From Chara braunii (lineage: Eukaryota; Plantae; Charophyceae): a stretch of 64,000 bases of DNA. Location: positions 8,329,887-8,393,886 of the forward strand of contig BFEA01000001.1 in assembly GCA_003427395.1 (NCBI GenBank), in the 5' to 3' direction. Position numbers and translations under genes: made by a program. The notes beneath the pieces are model-generated. The model saw only the letters and a program-made list of their open reading frames with translations. It made no database searches and was not told where the DNA came from. Below are positions 1 through 64,000 of this stretch, piece by piece. Position 1 is the stretch's first letter. Every line of letters begins with the position of its first letter.

Positions 1-73
1 TATCTACCTATCTATCTATCTATATTTGAACAGGGGGAGTTGTAAGCTTGTAAGTAAGAAGATTAAAAATGAA

Positions 74-235
74 TTCATATCTTTCTTGTTTCCTTTTTTT
101 TTTTTTTTTTNACTTTTGTGCTCTGATATCTCTGTGACGATTGATTGCATAGCCATCCCTATGCAATCAATCGTCACAAAGATATCAGAGCACAAAAGCA
201 GAAAAAAAAAAAAAAGGAAACAAGAAAGATATGAA
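74..235. repeat. Near-perfect ~160-bp palindrome (fold-back)
   Basis: ttcatatctttcttgtttcc-polyT-cttttgtgctctgatatctctgtgacgattgattgcatag is mirrored by ctatgcaatcaatcgtcacaaagatatcagagcacaaaag-polyA-ggaaacaagaaagatatgaa around a short loop. Confidence 0.9.
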
Positions 236-298
236 GTCCTCGTCTTGCCTCCCGTTTGCATTGTCTGTTGTCGTTCAATTTTCTCTTTTTTTGAATCT

Positions 299-348
<50 letters not shown>

Positions 349-1049
349 CTCTCTCTTATTGATTGAGGAACAATGTGCATGCTGAATGTGGAGTAGCTAC
401 AACTATGGGAGTTCTTGTCTTAGTACCTACCCATGGCTGAGTGCAGTGCGGAGGGTGCCGGACGTACATGGTCAGGATCACGAACGAGTTCAGGGTCGGT
501 AAGCGACGAGGCGTCGTCGATCAGCAGCTCTTTCTCCCCCAAACGCTTCCTCCCCTTCTCCTCGTCCCTCCTTCCCTCTTTATTAGACGATCGACTGTAA
601 GGATTCGTCAGCTCCAGCCCCCCCTATGTCCTTCTCTTCTTCTCTCTCTGTCCCTCCCCTCCCCCTCCCGCCTTCCCTTCGTTAGACAATCACGTGTCCA
701 GGATCACCAGCTCCACGTTCCTCCTCCTCCTCCTCCTCCTCCTCCTCCTCCTCCTCCTCGTCAATCAACTCCTTATCCCCCATCTCCACCTTGTCCACTT
801 CCCTCCCCGAGCTCTTCGATGGCATGGATCCGATTTGGCATAGCGTGCTATAGTAATCCCGCGTTCACAGGGCGAGATGGGTGTCCTCCACCCTCCTCCT
901 CCTCCTCCTCCTGCTCCTCCTCCTCCTCCTCCTGCTCCTCCTCCTCCTCCTCCTGCGGCTGATTTCCACCTCCTCTTTCTAACCTATGGACGTTGATCGA
1001 CAAAATATGCCAGTGGCACCCCGCTCGCCCTGTTGAACGTTGGGCCATC

Positions 1050-2070
1050 CATGTGGCACCCACGTGGGACCGACGTGGGACCCACGTGGGACCGACGTGG
1101 GACCCACGTGGGACCGACGTGAGACCCACGTGGCGGCATTCCTGTTAGTATACATCGATCGATTGTTGGATCCGTGGATATAACGATAGCACGAATAGTT
1201 GCGAGGGGGGGTTGTTATGTCTTTTCGATGGCGTCCACGCGTCATCCACGCGTCATCCACGCGTCATCCACGTGGCATCCACGTGGCAGCTTTTACGTGA
1301 ATTACTAAATGTATGTAGATCGATTGTCAGATCGGAGGACAAGACGATAGCAAGCTTAGTTGCGAGGGATGTTTTTTACGTCTTTTGATCTTGCGAGGAA
1401 GCACGTTTGCATAGGCTGTGCCCTCCAGAGACGCTGCTGAAGCCATCTAATGAGAGCGACGTTGGAAGGTGCGTGACTCTATCTGTAGTGAAAGAGCAGA
1501 AGCTTTTTTTTTTTTTTCGTGTGTGTGTGCCCGCTGAAGCTCTCCTTCCACTGTAGGCAATAGCAAAGGTGCTGAATCCTGTCGTAAAGACTCTTGTTTT
1601 GATGGCATCCACGTGGCATCTTTGATTGCATTCATCCAGCTGGCCTTCTTTGATGGCCTCCTCTCTTTGATGGCCTCTTCTCTTTGATGTCCTCTTCTCT
1701 TTGATGTCCTCTTCTCTTTGATGTCCTCCTCTTTGATGTCCTCCTCTTTGATGTCCTCTTCTCTTTGATGTCCTCCTCTTTGATATCCTCCTCTTTGATG
1801 TCCTCCTCTTTGATGACATCCAAGTGGAATCTTTGATGGCCTTCAGGTGGCCTCTTTGATGGCCTCCTCTTTGATGTGATTCAGGTGTCATCTTCGAGGC
1901 CTCTTTGATGATGTCCACTTGGCATCTTTACTGGCATCCACGTGGCATCTTTAATCGCATCCAGCTGGCCTCTTTCATGATATCCACTTGGCATCTTTCC
2001 TGGCATCCACGTGGCATCCTTAATCGCATCCAGCTGCAGTGGCCTCTTTGACGGCCTCTTTGATGGCATT
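1050..2070. repeat. Minisatellite cluster (20-bp, 11-bp and ~15-bp units)
   Basis: Tandem cccacgtgggaccgacgtgg (1060-1130), ccacgcgtcat (1236-1290) and ctctttgatgtcctc (1650-1880). Confidence 0.9.
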
Positions 2071-2549
2071 CAATGTGACACTTACTTAATGGGAGATGTC
2101 GAAAAGGCCTCTTTAATCGAAGGCGAAGCCTTGTCCGCCACGAATCATGTTCTCTGCCAGGCGGGAAAAAAGAGGCTTGCGTTGTGATTACGGCATTGTG
2201 GTAAGCTCCTTTCTGGACTCCTCCTCCTCCTCCTCCTCCGGGGGTGAGTCCCACTGGCAAAGAGGATTGGATTAAGCTCCTGAGTCTGGACGTGGTTCTT
2301 GATAAGATGGGCAGAAAAGCAGTTCAGTCTCGAATCTCTGCATCTTTCCATGGACACGTGAGTCTATATTCAGGTGGTCAATCAACTTTTCTTTGCTAGT
2401 GGGACCTAGGCCCGGATCAGTAGTTCGGTTTCATTTATGTATTTTGTTCTCAAAAAATTTTAACTACATGGCAGAACGCCAGTTAAAAAAGATATGTGTG
2501 AGTTGAGAGAAAAAATATATGGCTGTCCCCTATGAGGAGAAGGCAGCTT

Positions 2550-2585
<36 letters not shown>

Positions 2586-2913
2586 ATGCGATGCGTCCGA
2601 CAAGTCTCATGTTGTGTGAGCCGCCCTTAAGAAAAAAGGCGCCCAAAGCGAAAAATGCGCCTTTAAAAAAAAAAGAAAAAGAGTCGCATCAATAAACCGG
2701 CGCTTTTCTCCATACATTGAATTGAATTAAAAAAAAAAACAAAAAAAAAAAAACAAAATACCCGCGCAATTACAAAGGTGGTGCATTCTTTGAATGCTTA
2801 GGGGAGGGCTATATTATGCTAAATTGCTAATCACTTAAGCTCCGTTCGTTCCAATTTCGACTTCGAGGGCTGAAATCGAGAAACTCACAAATTGTCCCAT
2901 ATTTTTGGTCCTT

Positions 2914-3083
2914 CAGGGGCGAGGTCCCACTAGCAAAGAGGATTGGATTGAACGCCTTAATTTGGCCGCGTTTTCGGACAAGTGCAGAAAATTGAGATTC
3001 AACTCCTTTTCTGCATCTCTGCCTAAAACATGCCCAGATTCAGGATCTTAATCCAATCCCCGTTGCTAGTGGGACCATGCTCC
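2914..3083. mobile_element. ~170-bp MITE family (other copies ~2238-2414 and ~7033-7206)
   Basis: Terminal inverted repeats ggggcgaggtcccactagcaaag / ttgctagtgggacc shared by three dispersed copies; ends approximate. Confidence 0.7.
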
Positions 3084-3251
3084 AGGACGGGCCCGTTAAG
3101 TTGAAAGGAAACAGAAATTGTTTAATAATAATAATAATAATAAAATAAATAATAATAAAAATTTATTATTATTATTAAAAAAAGGCGCACAGTACATTTT
3201 GGTCATGGTCCGGCACCTGTCTAGACCCCCCTCCGCATTATAACTTCAGGC

Positions 3252-3429
3252 CTCGCCACACCACTGTGGAAACGAAAAAAAGAGTACGTGGGAATGCATT
3301 TTCCCGCAAAGACTGGCAAAATGCATCCGTTGCTATTCATCCGTTACTATGAATAGCAACGGATGCACCAAACCAGGTTCTGGGGAAGATGCATTCCCAC
3401 GTTTCTTTGGTCGACAGCGGTGTGGCGAG
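3252..3429. repeat. Fold-back element with a perfect internal hairpin
   Basis: Arms ctcgccacacc..acgtgggaatgcat / atgcattcccacgt..ggtgtggcgag; core tgcatccgttgctattcat / atgaatagcaacggatgca. Confidence 0.75.
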
Positions 3430-4759
3430 CCCCTTACTAATCATTTGAATTTTACACTCGAAGCTAATAATAACTGTGTCGACCCAAGACGAGTAGGAAT
3501 GCATCTTCCGCAGAACCTGGTTGGATGCATCCCCGTTTAATCAACTGGTGGTGGTGGAAGGTTCGAAGTCTGACAAGGAAGTCTGATTTTTCTGTGAAAG
3601 GGAAAAAAAAAAAAAAAAAAAGGCGTGGGATATTNNNNNNNNNNNNNNNNNNNNNNNNNNNNNNNNNNNNNNNNNNNNNNNNNNNNNNNNNNNNNNNNNN
3701 NNNNNNNNNNNNNNNNNNNNNNNNNNNNNNNNNNNNNNNNNNNNNNNNNNNNNNNNNNNNNNNNNNNNNNNNNNNNNNNNNNNNNNNNNNNNNNNNNNNN
3801 NNNNNNNNNNNNNNNNNNNNNNNNNNNNNNNNNNNNNNNNNNNNNNNNNNNNNNNNNNNNNNNNNNNNNNNNNNNNNNNNNNNNNNNNNNNNNNNNNNNN
3901 NNNNNNNNNNNNNNNNNNNNNNNNNNNNNNNNNNNNNNNNNNNNNNNNNNNNNNNNNNNNNNNNNNNNNNNNNNNNNNNNNNNNNNNNNNNNNNNNNNNN
4001 NNNNNNNNNNNNNNNNNNNNNNNNNNNNNNNNNNNNNNNNNNNNNNNNNNNNNNNNNNNNNNNNNNNNNNNNNNNNNNNNNNNNNNNNNNNNNNNNNNNN
4101 NNNNNNNNNNNNNNNNNNNNNNNNNNNNNNNNNNNNNNNNNNNNNNNNNNNNNNNNNNNNNNNNNNNNNNNNNNNTTTTTTTTTTTTGGTTCTATCGCTG
4201 AAGTCAGTCGACCGTGTTTTTAAGGAAGGTCGCTCGATTTCTCTCTCTCTCTCTCTCTCTCCCCCCAAAAAACATAACTCGCTACAGGCATTCGAAGGAC
4301 GTGGCTAAAAAAAAGAAATGTGGATAAGTATTGTCGGAGATTTTTTGGATATCAAAAAAAAAAAAAAGAGAGGTGGATAAGTATTGTCGGAGATTTTTTG
4401 GATATCAAAAAAAAAAAAAAAGAGATGTGGACAAGTACTATCGGAGATTTTGGATACTATAAATATCGAAATGAGGCTCCATATTATTAAAAAAAAAAAA
4501 AAAGTTCGTAACAGAAATCTTTCACCGTACTGCTGGACTGGGTAAGAGATCGATAACCGGAAGGAGGGGGGGGGGGTTGGGGGNGGAAATAAAAAATCGA
4601 CAATCTTTCTACTACCCTCATGCCTTTTTAAGCCTCGAGAGCCGCGCGCGAATCGTGCAACAATTTTTTTTTTGCAGCCGACGCTTCGTTCAAACAAACA
4701 TGTTTTTTTCTATATTTTCCCCATTTTCCCAAATAAATTAAATTGAATAACGATAAGAG

Positions 4760-5230
4760 GGCCCTCGCTCCACTGCTCTCAACATGCACAAAAGACAAAA
4801 ATCATGGCGGTGTACCTTTCCATGTTTTAGCGCAAGATTCAGTCTCATTTTGCACATTTGCAGAGTAGTGAGCCTCGCTCCACCTATGGAAGTATTGCAT
4901 ACTCTCCCTCATGAGGTCGCTAACTGGCGGCGACCGAAACTAGTCGGGGATGCCAGCTCCTCGGTCGTCATAACGGAGGTGCAAGCTATGGAATGTGCTT
5001 CATTGTTGTATTCTGTGGATTTTTTGGACATCATTTTCACATACTCCTGCTGCGCAGTGCAGCTATGCGTTGGGCGTTCGTCGCTCTTGACCGACTTTGC
5101 TATTTTCTATAACTCGCTCCAGTACTCTCCAAATGCGCAAAATGAGAATGAATCTTCCACTAGAACATGGAAAGATACACCGCCATGATTTTTTGTCTTT
5201 TGCGCATGTCGAGAGTAGTGGAGCGAGGCC
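4760..5230. mobile_element. Inverted-repeat family with ~110-bp arms (further copies ~5455-5550 and ~49900-50150)
   Basis: 4763-4870 is the reverse complement of 5118-5228 (caaaagacaaaaatcatggcggtgta / tacaccgccatgattttttgtcttttg); the same motif occurs twice in tandem at 49.9-50.1 kb. Confidence 0.65.
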
Positions 5231-5799
5231 ACGGCGTACTAGAGAAAGGTGTCTTTTCTTCACTTTTACTTTTTTCGCGAATACATTATGTTCTTGACCG
5301 TCTCAAATTTCGTGTCGTGCAAAAAAACGTTTTTTTCTCGAATCGTTCAGACCAAAACAGTGTCGAAGGACTTCGCCAAAAAACGTTTTTTTCTCGAATC
5401 GTTCAGACCAAAACAGTGTCGAAGGACTTCGCCGCACCGCTCAAGAAAAAACCGTGCCAAAAAATGAGAATGCATCTTCCGATAAAGCATGGAACTATAC
5501 ACCGTCATATTTTTTTTGTCGTTTTGCGCAGTTGGTGAGTGGGTACGGCGAGGCACCAAGTCGACCGATTTTTTTTTGATTTTTTTTTTTTTTTTTTTTT
5601 TTTTAACACAACGCATTTCATTTCATTGCAAGAAAAAACATCGTTCGAGGCCGGGGATCCTCACAATTCACCCCGGTGTCATCCTCTGGCAGCCTCAGCC
5701 AGTTTAGCTTATACAATGATCAAACGTGAGTCCTACTCGCTTCCGGAGGAGAGAGGATCGGGGACACTTTCTTCCCCCCCCCCCCCCACCCCCTCCTCT

Positions 5800-5920
5800 T
5801 CGAGACTCGGGAATTGAGGAACGGATAGATAGAAAAAATCGGAAGGCCTTGGAAAGGAAATTCAGTCGTAAGATATATAGATCATGCCTCGTTTTTAAAT
5901 GCCGAGGCCTCAATAATTAG
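5800..5920 (+). pseudogene. Possible C-terminus of a Penelope-like element GIY-YIG ORF
   Basis: ORF ends DRKNRKALERKFSRKIYRSCLVFKCRGLNN*, resembling the R..LE...I......GLN end of PLE endonucleases; a minimal hammerhead lies ~110 nt downstream. Confidence 0.4.
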
Positions 5921-6025
5921 TACAGAAGCCTTTTTTTTTCTTTTTTTTTTTTTGAAATAACAATTAAGACCTCAATCGATCTTTTGAGACCTTCGTTGAA
6001 ACTTTCGAGAAACCTCGGAGTTACT

Positions 6026-6078
6026 CTATTCCCTCCTGATGAGGCTGGCTGGCTCCAGCCGAAACGGGTCGAGGATAG
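6026..6078 (+). ncRNA. Type I minimal hammerhead ribozyme
   Basis: Stem I ctat(tc)cctc / gaggatag; core CTGATGA 6036-6042; stem II ggctgg/ccagcc; GAAA 6061-6064; minimal stem III; GTC cleavage triplet ending at 6070. Confidence 0.88.
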
Positions 6079-7789
6079 CCAGATTCTACCGTCTTTTGGA
6101 CGGTAGGTTACCATAGCCAAGGCTATGGTGGTACTCTTCGTGTTTTCACTCTGATTATTAAGAGTATCCTATTCCGAGTTTTTCACATTTCTGGCATTTT
6201 GTCTCACTCAATGTGCTTGTGTATGCGTACTGCCGATCTGAGCACGCTGGTATTGGCGCTTCGCTCTCCTTCCCAATCCCAATCCGTTGAAACTGCAACG
6301 ATGCAGCTAATTATGATGATGATTATGATGATGATTAGCAATAATGATGATAATTATGATGATGATTAGCGTGGGCCCTACGCTCTCAAAGATGACGCGC
6401 AAGTCAAGAAATAATGCTCCCAGTACCTGCTTAGGATTTAGTTTTCGTTCATTTGTTTCCTGGGGAAAAAAAAAAAAAAGAGTAGGAAGAGGGGAAATAC
6501 GGGAAGAGAGGCAGCAGAGGAAATGTAGTCTGCTTAAAAAAAAAAAAAAAAAAAAAAAGTTGCCTTTCTCTTTCTCAACAACGTTTTCCACGCTAATGCG
6601 TTCCTCCTTTTTTTTTTATTTTTTTATTATTATTTATTTCCAACGCTAATGCCTTCCTCAACTCAATGGGTGACATAAGCGATAGAGTTTTTCAAATGTG
6701 CTGAGTTGATGAGTTGGGGGCGGCGGCGGATGATACATTTCACAGGTCCTGTTATTTCGCCCTCCTCACGGGGCCCCTTCCTTGTCTTTATGAGGATACG
6801 GGACCCCCCCTCGTTGTCTTTGTGGGGATACGGGACCCCTCGTTGACCCCGTCCCCGCCCCCACCACGTTATCTTTGTGGGGGTGTGGGATCCCCCCTGG
6901 TAGTTATTTTTATTGGGGTGTGGGATCCCCCCTGGTAGTTATTTTTATGGGCGTGTGGGAGCCCCCTAGTTATCTTTGTGGGGGTGTGGGATTCCCCCAG
7001 GTAGTGATCGTTATGGGGGTGTGGGACCCCCCCCGGGGCGAGGTCCCACTAGCGAAGGGAATAAGATAGAAATCCTGAATCTGCCTATGTTTTATTTCAG
7101 AGATACAGAAAAGCTGTTCTATCTCGATTTCCTGCTCCTGTCCTCAAACACGTCCAGATTCAGGCATTCAATCGGATGCTCTTTGCTAATGGGACCACGG
7201 CCCTGGTTATCTTTATGAGGAAGGGGGTGGCGAGGTAAAGCCGGGGGGGGGGGGTTATCTCTCGGAAATGACGCCTCGTACGGTTTGCTGTTGGCTTTGT
7301 ATTGATTGATGGGACGACCGACGTGTGGATTGCGGTTCTGGTTGTCTGCCAGAATGTCAGAAGAGCATGAGCATGCTCATGTCTTTGTCAATCCCGAGGA
7401 CTGCAACTGGTTAAAGAAAAGAGTATGCAATATATTCCATACGTGAGGAGTAGAAAAAAAGAGAAAAAAAGAGAAAAAAAGAGAAAAAAGAGAAAAAAAG
7501 AGCATGATCGGGGAGGCGCATTGTCCGTAGATCGGTCGGTAGATCGTCGGTGGACGTATCGTCGGTGCATCGCGCGTCGTGTTCTGAGGAGGAGGTGGAG
7601 GTGGAGGTGGAGGCGAAATTCTGATCGGAGGAAACAGGGGTTTGCGGAGAATGGCGCTGCGTGTGGGGTGTGTGGAGTGGGGAGTGTGGAGTTTGTGAGC
7701 GTGCATAGGAGCATAGAAAACGAGGTGGCGACAGGAATCATCTTGGCGTGTCTGATTGATTGGTTAGCTGTGTGAAGCGAGCAAGGAAT

Positions 7790-7919
7790 CGATCGATTAA
7801 TTGGTTATCGACTCCGTCGATCAATCGGTTATCAATCAATGAATCAATCGATCGATCGATCGATCATTCAGTCAATCAATTGCTACTGTTAATCGATCGA
7901 TCAATCCATCAACCAATCA

Positions 7920-7966
<47 letters not shown>

Positions 7967-8660
7967 TACTCGAACAGTCAAACAGTCGATCAATCAATCA
8001 GTAAGTCAATCAATCAGTAAATCAATAATCAGAATCAATCAATCAATCAGGTTATTTGGTGAAAGCTATTAATCGTATCTTGTTCTGTCATCCAGATCTC
8101 CTCGTCCTTTCGAAGACCTTCCTCCTTTCCCCCTTATTGTGAATGATAATCCCATTTGCCGGGCGGGCGGTGACTACCCCCTTCTTCCCTCGAATACAAC
8201 ATACGGTCATTGTAGCTGTATTTAGACTGAACGATACCCCAAATACAGCCATAATGACCCGCAATATGCCAGCGTAGCAACGGAATCTTTTTATTCAGCG
8301 TTGTACCCTCCTCTCCCATTAACCCGTCTTTGCCTTCCCCGTTCTTCGCTTCTCCTCTCCCTCCCCCCCCCCCCCCCCCCCCCCTTCTTCGCTTCTCCCC
8401 CATTACTCCGTGTTTTCTCCGACTGTCCGTATATGGGGGTATATACTGATATACAGGTTGATTGATCACTGATTGCTTGTTGATTGCTCGGTGACTGGTA
8501 GATTGACCGTAGGGGTATATACTTATGGGATTGGTTGTTGATTGGTTGATCGATCGCTGGTTGGGCGTTGATTGACTGTGATTGGCTGATTGATTGTTGA
8601 TTGATCGTTTTGATTGATTGGTGATTGGTTGGTGATTCATTCTTGGCTGATTGTCGACTG
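7790..8660. repeat. (AATC)n / (GATT)n degenerate microsatellite blocks (also 12250-13020)
   Basis: Visible tandem aatc (7790-8050) and gatt (8460-8660) arrays. Confidence 0.85.
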
Positions 8661-8878
8661 TTTCGATCGCCAGGGGGGGGGGTGGAGGCATGTGGGTCCC
8701 AGATCACCCACCACCTTTTCTGCGTACTTTTTTTTTCTTTTTTTTTTTTTTTATGCCAGGAAATCAATCCGTCGATTCCATCGTCATCTGTTTCTTCTTC
8801 CTCCCTTTGACGCGCCCTATAACTCCATGTCACCGAAGCTTTTCCTAGCGAGCAACGCCTATTCAGCGGATGCGATTC

Positions 8879-8952
<74 letters not shown>

Positions 8953-9134
8953 CTCTATCTATATATTTATCTATCTATCTCTCTGTCTCCGTCTCCCTCT
9001 CTCTTCCGCCTGTAACCGCTCAAGCATCCATCCACAGGATTATGTTTTGCCTCTATGAAGGAGCGGCGTTGTCAATCTGCTTGTGGTGGGAGGACACTTT
9101 GGGGATCTCAACTCCCAAGTCCCAACTGACAGAC

Positions 9135-9209
9135 GGGCTCTGCAGACTGTTGAGGGTTCAGCCTCCTGATGAGTCGGTGAAACTCCGACGAAACAGTTTG
9201 TCACAGCCC
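9135..9209 (+). ncRNA. Type III hammerhead ribozyme, apparently intact
   Basis: Stem III cagactgt(9143-50)/acagtttg(9193-9200), extended by gggct/agccc; GTT triplet ending 9151; stem I gagg/cctc with loop gttcag; CTGATGA 9166-72; stem II gtcgg/ccgac with loop tgaaact; GAA 9190-92. Confidence 0.9.
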
Positions 9210-9239
9210 CTCGTTTGTTGTCCTCTTCTCTCTCTCTGC

Positions 9240-9470
9240 CTACGGTTTACCGGGCAGTTCTGTTTGTGACGATATATAACCTACGGTTTACCGGGCAGTT
9301 CTGTTTGTGACGATATATATATATATACATATACATATATTCTCTCTCTATATATATATTCTCTATATATCGTCACAAACAGAACTGCCCGGTAAACCGT
9401 AGGCAGAGTCTCTATTCTCTCTCTCTGCCTACGGTTTGCGGGGCAGTTCTGTTTGACGATATATATCGTC
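9240..9470. repeat. Direct and inverted reiterations of the 3' end of the hammerhead element, within (AT)n
   Basis: cctacggtttaccgggcagttctgtttgtgacg at 9239-9271, 9280-9312, inverted at 9371-9403, and again ~9428-9458, each abutting atatat. Confidence 0.85.
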
Positions 9471-9721
9471 AAATAGTATAGTATATGATATATGATATAC
9501 TATATATATATCGTCAAATATATTACATATATTTATATAAATGAGGCGGAAAGTTGGCTTCCACATATGTAGACATGAAGTTGATGGGTTCCAATTGGGA
9601 TAAGAAAACTAACTCGAGTTAAGATGATGGTAAGTGTGTGTTTTAAGACGAGAACAGAAAAATGGTAGTGTGATTGAAGTTCAACGTGGAGGGGGAAAAA
9701 AATAAAAAAATAAAAATAAAT

Positions 9722-11440
9722 TCAACCTGGAGGAAAGAGCGCGGAGGTTGCTTCTCTAGGCTCGTGCTGGGATCGAGGTGTTGGGTCGGCCGTGGGCCGT
9801 CGTTGTCGTTTAGCTATTTTCGCTCGGATGTGGCGCCGTCCGCGCTGACCTGGTCCTCTGCACGTGATTCCGGTCCCGATGGGCATCATCCGTTCGCATC
9901 TCGCTGTAGAGGGAGGGGGAGGAGGAAGAGGAGGGGCTTCCACCAGCGGCGGTGCTGTCCATCTTCCGGCCCGGATCCTGATCTGCAGTCTTCTTGAGGT
10001 CAGTGCCCTCTCTGCGCTGGTGGTCCAGTGCAGATGATGACTTGACACGCGACTGCTTCGTTGAAGTTGTTGCTGCACTTCCTCGGACTCACCGCTCTCC
10101 TCCTCCTCCTCCTCCTCCCCCTCCTTACCGCTTTCGTCATCATCTTCTCCCCTGCTGCCGCTCGTGTTCCTGTCCTCGGCTACTCTCACATTCCCCGCGT
10201 TCAGCTGATCCCTTCCTCCTCCTCCTCCTCCTCCTCCTCCTCCTCGTTTGCCCGCATGATCACCACTCTCCTCCTCCTCCTCCTCCTCCTCCGTCTGGAT
10301 GTTATCTGTGTCGTTCCGATTGGTCACCTCCTCGTCCTCCTCCGTTCCTTCGTCGTCGGCTGTGTACGACTGCTTCTCGTTCAGCTCATCTGTCACCCTG
10401 CCGCTGCCTTTCTTGTCGGTATGGTTATCATCATCGCGATCCCGACCGATGTCGGCCACCTCCTCGTTCTCTTCGTCTTCTCCTTCCCCGTCGTTCTCAT
10501 CATAAGCCCCCTTGCTTCCCTTTCCCGTGCTGATGATGACGTGGTGGATGATGGCCACGATCGGCTCGTCGTTGTCTTCAGGGACGTCATCCTCGTTCTG
10601 GTTAAGGCGATCCCGATCCCGATCGCGAGGGGGAGGAGGAGGTGCACATCGTGAGGAGGGAAGTTGGTGCTGCTGCTTATGTGCTTCGTTCGCCTGATAC
10701 CCACTTATCCCCTCCTCCTCCTCCTCCTCCTCCTCCTCCTCCTCCTCCTCCTCCTCCTCCTCCTCATGCTCATGTTCAACTTTCTCCTCCCCCACCTCTG
10801 CCGCGTCTCTCTCCTTGCCCTCGCCCTCGCTGTCCTCCTCCTCGTCCTCAGGCTCGTATTCATGGTCATCGTTCACCTCCTCTACCTCGGCTATCTCTGT
10901 GGCCATGCCCTCGCTGTCGCCCTCGTCGTCGTCGCACTCTCCCCCGTTGCGCGCGGTGTGGGCAATGCGCGCCGTGTGGTGGTGGTCCTCCATTTCTACA
11001 GCTGCAGGTGTCCCCGCTCGGGATCCGTGTCGCGTTAAGAGCGCATTAGCGGGGTCATCGTCTTCCTCGATTTCTGGGACCGCAGGCTCTTGATGAGAGC
11101 TTGTCTGAGGTGCCAGGTCATCGGCCATGTCAGCAGCTTCGTCAGCAACCTCTTCGTCATCGTCGTCCTCATCATTATCCTCGTCATCGTCCTCTTTGAT
11201 GTGATGGGGTATTTGTAGGCGAGAAGATCGACTTCCCTTGTCAGTTCTCAGCGACAGTATCGGTGGGGTTGGGCTGGTCGTCTTCTTGGTTGTCGTCGCT
11301 GCTGAGTTCATCTTTGGCTTTGGTGCTTTTTCCTGTTCTGTTGCGTAGCTGGGAGACGCAGAGAAGCGAGCCCGAGCTGGAGGGTGGAGGCATGGACATG
11401 GTGCTTCTCGACTCTTGTGGTGTGCATTGCGTATGTACAC
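9722..11440 (-). CDS. Hypothetical acidic low-complexity ORF (572 aa); coding status uncertain
   Basis: Long open frame rich in E/D with triplet-phased repeats; no recognisable domain and no ATG at the annotated start. Confidence 0.3.
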   Translation of the reverse strand: MYIRNAHHKSREAPCPCLHPPARARFSASPSYATEQEKAPKPKMNSAATTTKKTTSPTPPILSLRTDKGSRSSRLQIPHHIKEDDDEDNDEDDDDEEVADEAADMADDLAPQTSSHQEPAVPEIEEDDDPANALLTRHGSRAGTPAAVEMEDHHHTARIAHTARNGGECDDDEGDSEGMATEIAEVEEVNDDHEYEPEDEEEDSEGEGKERDAAEVGEEKVEHEHEEEEEEEEEEEEEEEEEEGISGYQANEAHKQQHQLPSSRCAPPPPPRDRDRDRLNQNEDDVPEDNDEPIVAIIHHVIISTGKGSKGAYDENDGEGEDEENEEVADIGRDRDDDNHTDKKGSGRVTDELNEKQSYTADDEGTEEDEEVTNRNDTDNIQTEEEEEEEESGDHAGKRGGGGGGGGGGRDQLNAGNVRVAEDRNTSGSRGEDDDESGKEGEEEEEEESGESEEVQQQLQRSSRVSSHHLHWTTSAERALTSRRLQIRIRAGRWTAPPLVEAPPLPPPPPSTARCERMMPIGTGITCRGPGQRGRRHIRAKIAKRQRRPTADPTPRSQHEPREATSALFPPG

Positions 11441-11723
11441 GTGTATCGTCTATCTGCATTTACACGTGGCAGCCGCTCAGCGTAGTAGTAGTCGTAGTAT
11501 TAGTCTTCGTAGTAGAAGTTGTACCAATCACGCCGGTCACGGAGCGCGCGCACGTGGGGGCTCGGCTCGCTCCTTTCTCCTTCACCCACGCGCCAGGTTG
11601 CTGGTCGATGATGCTGAGAAGGTATAACGGTTTCCCACAGCAAACGCTTGTGTTAGGAATCAGAAACGTTCGTCGGATGAACCTGGCCGGAGTGCACGGA
11701 TACATACGGCACTGGTTGCCTCA

Positions 11724-11754
<31 letters not shown>

Positions 11755-12277
11755 TCAGAAAACGTTCGCAGTAAGAGAGAGAAAAACCGTTTGGTGGTAT
11801 TCCCTCCTCCTGTTCTCTTGCTAGCGAAGCCGCAACAGATACTACGACGTTATCGAAGGGATTTGTTACTTTGCTGGCTCGCCTATCTTTTTTTTTCCCC
11901 TGTCCCCACGTGTCGTCGTCCTCAGGGATGATGTGGTCCTCAGGGATTGCTTGTAAGATGCTGCTGGCCAGCCCGCGGTCTCGATTGACCATGTGATTCA
12001 TGCTCGTCTGATTACCACACTCGCGCTCTCTCATCCTCGCGCTAAGGAGGTAATCTTAGGCATATAATACTCAACGGCATCGGCTTGGTTGACCTTATTT
12101 GCACACGTGTCAGCCCGCCATGGGGCCATCACGATTGACGAAGCCTTCCTATTCGACCCGGTTCTCCCATTATGATTATCCACTTCCTGCACGTGCGCGT
12201 GACACAATCAGTCTAAACTACGGGGTTTGGTCAACATCCCACCCAGTAATAGATTGATCAATCAAGCAGTCGATCCC

Positions 12278-12313
<36 letters not shown>

Positions 12314-14123
12314 GTCCCATTAACAAGTCGATCACATTAGTCAAACAGTCTATCTCATTAATCAATTGATCAATCGGTCTGAAGCACAGGGCTCAGTAAA
12401 ACCAGTTGGTCAATCAAGCAGTTGCTCACATCAATCAATCAATCAATCAATCCCATTAATCGGTAGGTCCCAGTAATCAAGCAGTCGATCTCATTAATCA
12501 ATCCATCAATTGGCCTGAAGCACGGGGCTCAGTAATCAGTTTGATCAATCAAGCAGTTGACCCCATCAATCCATCAATCCGTCAATCCCATTAATCAGTC
12601 GCTCCCATGCATCAATCGATCCCGTTAATCAAGCAGTCGATCTCATTAATCAATCGATCACTCAGTCTGTAGCACAGGGCTCAGCACATCCTTTAATTAG
12701 TCGATCAGTCGGCCTCAATTACAGGGTTCAAGTCCGGAGCTCGTTTGTCTTGTACCGTGGGCACTGATTCGAACTTAAGCACTTCGATGAAGTGTCGTCA
12801 ATTGCCGAACATTCGCTGACAGGAATCTTCAGGCAGCCGATTCAGGCAACCGATTAATGAATCTGTTGGATCACGAAACTGATCCATCGTTTTGTTGTTC
12901 ATTTATTCAGATCAATTAATCAAAACCAATCATTCAATCATTCAATCATCCAATCAACCAATCAACCGAGTTGGTGATCGACCAACCAACCAATTAATCG
13001 ATGAACTAACAAGTCGGTCATTTACAAGCTAGCTACTTAATCATCGGCATGGGGACGGGTGGCATTCGCCTCGGTGAGTTCCTGCCGGCTTGCCACGTGT
13101 GGGACGTGAATAGGCCGTGTGTCGTACGCCGCATGTTCTCGCTGTTGGGCTGTCAAACTATATATGATATCAGCAATCAAGGACAATAATGCTTGATACT
13201 GAAGGATCTAACACGGTTCAAAAGAGTACATACTCACGGGAGGACTTGTTGGACTGTATCTGGCTGTGATTGCGGTCATAGGAGGCCTCCGGAAAAGTGC
13301 TGGTGTGTGAAATAGTACTCTCGACTCTCCACTATTGGCCGACTTCTAGAGTGGTCTGTACCATTCTTCACGCAACAACAACGTGCTTTTCGGAGCGTTA
13401 GTATAGTGTAGTAAAACGTCTTTCAGCCTTCGGGGGGGGGAGGGGGTTCTGTTCTTCTGCCCCCTGATTCCGTTGAGGAGAGGGAGGCAGGGGGGGGGGT
13501 TCTGTTCTTCCCCACCTGGTTCCATTCGCAACTACAACGTCTACCCCTCTGCCCACCTTCTTGCTTGCCGCCCCTTTGTGAAATATAACGATGCTGGACT
13601 GCTCGTTGAGCTGCGGATCATTCGTTCATTTAGCTGGTGTTACATGCGATTCTCATATCAGATGTCAGATATGTTGTGTGTGCTAAAACGCTCATTTACT
13701 ATTGCCGCTTTGACATATAAATAGTATCTATCCAATTGCTATGTAATGANNNNNNNNNNNNNNNNNNNNNNNNNNNNNNNNNNNNNNNNNNNNNNNNNNN
13801 NNNNNNNNNNNNNNNNNNNNNNNNNNNNNNNNNNNNNNNNNNNNNNNNNNNNNNNNNNNNNNNNNNNNNNNNNNNNNNNNNNNNNNNNNNNNNNNNNNNN
13901 NNNNNNNNNNNNNNNNNNNNNNNNNNNNNNNNNNNNNNNNNNNNNNNNNNNNNNNNNNNNNNNNNNNNNNNNNNNNNNNNNNNNNNNNNNNNNNNNNNNN
14001 NNNNNNNNNNNNNNNNNNNNNNNNNNNNNNNNNNNNNNNNNNNNNNNNNNNNNNNNNNNNNNNNNNNNNNNNNNNNNNNNNNNNNNNNNNNNNNNNNNNN
14101 NNNNNNNNNNNNNNNNNNNNNNN

Positions 14124-14174
<51 letters not shown>

Positions 14175-15445
14175 AAAATCAGTTATTTGCGGGCTAAGAA
14201 CTGTATCAGCCCGTTCATTTTTCATAATCGATGGTCGCAAATGGTTGTTAGGATTGCACACAGGCACGTTCATTGGCATCTCCTCTTTTTAGGGGGCCGA
14301 ACGCCAGCTTGGTTGGCTTGTTCCTGCCTGTCTTGCCTGTGTTTCCTTGTGCTCCGTTTTACATCTGTTCAGTTCGGTCTGGAATATTAGTTTATTTGAA
14401 TTATTTGCCAGTATGATGTGTCTTCCTGGCTGAGTTGAGTTCACGCAGTTTATTAGGTATGGTTTGCCATTTGACAGGTAGCTGCTGTTAGCAGTAGCGT
14501 GTCAACATGGCTGTTCTTTAGGATAGGGCGTGTGTAAGAAGTGTGTCTCAAGTTCCCACGGCTCATATATGATTGACGTGCACAGGGCGAGGCCCCACGG
14601 CTGGTATGTGCAAAATGCTACTAGGCACGAACCTGGCGGCTCTTGCAGCCACAGCCAGATTCACGCTTTCCAAAGTGCGAAGATGGCCCCGGCAGGGCAC
14701 GGCCCATCGCTTCGAGTAGTTGACAGTAGCGACTCGCTCTACGTGCTAGCACTTCCCTTGCAGTTCCACTTAGCACACGGTCATGGTCTTGCGCGAGGCA
14801 GAGTATGAAGACCTAGCTGCAGACATGGAAGATGTCTGTCGTCGCTGAGGCGGATGAATGTACGAAATGTGGTGGGCACAAGTGTCTATGCTGCAGATTC
14901 ATAATTCTGTTGATCGTGCACAACCGAGAATGCGTAGGCGGATTTGCGATGCTGTTGATCCCGCACAATTGAGAATGCAGGAGGTGATGTAGCATTTGTC
15001 ACACTAGCTGTGTGTTGCTGCTCTTGGCTGTTGCTATGTTAGAAGACTGGCATGCCTTCCATCTTTCTGGCATCGGTCGGACTAGCGGTGTGTTTGTGGT
15101 ATGCATGCCTAGTCCTGGGCGGTGGCCATAGCTACAAAGGAGTAGGAGAGTACTCTGGACTGGAGAGGTTGGCGGTGGCGATAGCCACAAAGGAGAGAGA
15201 GACTTACCTGGGCGCCATAGATGGGACTTCATTCTGGTCTTGGACTGACCTACTTCAGCGATCTGCATCAGTAGAGTCATCATCCTTCACTGATCAGTAT
15301 TCGTAGGCATCATCATCAGGAGAGAGAGAGAGACGGGAGGTGTCTGGAGCTCTTCTTCTTCTTCTTCTTCCTGATTCTTCTTCCGACGCTCATTAGCCAC
15401 TACTTCCTCCTTATTACCCCCCTGCCCCCCCCCCCCCCCCCACCA

Positions 15446-15481
<36 letters not shown>

Positions 15482-16701
15482 ACAGTATTTTGGGCCTGAT
15501 AGTACCCAGGATTCAGATTCGACATTTGAGGAGACGATCGTTGGACTTTGCTGGGAGCGACTATTGTCAGCTAACTCGAGCTATTGTTCTTGTCTTGTCC
15601 CTTCTTTCTCCCACCTCCATCATCTGTGGTTCTTTTCCTCATATGTGTGTGAGCAAGGAGGGAGCTTTCATCCATGCATGTACGCCCGCTTTGCCCTGCT
15701 GCATGTGTGATGATGTCTGTGTGTCGAGCTCGGAGTCCGACTGAGTCAGATCATGATCTGAGTCTTCTGCTGTGCTACATTGCCTTACATTGTCTTGCTT
15801 TTGCTTCGCATTGCTAGTCTTTGAGTCTTTTGTTCACATTGGTGGTCTTTGGAGTCTGCGCACTGCCAAAAATCGAAGGGTCTGCTCACACTAGTTCTAT
15901 GTGAAATGTACCTGACCGCATTTCCGCCCCGATTCTGAATGTATCTGACCGCATTTCCGCCCCGATTCTGAATGTATCTGACCGCAATTACGTCCATAAA
16001 TAAGTAAGAAAGCCCTAGTGTGAGTATATGCCCAAAAACAGTTTTGGATGCCACTCCTCTTCATGGAAGTGGATCGCAGACATGTGACGAGGTTCTCTCA
16101 CCTCAATGGAAACCTAACTTGTTTTCTTTTCGCATTCTTTCTTAGTTCACTTCCATGATTGTCTCTAACTCCCGTCTTTGCTTCAAACGACTGTAGTTGA
16201 TTGATGGAACAGCGTGACTGTTGCATGACACCTCCATGGAAGAAGGGGCAACCTTTCATGGCAGTGTCTCCATCCCCTCCCATCAGGATGAGAAATCGTG
16301 ATCTGTTTCATCAACTTTCATGGCAGTGAAATGTGTGTAGTAGTGTACCATTCGGTGACATGGGGGGCTGGTGACTTCATTCCTTAATTGATTCCACGAA
16401 TCTCTCTACGGTCTTCACCCCCCAAATAGATAGAGCGCATGGTCAGTATAGCTGTATTTTGGCGAAACTTTCAGTCTAGACACGGCGATAATTGCTGTGT
16501 GTTGTGTATTGCACTCGCGCGAGGATGGTAGCTTTGCTGCTGTGCAATTAGTCATTGAAACAGAGTATCGGTACTGTGTTGATGTTCGTGCGTTGACAAG
16601 CAAAAGGCGGAGCGAGATTGGCGGGAGTGGCAGAAAAGTTTTACAGTGATTTATGTGAGCTGACGGAAACCCTTGGAATTTGGCGCATCGTGTGAAAGCA
16701 G

Positions 16702-16918
16702 ATATGGCGGAAGCTTTGGCGATGGACATTTGGCCGAGGACCAAGCACAGATGGTAGCAGCAGTGGGTGCAGTTACAAGTACGCTGATCCGCCGCCGGAG
16801 GTCTTCGTTGAAAACTGGGAGCTTTTGACGGTGTACAAGGAGCCGAACTTTGGTCCCGGCCCTTCAACGGAGACATTGGTCATGACAGGCAGCGTATCTA
16901 AACAACAAATCCCAGTCA
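16702..16918 (+). CDS. Metallo-beta-lactamase-fold hydrolase, internal exon A (boundaries approximate)
   Basis: ENWELLTVYKEPNFGPGPSTETLVMTG resembles the W...Y.EPEFGP segment I recall from plant LACTB2-like hydrolases; cag acceptor at 16701, several possible donors 16914-16922. Confidence 0.6.
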
Positions 16919-17841
16919 GTAGGTATCAACCCCATCTCTGGGAAGATGGGCATCTCTTTGCAGGTCTTCTGCCCTCATTCCTATGGTTAATTAACTATAA
17001 AGGAATGAACAAGTTACCGGTCAAAGGAAAGTAGCCTCGCTGGGACATCGCGATAACAAAATCATTCCTGTGAACGAAGCATTAGCCGTAGAAGATATCC
17101 CATTAGCTGATAGGGGGCCAGATGTTGGAATAGCCGATGCCATTGGAGGGCAATATCAGAATATCTCCTGCAGGGGCCTAGTTCTTGCCAAAGCGTCAAA
17201 CCACCGCGTGAAAATTGCCAAAGTGGCTGCGTGAAAATTGCGGGATTACCGGTGGGCCCACGGTTTCGGCCTCCGGTCGCCACCCTCCCTCAAAACCCGC
17301 CCGAACTCACCGGGAGGGCTATTTCCTGGTGGCGGAGGGAGTGGTGGCTTAAACCGCTCGTACACGGCCACAGCCTTGCAGAAAGGAAACGCGCCGCCTG
17401 CTCCGGAAATTTTGGGGCCATATTGTCGCTGTTGATAAATTTCATCAGCGGCCTCTGTCGTGTTTCCGGCCTCTGAAAGTCGAGCTCAGGGGCAAGCGGG
17501 TGTACTGGTGGTTCAACCGAATACCACCTTACTCCACTGAATACAACACCCGTCCATTATAGGCGTATTTTGGTTACAACTTTCAGGCCAGATACAGATA
17601 TAATGACAGGGCGCTGTGGTCTGGGGAGGAAGGTGGCGACGAGCCTTATGTTACACCCTTATATAACTTCGAAGTGTTAGACAGATTGCGAGCATTATCA
17701 CAACAAGTCACCAGATGACAAGTCCCGAAGGAAGCCCCAATGTGACCACCTGGCATATAACAAGAGGAGGCGGGCCTGGCAATAACAGTACCATCGGTGA
17801 ACTAACTCGACGGTCGGTGTTAAAAGGAGGAAATCCCGCTA

Positions 17842-17946
17842 CCGTCTTCACCCGAATAGAACGTCCGGTCATTATAGCCGTACCTGGACTGAAAATTGCA
17901 CCAAATACGACTATAATGACCGGGCGTTCTATTCGGGGGAAGACGG
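17842..17946. mobile_element. 105-bp Tc1/mariner-type MITE (copies 39996-40100, 58912-59016, 62123-62227; degenerate ~8180, ~16410, ~17545, ~46400, ~56530, ~56700)
   Basis: TIR ccgtcttcacccgaatagaacg / cgttctattcgggggaagacgg, TA target duplication, identical 105-bp length in four copies. Confidence 0.88.
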
Positions 17947-18329
17947 TAGTCGAGCAAGTATTGGGGCCCACAGAAAGTGAGGTATACTAGTTGGCTAGGA
18001 TGTCCCCACTGTAACGCTGCATGAACTGGTCGCAGACTCAAAATATGAAACATGTCTGACTGGTGAGTTGACGAAAAGAAGGGGAGGACATAGCCAAGAC
18101 TATACTCGAGACACTCGATAGGCCCAGCTATGGTGAAAAACATTTCTGACTGCGGAATTGGGCGAGCCTATCGAGCGTAGCAGAGGTCTGGTCTGTACGG
18201 CTTCCCAAAGCCAAGGCCAGACGTTGATCCTGACTCTACAAATGGTGGTCAAACTCTCTTTTGTTCTTTCATTTCTCTGTCTGCTGTTTGCCCATTCGTC
18301 TTCCAGTCCGTTGATGCATTGGTTCGTTA

Positions 18330-18403
<74 letters not shown>

Positions 18404-19389
18404 NNNNNNNNNNNNNNNNNNNNNNNNNNNNNNNNNNNNNNNNNNNNNNNNNNNNNNNNNNNNNNNNNNNNNNNNNNNNNNNNNNNNNNNNNNNNNNNNN
18501 NNNNNNNNNNNNNNNNNNNNNNNNNNNNGGGGGGGGGGGGGGTGACTGTTTTGTTTTTTGGATAGCGAGGGAGTTGAAGTTGGAGAAGGACATGAGTTGG
18601 GCAGGCCATTTCTTCTGTTGACGTGCGGTGTGATCAAACCAGTGGGTAGATCAGCAGGTTAACATGTGACAAGAAAGACAGAGAGAAGAGAGAAGAGAGA
18701 AGGAAAGGGGGGGCGCCATGTGCATGTGTGCAACAATCTGTTCATTTCATTGGCATTAGCATTATCTTCTGTATGAAGTTTTTTTTTTCTTTTTTCTTTT
18801 TTTTTTTGGTGGTGAGTGAGGCCGCTCCTGGAACCCGCGCCACACCTTTTTTCTTTTTTTTTGGTTATATCTTCTGAGTTCTTAAACCACCACCACCTCC
18901 GATCCTGTTTTGGCGGAACTTGCGCACCGAGTTTTTCCGAGCCTGGGTCCCATTGTATTTTATTATTTTCTGGTACTCGCGGCCATTACATCAAAGAACG
19001 AACAAGAAGGAGAATAAAAAAAGAATAAGAAGGGAAAAAAAAAACTTAAAAAATAAATTTCCTTGACGGCGTGATAGCCATCAGAATGATCAGATACATT
19101 CTAGGAGGTGCTGGTGAGACTGTGCTCTCAGTGAGGGCGTCTGTCCGATGAGATGAAGAGCAAAAAAAAAGAACTTCCCTTATGCTGTGATCGCGGTCCG
19201 ATACAGGACCCTACTAGAGTACTGGTGTGAGTATGAAGTGAGTGAGGCACTTCGTTACCCCTCGTGGAATGCGCCCTGCCTCGCCGGCAGGGCACAAAGA
19301 GGAAACTGAAACAAGAAAAACAAATACGAAATCATCAGCAGTCGCGTTTCTCACATACTGGCCAGATACATTCCTCAAAGCACTGGTGT

Positions 19390-19891
19390 TGTTACGTACT
19401 CAGCCAGGGCTCGATCCCTGGTCCGCAGGTTATCACCCGCCAGGCTGTATTTTTGAGTCTCTGATCTCCAGTTCCTGACTGTTGGCGCCCTCTGCAGTTG
19501 GCGCCCGTTCTCAAATCCCACCTCTGCCACTTTCAGATTTCGTACTTGGTGCCATCCGGCATTCTGGCGCCCAGGCTCAGACCTTCGATTTTCAGTTCAG
19601 CCCCAAGGCAATTGCACTTTTGCCCTCAGACTCAACTTGAGTCCGGTACTTAAGAACGGACTCGAGCTGAGTTCGGGGACTCAGTTTTCAGCCTCAGTGC
19701 TTGTGCTTCCGTGTGACTTGCTGCGACATTGTGTACGGAACCAAGCTTGCGATTTTGCGACTTTGCCACTTTGTGTTCGTGTCCGTCGAGTCGTGTCGAG
19801 TCCGTGTCGAGTGAGTGAGTGTGTGTGTGTGTGCTCTCACTCCCTCCCCCTCTCTTCCCCGACCTTGCTGCTCTGCCTTAGCCCTGTCACA
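19390..19891 (+). repeat. 5' LTR
   Basis: tgttacgtactcagcc...gccctgtcaca, homologous to 29206-29708. Confidence 0.95.
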
Positions 19892-19892
19892 C

Positions 19893-19904
19893 TGGTATCA
19901 GAGC
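19893..19904 (+). promoter_or_regulatory. Primer-binding site (initiator tRNA-Met)
   Basis: TGGTATCAGAGC one base after the 5' LTR. Confidence 0.95.
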
Positions 19905-20810
19905 GGCTTCGGCCCTCCCTCCCGCCCTGATTCATCATCGTCCTTGCCATCGACCTCGTCGCCGTCACTGTCACGTCATCATCGTCGTCGTCGACCCCAT
20001 CGCCGTCGTTGCCACGTCATCGACATCATCGTTACCTCGTTACTGTCGTCGTCATCGCCAGATCATCGCCATCGTCGTCATCGTCAGCATTCCCTCGTAC
20101 CCTCTGCTACGTCATCGTCACCACTGCCGCTGCCATCGACGACACGCAGGTAAGCCCCCGACAAACTTTTTTTTTCTCTCTCTTCGTCCTCGTTTCTTCT
20201 TCTTCTTCTTCTTCCCCTTCTCCTTCACCATCATCGTCCACATTTCCTCTTCCCCCCTCCCCGTCGTCATCATCTCCTCCTTCTTCCTCCTCTTCTTCAT
20301 CGTTTTTTCTTCATATTCTTCTTCTTCCTCTTCTTTCTCGCTCCCGATTCTTCATCTTCTCCTTCTTCTGCCTCTGATTGTTCTCCTTCCGCACCCGATT
20401 CTCTTCGCCCCCCCCGTAGCCTACCCGACCCCGTCTCCCCGACCTTGAACCTCCCTCCCCCCCGCGCACCGACTTCCTCCGCGACNNNNNNNNNNNNNNN
20501 NNNNNNNNNNNNNNNNNNNNNNNNNNNNNNNNNNNNNNNNNNNNNNNNNNNNNNNNNNNNNNNNNNNNNNNNNNNNNNNNNNNNNNNNNNNNNNNNNNNN
20601 NNNNNNNNNNNNNNNNNNNNNNNNNNNNNNNNNNNNNNNNNNNNNNNNNNNNNNNNNNNNNNNNNNNNNNNNNNNNNNNNNNNNNNNNNNNNNNNNNNNN
20701 NNNNNNNNNNNNNNNNNNNNNNNNNNNNNNNNNNNNNNNNNNNNNNNNNNNNNNNNNNNNNNNNNNNNNNNNNNNNNNNNNNNNNNNNNNNNNNNNNNNN
20801 NNNNNNNNNN

Positions 20811-20844
<34 letters not shown>

Positions 20845-21939
20845 ATCTACCCGTGCCCTACCTACCACGCTACCACCCAATCAATCGTAGCTAGGATTGG
20901 TCCGCCCTCGATTTACATCAAAACTCTATTTTATTATTATTATTATTATTTTTTTTCTAGAATCCATTTTGAATTTTCTGTAAATTCAAAAATACTCAAT
21001 TAACCATCTTTCTCGACATTTCTTTCTCAAAATTATTTTCTTTTCGAAATTTTCGAAAATGCATAGGATTAATCATTCGTTCTCGGCATTTCTTCTTCAA
21101 AATTCGAAAACAATTTTAATTAATTCTTTTTTGAATTTTTTGTAATTCGAAAATATTTTAGAATTAATTAAAATCTTTTTTGACATTTCTTGTTCGAAAA
21201 ACATTTCTAATTTATTATTTTTTAAAATTTTTGAAATTACGTCTTTCTTCTTAATCAATTGTTTTTTGGAATTTTTGTAATTCGAAAATATTTTAGAAAT
21301 TAACTGAATTCGTTTCGTTCGAATTAATTAATTCTTTCTCAACATTGCTTTTTTTTAAAACTTGAAATTCATTCTTTTTCAAAAAATTTGAAAATACGAT
21401 ATAGTTAATTGAATTCCTTTTCAATATTTCGCTTTCGGAATTCAAAAATAATTCTAATTATTTTTTTCTCTCGTATATTTTAATTCATAAAATTGAAAAT
21501 TCCCTTTTCGAAATTTGTTCTTTTAAATTTGAAAACGTCATGTGATCAATTCTTTCTCAAAATTCTTTCTTGGAATTCAGGAATATTTTAGAATTACTTA
21601 ATTCCTTTTTCAAAATTTTCACGTTTTCTTGTTAAATCATACCCCAAAATTAATTTCGAATAAATTTAAACCCAAATCATAATTTATTTCTCTTCGAAAC
21701 TAATTGTTTCCTTTTTCCTTTTTTTGATATTTTCAGCGAAAATTTCTTGGAAAATTTCGTTTTGCAAGTTTCTCGTTCGGGTTCTTTTTTATTTCTTTCC
21801 GAAAGCGTATTCTCAAATTAATTTCGAATAACTTTAAATCGGAATTTATTTATTTTAATTCTTGTTTTGCTAATTTTTTTTTTTGTAAATTATCTTCTTT
21901 TGATGCTCTTGTAAATAGGACCACCCCCCTCCCCGGGGC

Positions 21940-24900
21940 ATGCCACGCTCAACCAGGAACTCTCAATGCGCAGCCGCCGAAGCCGCCGCTGCTGCCACCG
22001 CCTCCACCTCATCTGCTGCTAACTCCTCAGCTGCCGCTACCACCGCTTCCTCCCCCACCATGGCTCAATCATCCAGCATTGATATGTCCAGCATCCGCAC
22101 CGACTTCGTCGATAGCATCGTCCGCAACCTCGTAGGTGAGCAAACACCAGCACCCGATGCCGCCATCGACCTCGCGACACTTTTCCGCATGATGACATCC
22201 CTTCAATCATCCATGGACGACATCCTACATTCGTTTCCTCCATTTCTGCTCGCGTGACCACCATTTAAAGTCACACCCCCGCCATCCAGGTCGTCACCAC
22301 CACATCCCCCCCCCTCACCTCGGGTGCCACCACCCTTCTCCCATCCTCCGCCTCCACATCTACACCAATCACCCCGTCCGCCACATCCACCCCCCTCTCC
22401 GCTAGCACATCATCCACACCTCAGCTTTCATCCACCACTACCTCCACCTTGGTCTCCAAGACGACAACCCTCGCCGTCACGCAGTCATCAACCATTACCT
22501 CCCAGTCAAAACCCCTCATGACTTCATCCACTATCACTTCCACCCATACCCAGATCACCCCCACACCTCAAGCCTTGCTCCCCCCGTTATCCCAATACCT
22601 CCTCCATCCACACTCCTCCCGACCAATCCCACTACCGACTTCACCCGGGTACCGTCCTCCTTACCCAAACTTGATTTCAACACCCTCGCCACCACAACAC
22701 CCTTAACGGGTAACGTTCCCCTTTCCTTCCAGTCAACGGATATCCCCCCCTTCACTGGCCTTCCCCACGAGGACGTCTTCGTTTTCCTCAGCAGACTATA
22801 CGATGCCTTCTCCCTCCACAACATCCCTGTCACACACACTGGCTCCCTATTGCCAGCACCAGGCTACAGGAAGGCGCTGCTCGTTGGTGGTACACCGAAC
22901 GAGCTAACCGCCAACACGCAAACGAGGAACCCCATTCCTTCCTTCAATGGGCCAATCTCATCGCCTGCACATTCCAACCACACAAAATGGTCGATGACTA
23001 CTTTGAGCAACTTTGTTGTCTTCGACACAACGACTCGACCGACCGCTTTGTCTAATACGTCCGTGCGTTGCGGCAACACATCCCCCTTGACTACGTCAGC
23101 GATGCCGCATTCATCTCCTGCTTTAAACAGGGATGCCGCAAGGACCTAGCCGCCTCCCTCGTCCACGACCCCCCAATGCCCCTCTCCGATCTCCTCAACC
23201 GCGCCATTCACCTAGACAAATTCGTCACCTCGTACAAGGACGCACTCGCATCCGCCTCACCCGGCCCACGATTCTTTCATAACATTGTTGACGAAACATC
23301 TCTCTGCCTCTGATGAGTTCTCTGCCCCCGACCCCCGGCATCCTCTCCGACCCACTAGACACCACATCACTCTCCTCTGACGAACTCTCCGCCATTCACC
23401 TCATGCGAATGGAAAAGAGAGAACGCTCCAGCCATCCTCTCATGAACACCCACCCAACCCATCTCAAGAAACTCATGCTGGAGGAGCGAACCTACCTCCA
23501 AGCAAAGGGTGGTTGTTTCCGATGCCGATAGTTAGGACGTCTACAGACAAACTGTCCAAATGCCGGATATTTTACAGGTTAGGCACCCAGGTTCGCGGCC
23601 CCCCGACCCGCCGTCTCCACATCCGCCACTCTCAGTCCCTCCTCCTCATGAACACCGTCCCAGGATCACCATGAACCTGTCCCGGCATCGACGACTAGTC
23701 TGCCGGTCATCCCATCGGTGACAACCTCCACCCCACCAGTGGCCCATTTGGCATCGACAATACGTTTGCCTGCCCCCTCTTCGGTGCCGCATATCCCACC
23801 GGACGACCCCTAGGTGTCGCAACCCTCGACGCTTGACACCCCCCTCATTGCCACATGTTCCGCAGCCCTCCTTCCAAATCCATCCTTTGTCACCTTCTCT
23901 GATGTTGTTGAGGAACAAGTCTGACTCGATCGGCTTGTTCGATTAGGCAATGAACAACGCCGCCTCAACACCAGTATCTCGATCGCCAACTCATCACACT
24001 TTCACCTCGAATTCATCACCGCCACCCTTGGTGCGTCTACGACTAAGTTTCGGTCCCTCCTCGACATTGGAGCCACTGGTAACTGCATCACCGACGCGTG
24101 TGTCCGGAAAGCCGGTCTTACCTATACCGGTTATGACTCCCCGATTACGATTCGTTTAGGGGACAAAGACACTGCCGTCGTAGTAGACCGCACGGTTCCT
24201 GAGACCACCATGACTGTTGGAACCCTCCGCAGTGAGGTCTCATTCGATGTCATGCACTTAATGTGCAACATCGTTTTGGGAACACCGTGGCTGGATCGCT
24301 ACATGCCATACTCGTTCCACCCCAACTTCATCCGCCTTACCAACCCCCCTGACACAACCATCGACATTCCCTATCTTCCCTATCCCCCCTCCCCAAGCTC
24401 CGTCACCGCACACCAATTCCTTCACATGGCTCGTACGTACCCTAACTCCACCTACTATTGCCTTGTCCTTTATTGCGAGCGTCCGGAGGACTTGCTTCCA
24501 ATGGACAAACCCGACCAATTCCCCCCCTCCAACCCCGCCCTCACCTCCATCCTCGACGAGCTCAAGGACGTCTTCCCCGAGTCCTTACCCGCCGGATTAC
24601 CTACGGATCGTGGTGTGTCTCACACCACCGATTTGGAGCCCGGTCACTCTCCACCGTGCCGCCCTCCGCACCAACTCTCCGTCTCAGAAGCTGAAAAAAT
24701 GAAGCGGCAGCTCAATGAACTGCTTGAAAAGGGATTCATTAAGCCAAGTTCATCCCCCTTTGACTCCTTGAAAAGGGATTCATTAAGCCAAGTTCATCCC
24801 CCTTTGACACAAGCTGCCTTTTCGTCAAGAAAGGCGGAACATCGGAACTCTGGATGTGCACAGACTACCGCGCCTTGAATCGGATCACGATCAAGAACAA

Positions 24901-27900
24901 ATACCCCCTACCTCGGATCTCTGAGCTTCTTGATCGCCTCCCTGTAGCCAAATATTTTACCAAAATTGACCTCCGCAGTGGCTTCCACTAGATCTGCATC
25001 TGCGAGGAGGACACCCACAAGACCGCATTCTGTTCTCGCTTTGGGCACTACGATTTCCTTGTGATGCCCTTCGGACTCACCAATGCCCTTGCCACATTCC
25101 AATCCACCATGAACCACACCTTCCGCGACCTCCTCGAAGTCTGTGTCGTCGTTTACCTCGATGATATCCTTGTCTATAGCCCCACCTTCGAGTCCCACCT
25201 TCAGCATCTCCGCCAAGTCCTCTCTATCCTCAGAGAGCAAAAATTATACGCCAAGCTCAACAAATTCACCTTTGCACTTCAAGCGATGAATACCTTGGCC
25301 ACATCGTCTCAGCTGAAGGAATACGCATGGACCCCTCGAAGGTCACCGCCCTCGTCGAGTATCCACCACCCAAGACCATACTCCAACTTCGTTCATTTCT
25401 CGGCCTTGCCAACTACTATCGGCCCTTTATCTGCAACTTCTCCGACATCTCGTACCCCCTCCATGAACTCTCCCGCAAGGATGAACCCTTCACTTGGAAC
25501 GACCGCCGCCATAACGCCTTCGACTTCCTCAAACAAACCATCACCACGGCCCCCGTCCTCAAGATCGCCGACCCCTCTCGACATTCCTACCTTACCACTG
25601 ATGCATCCGAATTCGCCCTTGGAGCCGTCCTCTCGCAACACTTCCCTCGCGACACCTCTGAAACCCCCTCCATCAAAGACTCCCCCACCCACCCCGAGGC
25701 TCCACCCGGTGAGTACCCCATCGCCTTCGCTAGCAAGAAGCTCCTTCCCGCGGAGATGAACTACCCCTCCAACGAGAAGGAAATCCTCGCTGTAATCCAC
25801 GCCCTCAAAGTCTGGCGCCTGTACCTCGACGGGCAATACTTCACCATCCGCATGGATAACACCATCGTCTCCTCTATCCTCACCAAGAAAGACGTCACGC
25901 CTTGCCAAGCCCGTTGGTTAGACTGACTTGCCCAATTCACATTCACCATTTGCCACATCCCTGGCAAAAGCAACCGCGTTGCCGACGCCCTCTCTCGACG
26001 CCCCGACCACAAACCCTCCGAGAAAGTCTACGCCGCCATGACTCATATCCAACTCCTACCATCGCTCCACCACCGCTACACCCAAGGCTACCTCTCTTGC
26101 CCGGATTTCTCGACAATCTACAACAAACTTCGTGATCTCGGCTCAATCCACGACTACTCCCTTCACGACCAACTTCTTTACATTGACACCAAAGGCACTT
26201 TGCATCCCGACGCACGTGGCCTCCGTACCCAGCTCTTGGCCGAGCATCACGACGCCAAGACTGCGGGACACCTCCGGTTCCAGAAGCCTTCGACACCATC
26301 TCTCGTTACTTCTATTGGCCTTCCCTACTCGTTGACGTCAAAGCCTACATTTGCGCATGCCCCACATGTCAAGTCGTCAACCCCTCAATACAATCATTGC
26401 CGATCCCCACCCACCGGTGGCAGTCCATCTCCACGGACTTTGTCTGCTGTCTCCCCAAGACCGACCGCGGACATGATTGCATCTATGTCATTGTTTGTCG
26501 CTTGACTAAATGGGCCCACTCCATCCCTTGCACCACATGCCACAACGCCAAGGAAGTCGCCATTCGCTTCTTCGACCATGTCGCACACCACCACGGTCTC
26601 CCCGAGAACATCATCAGCGACCGTGACCCTCGCTTCCTTTCACAATTCTGGAAACACCTCTTTAAAGCCTACGGAACCACGCTCAAGTATAGCACTGCAT
26701 TCCACCCACAGACCGATGGACAAACCGAGAAGATGAACGATACTTTCCAAAGAATCCTGTGGAAATATTGTCATCCACATCAACATGATTGGGATCAATT
26801 GCTCACCGCCGCCGAGATCGCCTACAACAATGTTGTCTGTCATTCCATTGGCATGTCTCCATTCTACCTTGACCTAGGCTATCATCCGCGCTTGCCCTCC
26901 GACTTCCTGCTCCCCTCGCAACTCTAACCCCTCCACCCCCTGCCCTTCTCTCAATGAACGAGTAACAACAATGAACGGACTCCTCAAAGAAGCTACCGAA
27001 GCTTTTGAACGAACACAAGAACAACAAGCCAACAAGACCAACAAACATGGACGAGACGTAACATTCAAAGTAGGGGACAAAGTCTGGCTCTCCGCCAAAC
27101 GCTTTGGACACGAACACGGCTTGTCCAAGAAACTCTCGAACAAATGGCTCGTTCCCTTCCCCATCATTGAACAAACCTCCCACGTCAATTACAAGCTCCA
27201 ATTCCCTCCTGACATGAGTCGTGTCCACCCTGTCTTCCACGTAGAATATTTAAAAGAATACCATGAATTCCCACAGGCCCAGAATTCGTAGTAGAATCCA
27301 TCATAGGTCGACAAACCACACAAGTATCAGACCATCCGGAACCAATCACAGAATACAAAGTTAAATGGACGGGATACCCTGACGAAGAATCCACATGGGA
27401 ACCTCTTCCTAACCTTAAGAATGCTATGAAACTCGTTCGTGCCTATGATCGTGCTCACCATACTTGCAACCACCATACTTGCAACCGCACAAGCCGCACA
27501 TTCGTACGGAGTTCTATGCGGAGTTCCGTGCGGGGGGTGCCTGTGCGGAATCGTGCAGGTTTTTTATTTTTATTATTATTATTATTATTTTTTTTGGGAG
27601 GGTGGACGGGGGGGTGTATGACAGGAAGATGGGGATATAACGAGAGGAAGGGGATATGGAGAGGAGGAGGATGTGGAGGAGGAGGACGACGAGGACAGCG
27701 AGGACGAGGAGGAGGAGAAGTAGAGATGGGGAAGGAGAAGAGATGGACGGAGGGAAAAGAGGAAGGGCAGGAGAAGGAGGACGACCGGGAGGAGGAGGAG
27801 ACATGGACGGCGAGGAAGGGGAGGACTCGAGGAAGGGGAGGACATGAGGAAGGGAAGGAGATGAGGAGGGATGGAAGATGAGGAAGTACGAGGAGGAGAC

Positions 27901-28250
27901 AAGGAGGATGAGGAAGGGCAGGACGAGGACGAACAGGAGGAGGAGGACGAATTGGAGGAGATGAAAAGGAGAAGGGAGGAGGAGACATGGAGGATGAGGA
28001 AGGGGAGGAGGAGCGAGGTGAGGCAGTACCCCTGCAAACTTTTTTTTCATCGCAATTATAATTTTGGCGGGGGCCCTCGAACTCACCGTTTCGACCCCCA
28101 GCCTTCCTTTTTTTTTTTTCGGAGGGGGGTGATGGGTCGTTCCCCGCACACATCGTGTGCGGCACGGGATCGGTTGGGCGCGTGCGCCGCACGTCGGGAA
28201 CCGCCCGCACGACGTGCGCTTGCAAGTATGGTGCTCACCCTATATCCTAG
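21940..28250 (+). pseudogene. gag-pol polyprotein, frameshifted with stops
   Basis: Zn-knuckle GCFRCR*LGRLQTNCP ~23510; protease LDIGATGNCI ~24060; RT VVVYLDDILVYS ~25150; RNase H TTDASEFALGAVL ~25595; integrase SDRDPRF and HPQTDGQTE ~26620-26730; chromodomain EYKVKWTGYPDEESTWEP ~27350-27400. Confidence 0.95.
27459..28230. mobile_element. Non-autonomous hAT-type element nested in the end of pol
   Basis: TIR catacttgcaa / ttgcaagtatg, perfect 8-bp TSD gtgctcac (27451-58, 28231-38); GA-rich interior. Confidence 0.9.
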
Positions 28251-29190
28251 ATACATAATATAACTCAAACCCTAAACCCTTGCATAAAACCCCGCATTCC
28301 TGCTCTACACACACCCCTGTACCCAGCGAAGCCCTTGCCTCTTGAACCACCCCCTGTCTGATCCGCTCTTGCCTCCGCCTTGCCCCGTTCTCCCATCTGT
28401 CCTCCGCCACGTCCTTGTCTCTCTTGTCCAAGTCCTCTCTGTGGCCCCTGTGCGTTGCCGGCGATAATGGATCTAATGGCAAGCGTGCAAGGACGATGGC
28501 ATGCTGCAGCTCAGTACGAGGAGATAAGACCGCTGGTTGGCCACCATGCTGTTCCCTTTGGCCGGCACCTTGGATTCGCAGACTTCTGGAGCAGCACCTC
28601 TGACATGTACATCAAGATCAGTCTGTGACCTGCTATCCGGATCGCACCTCATCATCAGACAGTGTACCGGACGCAACCTGCTATTGCGACAATCAAGCTG
28701 AAGTCCTCGCCGCCTACATCACGGAACTGCTGAAGACTGTTTCCTCACCGCCACTTCTGCGACACCCTCCAAGACCTTCCTCGAGACATTGTTTTCGCTT
28801 TTAACACTTTGTTACAGACCTGAGACGTTGTTTTTCCAGACCCCTCAGAAACCCCAGCACTTGAGCATTGAACAAACAATTTTTTTGTTTTATTTTATTT
28901 CTCTACAACCCTGACAAGCTATAACCTTGTAGAACACCAATAGGACTACCCTGGTACTTGTAGAACCTCAATAGGATTACCATGTTATCTGAACATTGCT
29001 ACTCTCACCCTTGTAGACCCTCAATAGGATTACCCTGTTACTTGAGCATCGATTCCCTCATCCCTGTAGAACCTTGATAGGATTACCCTGCTACTTGCAT
29101 TACTCCCCTTTTCCTTTTCTGACCAGTGATCGGCCCCGTCCCGTCCTTCACAGTTTCATTGGGTCTTTGGCAGCCGGGACGTTGCCTTCC

Positions 29191-29205
29191 AGAGGGAGGG
29201 GATAG
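29191..29205 (+). promoter_or_regulatory. Polypurine tract
   Basis: agagggaggggatag immediately before the 3' LTR. Confidence 0.9.
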
Positions 29206-29708
29206 TGTTACGGACTCAGCCAGGGCTCGATCCCTGGTCCTCAGGTTACCACCTGCCGTTCCTGACTGTTGGCGCCCCTGCAGTTGGCGCCCGTTCTCAA
29301 ATCCCGCCTCTGCCACTTTCGGATTTCGTACTTGGCGCCATCCGGCGTTTTGGCGCCCAGGCTCAGACCTTCGATTTTCAGTTCAGCCCCGAGGCAATTG
29401 CACTTTTGCCCTCGGACTCAACTTGAGTCCGGTACTTAAGACCGGACTTAACTTGAGTCCGGTACTTAAGACCGGACTCAAGCTGAGTTCGGGGACTCAG
29501 TTTTCAGCCTCAGTGCTTGTGCTTCCGTGTGACTTGCTGCGACATTGTGTATGGAACCGAGCTTGCGACTTTGCGACTTTGCCACTTTGTGTTCGTGTCC
29601 GTCGAGTCGTGTCGAGTCCGTGTCGAGTTGAGTGAGTGTGTGTATCTGTGCTCTCACTCCCTCCCTCTCTCTTCCGCGACCTCGCTGCTCTGCCTCAGCC
29701 CCGTCACA
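29206..29708 (+). repeat. 3' LTR
   Basis: tgttacggactcagcc...ccccgtcaca; carries an internal ~27-bp tandem duplication absent from the 5' LTR. Confidence 0.95.
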
Positions 29709-30686
29709 GGTGTTACTTCCGCCTATGTGAGGGCCAACCCCGATGCGTCCGTCAGATGAAAACAAATGAAGAACAAAGAACAAAAAAGCTTCCCTTATGC
29801 TGTGATCATGGTCCGATACAGGAAGCTACAGTGCTGGTGTGAGTATGATGCGAGTGAGGCAGACTCAGGCAGTTAGTTGCGTCGCGTGGAATACGCCCTG
29901 CCTCTCTGGCAGGGCACGGAAAGGAAACGTCTACAAGAAAAAACAAAAACAAAAACATCATTACTCACGTTCCGCACATACTGGCCAGGTACATTCCTCA
30001 AAGCACTGGTGAGACTTCCACCTCTGGGAGGGCCTTTTCGATGTTGCTAGATTCAAAGTTCTTTGTTTGTTTTTGTTTCGTTTTTTTGTTCTTTTCTTTT
30101 CGTGGGCCCACAAGGTCCCACTCTTTTCCTTTTCTTTGCTTTCCCGCCGAGCCTCCTTGGACCTTTGGAAATTGCGGTATAGAGAAAATTATTATCCCAC
30201 TTTACCCCCCAACACTGAGAAAGGTAGTGGTGGTTTAAGGCCGAATTAATCAAGTCGATGAAGGTTTGCCGCTAGTAAGGTTGAGATTTTCGGAGTTCGC
30301 GCAGTAGGCTCAGTGCGTTCTGTCTGCCTATGACTGAGTCTGTTTGAAAATAATGATGGGGAAGTGTTTGGCTATCAACCAAGGGAATCATAATCACAGA
30401 TAATGTGGGACCACGCCACACTGATGAAATCACAATTTGTGTGCGCACTCTCGGAAAAAATAGGGCCTGTGCAGAGTCCAAAAGAGTCCGATCAAGCATG
30501 TGGGGGCCAACAGGGGCTTGATTCCAAGTGGGGGATGTTGGTCTTTGCCTGAAAAAAAATGTTCAGAATGTGTGCACATGATTGGCATCTCCCCTAAAGA
30601 AAAACAGAGATTGCTGACGTCAGGTAGTCGTGATGGCGGCCATTGCTCTCTTTCAGTGGTGCGATGCTGTGAACTTGGCCTGCTCA

Positions 30687-30717
<31 letters not shown>

Positions 30718-30723
30718 TATTTG

Positions 30724-30823
30724 AATTTGGACCGTTTCTTGATTCATGGGTGTAATCCTTTGTGCAGGGGCCATGCTAATCTTCTCTGTATCATTCCAAT
30801 GTTAAACGGATGTGCCGAAGGAC
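30724..30823 (-). pseudogene. U6: U6 snRNA retrocopy with A-rich tail
   Basis: Minus strand gtccttcggcacatccg..gatacagagaagattagcatggcccctgcac..ggtccaaat, followed by (aaaaat)n. Confidence 0.92.
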
Positions 30824-31980
30824 TGGTCAGAAAGTTGTACTGGGAATGGGTGGATAGTAGAATGCTGCCGCCATCGCCGCCTAGAGTATTTTGCTTGGTT
30901 TCTGCCACCGCTCTGTGTGGTTTTGGGTGCGAATAACAAGGGGGGGTGCTAGTGTGCATGCCATGGGGTGAAGAACGTTGAGAAGGTGGGGGAAAGGGAA
31001 GAGTGAGGGTGGGGCAATGTTGCAATCCGTGTGCCATGGGGAGGGGGGGATGTTGATGTGGATTGCAAGATGCTCTGCACTGTACATATGATGGGGCTGG
31101 GGAAGGGAAGTGTTGCGGGGGGTTTTGCAGCATGCCTATATCTGATGAGCTGGGGGGAAGGGGGAGTTTTCGGAGGTGGTCATGAGATGCTCGTCATGCA
31201 AGAAGTGGAGTAGCAGCAGAGGGAGTGTTGAAGAGGGTGGAGGGGGCTTGCGTTCACTGGGCGAGGGAAAGGGGGAATTGTGCAGTGGGTTGCAGGATGT
31301 GCTCCTTGCAGGGAAGAGCGAAGGAGGGTGGTACACGAGAGTGTTGAGGAGGTTTTGCCTGGAACTCGTTCCGCATAGAGGTTAGGTTGAGCAGAATATG
31401 CTGGAGGAGGGTTGGGGAACGTGTTGTGCGTGCAAGAAGGTGGGCTGTGGGAGTGTTAATAGGGGGTTCGGAAAGGCTGGTGTGCAGGTAGAGGCGGAGA
31501 GGAGAATGTGAAGGGGAGTCAGAAGATGCTTTGCAGACATGGGGTTTGTCGAGGGTGGTTGTGATGTGTGCCATCTACGGAAAGGGGGATGAGCGGCAGT
31601 ACGATGTGGCTTGCAAGAGGAGCTCGGCAGGAGGTATTGGGTAAAGGGGCGTAAATGGGGTCGCAAGATGCGCTGCCCTCAAGAACAGGGGGAGGTGAAG
31701 AGTCAAGGGGGTTGGAAGAATCTTCGCACTAGAGATGGATGGTGATAGAATTTTATGGTGCTTGGAGTGTGCGCAGGTGAATGGTGTTTTGAATCAAGGG
31801 GTTTATAATACTTTATATTGCTTTTCCAAAAGCGTATTTTAAGAGTGAACTTAGGGCTCGAAGTTTGCAAAGGAACAAGCCGGTTCCTTCTCCTACTCAA
31901 CGCCCTAGGTAGCGGAAACATATGTAATAGAAAAAAATGCTGACTTTTAAATGTATACCCGTCTGGATTGGTGTGAACAG

Positions 31981-32150
31981 ATGGACAGGATCGACGGTGG
32001 ATAAAGGGGAAGGAGGCTGTTTGGTGGTCTGTGAGTGGAAATGCAACATTGCCAAGAATTGGGCCACTTGTTCTACACCTCGTCTTGATGTCTCAGCCTA
32101 ATGTGATGGGAGACTTGAAGGAACGAGTTGCGCATGGAATGTGTGCAATG
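31981..32150 (+). CDS. Metallo-beta-lactamase-fold hydrolase, exon B
   Basis: GQDRRWIKGKEAVWWSVSGNATLPRIGPLVL; aacag acceptor, atg|gttagt donor in phase with the next exon. Confidence 0.7.
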
Positions 32151-32507
32151 GTTAGTAATCATTCCGCCAGGCTACCTTGCCTGCGTTCAACTGTTTTGGG
32201 CAGTCACTATGTGTGTGGTATATTATAGCCTCCAGTGTTTTCATGCTGCGAAGCATTCACTGAGCCATCTGTTGCTTGTTATGGTACTGGTCGAATGTGT
32301 GGAGCATGGGAACATCTATCCAGATAGAAGACTGCCCAGCGTGCAACTGGCAGTTTACGGACCTGGATTCCACTATCAGAGGCCCAAGCGTGTACACAAT
32401 GACGCATTCATGGAAGAGAAGAAGTCACTGATGTATTATGCTCCACAAAAGGAACAAAAAGCTCAAAAGATGTGTGTGTGTGTGTGTGTGTGNNNNNNNN
32501 NNNNNNN

Positions 32508-32577
<70 letters not shown>

Positions 32578-33197
32578 TGGATGTTATTGCTGACATGAGT
32601 TTCATTACATGCGATCTTCTTTAGGACCACACATGGGGGCCTCCCCTCAAGGAGCGCTCAACGATGTTCAGAGGGTCCTTTGGCCACAACAGAAGGAAGC
32701 GTGAGTGCATGTTATCTTAATTGAAAGCTTTGGAATTGCCGGTGGGAACGGAGCAGCGCAAGGACCACAAGCCCCTGATTTTTTGAGGAAAAAGTTCCGA
32801 AAAACAGGAAAGGAAAAAGGAAAAAAAGAAAAAGTTATATGCAGCATGTGAAAATGAATAAGGGGTTCTTGAATGATGGCATATGCAGGTAGAAGTGGAG
32901 TATTCAATGATTGCGAAGGTGGTCCATATATTTTGTTATTATCCCTGTCAAACGTACCATTTTCTCGATCTTCTGCGGTGGCCGTGGAATGGTATGTTAA
33001 GTTGTTAACATTGTTAAGGTCTGAATGACTGGTGATTGTAATGTCCTGTCCATTGGGATTGCTGTATTTTTCCTGCGGTCGCCGGGCCGTCATTAGTTGT
33101 GCAGAACCACAAGACTGTGGTGAGGGTTGTGAAGTTGGCGCTTTGCCTTTTTTATTATTATTGGTGATTTGGTTCTGTTGTTGTTCTTTGTCCACAG

Positions 33198-33461
33198 GCG
33201 TATCCTCCGGGCTTCCTGGTTATTCCGATGAGGTCGGCGGCAGTGCACCCATTCTCAACTACCAACCTCCTTGTGTTTGACCCACCGAGAGAGAACACTG
33301 CTGGGAAGGTACATGAGATGTATTTGGCCAAGGATGCGGTTGGCGTTCCCCCAGTATCGGCCATGGATCGAAGTCAGAGCAACAATGGTGTACTGACGGA
33401 GGTGAACGGTGACTGCCTAGTGGTCGATCCTGGAGCTATGCCTGGCATTGCTCAGCAACAG
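33198..33461 (+). CDS. Metallo-beta-lactamase-fold hydrolase, exon C
   Basis: AYPPGFLVIPMRSAAVHPFSTTNLLVF...GDCLVVDPG (TN and DPG motifs of the MBL fold); polypyrimidine-cacag acceptor, cag|gt donor, 264 nt in phase 0. Confidence 0.9.
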
Positions 33462-34599
33462 GTCCGTAGATGGCAAAATCCCTCCCCCCCCTTCCCCCTG
33501 TAGCTTTTTGACTGTCACCTGGGAAGGTATTTAAGAGGGAAGAAAGGCTGATGCGCTCACCGGACAGCATCGATCTGCTGCCTGGCTGCTAGCCCATGAT
33601 CAGTTCTTCGGTTCGCTACCACTGTATGTGTCGCAGAGGCGAGCAGGCCGGTATGGCAAGCTGCAGAGGTGTACGGATGGAAAAATCTTGTAAGAATGGA
33701 GAGGTTGAAATGGTGCAGCTGATGCCATAATTTGCAAGGACATGATTTGCAATTACGGATGTGATCGAGTGGCCATTTTGTCACTTGCGAAGGCATTTTA
33801 AGAGTGGAGCGAGGCTGCTCCGATAGGGCATGCGCTCACCGGAGAGCGCCCATCTACTGCCTGGCCGCAAATTCCGGTGACCAATTCGTTGGTTCCTGTA
33901 GGAGCATGTTCTGTAGCTGAGGTACGAGCGTTGGAGGGCAAAACTGGCAAGTGTGCTAAGGGGTAGGGATGCAAGGGTCTTGTAATAAGAGAATAGAGGT
34001 TGGAACTGAGGAGCTAACCCCGTAAATGACAGGGAGACTGAGAGGCATGATTTCCACCTAACAGGTGTGTGATTGAGTGGGCAATTTGGGAGGAAATCCT
34101 CTGTGCAAAGTCAAGGACTTCTTCTTGCAGCCTATTCTTCCCCTTGTCCCGTCTGTCCGCACCGGCTTATGTGCATCGTCGCAGTGCATCTGATCAATAT
34201 CGGAGCGATTGAATCTAGTGGGGTGGTATATGCTCATGCTCATTTTGCTGGTCATCTCCAGAAGAGGTGAGTGAGTGCTGGGCATGTGTTGGCACCTTTG
34301 TCTCCTTGATGTTTGCAGGTTGATGCATGCTCCGTACGGAGTAGCGTGATGCATGTCCTTTGCATGACATCCTGGTCTCTACTGTAGGAAGGAGCACGAC
34401 CTTGATCTGATAGCTTGCCAGGTACGGTGCTTCCTTTTTCTGGAGTCTGTTGCTAGGCTGGCATCATAGATGGGTGACAAGGCGATCAAGTTGAAATGAT
34501 CTATGGGCAGACAGTGAAACAACGACGATGCGGTCCTGAGCTAGGAATAAGGTGCGGAAAGGGGAATTATGGGGCAAGCTCTAACCCTGTGCTGTCCAT

Positions 34600-35300
34600 T
34601 AACGTTGCGGTGTGGGTTTGTGTCCATGCTGGCGGATATTCTCCAAGATTGCAAGTCTGACTGGAATGAGTCGCAGAGTGAAACCATTGTTCTGGTTCAA
34701 TTCATTGCAGGCAGCCTGTGGTATGGTGTGTCTTGACCCTTAACTGCCAAATTTTCTCCATGATTGCAAGCCTGACAGGAACTACGGTAGTCTCTGTGTG
34801 AAGTTATCGTTCCGAGGAACTTTGATCAGGCAGTCCACAGTTGATGGCCTGGATCAAGACACGTGCTAGAAGTCTGTGGTCTGGTGTGGCTTGACCCTTA
34901 CCTGTCAGCCTTTCTCCATCTCTGACGGAAATGAGTCTCAGTGTGAAGTCGTCGCCCTCACGAACTTTGCTCAGGCTATCCACGGTCGATTTACTGGCAG
35001 TCTGTGGTATGGTGTGGCTTGACCCTCAGGTGCCAGTTTTTCTCCAAAGATTGTGAGTCTGAATGGAACTACTGTAGCCTCAGTGATGCCCTCCTGGTGC
35101 TTGCCACCACCTCCAGCGTATACAGTCTGTGGTATGGTGTGGCTTGACCCCTTAGCTGCCGGCTTTTTCTCCAAGATTGTGAGTCTGACTGGATCTAGCC
35201 TCAGTGATGCCCTCCTGATGCTTGTCGCCTCCGGCATATACTTGTGCCCTGAGTGATGCCCTCCCGGTGCTTGCCGCCTCCAGCGTATACTTTTGCCCTT
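34600..35300. repeat. Degenerate tandem repeat, ~130-bp units
   Basis: Recurrent gtctgtggtatggtgtggcttgaccc...ttctccaagattg. Confidence 0.8.
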
Positions 35301-35637
35301 TGCGGTGTTATTATGCTGCTATAACGAAGCATGTGAACAGGGTACTCCAGACAGCTGCAACCTGTGATTCAGCTGCACACTTGGTGAGGTACGGGAGGTG
35401 GCTGGGCAAGCCAGGCTCTATTTATGGATCGAGGGCGATGTCCAGAAACCAAGCCTCATCACCGTCTTACCAGGCACCAAGTGCACTTTGTTCAAGCGAC
35501 TGGTTTTCGGAAATTGCCATGGATTGTGAGGGACACAAAATTGCAGGATCTATTTTTTTGAAAAATCCATTTTGCTAACATTCGTTCACGTTGTGTCTGT
35601 ACGGGCTGGCACATCCGTTGCTGTCGAGTTACCCATG

Positions 35638-35687
<50 letters not shown>

Positions 35688-36850
35688 NNNNNNNNNNNNN
35701 NNNNNNNNNNNNNNNNNNNNNNNNNNNNNNNNNNNNNNNNNNNNNNNNNNNNNNNNNNNNNNNNNNNNNNNNNNNNNNNNNNNNNNNNNNNNNNNNNNNN
35801 NNNNNNNNNNNNAGGTTTGGGCGAGCTCAAGGTGTCGATGACTTTGGGCCAGGCATCAGTTACTTTGGTTGTGGGCAAGAGAGATCATTTCAGGCCAGAG
35901 GGGGAATGGGAACACGGAAGGGGGTGGAAGAGATTGGGGAGAGACGAACAAGCACAGAAAACGAAATGATTGGGAGGATAGGGTAATGGTATGGGGGAGA
36001 AGAGGAGGATGGATGGGAAGGTGAGTGAAGCGTGGTGATGGCGGAGGAGAGGAAGGTTGAGGAGGAGAATGGAGCTCGTTTGGAGTTGAATAGAAAAGTG
36101 ATGGATTTGAGTGTGATGAGGAGCAGCAGGAGGGGGAAGGTGGCAAAGTAGGAGAGGTGGGAGAATGATCACAGAACAGGATGTGATCAGCAGGAGACGA
36201 TAATGGTGAAGGGGGGGAAGAGGAGCACGGATGAGAGGAATGTGATGGGGAGAGGACGGTTAAGGAGAATGAGGGTGGTAAGGTGGAGAAGATCAGATAA
36301 TTTTCTGGGGATGTATCTTCCCGGGGATGTGGCTGTGAGGAAAATGGCGATCATCAGCATGATGAATAGGGAGAGGAGGAGAAGAGGAGTGAGAGGAGGA
36401 GCTAGAGTGGCAGAAATCAGAGAAGGAGCAGGGAAGACAGCATGATCCAGTGGCCGAGCACAAGAATCGTGATGTTCCTGCGCAACTTATCCTACCCGAA
36501 CTCTCCGATTTGGTGTGTATGTTGTTTTTCAAGTTGTCATCATCCAGTATGTTTTCATCCCCATCCATAAGGAAGCGAGATACAGGAAGAGAGAGCCTAC
36601 GCACACGAAAACCGGGGTGGAAGAGGAGGGCAGATCAGGAGGAACGTGAACCGTGGTGATGAGAGGAGTGAAGGAGGGTTGAGGAGGACGTGCGAGTGGG
36701 TAAGGGGGCAGGGAAGACAATAGGATGGCCAGGTAATGAAGATGAGGAAGGGACAGGAGGCAAAGGAGACCGATGAAGGAGTAGGTGCACAAGTACATAG
36801 ATAAACAGAGACATAGAAGATATGAACACACACACACACACACACACACA

Positions 36851-36896
<46 letters not shown>

Positions 36897-36944
36897 NNNN
36901 NNNNNNNNNNNNNNNNNNNNNNNNNNNNNNNNNNNNNNNNNNNN

Positions 36945-37019
<75 letters not shown>

Positions 37020-37873
37020 CAAGCAAGGTAGATGGATAGGTGCAGAAATACATACATAAACAGGTACACCGACAGGGACGTTGATACGAACTCGCCATGG
37101 CTTGATCCGTAGACCTGACTCTGAGTGCCGGACTTATATTTTTGGGCATGTCCTTGGTACTAGGACGTTGTGTTTTTGTCCAACGAACAATTTCCATTGC
37201 TGCCCTGCTGGCGCCGACTTCTTCTAGACAAACCCCTGAGACCGGCCTAGCTCTGCTGAACACACACATCAGGGTAACATCTGGTGCTGTACTCTGTTTC
37301 AGACCATTGACTGTGAGTTGCTGCTCGTACTCTTCTCTCAGCGTGTGTGCATCGCACCAGTTGAGTACTGCATTGGAGCATGGTTGTGAGTGTGTTTGCT
37401 CCCTCTCACCCCTCAGTGAGCCCCGCACTCGTCCCAGGCGTAGGCAGGGAGGCGGGCAGAATCACACTCTGTGGCGATTGTTGGCTCTTTCTAAGTCTTC
37501 ATCTTGCAGCGAGTGTGCCATTTCGCCTTCCTGTCGTCTCTTCATCGCAGGCACACAGGCATAGACCACTGGCAGGGCTTCTGTTCCTCTTCCAAAGGAT
37601 CCCCTCTTCCTTTGATATATAATCAAAAGGATCAACCTTGCTTTGGCATGAATTTACGTAGTGTTTGTGCATCTGAACACATACAAGTGTAATTTGAATG
37701 ACAAGAGGATGTTAGAGACACATCCGCGAATACAGGGATGTATGCAAACATATGGCGTTCCTTCTATTTTTCACTGAGCCCATTCCCTTTTTACCAGGGG
37801 GATCAACCCAGTGTCAAGTACACCACACCCGTGGCCTACAAGTAAAACGTGTAACCTGTTTTTGACATGACCA

Positions 37874-38268
37874 CAGGGTAGCATACCTGCCGACCGGTTG
37901 GGCCGACCCTGACCGCCGACCGTATTGCAGCCGACCAGTAGGGCCGACCGGTCGGCGATCTGCACTAGTCAGAAAACAATCATCCACTGATTTTTTTTCA
38001 AATCTGAGTTGGGGGCTGTATTGTGCTTGCTGAGTACTGCCAAATCCGCTGAGAAACTTTTGGGGATGGGGGGGTTGGGGGGGGGTTGGGGGGGGGTATA
38101 GGGGGGTATAGGGGGTATTGGGAGGGGTTGGGTGCGGTTTGGGGGTGTATGGGGGTATTGGGGGCCGCTATGGGGGTGTTGGTGGGGTTATGAGGGGTTT
38201 GTACCCTTTTTTTTCCCCCCCGATGCTGACCAGTCAAGGGCCGCCGACCGTCGGGGTATGCAACACTG
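37874..38268 (+). mobile_element. Non-autonomous hAT-type element, empty copy
   Basis: Ends cagggtagcata / tatgcaacactg, 8-bp TSD catgacca/catgagca, ccgacc subterminal repeats. Confidence 0.85.
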
Positions 38269-40199
38269 CATGAGCATATGTAGTACTAAGTATTTGTGCA
38301 GCTGGACACATACAAGCATGGTTTGGATAACAATGGGACGTTAGGTACATTTCCTCGAGTTCAAAAACATATGTGGATATGCAAGTGCAGGGGGTTCATT
38401 TGCTTGCTTTTTTTTTTTTTTGTTTCCCACCGGGCCCAGTACCTTTGTATTTGGGGGGATGAACTCAGTGCCTTTTTCTTGTTGCTTTATGCCACTCGGG
38501 CCACTTAGTACTACCCTTCTCAAGCAGTACCGTGCAGTCGACATAGTACTACCCAGTTCACGTAGTACAGCATAGTATCACCCGACCCGCATAGCACCAT
38601 TGCCTGCATGGTGTTACCCAGTGCACAAAGCACCCAGCTGGCATAGCACCATATTAGTGCACATAGCACTCTGCCTGCATAGTAGCACCCAGTGTGCACA
38701 TAGCACCCAGCTTGCATAATATCACTCGCAAAATACACAACTGACCCAGCATAGTATCACTCACCGCACATAGCACCCACGCTGTATGCCCTGACTACAT
38801 AGTATCACCCTCTGCGCATAGCAACGGCTCACATCATGTCACGCAATGCAAACGGCGCCCAGCCTGCATGCTGGCACCCTCTGCACATACCGGCACATAG
38901 GGTCTGGCAAACATACTAGTACTAATGGCCAGTTGCTTGTAATTCTGTTGCGCAGTAGCAGCCAACACACATGCTAGGGACCGGCACATGTACCGGCACA
39001 TAGCAACCGGCGCACGTACTAGCACAAGCAACCAGCAGCACATAATTCCGTCAAAATATGAGACATTCCTTGGCATATTTATTCAACAGCCGAAACTTTG
39101 CATCTACGTATTGGGGGGAGGAGAGTTCGCGCTGTATGTGATTGTATCAGAGATCAAAGATTTCCTCAGTATAGATGTAACATCCTAAACTTCACAGGCT
39201 CACCTATCGCGGGTGTGATTCTGTGAGAAATAACAGACATTTCCTTTCACGTATAGAGTCCACAGACGAGTCTTCACAAGTCCACGTACTGGGGGTTGGG
39301 GATGCAAGGCCCTGTTCACGCTGGGGCACGTAGCTCTGTCAAGTATCGGGCATTTCCTTTGCCTACAAGTCACAGCCAATATGTCATACTGCAACATAGT
39401 AATTCTGTCCAAAAAAAATCAGGCATTTCCCCCTTCTTTATTCCCCTCCCACCTCCCCCCCCCCCCACGAAAATGGCCCTTATGGCCTCGGCTTCTTATC
39501 CATTCTGGGGAGCGTCATTCTGGTTTTCTTTTCCACCTGCAAGTCATGAATTTACAGAACAACTCACTCACGCTTCCTCCCATCTGGTGGAAGGGGGGAC
39601 CTCTGATCAGCATTGATTGCCCCTAATCGGGGGATTGACTGTGAGCTTGCCATTTTCGTATCCCCTCCTTTCCAAATCCCGCTCCCGGTCTCTGTCGAGA
39701 CCTGGTTAAGCACCAGATCCAAGCTTTCCGCCAGAAGTTTCTGGGGAGCGTCAGTCTGGCTCCTTTCCATCAGCGAGTACCAAGCACGATACTTAATCCC
39801 GCTCGGCGTATCCGGCTTCTTTAACCACTAGTACCTTTGCCGCTTCAGAAATGAGAGAAAACGCCCATTCCCGAAGAATTCGGAGGCCGGGCCCGATGAC
39901 GGCTGCCATTGATAAATCTAATCGGCGGCCGTTGTTTCGTTTCAGCCTCCTGAAAGGCCAAAGGCCCGTTATTCTCCGAAAAGACAAAGGTACTACCGTC
40001 TTCACCCGAATAGAACGCCCGGTCATTATTGCTGCATCTGGACCGAGAGTTGTGCCAAATACGGCTATAATGACCTGGCATTCTATTCGGGTGAAGACGG
40101 TAGTGGTTTAACAAAGTATTGATTGTCAGCTTGCCTCTCTTTTTGTGTGTTCCTCTCATCAGATGCATGTGAGCTGTGTCTGTCAGAAAGGCGAGTAAA

Positions 40200-40740
40200 C
40201 CAGAAGTTGATAAAATGGCGGGCCCTAGTTGTGACCCCTTATTAGGGCCTGATTGTCATCCTTCGGAGCTCTCACCTGGAAGAACGATGCCCTTATTCAG
40301 CTTCGATCCCACTTCTTCCACCTGAGTGTGTTCTCCTCGACCGTGGCAATCTTGCCTTGTAGGAGCCAGCTTCTAAGAGATGTACTTCTGCTGTCTGCAA
40401 ACTTGTCTGGTCTCCTTTTAGCCGCCTGTTTGACCGATATCCATCTGCAACAGGTGTCCATCTCCAGCATGGCTGTCAACTGGGCCCAAGATCACTCTTT
40501 CGCTGTGAATTTGCCGTCAATGGTATGTGCACATCTCCGTTTCCAAATGGTCCAGACCGTGACTTTCTCTCTCTGAGAAGCAGGAACCGAGTCCTTTTGC
40601 CGTCTCACAGGGAAGAGGTAATGTTGATGGACAGGAGGATGGTGGCAAGGGGTGTTGCGAGGGGTGGGGAGGCGAAAAGGGAGGACCATGGCTTCTGGAT
40701 TCTCTCCCAGAACCATATTGAGTCTGGGCATGAAATTAGG
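40200..40740 (-). mobile_element. L1-type LINE 3' remnant
   Basis: VTVWTIWKRRCAHTIDG resembles the W.IWK.RN motif at the C-terminus of L1-clade ORF2. Confidence 0.55.
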
Positions 40741-40790
40741 TAACGGTCCTAACGGATCCCTTGCGGCACATTTTTTCTTTGTTTTTTCAA

Positions 40791-40907
40791 AGGTACAGCA
40801 CTGGGACTTTCCAGGAGGTCACCCGTCCCTGTACTATTTTGTCCTAACAGCGCTTGGCTACTGGGTTCGGATGGGATTGGGCGCATTAGCTGTGGTATGA
40901 GTGTACT
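40791..40907 (-). pseudogene. 5S: 5S rRNA retrocopy with A-rich tail
   Basis: Minus strand agtacactcataccacagctaatgcgcccaatcccatccgaac..tagtacagggacgggtgacctcctggaaagtcccagtgctgtacct, ~117 nt, then gaaaaaacaaagaaaaaa. Confidence 0.9.
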
Positions 40908-40909
40908 AT

Positions 40910-40998
40910 AAAGAACTCGACAGTTTTTCAATTTACCTGTGCAGGGGCCAGGCTTCTGTTCTCTGTATCGTTCCATTTTAACAGATGTCCCGAAGGAC
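40910..40998 (-). pseudogene. U6: U6 snRNA retrocopy, degenerate 3' half, abutting the 5S copy
   Basis: gtccttcgggacatctgttaaaatggaacgatacagagaa..tggcccctgcacagg. Confidence 0.85.
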
Positions 40999-41936
40999 AT
41001 CTCTTTCATGTTAGTTGTGCACATAGCGCATTTGTCCAAGTTATGGGATCAGAGTGCTTGTCCGTTTCTGATGGAGCCCTTGGTCGACTGGCAATGCGGT
41101 GTATGCAAGGAGCCATTGCAGGCTACGGATCTTTGCCGGTCTTGAGACATTTCCTCTTTGTACGTCAGAATCGGTCAGATGAAAACAAACAGAAAAAAAA
41201 GTTTGACGGATTCACCTTTCTTTAAAGTAGTAGGATTGCAATGTTGTGGCAGTTCTTTCAATACTAGAATGGATTGCTTGCAAAAGTGCAACTCGTGCTG
41301 TGTTTCTGAAAGTGATAAAGAAGGCTTCCGTGCCTTGTGCCTCGCTAATTTGTCGTATTCCCGTATTTATGTGGCCTTTTTTTTTGCCGGCGCGGGTTAT
41401 GCTTGTGGTGCGTATGTTGGTACTCATGATTATGTGCCGGTGGAGAAGGAACCGGACTGCTGGCCGGCCAGAATATAGAATGGATCCAGGGACCATCAGA
41501 CCCTGTTTTATGTAAGGTTCCCTTTTTCTTGTTTTCGGCACAAGGATGGGTGCAGAAGGCCTCTTCTTTTTTTTTTGTGGCTGGAGGTACGTGACAGCTC
41601 CTCATGTGGGGTTGCAAGGGCTTGTATATTCCACTGACATTGCTGCAGATTGGTGAAACCCATGTGAAGGATGATTCATTGTAGCAACTTGAGAGACGCT
41701 GGCTCATTTATGGCTGTTCCCTTCGTCTGTTGTTTTGATGATGATGGGTTGATGGGTACGGGCGTGTACGCCGTCACTGCAACTATATAGTAGAAGATGG
41801 ATGTCCAGCCAGGTATATAAGATGTACGCCTTTTGTTCTAAGTCACCACGATCACATCATGATGACGTTTGTCGCGTGTTTGCGGTCGAAGCTGATGGCA
41901 TCCTCTCTGCTGGTGTGTGCTTGATCTTGCTAACAG

Positions 41937-42012
41937 CTGGCAACGATTATTAACGCACTCGAAGGGCAGCTTTTAGTGTTTCTCACCCATCATCACCGCG
42001 ATCATGTGGAAG
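41937..42012 (+). CDS. Metallo-beta-lactamase-fold hydrolase, exon D (metal-binding motif)
   Basis: LATIINALEGQLLVFLTHHHRDHVEG contains HxHxDH; taacag acceptor, g|gtacg donor. Confidence 0.92.
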
Positions 42013-43899
42013 GTACGGATGAAATTTGCCTCAAAATGTCATCATACATAATCTTTGTCCTCTGTTCTGCTCTCCAGTGCCATGCTCTGCTGTGCTTTAT
42101 GTCTGTGCGCCTCGGAATGGCATGCTGGACCTGGGTTGTGAGGGCCCAGTTGTGGGTCACGCTCCTCCGTTGGATCTGCATAGGTGGAATGCTGTCACTC
42201 GAACCACCGACGGACACGATGACGATCCCCTGGTTAACACATGCTAGCGATATCCCTTGACCCCTGCAAGTTGAAATTATTATTTGGGGGGGGGGTGTAA
42301 TTTGGGGCTGTTGTAGTTGGGCAGCTTGGGCTTTTGATCTCACCCAGTGCTGCCAGGTAGCCACCTGTTTGGCACCGCATATCAATGGTCCTTTTCCTGG
42401 GTGGTCTCTCTTCTGATGATAATATGCAGGCTGAAAAAAGGCGCTGAATGCTGTTGCAGTGCTTCATAATAATTAACCTGCAATGCGTCCCGGGATATTA
42501 GCTGCATCCCGGAGCTGAAGTACAGGTTGGTTGGTCCAAAATCCGTGAGCAGCTAAGATCCCCCACTGGGGTGGCACCTTTTTTTTTAATGTTGTTTTTT
42601 AAGGACCTGGCTCCACTCTATTCCGTGGAGCAGGAGTCTGGCTCCGACTACACTGGAAACTTGCCGCAAGTCAAATCTACATTTGAGCACTCTGTAGGGT
42701 CGCTCTCGTTAGGGCGAGAGAGACCCTCGGCAGTATTGATTGCTCTCCTTTAGGGAGGATTGACTTCTGGGTGGGTACACCCATTCTGAACTTCAGTCCC
42801 GTGCCGTTCTAAGTGACTAACCCTCCAAAACAAGACGCACTCTTAACGCACCAGTACATTCGCGCCTCTTTTCGCCGAGGCGGATTCGCCCTGCACGCCA
42901 AGCTTTGCGGAACTGCCAGGGCAGCGCTTTTTCTTTTCTTTTGGCTGGCACTGCCAGCCATTTTGGTCCGGTAGCGCTGAGCCTCCGAATGATTCGGAAT
43001 GAGCCGGTTTCATGTCTCAAGTTTGCCTGGGCCATGTACTGGTGGCTTGAAAGACGGGATCCCGGAGCCGTTCTGTCGATTCAATAAACCCTTGAATTCA
43101 AGGCGCTGTTCTGTCAAATCAGCACCTTTTTTTTCTGGTTGTTTTTTCCTGTCCTAACAATCTATAGATGCACTCTATTATTGGACATAGTTTGGAGATA
43201 GACAGAGTCTGAAGTGGCCGCAGAAAATCTTCTTGAGTTATACTGTTAACCCGATGTCCCTCGGTTCTGCTATCTCCACCTCTTCTCTGCTGGAATTGTC
43301 ATCTGCTGTCTGATTCCTCTGTGTTCCTCCCCAAGGCGGGGCACTCACCCATTACCCGTTTTTTTTTTTCCCCCCCTGCAAGAAACTTTGAAAAAGTGGT
43401 CTTGTTTCCAGGATTGGCATCGCTGTGCTTCCTAAGTCACATCCAACTCTTTGCATCTCAGTCCTTTGTAGTTTATCATGGTTGGCTTTTTTTCTTCTAT
43501 TTTTTTTCCGAGTCGGAGTCTCCCCCGACCCCCACCCCGAAAACAGCAGCATTGATTACTTCCTGGTTCGCTTTTTTGTGTCATGATTCATGAATGAAAT
43601 AAAAATAAATTTGTTGATTGCTTCCCTAGGAAGGATTGAGGTAATCAATGCAGGGAAGCGACCAGAGCGGGTTATCTCATGTATTCATTCTGACTTGCCG
43701 TTGGGACTGATGCCCCGCAGAATGGACGAGGAGCTGGGGCCATAAGGCCCCGTTTTCCCACAAAAACAAACAAACAAAAAAGGATTGTTGGAGTGGCAGC
43801 CATGACGTGTAAAGGCTTTTCCTTTTAGTCTCGAAATGATCCGGCTTAATCTTCGTCAGCCCTTTGGCTCCACGCCATCTGCATCTTCTCTCCGTTTCC

Positions 43900-45100
43900 A
43901 ATTAGCTGTGACCAGGCCGCTTCCTTATTGATTATCTGATCGTTCATCGCCTGGGAGTATCTTCTCGTCCAGATTGTCCATAGTGCATCGTTTCTGAGGA
44001 GTAAATGCCATGTTCTTGATGCACCTGGCAGGAAAGGGGGAAATTCTGATGATGAGCACGGAGCAGGGCTGTGGGGCTGTGAGGAGAGATGTGGGAGAAG
44101 GAGCTGTGAAGAGGGAGAACCAAAGCATCATGACCATAGAGCAGGCAATGGAGTAAATCTTCGTTGAGGTCGTTAGTACACATCACACAGGTGTGCAAAC
44201 TGTTGGAGTCGGATCGTTTGCTATGTTCGCATAGCCATTGATCGACTGGAAGGGCAGTGTAATTCACTGAAAGGCTGCAGTCTTCCTCCGAACAAAACAC
44301 ACGTATGTCCTATTCCACTTTTCCCTGGAAAAGTCCGTTTTTCAGAGTTGCCGCCAGAAATCCAGATAGTACGCAGGTATGTTGTATTTGAATAGTGTGC
44401 ACGTGTGTTCTATTCGAACAGGAGGGTGTTCTATTCAAAAAGCCGTCTTCTTCCTCTTGAGATGGTGGTCAAGCCCTTAGCATCATCGTCGTCTGCTGAA
44501 TATGGTCTCCTTCTTCTTCGTATGATGATGAATCTCCCTCCTGGTTGTAGCTTTCTTCTTCAGGACGCCACCACCTTCTGCAGACATACCTGCCCTCGAT
44601 CGAAGGGCAGGTTCATTCAAAGTTAGCAAAGAGTATAAGCTAAGAAAGCAGTGCGAAGACCTCCCTGGCTATCGAGTATGAGGAGGAGGAAGGAGGAGGC
44701 CTTGGCTATGGAGGTAGCGGGTGGAGCACCCACGACTTCCTGATTGGAGTCGTCAGACCTAGAGCACTAGCCGATAGAATACGAAGTCTAGTGGCACGAT
44801 TTCTCGAAGTAAGGCTTAGCCTTTGGCCCTTCTTTTCAAAGACGGTGCCAGGCTATGGAGAAGGGTGAGAGAAGGGTGAAGACAATGAGGAAAGGAAGAG
44901 AGAGAGGAACCAACATGAGAGACTCGCCTGTGGCTATGGTTGACCTTCATCTTCACTTCGTTGGTTGGCGCTGCATCTAGAGGGCCCCGCTGCGGGTTCC
45001 AGTTGGTCTTGGACTCCATCCGAGAGTAAGGCTATGGCAGGATGAGCTGGGAGAGGCCTAGGAGAGATTTTGTTGTTCTTTGAATATCAGTGATTTATCA
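43900..45100 (-). mobile_element. L1-type LINE remnant (zf-RVT-like region)
   Basis: ALPVDQWL...CVMCTNDLNEDLLHCLL resembles the C..C....E...H...C motif after L1 RT; extent approximate. Confidence 0.5.
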
Positions 45101-48100
45101 TGGATTCTCCGCCGTACTGATAGTTTCAACCGAGGAGAGAGAAGTGAGGTTATGGCCAAAAAGGAGGGCTCTTTGAGTGCTGGCTTTAGGGGTGAATACT
45201 CGGACAGGATTCCTAATCATTCATTCATTCATTTGTTGTTGTATCTAATCGACTGTAAGAGGGGAAGGAGGAGTACAGGAGAAGAAGATGACAGAAAGAA
45301 AGCAGTGAGGGAGAAGATATCGGGTCCACGTGTATAGTTCTTCTTCTTCGTCTTGTTGTATTCCTTTCATTTTGTTCCGCTCCTCCTCTCTCTTCACTTC
45401 TTCTTTCGAGTTTCTGCAAGTTTTGCATTTCTCATGGTTTGAGTTTGCATTATGTTTTTCTTTTTTTCTTACATGAACACTCGCTCAAGCCCCATCTACT
45501 CTGGGGGGCAACTGTCCGGTTGCTCACAACCGGCAAACACTGCATAGAAAGTGAGAAAGACATCTCTGTATGGGGTCTAGACGCACACAGAAGGGGCCAG
45601 CCCAACTTTTGTCTGCTCGGACTCTTCTAGCTGGGAGACGCCAAGCGTACCCAGACGCTCAGGGGAAATTTGACCCACGATTGTCATCTCCTTCTGTATT
45701 AGAACGGTGCTGTTGCCACCAGAGTATTGCCGCACTTGACATCACCACCCCAACCCTACTTCTTATCACATACGGCTCACAATAGCACCCTTTTCCTTAA
45801 TGGCTTATGAATGTAGCAGGATCATGACAGCTCAATGGAATGAGCTCAAATACTAAACTGTGATGGGAACTTCCGAAGTTCTGGCCGTGTGTTTGAATTC
45901 CACAGCAGCGTTCACTTACATGTCTATTCAGCAATTTGGACATCTGCCTACCTGCCAGAATGTCCCCATGCAAGTTTCCCGTGCTGTGCACTGCATGCAC
46001 CTGGCCGCTTGGGTGCTCAGGTGCACTCTGACAGGGACCGGGGCTGGCATATTTTCCTTATCCTCCAAGCAACCCATAACCCCATGTCTACGGCTCCTCC
46101 TATGGCTGACAGGTAAACAAACAAAGAAAGATCCGAGCATTTTGTTTCCCGCCTGAACCATCCACACATGCTATATGGTGGCTCTAGGGAGGTCAGGACA
46201 GACAGCCTGAGGGGCCTCTTAGTAATTGAAGTCGAGATTCTTGAGAATCTGATTTTATATCAAGCGATTTGCTTTGAGCCTTTTCCAGCTGTCTGGGATT
46301 TGTGTTGAACAGCATTTTGCTGCTGGGATCCCTCTCCTTTGTCTTTGATCATGCCTGGTGTATCTTTTTTGAAAATGCAGACCGAACTGTAACTGACTAC
46401 CGTCTTCCCCCAAATCGAAGGTATGGTCATTATATACTACGATTATAGCTGCATTTGGGGCAACTTTCGTGTTGAAGTAAACTTGGGGCAATTCAATCAT
46501 CGCCTAATCGCAGCAGAGTGACCCGACTGCATGTCTGGAACCACAAGAGAATCACCTAGTTCCTCCTTTCTTTTTTTTAATCTAATTCTGATCTGATGTA
46601 ATGAAAGAGGCTCTGCTGGATCCGTCCTCTAGATTCCCTGTGTTTCTTCCGTCACTTGTGGAGGTGGAGAGTCTGCTATTGGTGACCATGGTGGGGCAGG
46701 GGAGGGGGAGACGAGGGTGGAAGAGTAAGAGACAAGGAATGGGAGGGAGGAAGAGAGGCACCAAAAATAGTTGTCTACACAATTCAGAAGGTAGAGGAGG
46801 AAGTGCGATGGTGGCCTACAAAGGACGAAGAGGAGGGAAAGGTGGGAAGTGAAAAGGGGTGACAAGTACGATCATACTACGATGGAAAAGGAGGAAGGGG
46901 AGGAGGAAGGGAAGGAGGAGAGAGCCGCCGGAAGCAGTGGTGTTGGTGGCATGGAGAATAAGGAGGAAATGTGACGATGATCAAGAAGGGAGTGAAAATC
47001 AGGGGACAGCGGAGGAGCAGGCAGAGGAAGTCAAGCGCAACGCTGCCGAATGACAATCGATGAGGGAAAGGAGGAAGAGGACAAGGGGCAGGGTGGATGA
47101 TGATGATGATGGAAATCTGGGTGCGACTGTTTGGCAGTGAGTCGGTGATCCACTGTCAGCATCTGCAAGTCACAGCCATGCAATGATCAAAGTCATGCAC
47201 AATGATGCCAAGTACATGGCAAACCTTGCACATCTGGCATACTTATGCTAATCTGGTGTGGCATTGCGTGGCATGATAAAGGGAATGCCTATGTCCCTGA
47301 TAATGGTAAGCATGAGTGTGATGAGAGTCTCGTGTCCCAGTGCAGAGGAGGAGGAACTGTGAAAAGGATAAAGAGGAATACAAGCAGAAGGATGAGGAGG
47401 GCATGACGAAAAAGAGCAGGGGAGGAGCTGGTGATGTAGAAGAAAACGTTGGCAGCTGCTGAGTGTGACATTGGTATACACAGCCAAGTTTTAACACGAA
47501 GAAGAAGCGTCTGAGGCTCTGAGGTCACACAACACGCATGCACATCACGGCAATTTGATGTGATGACAATGTGTGTAACGCCTGTGAGCATGAGTGCGGT
47601 GTCGGTCTGACACAGCAATCTGACAAAATATGTTTGTACTGACAATGCAGTGAGCAGAATCTGTATGTGATGACAATTCATCTGAAGATTCAGAACCTTT
47701 GTGTTGACGGTGAATTTGTGACAGCAAGAACCTATGCGGGAGGATGGTAAGCATGAGCATCATGACAGTCAAATATCATCATGCATTTATGGCAGTGACA
47801 GTTGTGAGCACAATGATAATGTGGTCTGTCGATGTTGTGATGTGACTGACAATGATAGCTACAACGGACCTGTGCAATGCGCGTGCATGCCCACACCCTC
47901 ACCTGCATCTGCTAGAGTTTCAGTATCTGCAGTCTCGCAGAAGTCCCTGCGAAGGAATGCACTCGACATGGCTGTCACGTTGATGACGTTCTGGTGAACA
48001 TGACGGCCAACTATGGATGTACTTCAAAAATTACGCCCTCCTGTCACTATTCTCGCTCCCTTTTCCCTCCCCCAGCCCACCTTCCCCATGGTACCCCCAA

Positions 48101-48504
48101 TCTGTCTCTTATGTTTTCAATGTCTCCCCTATGGCACACCCATTCCCCCTCCCTCAATCCCACCTGCCGTCCCGCTACATTTTCCATCGCTCTCTGCCGT
48201 TTTTCCCATCCTGACGTCCCCCTGCCCGGCAAATCTCACCCCAACTCTTCCCTCCCCTCTCCCAGCTCAGGGCCACATGTCCTCCCGTCCTGCTGAACTG
48301 CTCNNNNNNNNNNNNNNNNNNNNNNNNNNNNNNNNNNNNNNNNNNNNNNNNNNNNNNNNNNNNNNNNNNNNNNNNNNNNNNNNNNNNNNNNNNNNNNNNN
48401 NNNNNNNNNNNNNNNNNNNNNNNNNNNNNNNNNNNNNNNNNNNNNNNNNNNNNNNNNNNNNNNNNNNNNNNNNNNNNNNNNNNNNNNNNNNNNNNNNNNN
48501 NNNN

Positions 48505-48569
<65 letters not shown>

Positions 48570-48997
48570 CTGCCCCCATAGACATGCAGCATGTGCTTGA
48601 TGCTCCCTCTTCATCAGTTTGGGATGTATACCCCTCCACATCCTTCCCTCGGATCCCTCCCCTCGTTCTTTTGTGTGCAAAGTATTCTGGGAACCCTTTG
48701 CCTCCTTCCCCCTTTTGTGTGCAAAGCATCTTGTAATCCTCCCTGGGCCCTTCATAGCCGTGCTTCAAACGCCAGTGCACTCTTGGCGGACATGTCTGCA
48801 TGTTCTGGGTTTCAGGTGGGGAAATGATAACAGATATCTGGACATGTACCCACCAGGCAATGCAGGCATGTCCACTTGTGGTTAGCTGCATGTAGAGGGT
48901 TGTTTGACAGACATATCCTCTGGTAGCCATGGTGGTTACTTCTAAAAGGACTTGATGACAAGGGCTGCTGAACTCAATCATTATGATCGCTGTTAAG

Positions 48998-50728
48998 CAG
49001 GGTTGCACCCCTGCCGACCGCCGACCCCGACCGCCGACCGTATTGCAGCCGACCAGTAGGGCCGACCGGTCGGCGGTCTGCCGACCAGTCAGAAAACAAC
49101 CATCCACTGATTTTTTTTCAAATCTGAGTTGGGGGCTGTACTGTGCTTGCGAAGTACAGCCCAAATCCGCTGAGAAACTTTTGGGGATGGAGGGGGGGGT
49201 ATTGGGGGGTATGGGGGGGTTGGGTTTGGAGCATTTGGGATCCTCAGAGACTTTACGCAACGCATCTCACTTGTTTCATTAATGAGATGGAAAGAAAGGA
49301 AGAAAGCGGCAAGCCACTCACTTTGCGTCTACTTTCAATTCTAATTTGCTGGATTGATCGATGCTGAGGCTTTCTTTTACGTATGTATTGTATGGTCGGT
49401 CTTGTGAAGTTCAAACTCTTACAGTGGGTAGAACACAAAGTAAGATAAGCGATTGATTACATAATCGAGTAAAGAAGGAAAGAAAACTTAACCACATGCC
49501 AAATTGGCCTGGGTGAACTTGGATATTGCAAAGATTCTTAAAAAATTTAATCAGATTCTACAAGGTGTTTGTAATTATTATAATTTTGTACACAATCGTA
49601 CCAAGCTGCGTCGTATTCAATATATCATACAATATTCCGCCATGGCCACACTAGGTCGAAAACTCAAATTGAATAGTGCTGCTGCGGTGGAAGTGTGCTG
49701 GTTACCGATGCGCAAAAAAATAGCTCCTTAGCATTTATTTGAAAACCCCTGCGGGTTATCCGAGCTAGAGTCATGGCACGCGAAGTATATATGCTGTTGA
49801 TTCACATTAAGGTCGGTGTTTCAGCAGTTATGGGACCACTGAGCACACGAGTTTCTGGGCAGTAGCAGGCCAACTCACCAGGTGCTTTTCAGGGCTTCCC
49901 TCCACTACTCACCAAATGTGCAAAACTAGAATGAATCTTCTGCTAGAACATGGAACCGTACGCCGCCATATGTTTTGTCTTTTGTGCAAGTGGTGACGAG
50001 TGGAGAAAGGCCCTTAGGGCCACTGCTTGTAGGAAAAGGAAACAAAAGAAAGAGAGGAATGAATCTTCTGCTAGAACATGGAACCATACGCTGCCGTATG
50101 TTTTGTCTTTTGTGCAAGTAGTGAAGAGTGGAGCAAGGCCCCTAGTGCCACTTCTCGTGGGAAAACGAAACAAAAGAAACAGAGAGCTACGGTAGTAAGT
50201 AGGTGTAACTTGTAACCCATAACTGCTCGAAAGCAGACCTGACTTCGGATGCAGAACATATATTGCTGGCCTGCTCCTCTCTCACACGAAATTTGCTGAA
50301 CGTCTCTTGAGAGTGCACCATTGGCTACCTCAGCCAGCCCTCTCCATTTTTTTTTTAACCCTATTTATTGGGGTGCGCCGCATCACATGCGTGCGCTATG
50401 CGCCGCATGTGCGGAGCTCACGCCCACGCGATGTGCCGCAGGTATGGGTTGGAGTACAGGGGGAGTATAGGGGGAGTATAGGAGTTGGTGGTTTAATAAG
50501 GGTATTGGGGGCGGTTCGGGGGTGTTGGGGTGGTGCATGGGGTTATGGGGGGCTGCTATTGGGGTGTTAGTGGTGTTATTAGGGGTTCTGGACCCCAAAA
50601 GAAAAATAAAAAAAAATGCGGGGTGTTGATGACCCCCGACCGGTAGGTGCCGACCACCCAATCGGTCGACGGGGGGGGGGGGCAGCCGACCAGTCAAGGG
50701 CCGCCGACCGTCGGCGGGTCCAACACTG
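48998..50728 (+). mobile_element. hAT-type element (same family as 37874) with ~1.2 kb cargo
   Basis: Ends cagggttgcaccc / gggtccaacactg, perfect 8-bp TSD ctgttaag (48990-97, 50729-36). Confidence 0.92.
49490..49690 (+). pseudogene. Organellar group II intron maturase (domain X) fragment
   Basis: AT-rich; KLAWVNLDIAKILKKFNQILQGVCNYYNFVHNRTKLRRIQYIIQYSAMATLGRKLKL fits the domain X pattern G..NYY...N......YS...TL..K.K. Confidence 0.85.
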
Positions 50729-51249
50729 CTGTTAAGTCCATAGTGGGACGAGGAAACAGATGACAGTGATGGTCATCACTGTGCGCAATGGTGAAATCCC
50801 TACCGTTAGACCACCAGTACCTCCACGTTCTTAGGCCGATAACGCGGTGGCTGAATTGGTGCGCGGCACGGGTCCATATGCATTTGCGTCAGAGCCTCCC
50901 CAGAGGGGGCCTAATCCCCCCTGGGGTACTGGTGGTTTAATCGTGTGAAAGCAACGATGGGAAGGGCTCATAGCCTCATACTCGTTATCATTATCACGTT
51001 CCACACCCCTTTCATGTGCTCCCTCCAGCTGTGCTGAGGCTGACTGCCCCTCTGACTGAAGCTGCAATTAGAAACCGCTGGTTTTCCCTGAAAGGAGTTC
51101 TCTATTCACCCCTCTGCTGCTCTGTCATGGTCGGTTTTTTCTCTCCAACAGATACTTCTGCTTTGTACAGTTTCTGTCCTTTTCCAGAGGACACCTTCTA
51201 CCACACACATGCGAGACAAGACATTCTGTGATCCAAGATGGAAACGAGA

Positions 51250-52250
51250 GAGATCATTGCCTTGTTGATACATCACACTGAAACATGGCCGCCTCTTTCA
51301 TATGATTTATGGTTTTCTGGATGTGGATGAGCAGGTCTGAGCATAATTGAACAGCACAAACCTGAAGCACTGGTGCTGGGACACAAGGAAACTCTACGTC
51401 GGATTGGGAATGGTAAGTTGCAGATGGCTTAAATGACCAGTACCTCCGAGCCTCTTTCTCCCAACGTGGACTTGCACTGTGCGCCAATGAAAAACGGTCC
51501 ACCAGCAGCGCACTTTTCTCCGTGTTTCTTGGCGCCGCCAGGCATTTTGATCCGTCGCACTGTTCATCAGAAAATCCTACGGAATGGCTCGATTTCGACT
51601 CTGGGCGAGGTACTCTTGGTTCAAAAATCTGTTTGGCAAAGTCAGAGCTTATGCATGCTGCGCAAGGTGGCAGTTTCATAATGACGCTTATCAATGTGTC
51701 GTACGTCTGCGCTGGCACTCAATTGGTATTGGGTGTGTGCAGATGGTGATTCTTTCCTTGCCCTTTTCCTTGTTGAAAGCTAAAGCTATGATTCTGATTG
51801 TGTGAAGGATCAGCTCGACTCCCAACTACTACCCTTTACTGCGTCGGTTGGGCAGCAATCCATGGCAGGTTGGTAGGGTCCCTTGGGTAGAGCTTGGAAA
51901 AACAGTTGGTTGAGATTTCCCGAAACTGTCTCCCAAGTCTTCAGCTAGATTGTGCTGCCTCATTGCTCAATACTGCACGCACGCATCTCCTAATAAATAA
52001 ACTATGAGTCAAAGTCCTGCTGAATAGGCAGCATAGGCCCTGCCCCCTTCTCTTTTCTTGTCATTGAAGGGTGTTTTCCAGCTCTCTCAATTTTGGCTCT
52101 GGCCACCCCTGTGAAAAATCTTGAGACAGAGTTGGAAGTGAGTTCTGGAGCGACTGGTGGAGAGTGGCTCATGCCATATTCCATCATGGGTGTGACTATA
52201 CGCTTCCTGCTGTACTTTCGTATGAGGACTATTGCCACTGCTTCTTAAAA
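51250..52250 (-). mobile_element. Possible degenerate LINE RT C-terminal remnant
   Basis: IVTPMMEYGMS resembles the P.LEYG motif downstream of LINE RT; otherwise decayed. Confidence 0.3.
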
Positions 52251-53124
52251 TCACTGACTTCTCTACATTCTTGCAGTCTTCGCACCAATGTTTTGTCCAT
52301 ACATTCTTTTGTTCACACTTGGGTGTACATCTGTTTGTGCGTGTGTGTGCACCAATTTTTCCTTCATACATTCTTTTGTTCAGATTTGGGTGTAGATCTG
52401 TGTGTCTGTATGTTTAATGAATCATAGGTCCACCATGACGCAAATCACAGCGTGCTGCGATCAAGTATGCAATCAAACACATACCAGAACAAAACAATCC
52501 ACATCTCATGGTGACTACAGAAGCCGCACATACCCAACAAGAAAGCATAAGAATGTGCACACAGCGGCCTCTATCTTTCATCAGCCCTACAAAAACACAA
52601 GGGCTAGAGCCCCAGGGCACTAGGTCTTCAACAGAGGAAAGGCATGCAAACAAACAGCGTAAAGTGCAAACAAACAGTGTAAGGCAACAAAGGGAAGGCA
52701 GACGAAAGATGGTGAAGTAAAAGGCATGTGGCAACAAAACATGCCATGACGTGCAACAACAAAGGACAAAGGAAGGAGGGTAAGGGGGAGGTGGGTGGGG
52801 ACACCAAGGCATAAGACAACAAGGTGTAGAAATATAGGCAGCAACAAGGGACAATGGTTGGAGAGCACAGGGGAGGCAAGAGGTAACAAGGCATGTGATG
52901 TCTGCAGCAACAAAGGGCAAAGGTTGGAGGGCAAGGGGGAGGCGGGTGGGCAGACAAAGGCAGACGACAACAAAGTATACAGGCGAGAACAATGAGCAAA
53001 GGTGATCGGGCGCGGAGGGGGCGGGAGGGCAGATGACACTCATGCCCACAAAGGGCAACTTGAAGTAAAAATTGAAGTCCCAAAAAAAACAGGAGACTGA
53101 ACGGAAAAAAGAAACTGATGATAA

Positions 53125-53183
53125 CAAGGTTGTTTTGTCAGAGTTGGACCGATTCATCAGGAGGCTGAACCCTCGGCAATCTG
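53125..53183 (-). ncRNA. Degenerate copy of the type III hammerhead
   Basis: Minus strand cagattgcc gagg gttcag cctc ctgatga atcgg tccaact ctgac aaaa; 21 nt identical to 9152-9172, GAAA and cleavage triplet mutated. Confidence 0.8.
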
Positions 53184-53995
53184 CGGAATCTCTGTATTAG
53201 ATGGTTTGGGTCTTGAACCCTTTGACCCTTGTTGAAGGCAGACTGTCCCCAAGCTGAACATAGCAGCGGTCAGCAACCCTGCGGAGCACCAGGCAACGCA
53301 GTAGAGGCAACACGGATGCAGAGCGCCAAAAACGTCTCCAAGGAACGACACGGCAAGCAGATGGCGTATGAACAGCACAGCAACCACGTAGTGAAGCACA
53401 AGGCAACACAAACAAGGCAACCACAATTCAAAGGACGACAGGGCGAGCGGACCAGCATCTCGGCAGCCGTGTAGCGAAGCACAAGGCAACAGCAACAAGG
53501 CAACCAACCTACAAGGCATGCAAGCAATAAACACGGAATGCACGACCAGTGGATGGGCAGCAAGGCAGCGGAGCAGCAAAGCGGAAGGCAACACCAACAA
53601 CACGGCCACACCACTCAGCAAACACATCAACTTGCAGAGAACCACATGTGAAGCAAGTGGGACAGGCAGCAAGGCAGCAGCGGAGAAGCAGACGAGGGAG
53701 TCGACACATCCAACATGGAGCAAAGCCTCACATTCCCTACTCACATCACCATTGAACCCCGCAGACTGTTGGCTCCCACCACCCACTGAGCCAGGGAGAC
53801 ACTTCGACGAGCATCCGTCATCACCCACAGGCAACACACAGCCCAAATCGAGCGGCCCCCCTAAGAGTGCTGTAGGCACATCAGACAAGGAATGACCGAC
53901 TGTTTGGCACTACTTGAAGGTGCTCAGTTGGCCACACAAAAAGAACTTACAGAGGGAAGACAAACGACATGGGGAAGACAGATATGCATAAAACT

Positions 53996-54029
<34 letters not shown>

Positions 54030-54408
54030 CGCACTGAGTTAAGAAAGGCCACAACAATCTGTGGTACGGCCATTTTGATAATAAGTTGTTTTCATTCACA
54101 CAATCCATAGCAGAACACCATGTTGCTCCGCACACTTCATGCTGCCGGGTCTAACCACCCTGCTTACTCTTTGTCCCATTGACTATGTTGATTGTTCCAG
54201 ATATTTCCTGTTGGAGATTAACGTAGGCTAGCAATACGATTCCCAAAGATCTCCTCTTTGTCCCATTGACTATGTTCGAGATATTTCCTGTTGGAGATTA
54301 ACATAGGCTAGCAATACGATTCCCAAAGATCTCCACAGATATGCAGATACAGAGAACAGAAACAGACAAACACTTATGGATAAACACACAAGAAAAGAAC
54401 AAGAGTAA

Positions 54409-54468
54409 TGACGCACTATTCTGTGAGACTTGCACTGATGCATCAGGGTGCTGGACCGTCAACAGCGT
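54409..54468 (-). ncRNA. More degenerate copy of the type III hammerhead
   Basis: ctgttgacggtccagcaccctgatgcatcagtgcaagtctcacagaatagtgcgtca aligns without gaps to 9147-9203; its 5' flank is homologous to that of the 53.1 kb copy. Confidence 0.65.
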
Positions 54469-54509
54469 TTAGAATCCCTATGTTGATATTTTTAGTAGTG
54501 ATCCCCGTT

Positions 54510-54960
54510 AACCCCTGTTGCAAGTGGGCAGCAGACAGATGACGTCCCGACTCCCAAGAAGCAAGGCAAGGGCCAGGCAACAGGGCACTTGGAAGACAAG
54601 CAGAGCAAGGCATATAGGCTGGAGGGCACGGGGGAGAGAGGTGGGCAGCCAAACAGCAAGGCATATAGTAGCAGGCAAGCCGCCCTGTTGCAAGTGGACG
54701 GCCGACAGGTGACATCCCATGCAGCAAGGCAAGGGCCAGGCAACAGGGCACTTGGACGACAAGCAAGAGCAAGGAATATAGGCTGAAGAGCACGGGGGAG
54801 CGAGGCGGGCAGCCAAACAACAAGGCACATAGCAGGCAACCCCTGTTGCAACCGGGCAGCCGACAGGTGATGTCCCAATCAGCAAAGCAAGGGCCAGGCA
54901 ACAGGGCACTTGGACAACAAGCAAGAGCAAGGAATATAGGCTGAAGAGCACGGGGGAGAG
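54510..54960. repeat. ~180-bp tandem repeat, ~2.5 copies
   Basis: ccctgttgcaa...gcaagggccaggcaacagggcacttgga recurs at ~54512, ~54683, ~54841. Confidence 0.85.
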
Positions 54961-56980
54961 AGGTGGGCCAAACAAAGGCATACGTCAGGCGACAAGGCAG
55001 CCAAACAAAGGCATATGTCAGGCGACAAGGCAGGCAAACAACAAGGCAAGTGGCAGTGAGACCCTATGAGCAGCCGGCAACCAAGCATCACGTCAAGAAG
55101 GCAGTGAGGCAACAGAGCAACAGCGCACGAGTCTGAAAGGCGATAAGGCAGCAAGGCAGGATGGCAGCCAAACGACAAGGCATGCATGCGTAGAGATGAG
55201 TTATGAATAGTGCTGCGTTCTGCATACTTGTCCAAGTGGTTATCACTACCCAAGGTGGACCACCTTTACTTGTGCAAGTGGTTGGCACCATCCAAGCTGG
55301 ACCTTCTTTTCTGTAAAAAGAGCGCGGTCAGTGAGGGCACGAGGACATCCGATGCATCTTCGTGAAGCAGGCGATCTCAATTGGCTTCTTAATCCTACCT
55401 TCATCATGTCTTTCGGACTAGGGGATATTCCTTATTTCTTGAAAGGTCCCAGGCTCAAGGGGCTCGCAGGCCTGACTTCCGAGATGAGGGCACCTGTTTG
55501 TTAAAAAAAGGAAAAGAAAAAAGACGACAAAAGGAGAAAGGAAAAAAGTGAAAGGACGCAAGACACAAAGAGCCAATTGAAAAGAAGGGGGAAGCGACAA
55601 GAAAAAAGAAAAGAAGTAAAAAATCAATCAAGAGTCGAGACGAAAGGACGCAAGGGGATACAGCAGAATAGTACGTCAGTTTCTGGTTTTTTTTTTTTTT
55701 TTTTTTTTTTTTTCCCCTCTTCTGAAGGTTTGTGCGTGCGTCCATTTCTCTGCTTCCTTCGCTTTGTTCTCCTTTTTCTGCCTTTCCTGTGATTAGGTCC
55801 TGTGCGCGCACATGTGTGTGTGGGGTGGGGTGGGGTGCAATCACCAAACATCAGCTATCAAGGGTGCTGTGAAACCGTTCAGCCACTCGCGATGTCGCTA
55901 TCAAGCTTTAATGAATCAGAACTGGCACTGCGGCTGCATGTCCCCTTTTGCGCAGGTGTTCCTTCAGCGACTCGCCATGTTGCTATCAAGCTTTAGCGAA
56001 TCAGAATTGGCACTGCAGCTGCATGTCCCCTTTTGTGCAGGTTTTCATCTCTATTTATAGACCCTAAAGAGAGGGTTGATTGTGCGTTTGTTCGGTGGTC
56101 ATCCTGCAGTTGGCAGAAAGCTTGTTAAGCACTGTGTCGGGCGCGGAACGTCAATCACGATCAGGAACGAGACACTCCTCGTTGTTCCAGCTGCGGTAGG
56201 TGCACTTTTCTTTTTTTCCTTTGGCCCGGGTTTGCGTACTTCATCTCATTGTTTCACTTCATAGTGGAGGAGGGAGAAAAGGCACAAGGGGTGATCTCAG
56301 CTGCCGCACTAAGGCCACCTCATGACCACACCTTTTAACACAGTCTCTGCGTACGACAACAAATTGGATAATCGAGAGAGTGCAATGCCATTCTTGCCTG
56401 TTCCTTGTTATTCATCCATCTTCCCTCTGTTCTGCCTACTGCAGCTGCGTCGAGGTTTACAGTCATTAGATCCATCTTGGCAATATCCGATGGTCTCTGT
56501 GTCCATATCCTGGGGTTATAGTCGCTAGATCCCAGGCTATAATGACAGGGAAAATCATGACCGCTCGTTCTGTTTGGGAGAAGATGATATAGCTGGGATC
56601 AGTGGCGGAGATGATCAGCACGTGTTAGCCTCAAGAAAAACAACACTATCATGCAGAACGCTTGCTGATCACCTCTGCCACTGATCCTAGCTATATCATC
56701 GTCACCCAATAGCTGCACTTTTTGGGGCGACTTTCGGTCTAAAATATTTTCTAAATAGAGCGACAATGACCGTACATTCTATTCTGGGGAAGACATATGG
56801 AGTGCTTGAGCCTCTCATAAGCTAGAAATTTCCTGGTGGTAAAGTACCAGGTGTTTCAGGATCTGCTTTAATGACTCTGCAGACCTTAACTGGAAAACTT
56901 TCTTTCCCCCCCCCCACCCAAATAAAACAGGGCCTTATGGTCCTGGCTCTGTATCCATTCTGGGGAGCATCAGTTAGGTT

Positions 56981-57528
56981 CAGTGTTGCACCCCCCGACG
57001 GTCGGCGGCCCTTGACTGGTTGGCTGCCGACCCGCCGACCAATCGGCTGGTCGGCACCTAGCAGTCGGGGGTTGTCGGCACCATGCAAAAAAAAANNNNN
57101 NNNNNNNNNNNNNNNNNNNNNNNNNNNNNNNNNNNNNNNNNNNNNNNNNNNNNNNNNNNNNNNNNNNNNNNNNNNNNNNNNNNNNNNNNNNNNNNNNNNN
57201 NNNNNNNNNNNNNNNNNNNNNNNNNNNNNNNNNNNNNNNNNNNNNNNNNNNNNNNNNNNNNNNNNNNNNNNNNNNNNNNNNNNNNNNNNNNNNNNNNCCC
57301 CCTTATACTCCAACCCCAACCCCACCATACCCCCCCTCATCCCCAAAAGTTTCTCAGCGGATTTGGGCTCTACTCAGCAAGTGCGGTACAGCCCCCAACT
57401 CAGATTTGAAAAAAATCAGCGGATGGTTGTTTTCTGACTGATCGGCAGACCGCCGACCGGTCGGCCCTTCTGGTCGGCTGCAATACGGTCGGCGGTCGGG
57501 GTCGGCGGTCGGCAAGGATGCAACCCTG
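56981..57528 (-). mobile_element. hAT-type element, same family, inverted (contains a gap)
   Basis: Ends cagtgttgca / tgcaaccctg, TSD gttaggtt/gttcggtt. Confidence 0.85.
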
Positions 57529-57547
57529 GTTCGGTTCCTTTGTTGCC

Positions 57548-57638
57548 TCTCGATTTATGCATGTCATCCTTCCGCAGGGGCCATGCTAATCCTAATGGAC
57601 CTAATCTTCTTTGTATCGTTCCAATTTTAACGGATGCC
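57548..57638 (-). pseudogene. U6: U6 snRNA copy, truncated at both ends, with internal insertion
   Basis: catccgttaaaattggaacgatacaaagaagattag[gtccattaggattag]catggcccctgcggaaggatgacatgcataaatcgaga. Confidence 0.9.
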
Positions 57639-57849
57639 AGTCAATTTTGGATACAACATGTACACCCCTCACGCATCCTCCTCCCGTTCGGCGAAAGGAC
57701 CCCTGACCAGCATAGATTGCTCCCTGTTACCAGGAGGATTGACTGTCAGCTTGCCGTTCGCATGTATTCCTCCCCGCTCTCTTGCGTATGCCTGTCAGTT
57801 CTGGCAATTGTCCTCTAGAAAATTAGTAGAAAGTACTAGAAACATAAGA

Positions 57850-58200
57850 AGGCAACCTCCCTTCGAACCGATCATCAGGACAATGTTGGGCTCTCAAGCA
57901 TCTCTGTCTGGGCGTCCTGTCTCCATGCTGGAGTCTCTGAATTGTGCCAGTCCTTGAATTTCAGCCGCATGTCGTTGACATCTGCCTCCTTGCCCTGCGC
58001 TAGCCAGATTCTTTTGAACCTCATCAGGCATCAGGTGTACCTGACTGGTGTGAACCATCTCCTTAACCTTCCTCCATTTGCAGAGAATCTCTGCTCCCAC
58101 CATGGTCTTTGTAGTGGCGCGCACGTTCTCAATTGCGTTCTTAGTCTTGTCCAGGATTCTGCTGCATCTTTTCCTTCCACCAGATTGCCCATAGAATAGC
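57850..58200 (-). mobile_element. L1-type LINE 3' remnant
   Basis: Minus strand KAILWAIWWKE resembles the W.IW motif. Confidence 0.4.
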
Positions 58201-59224
58201 TTTACGAGCTAGGATGGTCCACGGGCCGCCCGGCGGCCTGGTCGTCGCCCGGGGGGGGGCGCCGGGCCACCTGGCCGGTTGTCACGCCCGGTTGGCCACC
58301 GGGCGCCGTCAGCGCATCAGTGCAGGTTTTTTTTTTTTTTTTTTTTNNNNNNNNNNNNNNNNNNNNNNNNNNNNNNNNNNNNNNNNNNNNNNNNNNNNNN
58401 NNNNNNNNNNNNNNNNNNNNNNNNNNNNNNNNNNNNNNNNNNNNNNNNNNNNNNNNNNNNNNNNNNNNNNNNNNNNNNNNNNNNNNNNNNNNNNNNNNNN
58501 NNNNNNNNNNNNNNNNNNNNNNNNNNNNNNNNNNNNNNNNNNNNNNNNNNNNNNNNNNNNNNNNNNNNNNNNNNNNNNNNNNNNNNNNNNNNNNNNNNNN
58601 NNNNNNNNNNNNNNNNNNNNNNNNNNNNNNNNNNNNNNNNNNNNNNNNNNNNNNNNNNNNNNNNNNNNNNNNNNNNNNNNNNNNNNTTTTTTTTTCGGCG
58701 CTGGGGGCCTTTTCGCCCTCATGGCAGACTATGCAGACCACGAAAGTAAAAAAAACTGGACCGGCAGGCCCGATTTCACCGAGTCGAAATCGGGCCCAAT
58801 CTGGATCGTCGATCTCAAACATCGACGGCCCAGATCCGCCGGAATTTCAAATCGGTGAGGGCGGGAACAACCGGCCCCCGTTCCCTCCCCCGTTCTCACG
58901 TGTACCCCCTACCGTCTTCCCCCGAACATAACGCACCCTAAAAATGAATGTATACGAGTTATATTTCCTGCCAGATACAGCCAAAATGAGGGTGTGTTGT
59001 GTTAGGGGGAAGACGGGTCCCCCCGTTCCCCGCCCTGCAGTTGTGTCGCTCCGCCGGACTTCGACGCTGCCAGCACCTGCCAACGCCCGCCTCCGCACGT
59101 GACCCAGCCGACCCTGCCAACGCCCGCCATTGCGGGTCCCCGCCATCGACAAGGTAAGGGACTTTTGTTGTTGGGGGGGGGGGGGGGGGGAAGAGAGAGA
59201 GAAAGAGGGAGAGAAAGAGAGAGA

Positions 59225-59337
59225 TCTTCTTCTTCTTCTTCTTCTTTTTCATCATCACTTCTTCTTCTTCTTTTTCATCATCACTTCTTCTTCTTCTTCT
59301 TCTTCGTTGCCGCTTCTTCTTCCTCCTCTTCTTCTTC

Positions 59338-59368
<31 letters not shown>

Positions 59369-59431
59369 CTTCTTCTTCTTCTTCTTTTTCATCGTCACTT
59401 TTTTTTCTTCTTCTTCTTCTTCTTCATCGCC

Positions 59432-59462
<31 letters not shown>

Positions 59463-59612
59463 CTTTGCTGTCGCTTCTTCTTCCTCCTCTTCTTCTTCTT
59501 CTTCTTCTTCTTCTTCTTCTTCTTCTTCTTCTTCTTGGTCACTTCTTCTTCTTGTTCTTCTTCATCGTCACTTCTTCTTCGTTGTCGTTTCTTCTTCCTC
59601 CTCTTCTTCTTC

Positions 59613-59643
<31 letters not shown>

Positions 59644-59670
59644 CTTCTAATTCTTTGCTGCTTCTTCTTC
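59225..59670. repeat. (TTC)n microsatellite block
   Basis: Directly visible. Confidence 0.95.
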
Positions 59671-60119
59671 GCACCCGTTTCAGGCCCCATTCCCCTCCCT
59701 CCCAAATCGTCAGGATCACGCCCAATCGCTGGTCCCCCCCGCGTGGCCGTGGTCCCCCCCGCGTGGCCCCGTCATGCCCCTTGTGCTCCTTGCTCCCCGA
59801 CTCTTTCCCCCCCGCTCTCCACACGGGCTCACCATCCCGATCACCCACCTGCGCTCTCCCGACGTCATTCCCCCCCCCCCGATCGTCTCGCTTCCNNNNN
59901 NNNNNNNNNNNNNNNNNNNNNNNNNNNNNNNNNNNNNNNNNNNNNNNNNNNNNNNNNNNNNNNNNNNNNNNNNNNNNNNNNNNNNNNNNNNNNNNCCCCC
60001 CCAAGTTCATTTTTTATTGCGGATTCGGGGTCTTCTAGGGTAGCGCAGCACAACCCCACCTTCCAAAAAAAAAAAAAAAAAATTCCTTGCTGGGTTTTTT
60101 CGTCGCCCGGTTTCGCCTG

Positions 60120-60581
60120 GCGGGGCGGGTATGGGAGTGTTTGTGGGGTTATTAGGGGTTCTGGACCCAAAAAAAAAAGATTATTTTTATTTTTATTTTT
60201 TGTGGGGTGCCGACAACCCCCGACCGGTAGGTGCCGACCAGCCAGGGAAGGGGTCTAGGTATCTGCTTAGCCTAAGCAGGTCTTACTCCGCACAGCCTGA
60301 AGGAACAACTCCCTTGGATCCCGGAGTGGATGTGACTGAAAATGTACGGTATGGAGTTGACTCTTTACTAGGCCTTTGGATTCACAGTTACAAAAAAACC
60401 GTTCGGGTTTACTATGGATTTGTCAGAAATGTTTGATGCTTCTTGGGGTTTTCTGTTTGATACTCTGACTGTGGTTATGTTAATTGTGGTCACTTTTGTC
60501 AGTAGTTCAGTTCATACGACCAGTCGGCGGGTCGGCAGCCGACCAGTCAAGGATCGCCGACGGTCAGGGTGTGCAACACTG
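60120..60581 (+). mobile_element. Right arm of the same hAT family, interrupted by a ~270-bp insert
   Basis: ggggttctggacccaaaa..ccgaccggtaggtgccgacca and cagccgaccagtcaagg..tgcaacactg match 50580-50728. Confidence 0.8.
60415..60516 (+). pseudogene. nad5: Mitochondrial nad5 fragment (NUMT)
   Basis: [31 protein letters not shown] is nearly identical to the plant mitochondrial NAD5 N-terminal region as I recall it. Confidence 0.9.
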
Positions 60582-61589
60582 GTGGGTAGAGAAAATCTAG
60601 GAGTTAATGGATGCCCATTGTTCTGTTTTCTCTGAGCAGCCGTTTCTGGAAATGTGATTTTGATTAGCAGCAAGCCGAATGCAACAAGTCATCTTAGCGA
60701 ACACTGCTCTTTTATGACACTGAAACTAAAACATCAAGTCGATGCCCGCACTTTTGTCCCAAAGACCGCTCGACCGCTCCGCCCCTTGATTTAAAGTAAT
60801 GTGCCTGTGTGAGTCAGTGTGACAGATACTAGCGGCACTGGTCAGGCCATGTGCCATTTGGTACCTGATAGTGGTCGAACTTCGACTCTTCTGGTTCCTC
60901 ATTTTCTGATACTAGCGGGACTGGGTCGGTCCTTGCAGCTGAGTGATCCAAAGCCTATTTGTGACTACTGTGTATCTTGGGGTGTTGATCAATGAAATGG
61001 CGAGCGGACAAGATGCTTGAAACTTGGTTTTCAATCGGCATGTAAGTCCTTCTCATCGATAAACTTGCTGGTATGTATGATTGCGTCCGAATGCATTGGG
61101 GACCCCCGTGTTGTCGACATAGGAGTACATACCCACCTGCTGAGTCAGTACTGACCTGCAGTTCTGTTACTCTGTGATTGTGACCTTTATTAATATATAC
61201 CATGCAGGGACACACGATTGGACACTTGGCTCTCTTCCATGTGCCCACTAGAATACTGGTTGCAGGGGACCATTGTACAGGGTGAGTCACTTTCTTGCTC
61301 TCTGTTTCAAAGGGGGGGTTAGCTCCTAATATCATTGTATCCATCCGATCTGGTCTGGAGTTGAGTCCATGATCTGTTTGCTGTTAACAGGTACATGTAT
61401 GTACTATGTAGTATGTACCGTTCCGTTGCATGAGCTGGGTGTACACTGTACAGCATGAGTGTTACATTACATTGCACAGGGCGAGTCGTCTTCATGCTCT
61501 CTTTTCCAAGGGTGGTATATCTTAATATGGTTTTATGTACCGTTCCGTCGCATGAGCTGGGTGTACAGCATGAGTGTTACATTACATTG

Positions 61590-61900
61590 CACAGGGGAGT
61601 CGTCTTCGTACTCTCTTTTCCTGAGTCGTCTTCGTACTCTCTTTTCCTGAGTCGTCTTCGTACTCTCTTTTCCTGAGTCGCTTATACACATCTAGATGTG
61701 TATAAGAGAACAGCATGAGTGTTACATTACATTGCACAGGGGAGTCGTCTTCGTACTCTCTTTTCCTGAGTCGTCTTCGTACTCTCTTTTCCTGAGTCGT
61801 CTTCGTACTCTCTTTTCCTGAGTCGTCTTCGTACTCTCTTTTCCTGAGTCGTCTTCGTACTCTCTTTTCCTGAGTCGTCTTCGTACTCTCTTTCCCAAGG
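61590..61900. repeat. ~26-bp minisatellite
   Basis: Tandem gagtcgtcttcgtactctcttttcct. Confidence 0.92.
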
Positions 61901-63064
61901 GCGGTATTTCTTAATATGGTTGTATGAGCTTGTGCCCATCTGATCCAATCAGGAGTTGAACCCATGATCTGTCTGTTATTCAGTTGCATCAGCTGGGTGT
62001 GCCGCATGAGGCTTACGTTTCATTTCATTTCGGCAAGCTTCCCCATTACGCATTGGTAGAGTGCTGTCTGTTAGACAGCACTCTAATCCACAACCGCATC
62101 CTCGGTGAAATGGACAGGGCTACCGCCTTCCCCCGAAAAGAACGTACGGCCATTACCCCTGTACCTAGACTGAAACTTGGCCCAAATGCAGGCATACTTA
62201 CTGTACATTCTGTTCGGGTGAAGACGGTAGGGTTATGCATTGATGTTGGTGCAGCATCCAACTCTGCACTATGATTGATAACACAAGGATGGTTGTATTT
62301 CCTTTCTTTTTTTTTTCTTTTTTTTTTTTGTATTACGACGTGATCACTAGCCTTCTTCACCAGTCCCCTTTTGCAGAGAGGAGGAGGGGAAGGGAGGAGG
62401 TTGAGGTCAGGTGAGAGAAATGGCTCAGGGATCGAGCCCCTCCTTGTAACCATGTCATCACCCTCCCACGGTTTGCAAGAAAACCGACCATCACAAAGCT
62501 TTAGCAAGTACAACAGTTAACACTACTCAATAGTAACAGACTAACAGTTATGCTCGTGCTGGAGCGGAGTTCGAACTCAGGTCTGTATTTCAACAGTTCA
62601 GTCCAGGGGGGGTGTACGAACTGATCTAGGCCAATTGGTGCATTCCAGTATCCCTTGATCATGACATCTACAAGAAATAGTGATAGAAGGGGAAAGGGGA
62701 GTGACGGAGAAGAAGACGAACAAAAGGAGGAGGAGGAGGAGGAGGAGAAGAAGAAGAAGAAGAAGAAGACACTTGGAGGCAAGCTATGTCGATCAGGCAC
62801 AATGCTCGTCTTGAAAAACGAGGAATAGACAGAGAAAAAAACTGGCGGTGTCCCCTACGCCACATGTCAGCCTCTCACCAGACAGAGGCCGGGGCAGCGG
62901 GACACAAATGCTTGATATATAATCCAAAGGTGAAATATCTCCAAGGTGCAACCACTGAGTACAGCCCCACCCTCACCAGGTAGGACTGTGCACTGTAAAC
63001 CCTAAGTGTGGGGCAATGTGGGTGGAAAAGGAAAGAGTAGAAGGGATAAAAATAAAGAAGAAAT

Positions 63065-63169
63065 GTCCTTCAGGACATTCATTAAAATTGGAACGATGCA
63101 GAGAAGATTAGGATTAGCATGGTTCCCTGTTGCAAGGATGACACAGATAAATCGAGAAATGTTCCAATT
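63065..63169 (+). pseudogene. U6: Full-length U6 snRNA retrocopy with poly(A) tail
   Basis: gtccttcaggacattcattaaaattggaacgatgcagagaagattaggattagcatgg..aaggatgacacagataaatcgagaaatgttccaatt, then an A-run instead of a T terminator. Confidence 0.92.
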
Positions 63170-63261
63170 AAAAAAAAGAAAAAAAAAAAGAAAGAAAGGA
63201 AGATAGAAGGAAAGAAGGAATGAAGCAAGAGCTGTTAAGTATATAAGTATATATATATATA

Positions 63262-63350
63262 AAACTCCGAAACAGTTTGTCATAGCCCCTCGTTTGTTGT
63301 CCTCTTCTCTCTCTCTGCCTACGGTTTACCGGGCAGTTCTGTTTGTGACG
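63262..63350 (+). mobile_element. 5'-truncated copy of the type III hammerhead element, inserted in (AT)n
   Basis: aaactccgaaacagtttgtcatagcccctcg...gtttgtgacg matches 9180-9271 and is flanked on both sides by atatat. Confidence 0.88.
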
Positions 63351-63849
63351 ATATATATAATATGCATATATAATATACTAAAGCAAACAAAGGATCTGGC
63401 GACATGGTCGGTCGCGGGCCCAAGGGAAACCATTTGGGACAAAGTGTGGCGGGGGGGCGCGGGGTTGGGGGGGGGCGCAGGGTGAGGCCGACGAAAATTG
63501 CTGCGGCAGGGTCTGGCGACATGACAGAAAAGCGTGGCCGGAGGGGGGGCGCGCGGGGGGAGGGCGACGAGAATTGCCGCGGCTGGCGCGACGAAAATCG
63601 TCGCGGCCGGGTCTGGCGACGTGACAGAAAAGCATGGCGGGGGGTCGCGGGGTTGAGGGTTGGCACGGGGTGAGGTGGGAAAAAGCCGGCCGCGCGAGGG
63701 TACGCGCGTAGTGAGTACCGGCCCACGTGCGTGGGTGCAGAAACGGAAACGCGCGGTGCGCGCGCATGAGCAGGCGTTCGAACGAGGCCGCCGTGTTAGC
63801 GGGCAGGCGGGCGGGCAAGATGGCTGCGGGCGCGGATGAGATACGTATC

Positions 63850-63905
<56 letters not shown>

Positions 63906-63935
63906 CCATCGACGCACCGGTGAACAGGTAAGTCT

Positions 63936-64000
<65 letters not shown>

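Follow-up and report, generated by a model that had tools for sequence, protein, structure and literature searches.

A sequence-intact type III hammerhead within a high-copy, transcribed repeat family of the charophyte Chara braunii

RIBOZYME-BEARING RETROELEMENTS AND THE CHARA LOCUS

R2 and other non-LTR elements carry a 5′ HDV-like ribozyme that cuts upstream of itself, so that new copies keep the ribozyme. For hammerheads the picture is divided by topology: to our knowledge, the type III hammerheads met so far in eukaryotic genomes go with LTR retrozymes of flowering plants and with viroid-like RNAs, while those of Penelope-like elements and animal retrozymes are of type I.

Three groups of described elements come closest to the locus considered here. 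Plant LTR retrozymes have LTRs of ~350 bp, a tRNA-Met primer-binding site (PBS), a PPT, and a 4-bp TSD (PMC4918200). In metazoan retrozymes, units of 150-450 bp that carry a type I hammerhead stand in tandem, and the hammerheads described from Penelope-like elements are type I or minimal (PMC4209133), which counts against a Penelope-like reading of the type III motif described here. Most relevant by host are the Chlamys elements, which Craig et al. (2021) found to be very abundant in Chara braunii, with a bias toward insertion into microsatellites (PMC8557442). One of them, Chlamys-2_cBra, has a “canonical 3′-HHR” together with a gag-like ORF; hammerheads also occur on PLE-X elements and on an endonuclease-less type of C. 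braunii, and in Chlamydomonas non-autonomous Chlamys derivatives share 3′ ends (MRC1) (PMC8557442).

The locus lies in a 64,000-nucleotide stretch of C. braunii DNA (the window). It holds a type III hammerhead followed by a ~75-nt tail, a combination that we call the module and that is an unusual variant of known ribozyme-bearing retroelements. The resemblance to Chlamys and PLE-X elements (PMC8557442) extends to the host, the very high copy number, the heavy 5′ truncation, the partial tandem and inverted copies, the short tail pieces, and the microsatellite targets; Chlamys-2_cBra, too, is reported to have a hammerhead close to its 3′ end, and non-coding derivatives with shared 3′ ends have their parallel in Chlamydomonas MRC1 (PMC8557442). 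Unlike Chlamys, the copy at 9142 has no linked GIY-YIG/RT gene, and it is mainly (TA)n that the Chara module enters, whereas Chlamys targets (CA)n and (C)n (PMC8557442). The likeness of module and published families is one of descriptions, and the main text of PMC8557442 gives no topology for the Chlamys hammerhead.

With the plant LTR retrozymes (PMC4918200) the module shares a hammerhead of type III whose helix III is stable, a non-coding and transcribed character, and a place in the green lineage. It differs in having one ribozyme per copy and the ends of a target-primed microsatellite insertion, without LTRs, PBS, or a TSD of the retrozyme kind. The earlier note on this DNA had seen no LTR or PBS, and indeed no LTR-like direct repeat occurs in 6500-12000 and no tRNA-Met PBS lies nearby, the nearest PBS-like match being at 19893 and the number of such matches no more than chance predicts; the Chara module is therefore not an LTR retrozyme. 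Rfam and ARAGORN found no tRNA head in 8000-10500, a feature by which a SINE would be recognized.

Metazoan non-LTR retrozymes and Penelope-like hammerheads (PMC7229834, PMC4209133) offer other points of contact: no LTR or PBS, short units, tandem copies, and suspected mobilization by Penelope-like elements. The module is nevertheless not a retrozyme of the metazoan kind, since its hammerhead is type III rather than type I (PMC7229834), and only tails are repeated at the 9142 locus. Type I hammerheads of metazoan and Penelope-like elements often have a weak helix III that needs dimers, whereas the 9-bp helix III of the Chara motif should work alone. By analogy with the terminal ribozymes of retrozymes and Penelope-like elements, the Chara hammerhead would process retroelement RNA, and by analogy with the R2 ribozyme, self-cleavage would fix the point where the RNA template for new copies begins. 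Unlike in R2, the predicted Chara cut would remove the 5′ strand of helix III, so that copies of the cut RNA would be ribozyme-dead.

THE HAMMERHEAD AT 9142

The ribozyme and the hairpin around it are placed as follows.

9142-9201, plus strand: complete type III hammerhead ribozyme (Rfam RF00008, fold, our own descriptor, and pattern match)
9123-9220, plus strand: long bulged hairpin that prolongs helix III and encloses the ribozyme, with 9123-9141 pairing to 9202-9220 (minimum-energy fold, identical to the centroid fold)

By its sequence, the motif at 9142-9201 is a real and intact type III hammerhead for which cleavage is predicted. The conserved core can be read directly (CUGAUGA at 9166-9172, GAAA at 9190-9193), and both the 10.1-11.1 pair (G9173-C9189) and the 15.1-16.1 pair (A9193-U9150) are present. 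The cleavage triplet is GUU, with U9151 as the H17 residue (U17, not G), and the predicted cut falls between U9151 and G9152. Helix I (G9152-G9155 with C9162-C9165, 4 bp) closes the hairpin 9152-9165 with a GUUCAG loop, and helix II (9173-9177 with 9185-9189, 5 bp) closes the hairpin 9173-9189 with a UGAAACU loop; helix III (9142-9150 with 9193-9201) has 9 bp, two G-U pairs included. Since helix III is open and helices I and II are capped by loops, the hammerhead is type III.

Folding of 9120-9220 returns exactly the hammerhead junction as the minimum-energy structure (-39.8 kcal/mol, z = -3.7, none of 200 shuffles as good). For the spaced core pattern the window yields a single match where chance would give 0.03, and our descriptor, run over 241 kb (the window and 177 kb of related DNA), finds two complete hammerheads only, at 9142 and 6032. 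The Infernal check that the earlier note had proposed matches Hammerhead_3 to 9144-9199 at 45.8 bits (E = 7e-9 on 601 nt), which is 2.7 bits below the gathering threshold of 48.5 and leaves the motif outside the family at that threshold. For this reason it is absent from a default Rfam gathering scan of the window, which lists three U6 copies and one 5S copy and nothing else. Core, helices, fold, and Rfam thus agree with the earlier reading of a type III hammerhead with all core nucleotides, a GUU site, and a cut at 9151, and the extension that had been proposed for stem III is seen in the fold as a bulged continuation of the 9-bp helix to about 9123/9220.

The second hammerhead, at 6032-6074 (plus strand), is a minimal type I motif with a helix III of 2 bp and no Rfam match at E <= 1. 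It shares letters with the 9142 motif (the helix I pairs CCUC/GAGG and CUGAUGAG), and judging by these shared letters the two could be circular permutations of one another.

COPIES AND 3′ ENDS IN THE WINDOW

Copies were sought by blastn with 8951-9300 against the window, and they define the tail of the module as well as its relatives.

9202-9278, plus strand: 3′ tail, ending ..GGCAGTTCTGTTTGTGACGA and then (TA)n; the same end occurs seven times in the window, in a second Chara locus (L024), and in loose ends of reads
9280-9319, plus strand: tail-only copy of 40 nt, in tandem with the main copy and 100% identical (blastn)
9364-9408, minus strand: inverted, 5′-truncated tail copy, 100% identical to 9234-9278 (blastn)
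9412-9466, plus strand: fourth, older 5′-truncated copy, 85% identical, head-to-head with the inverted copy (blastn)
9462-9473 and 9507-9518, minus strand: two inverted scraps, each with the last 12 nt of the 3′ end, TTTGACGATATA (a 12-mer is expected ~0.008 times in 128 kb)
63262-63357, plus strand: 5′-truncated copy, 96% identical, with the same 3′ end, starting in loop II right after (TA)n
53131-53187, minus strand: old, decayed ribozyme copy, 84% identical (blastn; no Rfam hammerhead match)

Rather than the four related copies reported earlier for the 64 kb, the window holds one intact type III ribozyme, one that is dead (53.1 kb), and one that is truncated (63.3 kb). The tail-only pieces next to the main copy and the two scraps had escaped the earlier note. 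At 53131-53187 the ribozyme is dead because G12 is changed to A and helix III is broken; the upstream part of this copy resembles a consensus derived from reads (see “The family in public reads”). The copy at 63262-63357 is missing 3 nt of the hammerhead core. A further hammerhead copy that had been placed at 54.4 kb yields no blastn match and no hammerhead hit at E <= 5.

The 3′ end itself lies ~70-77 nt past the ribozyme (..TTTGTGACGATATA, 9263-9276) and recurs across copies, which bears out the claim that the ribozyme sits ~70 nt from a defined end. In the form TTTG(TG)ACGATATA it is found seven times in the window, at +9263, +9304, -9366, +9452, -9462, -9507, and +63342; six of the seven occupy one (TA)n tract at 9.26-9.52 kb, in the orientations + + - + - -. 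The tail (9202-9278) is presumably the part that is recognized and primed by the reverse transcriptase, and the 12-nt scraps are read as abortive priming events in the same tract. Because the tails at 9234-9278, 9280-9319, and 9364-9408 are 100% identical in a family that is otherwise polymorphic, they fit one complex insertion event. The older copy at 9412-9466 is without the TG of 9267-9268, like most of the family.

The direct tail at 9280-9319 and the inverted one at 9364-9408 together make a perfect hairpin of ~120 nt (9281-9402). As a microRNA precursor this hairpin was rejected: several Rfam models match it with E values down to 1e-13, yet with scores far below their cut-offs. It could feed small-RNA pathways.

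THE MODULE IN OTHER CHARA LOCI

Eleven further loci (278 kb) were fetched from a public C. braunii assembly around gypsy-type proteins. The module is carried by only one of them (L024), at a single site, a density far below that of the window. The first L024 copy corresponds to 9165-9278 at 87% identity; it starts exactly at CTGATGAG after (GATA)n and ends in (TA)n, which is followed by an inverted 10-nt scrap of tail. The second is 92% identical and ends in (TG)n. Together with (TA)n in the window and at read ends, these flanks confirm insertion into microsatellites as the earlier note had described it. No module copy in the 278 kb reaches upstream of the cut, and a word search with the translation of 9141-9266 found no protein.

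Both L024 copies sit inside a repeat (L024 20980-21724) that the locus has in common with window positions 5120-5710, just upstream of the type I hammerhead, at 76-88% identity. Further repeats of the window match L024 at 89-94%.

THE FAMILY IN PUBLIC READS

Four public data sets, all with the same organism label, were mapped to 9001-9290: two runs of raw oligo-dT RNA reads, a set of RNA-like contigs, and a set of DNA contigs of low coverage. They divide the region into two parts.

9139-9278, plus strand: stretch belonging to a high-copy family, ribozyme plus ~75-nt tail (read and contig depth, blastn)
9005-9131, plus strand: unique upstream sequence outside the repeat family (no depth in any run, no blastn match)

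The family is high-copy and transcribed. None of the four runs has any depth before 9131, and over 9139-9278 depth reaches thousands in RNA and, as summed word depth, millions in DNA, so that only the latter stretch is repeated and 9005-9131 is unique; the upstream flank of the 9142 copy itself (9001-9130) has no reads in any of the four. Blastn of 9005-9131 finds nothing similar in the window or among the 278 kb of Chara loci; this stretch is either target DNA or a co-inserted, unrelated piece.

Upstream of 9139 the reads show another consensus (163 and 513 reads, 94 DNA contigs), to which the 9142 copy bears a weak resemblance, judged by eye, as far as about 9132 (5/7 positions) and not further. 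A query of ~65 nt from this consensus has no match in the window or the Chara loci. The strand upstream of the cut is kept in ~18% of the family by depth, the 9142 copy among them. With about a fifth of the family continuing upstream in this way, the description of the family as apparently non-coding is not borne out, and the module could terminate a Penelope-like element that does code for protein.

Summed DNA word depth rises in steps along the module (59k, 708k at 9141-9150, 1.52M, 2.49M, and on to 3.88M at 9221-9230, across 9131-9230), as expected if copies are truncated from the 5′ side to differing extents. Among true 5′ ends in DNA, the one with most support is 9153, two bases past the predicted cut; 53 contigs have it with TA-rich sequence before it, as do 303 RNA reads in one set (X22). 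This start is favored, not exclusive, and others are common at 9157, 9160, 9162, 9166, 9169, 9180, and 9199-9202. Joints of 9266 to 9153 and of 9278 to 9153 (with TAT between) reveal head-to-tail units that begin at 9153. At the other side, 3′ ends and loose ends at 9266/9278 run into (TA)n in the form GACGA(TA)n, and the apparent second 3′ end at 9266 is a 2-nt indel. The same joints are present in DNA contigs (X1), so the back-joints seen in RNA do not by themselves point to circles; tandem DNA can explain them.

Among the RNA reads, first mates are 4-6 fold more often minus than plus downstream of the cut and about 1:1 upstream, with the minor orientation in constant proportion to DNA depth. 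In a library whose first mates are antisense to the RNA, this would mean that RNA of ribozyme polarity goes from about 1:1 with antisense ahead of the cut to about 5:1 behind it, its upstream portion being specifically under-represented. Such a shift at the cut fits cleavage; oligo-dT bias or a few strongly expressed loci could equally produce it, and no sharp pile-up of RNA read starts or ends is seen at the predicted cut in the reads on 9001-9290.

Variants at >= 10% are few in the family. Position 9151 (H17) has the alleles U, C, and A and never G at >= 10%, and the variant C9147>U keeps its helix III pair as G-U; in the tail the family is polymorphic at 9231, 9258, 9262, and 9267-9268. The alleles at 9151 are unevenly distributed between orientations: C makes up 41% of first-mate-plus and 10% of first-mate-minus reads (17% in DNA), and A makes up 5% and 33%, respectively (1.6% in DNA). 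One possible reason for this skew is that uncut sense RNA has lost the variants that cut best; another, simpler one is that expression comes largely from a few loci.

LOOP-LOOP COMPLEMENTARITY

The complementarity noted earlier between the two loops is present, with UUCA of loop I (9157-9160) facing UGAA of loop II (9178-9181), and random loops of 6 and 7 nt reach the same complementarity 4% of the time. Core and loops are invariant in the family, with no variant at >= 10% across thousands of reads.

Hammerheads elsewhere provide a wider view. A search of the JGI metagenomes and IMG/VR with the exact core and helix II pattern returned 14 and 3 contigs, respectively, all with unrelated hammerheads, mostly phage or bacterial; none is a relative of the Chara element, the flanks differing in every case. 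Four marine phage-like contigs (L011, L017, L018, L020) have a type III hammerhead in which a 29-nt stretch (core, helix II, loop II) is identical to the Chara motif; their flanks are unrelated to Chara, and their loop I differs and is without UUCA (AUA in L011). Other contigs combine a near-identical helix II with the loops UGAGAGU, UGAAAUU, and UGCAAUU. Given this recurrence in unrelated hammerheads with an unmatched loop I, helix II with loop II looks like a common hammerhead solution rather than one shaped for the Chara loop I. A kissing contact between the loops of the 9142 ribozyme is possible from their sequences, and comparison adds no support for it.

HOW THE MODULE MAY MOVE

The explanation that we favor, and regard as probable with a good measure of doubt, is that the intact type III hammerhead belongs to one copy of a high-copy, transcribed 3′ module that is moved by target-primed copying with a Chlamys-type Penelope-like reverse transcriptase. 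The ribozyme and its ~75-nt tail ending GACGA(TA)n would derive from a C. braunii retroelement and would insert by target-primed reverse transcription at (TA)n tracts as well as at (TG)n and (GATA)n. Before copying, the ribozyme would cut the transcript between U9151 and G9152, and the 3′ product of ~115-127 nt, which keeps the tail, would often be copied back into the genome. Copies of cut RNA would begin at 9153 without the 5′ strand of helix III and would no longer be able to cut; the 9142 copy retains that strand and could cut if transcribed. The many copies that start two bases past the cut make processing by the ribozyme ahead of copying plausible, and to that extent uphold the earlier suggestion of a ribozyme-processed retroelement. 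The motif, the family, its ends, its targets, and its transcription are observed; cleavage in vivo, the order of cutting before copying, and the Penelope-like partner are what we infer.

As to that partner, the most likely source of the reverse transcriptase would be a Chlamys-type Penelope-like element, of which the module may be the 3′ end proper or a non-coding derivative with a shared 3′ end. Hallmarks of Penelope-like insertion are found: 5′ truncation, partial tandem and inverted copies at one site, short tail pieces, and microsatellite bias. By Pfam, neither the window nor the 278 kb of Chara loci holds a gene for a Penelope-type reverse transcriptase or GIY-YIG, and the case for such a partner accordingly draws on the insertion pattern and the literature. 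Across 176 long ORFs Pfam reports only gypsy and LINE domains, with Ty3/gypsy alone in the long ORFs of the window.

A narrower version is conceivable, and we hold it only tentatively, as rather improbable: the module would represent a non-coding, Penelope-dependent “type III retrozyme” family of streptophyte algae, most of whose daughters are inactivated by loss of the helix III strand.

The alternative that survives best, although we consider it unlikely, places the motive power in a LINE: a SINE-like, non-coding retroposon would be moved by a LINE that shares its microsatellite-ended tail, with the ribozyme doing no more than trimming read-through transcripts. LINE domains (Exo_endo_phos, zf-RVT, RVT_1) do occur in the Chara loci, the U6 and 5S retro-copies of the window point to LINE activity, and 5′ truncation with a microsatellite tail is typical of many LINE/SINE pairs. 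Moreover, (TA)n is its own complement, and every insertion creates it afresh, so that direct and inverted copies could arise at one tract with any (TA)n-targeting reverse transcriptase; the palindromic target could account for them unaided, and taken alone they do not exclude a LINE partner. What speaks for the Penelope-like reading over this one is that no LINE with this tail is seen, that Rfam and ARAGORN detect no tRNA, 5S, or 7SL head in 8000-10500, that 100% identical tandem and inverted partials fit a single Penelope-type event of a sort not seen with non-LTR elements (PMC8557442), and that Penelope-like elements and retrozymes, unlike LINEs, are characterized by hammerheads.

A true retrozyme, that is, a short non-coding unit between two hammerheads that is excised, circularized, and copied from circular RNA, seems more doubtful still. 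The type III hammerhead is that of plant retrozymes (PMC4918200), transcription is strong and mostly of ribozyme polarity, and back-joints are present in the RNA reads. DNA contigs (X1) have the same joints, for which tandem DNA may be responsible, and the tandem units that are observed start past the cut without a complete ribozyme. At the 9142 locus there is a single ribozyme and none in tandem, with only tails repeated, and neither LTR nor PBS is found.

That the motif is a chance or fossil likeness to a hammerhead, devoid of activity, is very improbable: a score below the Rfam gathering cut-off, an untranscribed flank of the 9142 copy in the reads, and a family of mostly truncated or dead copies would suit it, but all core positions and three helices are intact, Hammerhead_3 matches at E = 7e-9, only one other complete hammerhead turned up in the 241 kb covered by our descriptor, and thousands of family reads contain no variant at >= 10% in core or loops.

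EVOLUTIONARY SETTING

If a charophyte has a non-LTR retroposon that targets microsatellites and carries a type III hammerhead, the plant-type ribozyme would date from before land plants and would be linked to mobilization of the Penelope type. This would bear on the proposal that retrozymes, and perhaps viroid ribozymes too, descend from Penelope-like elements (PMC5680766). Should the “type III retrozyme” reading be true, the family would be a missing link, joining Penelope-like elements with their type I hammerheads to land-plant retrozymes and viroid-like RNAs with theirs of type III; the type I motif at 6032 has the same helix I pairs and core as the type III motif. The Chara family is also a natural example in which thousands of genomic copies, by where they begin, reveal the position of the cut.

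NEIGHBORHOOD OF THE ELEMENT

Beside the element, on the minus strand, lies a 575-codon open frame (9725-11449) of low complexity, with poly-E, poly-S, and poly-P on two strands; it has no Pfam match. A decayed and frameshifted Ty3/gypsy chromovirus with protease, RT, integrase, and chromodomain occupies 23925-27878 (plus strand), and a piece of its reverse transcriptase matches proteins of C. braunii and Closterium at about 60% identity.

The window also has U6 snRNA-like copies at 30721-30824 (minus), 57532-57651 (minus), and 63065-63173 (plus) and a 5S rRNA-like copy at 40790-40908 (minus), all of them probably retro-copies made by a LINE. The U6 copy at 63065 has an A-rich tail, and the truncated hammerhead copy follows 90 nt further on.
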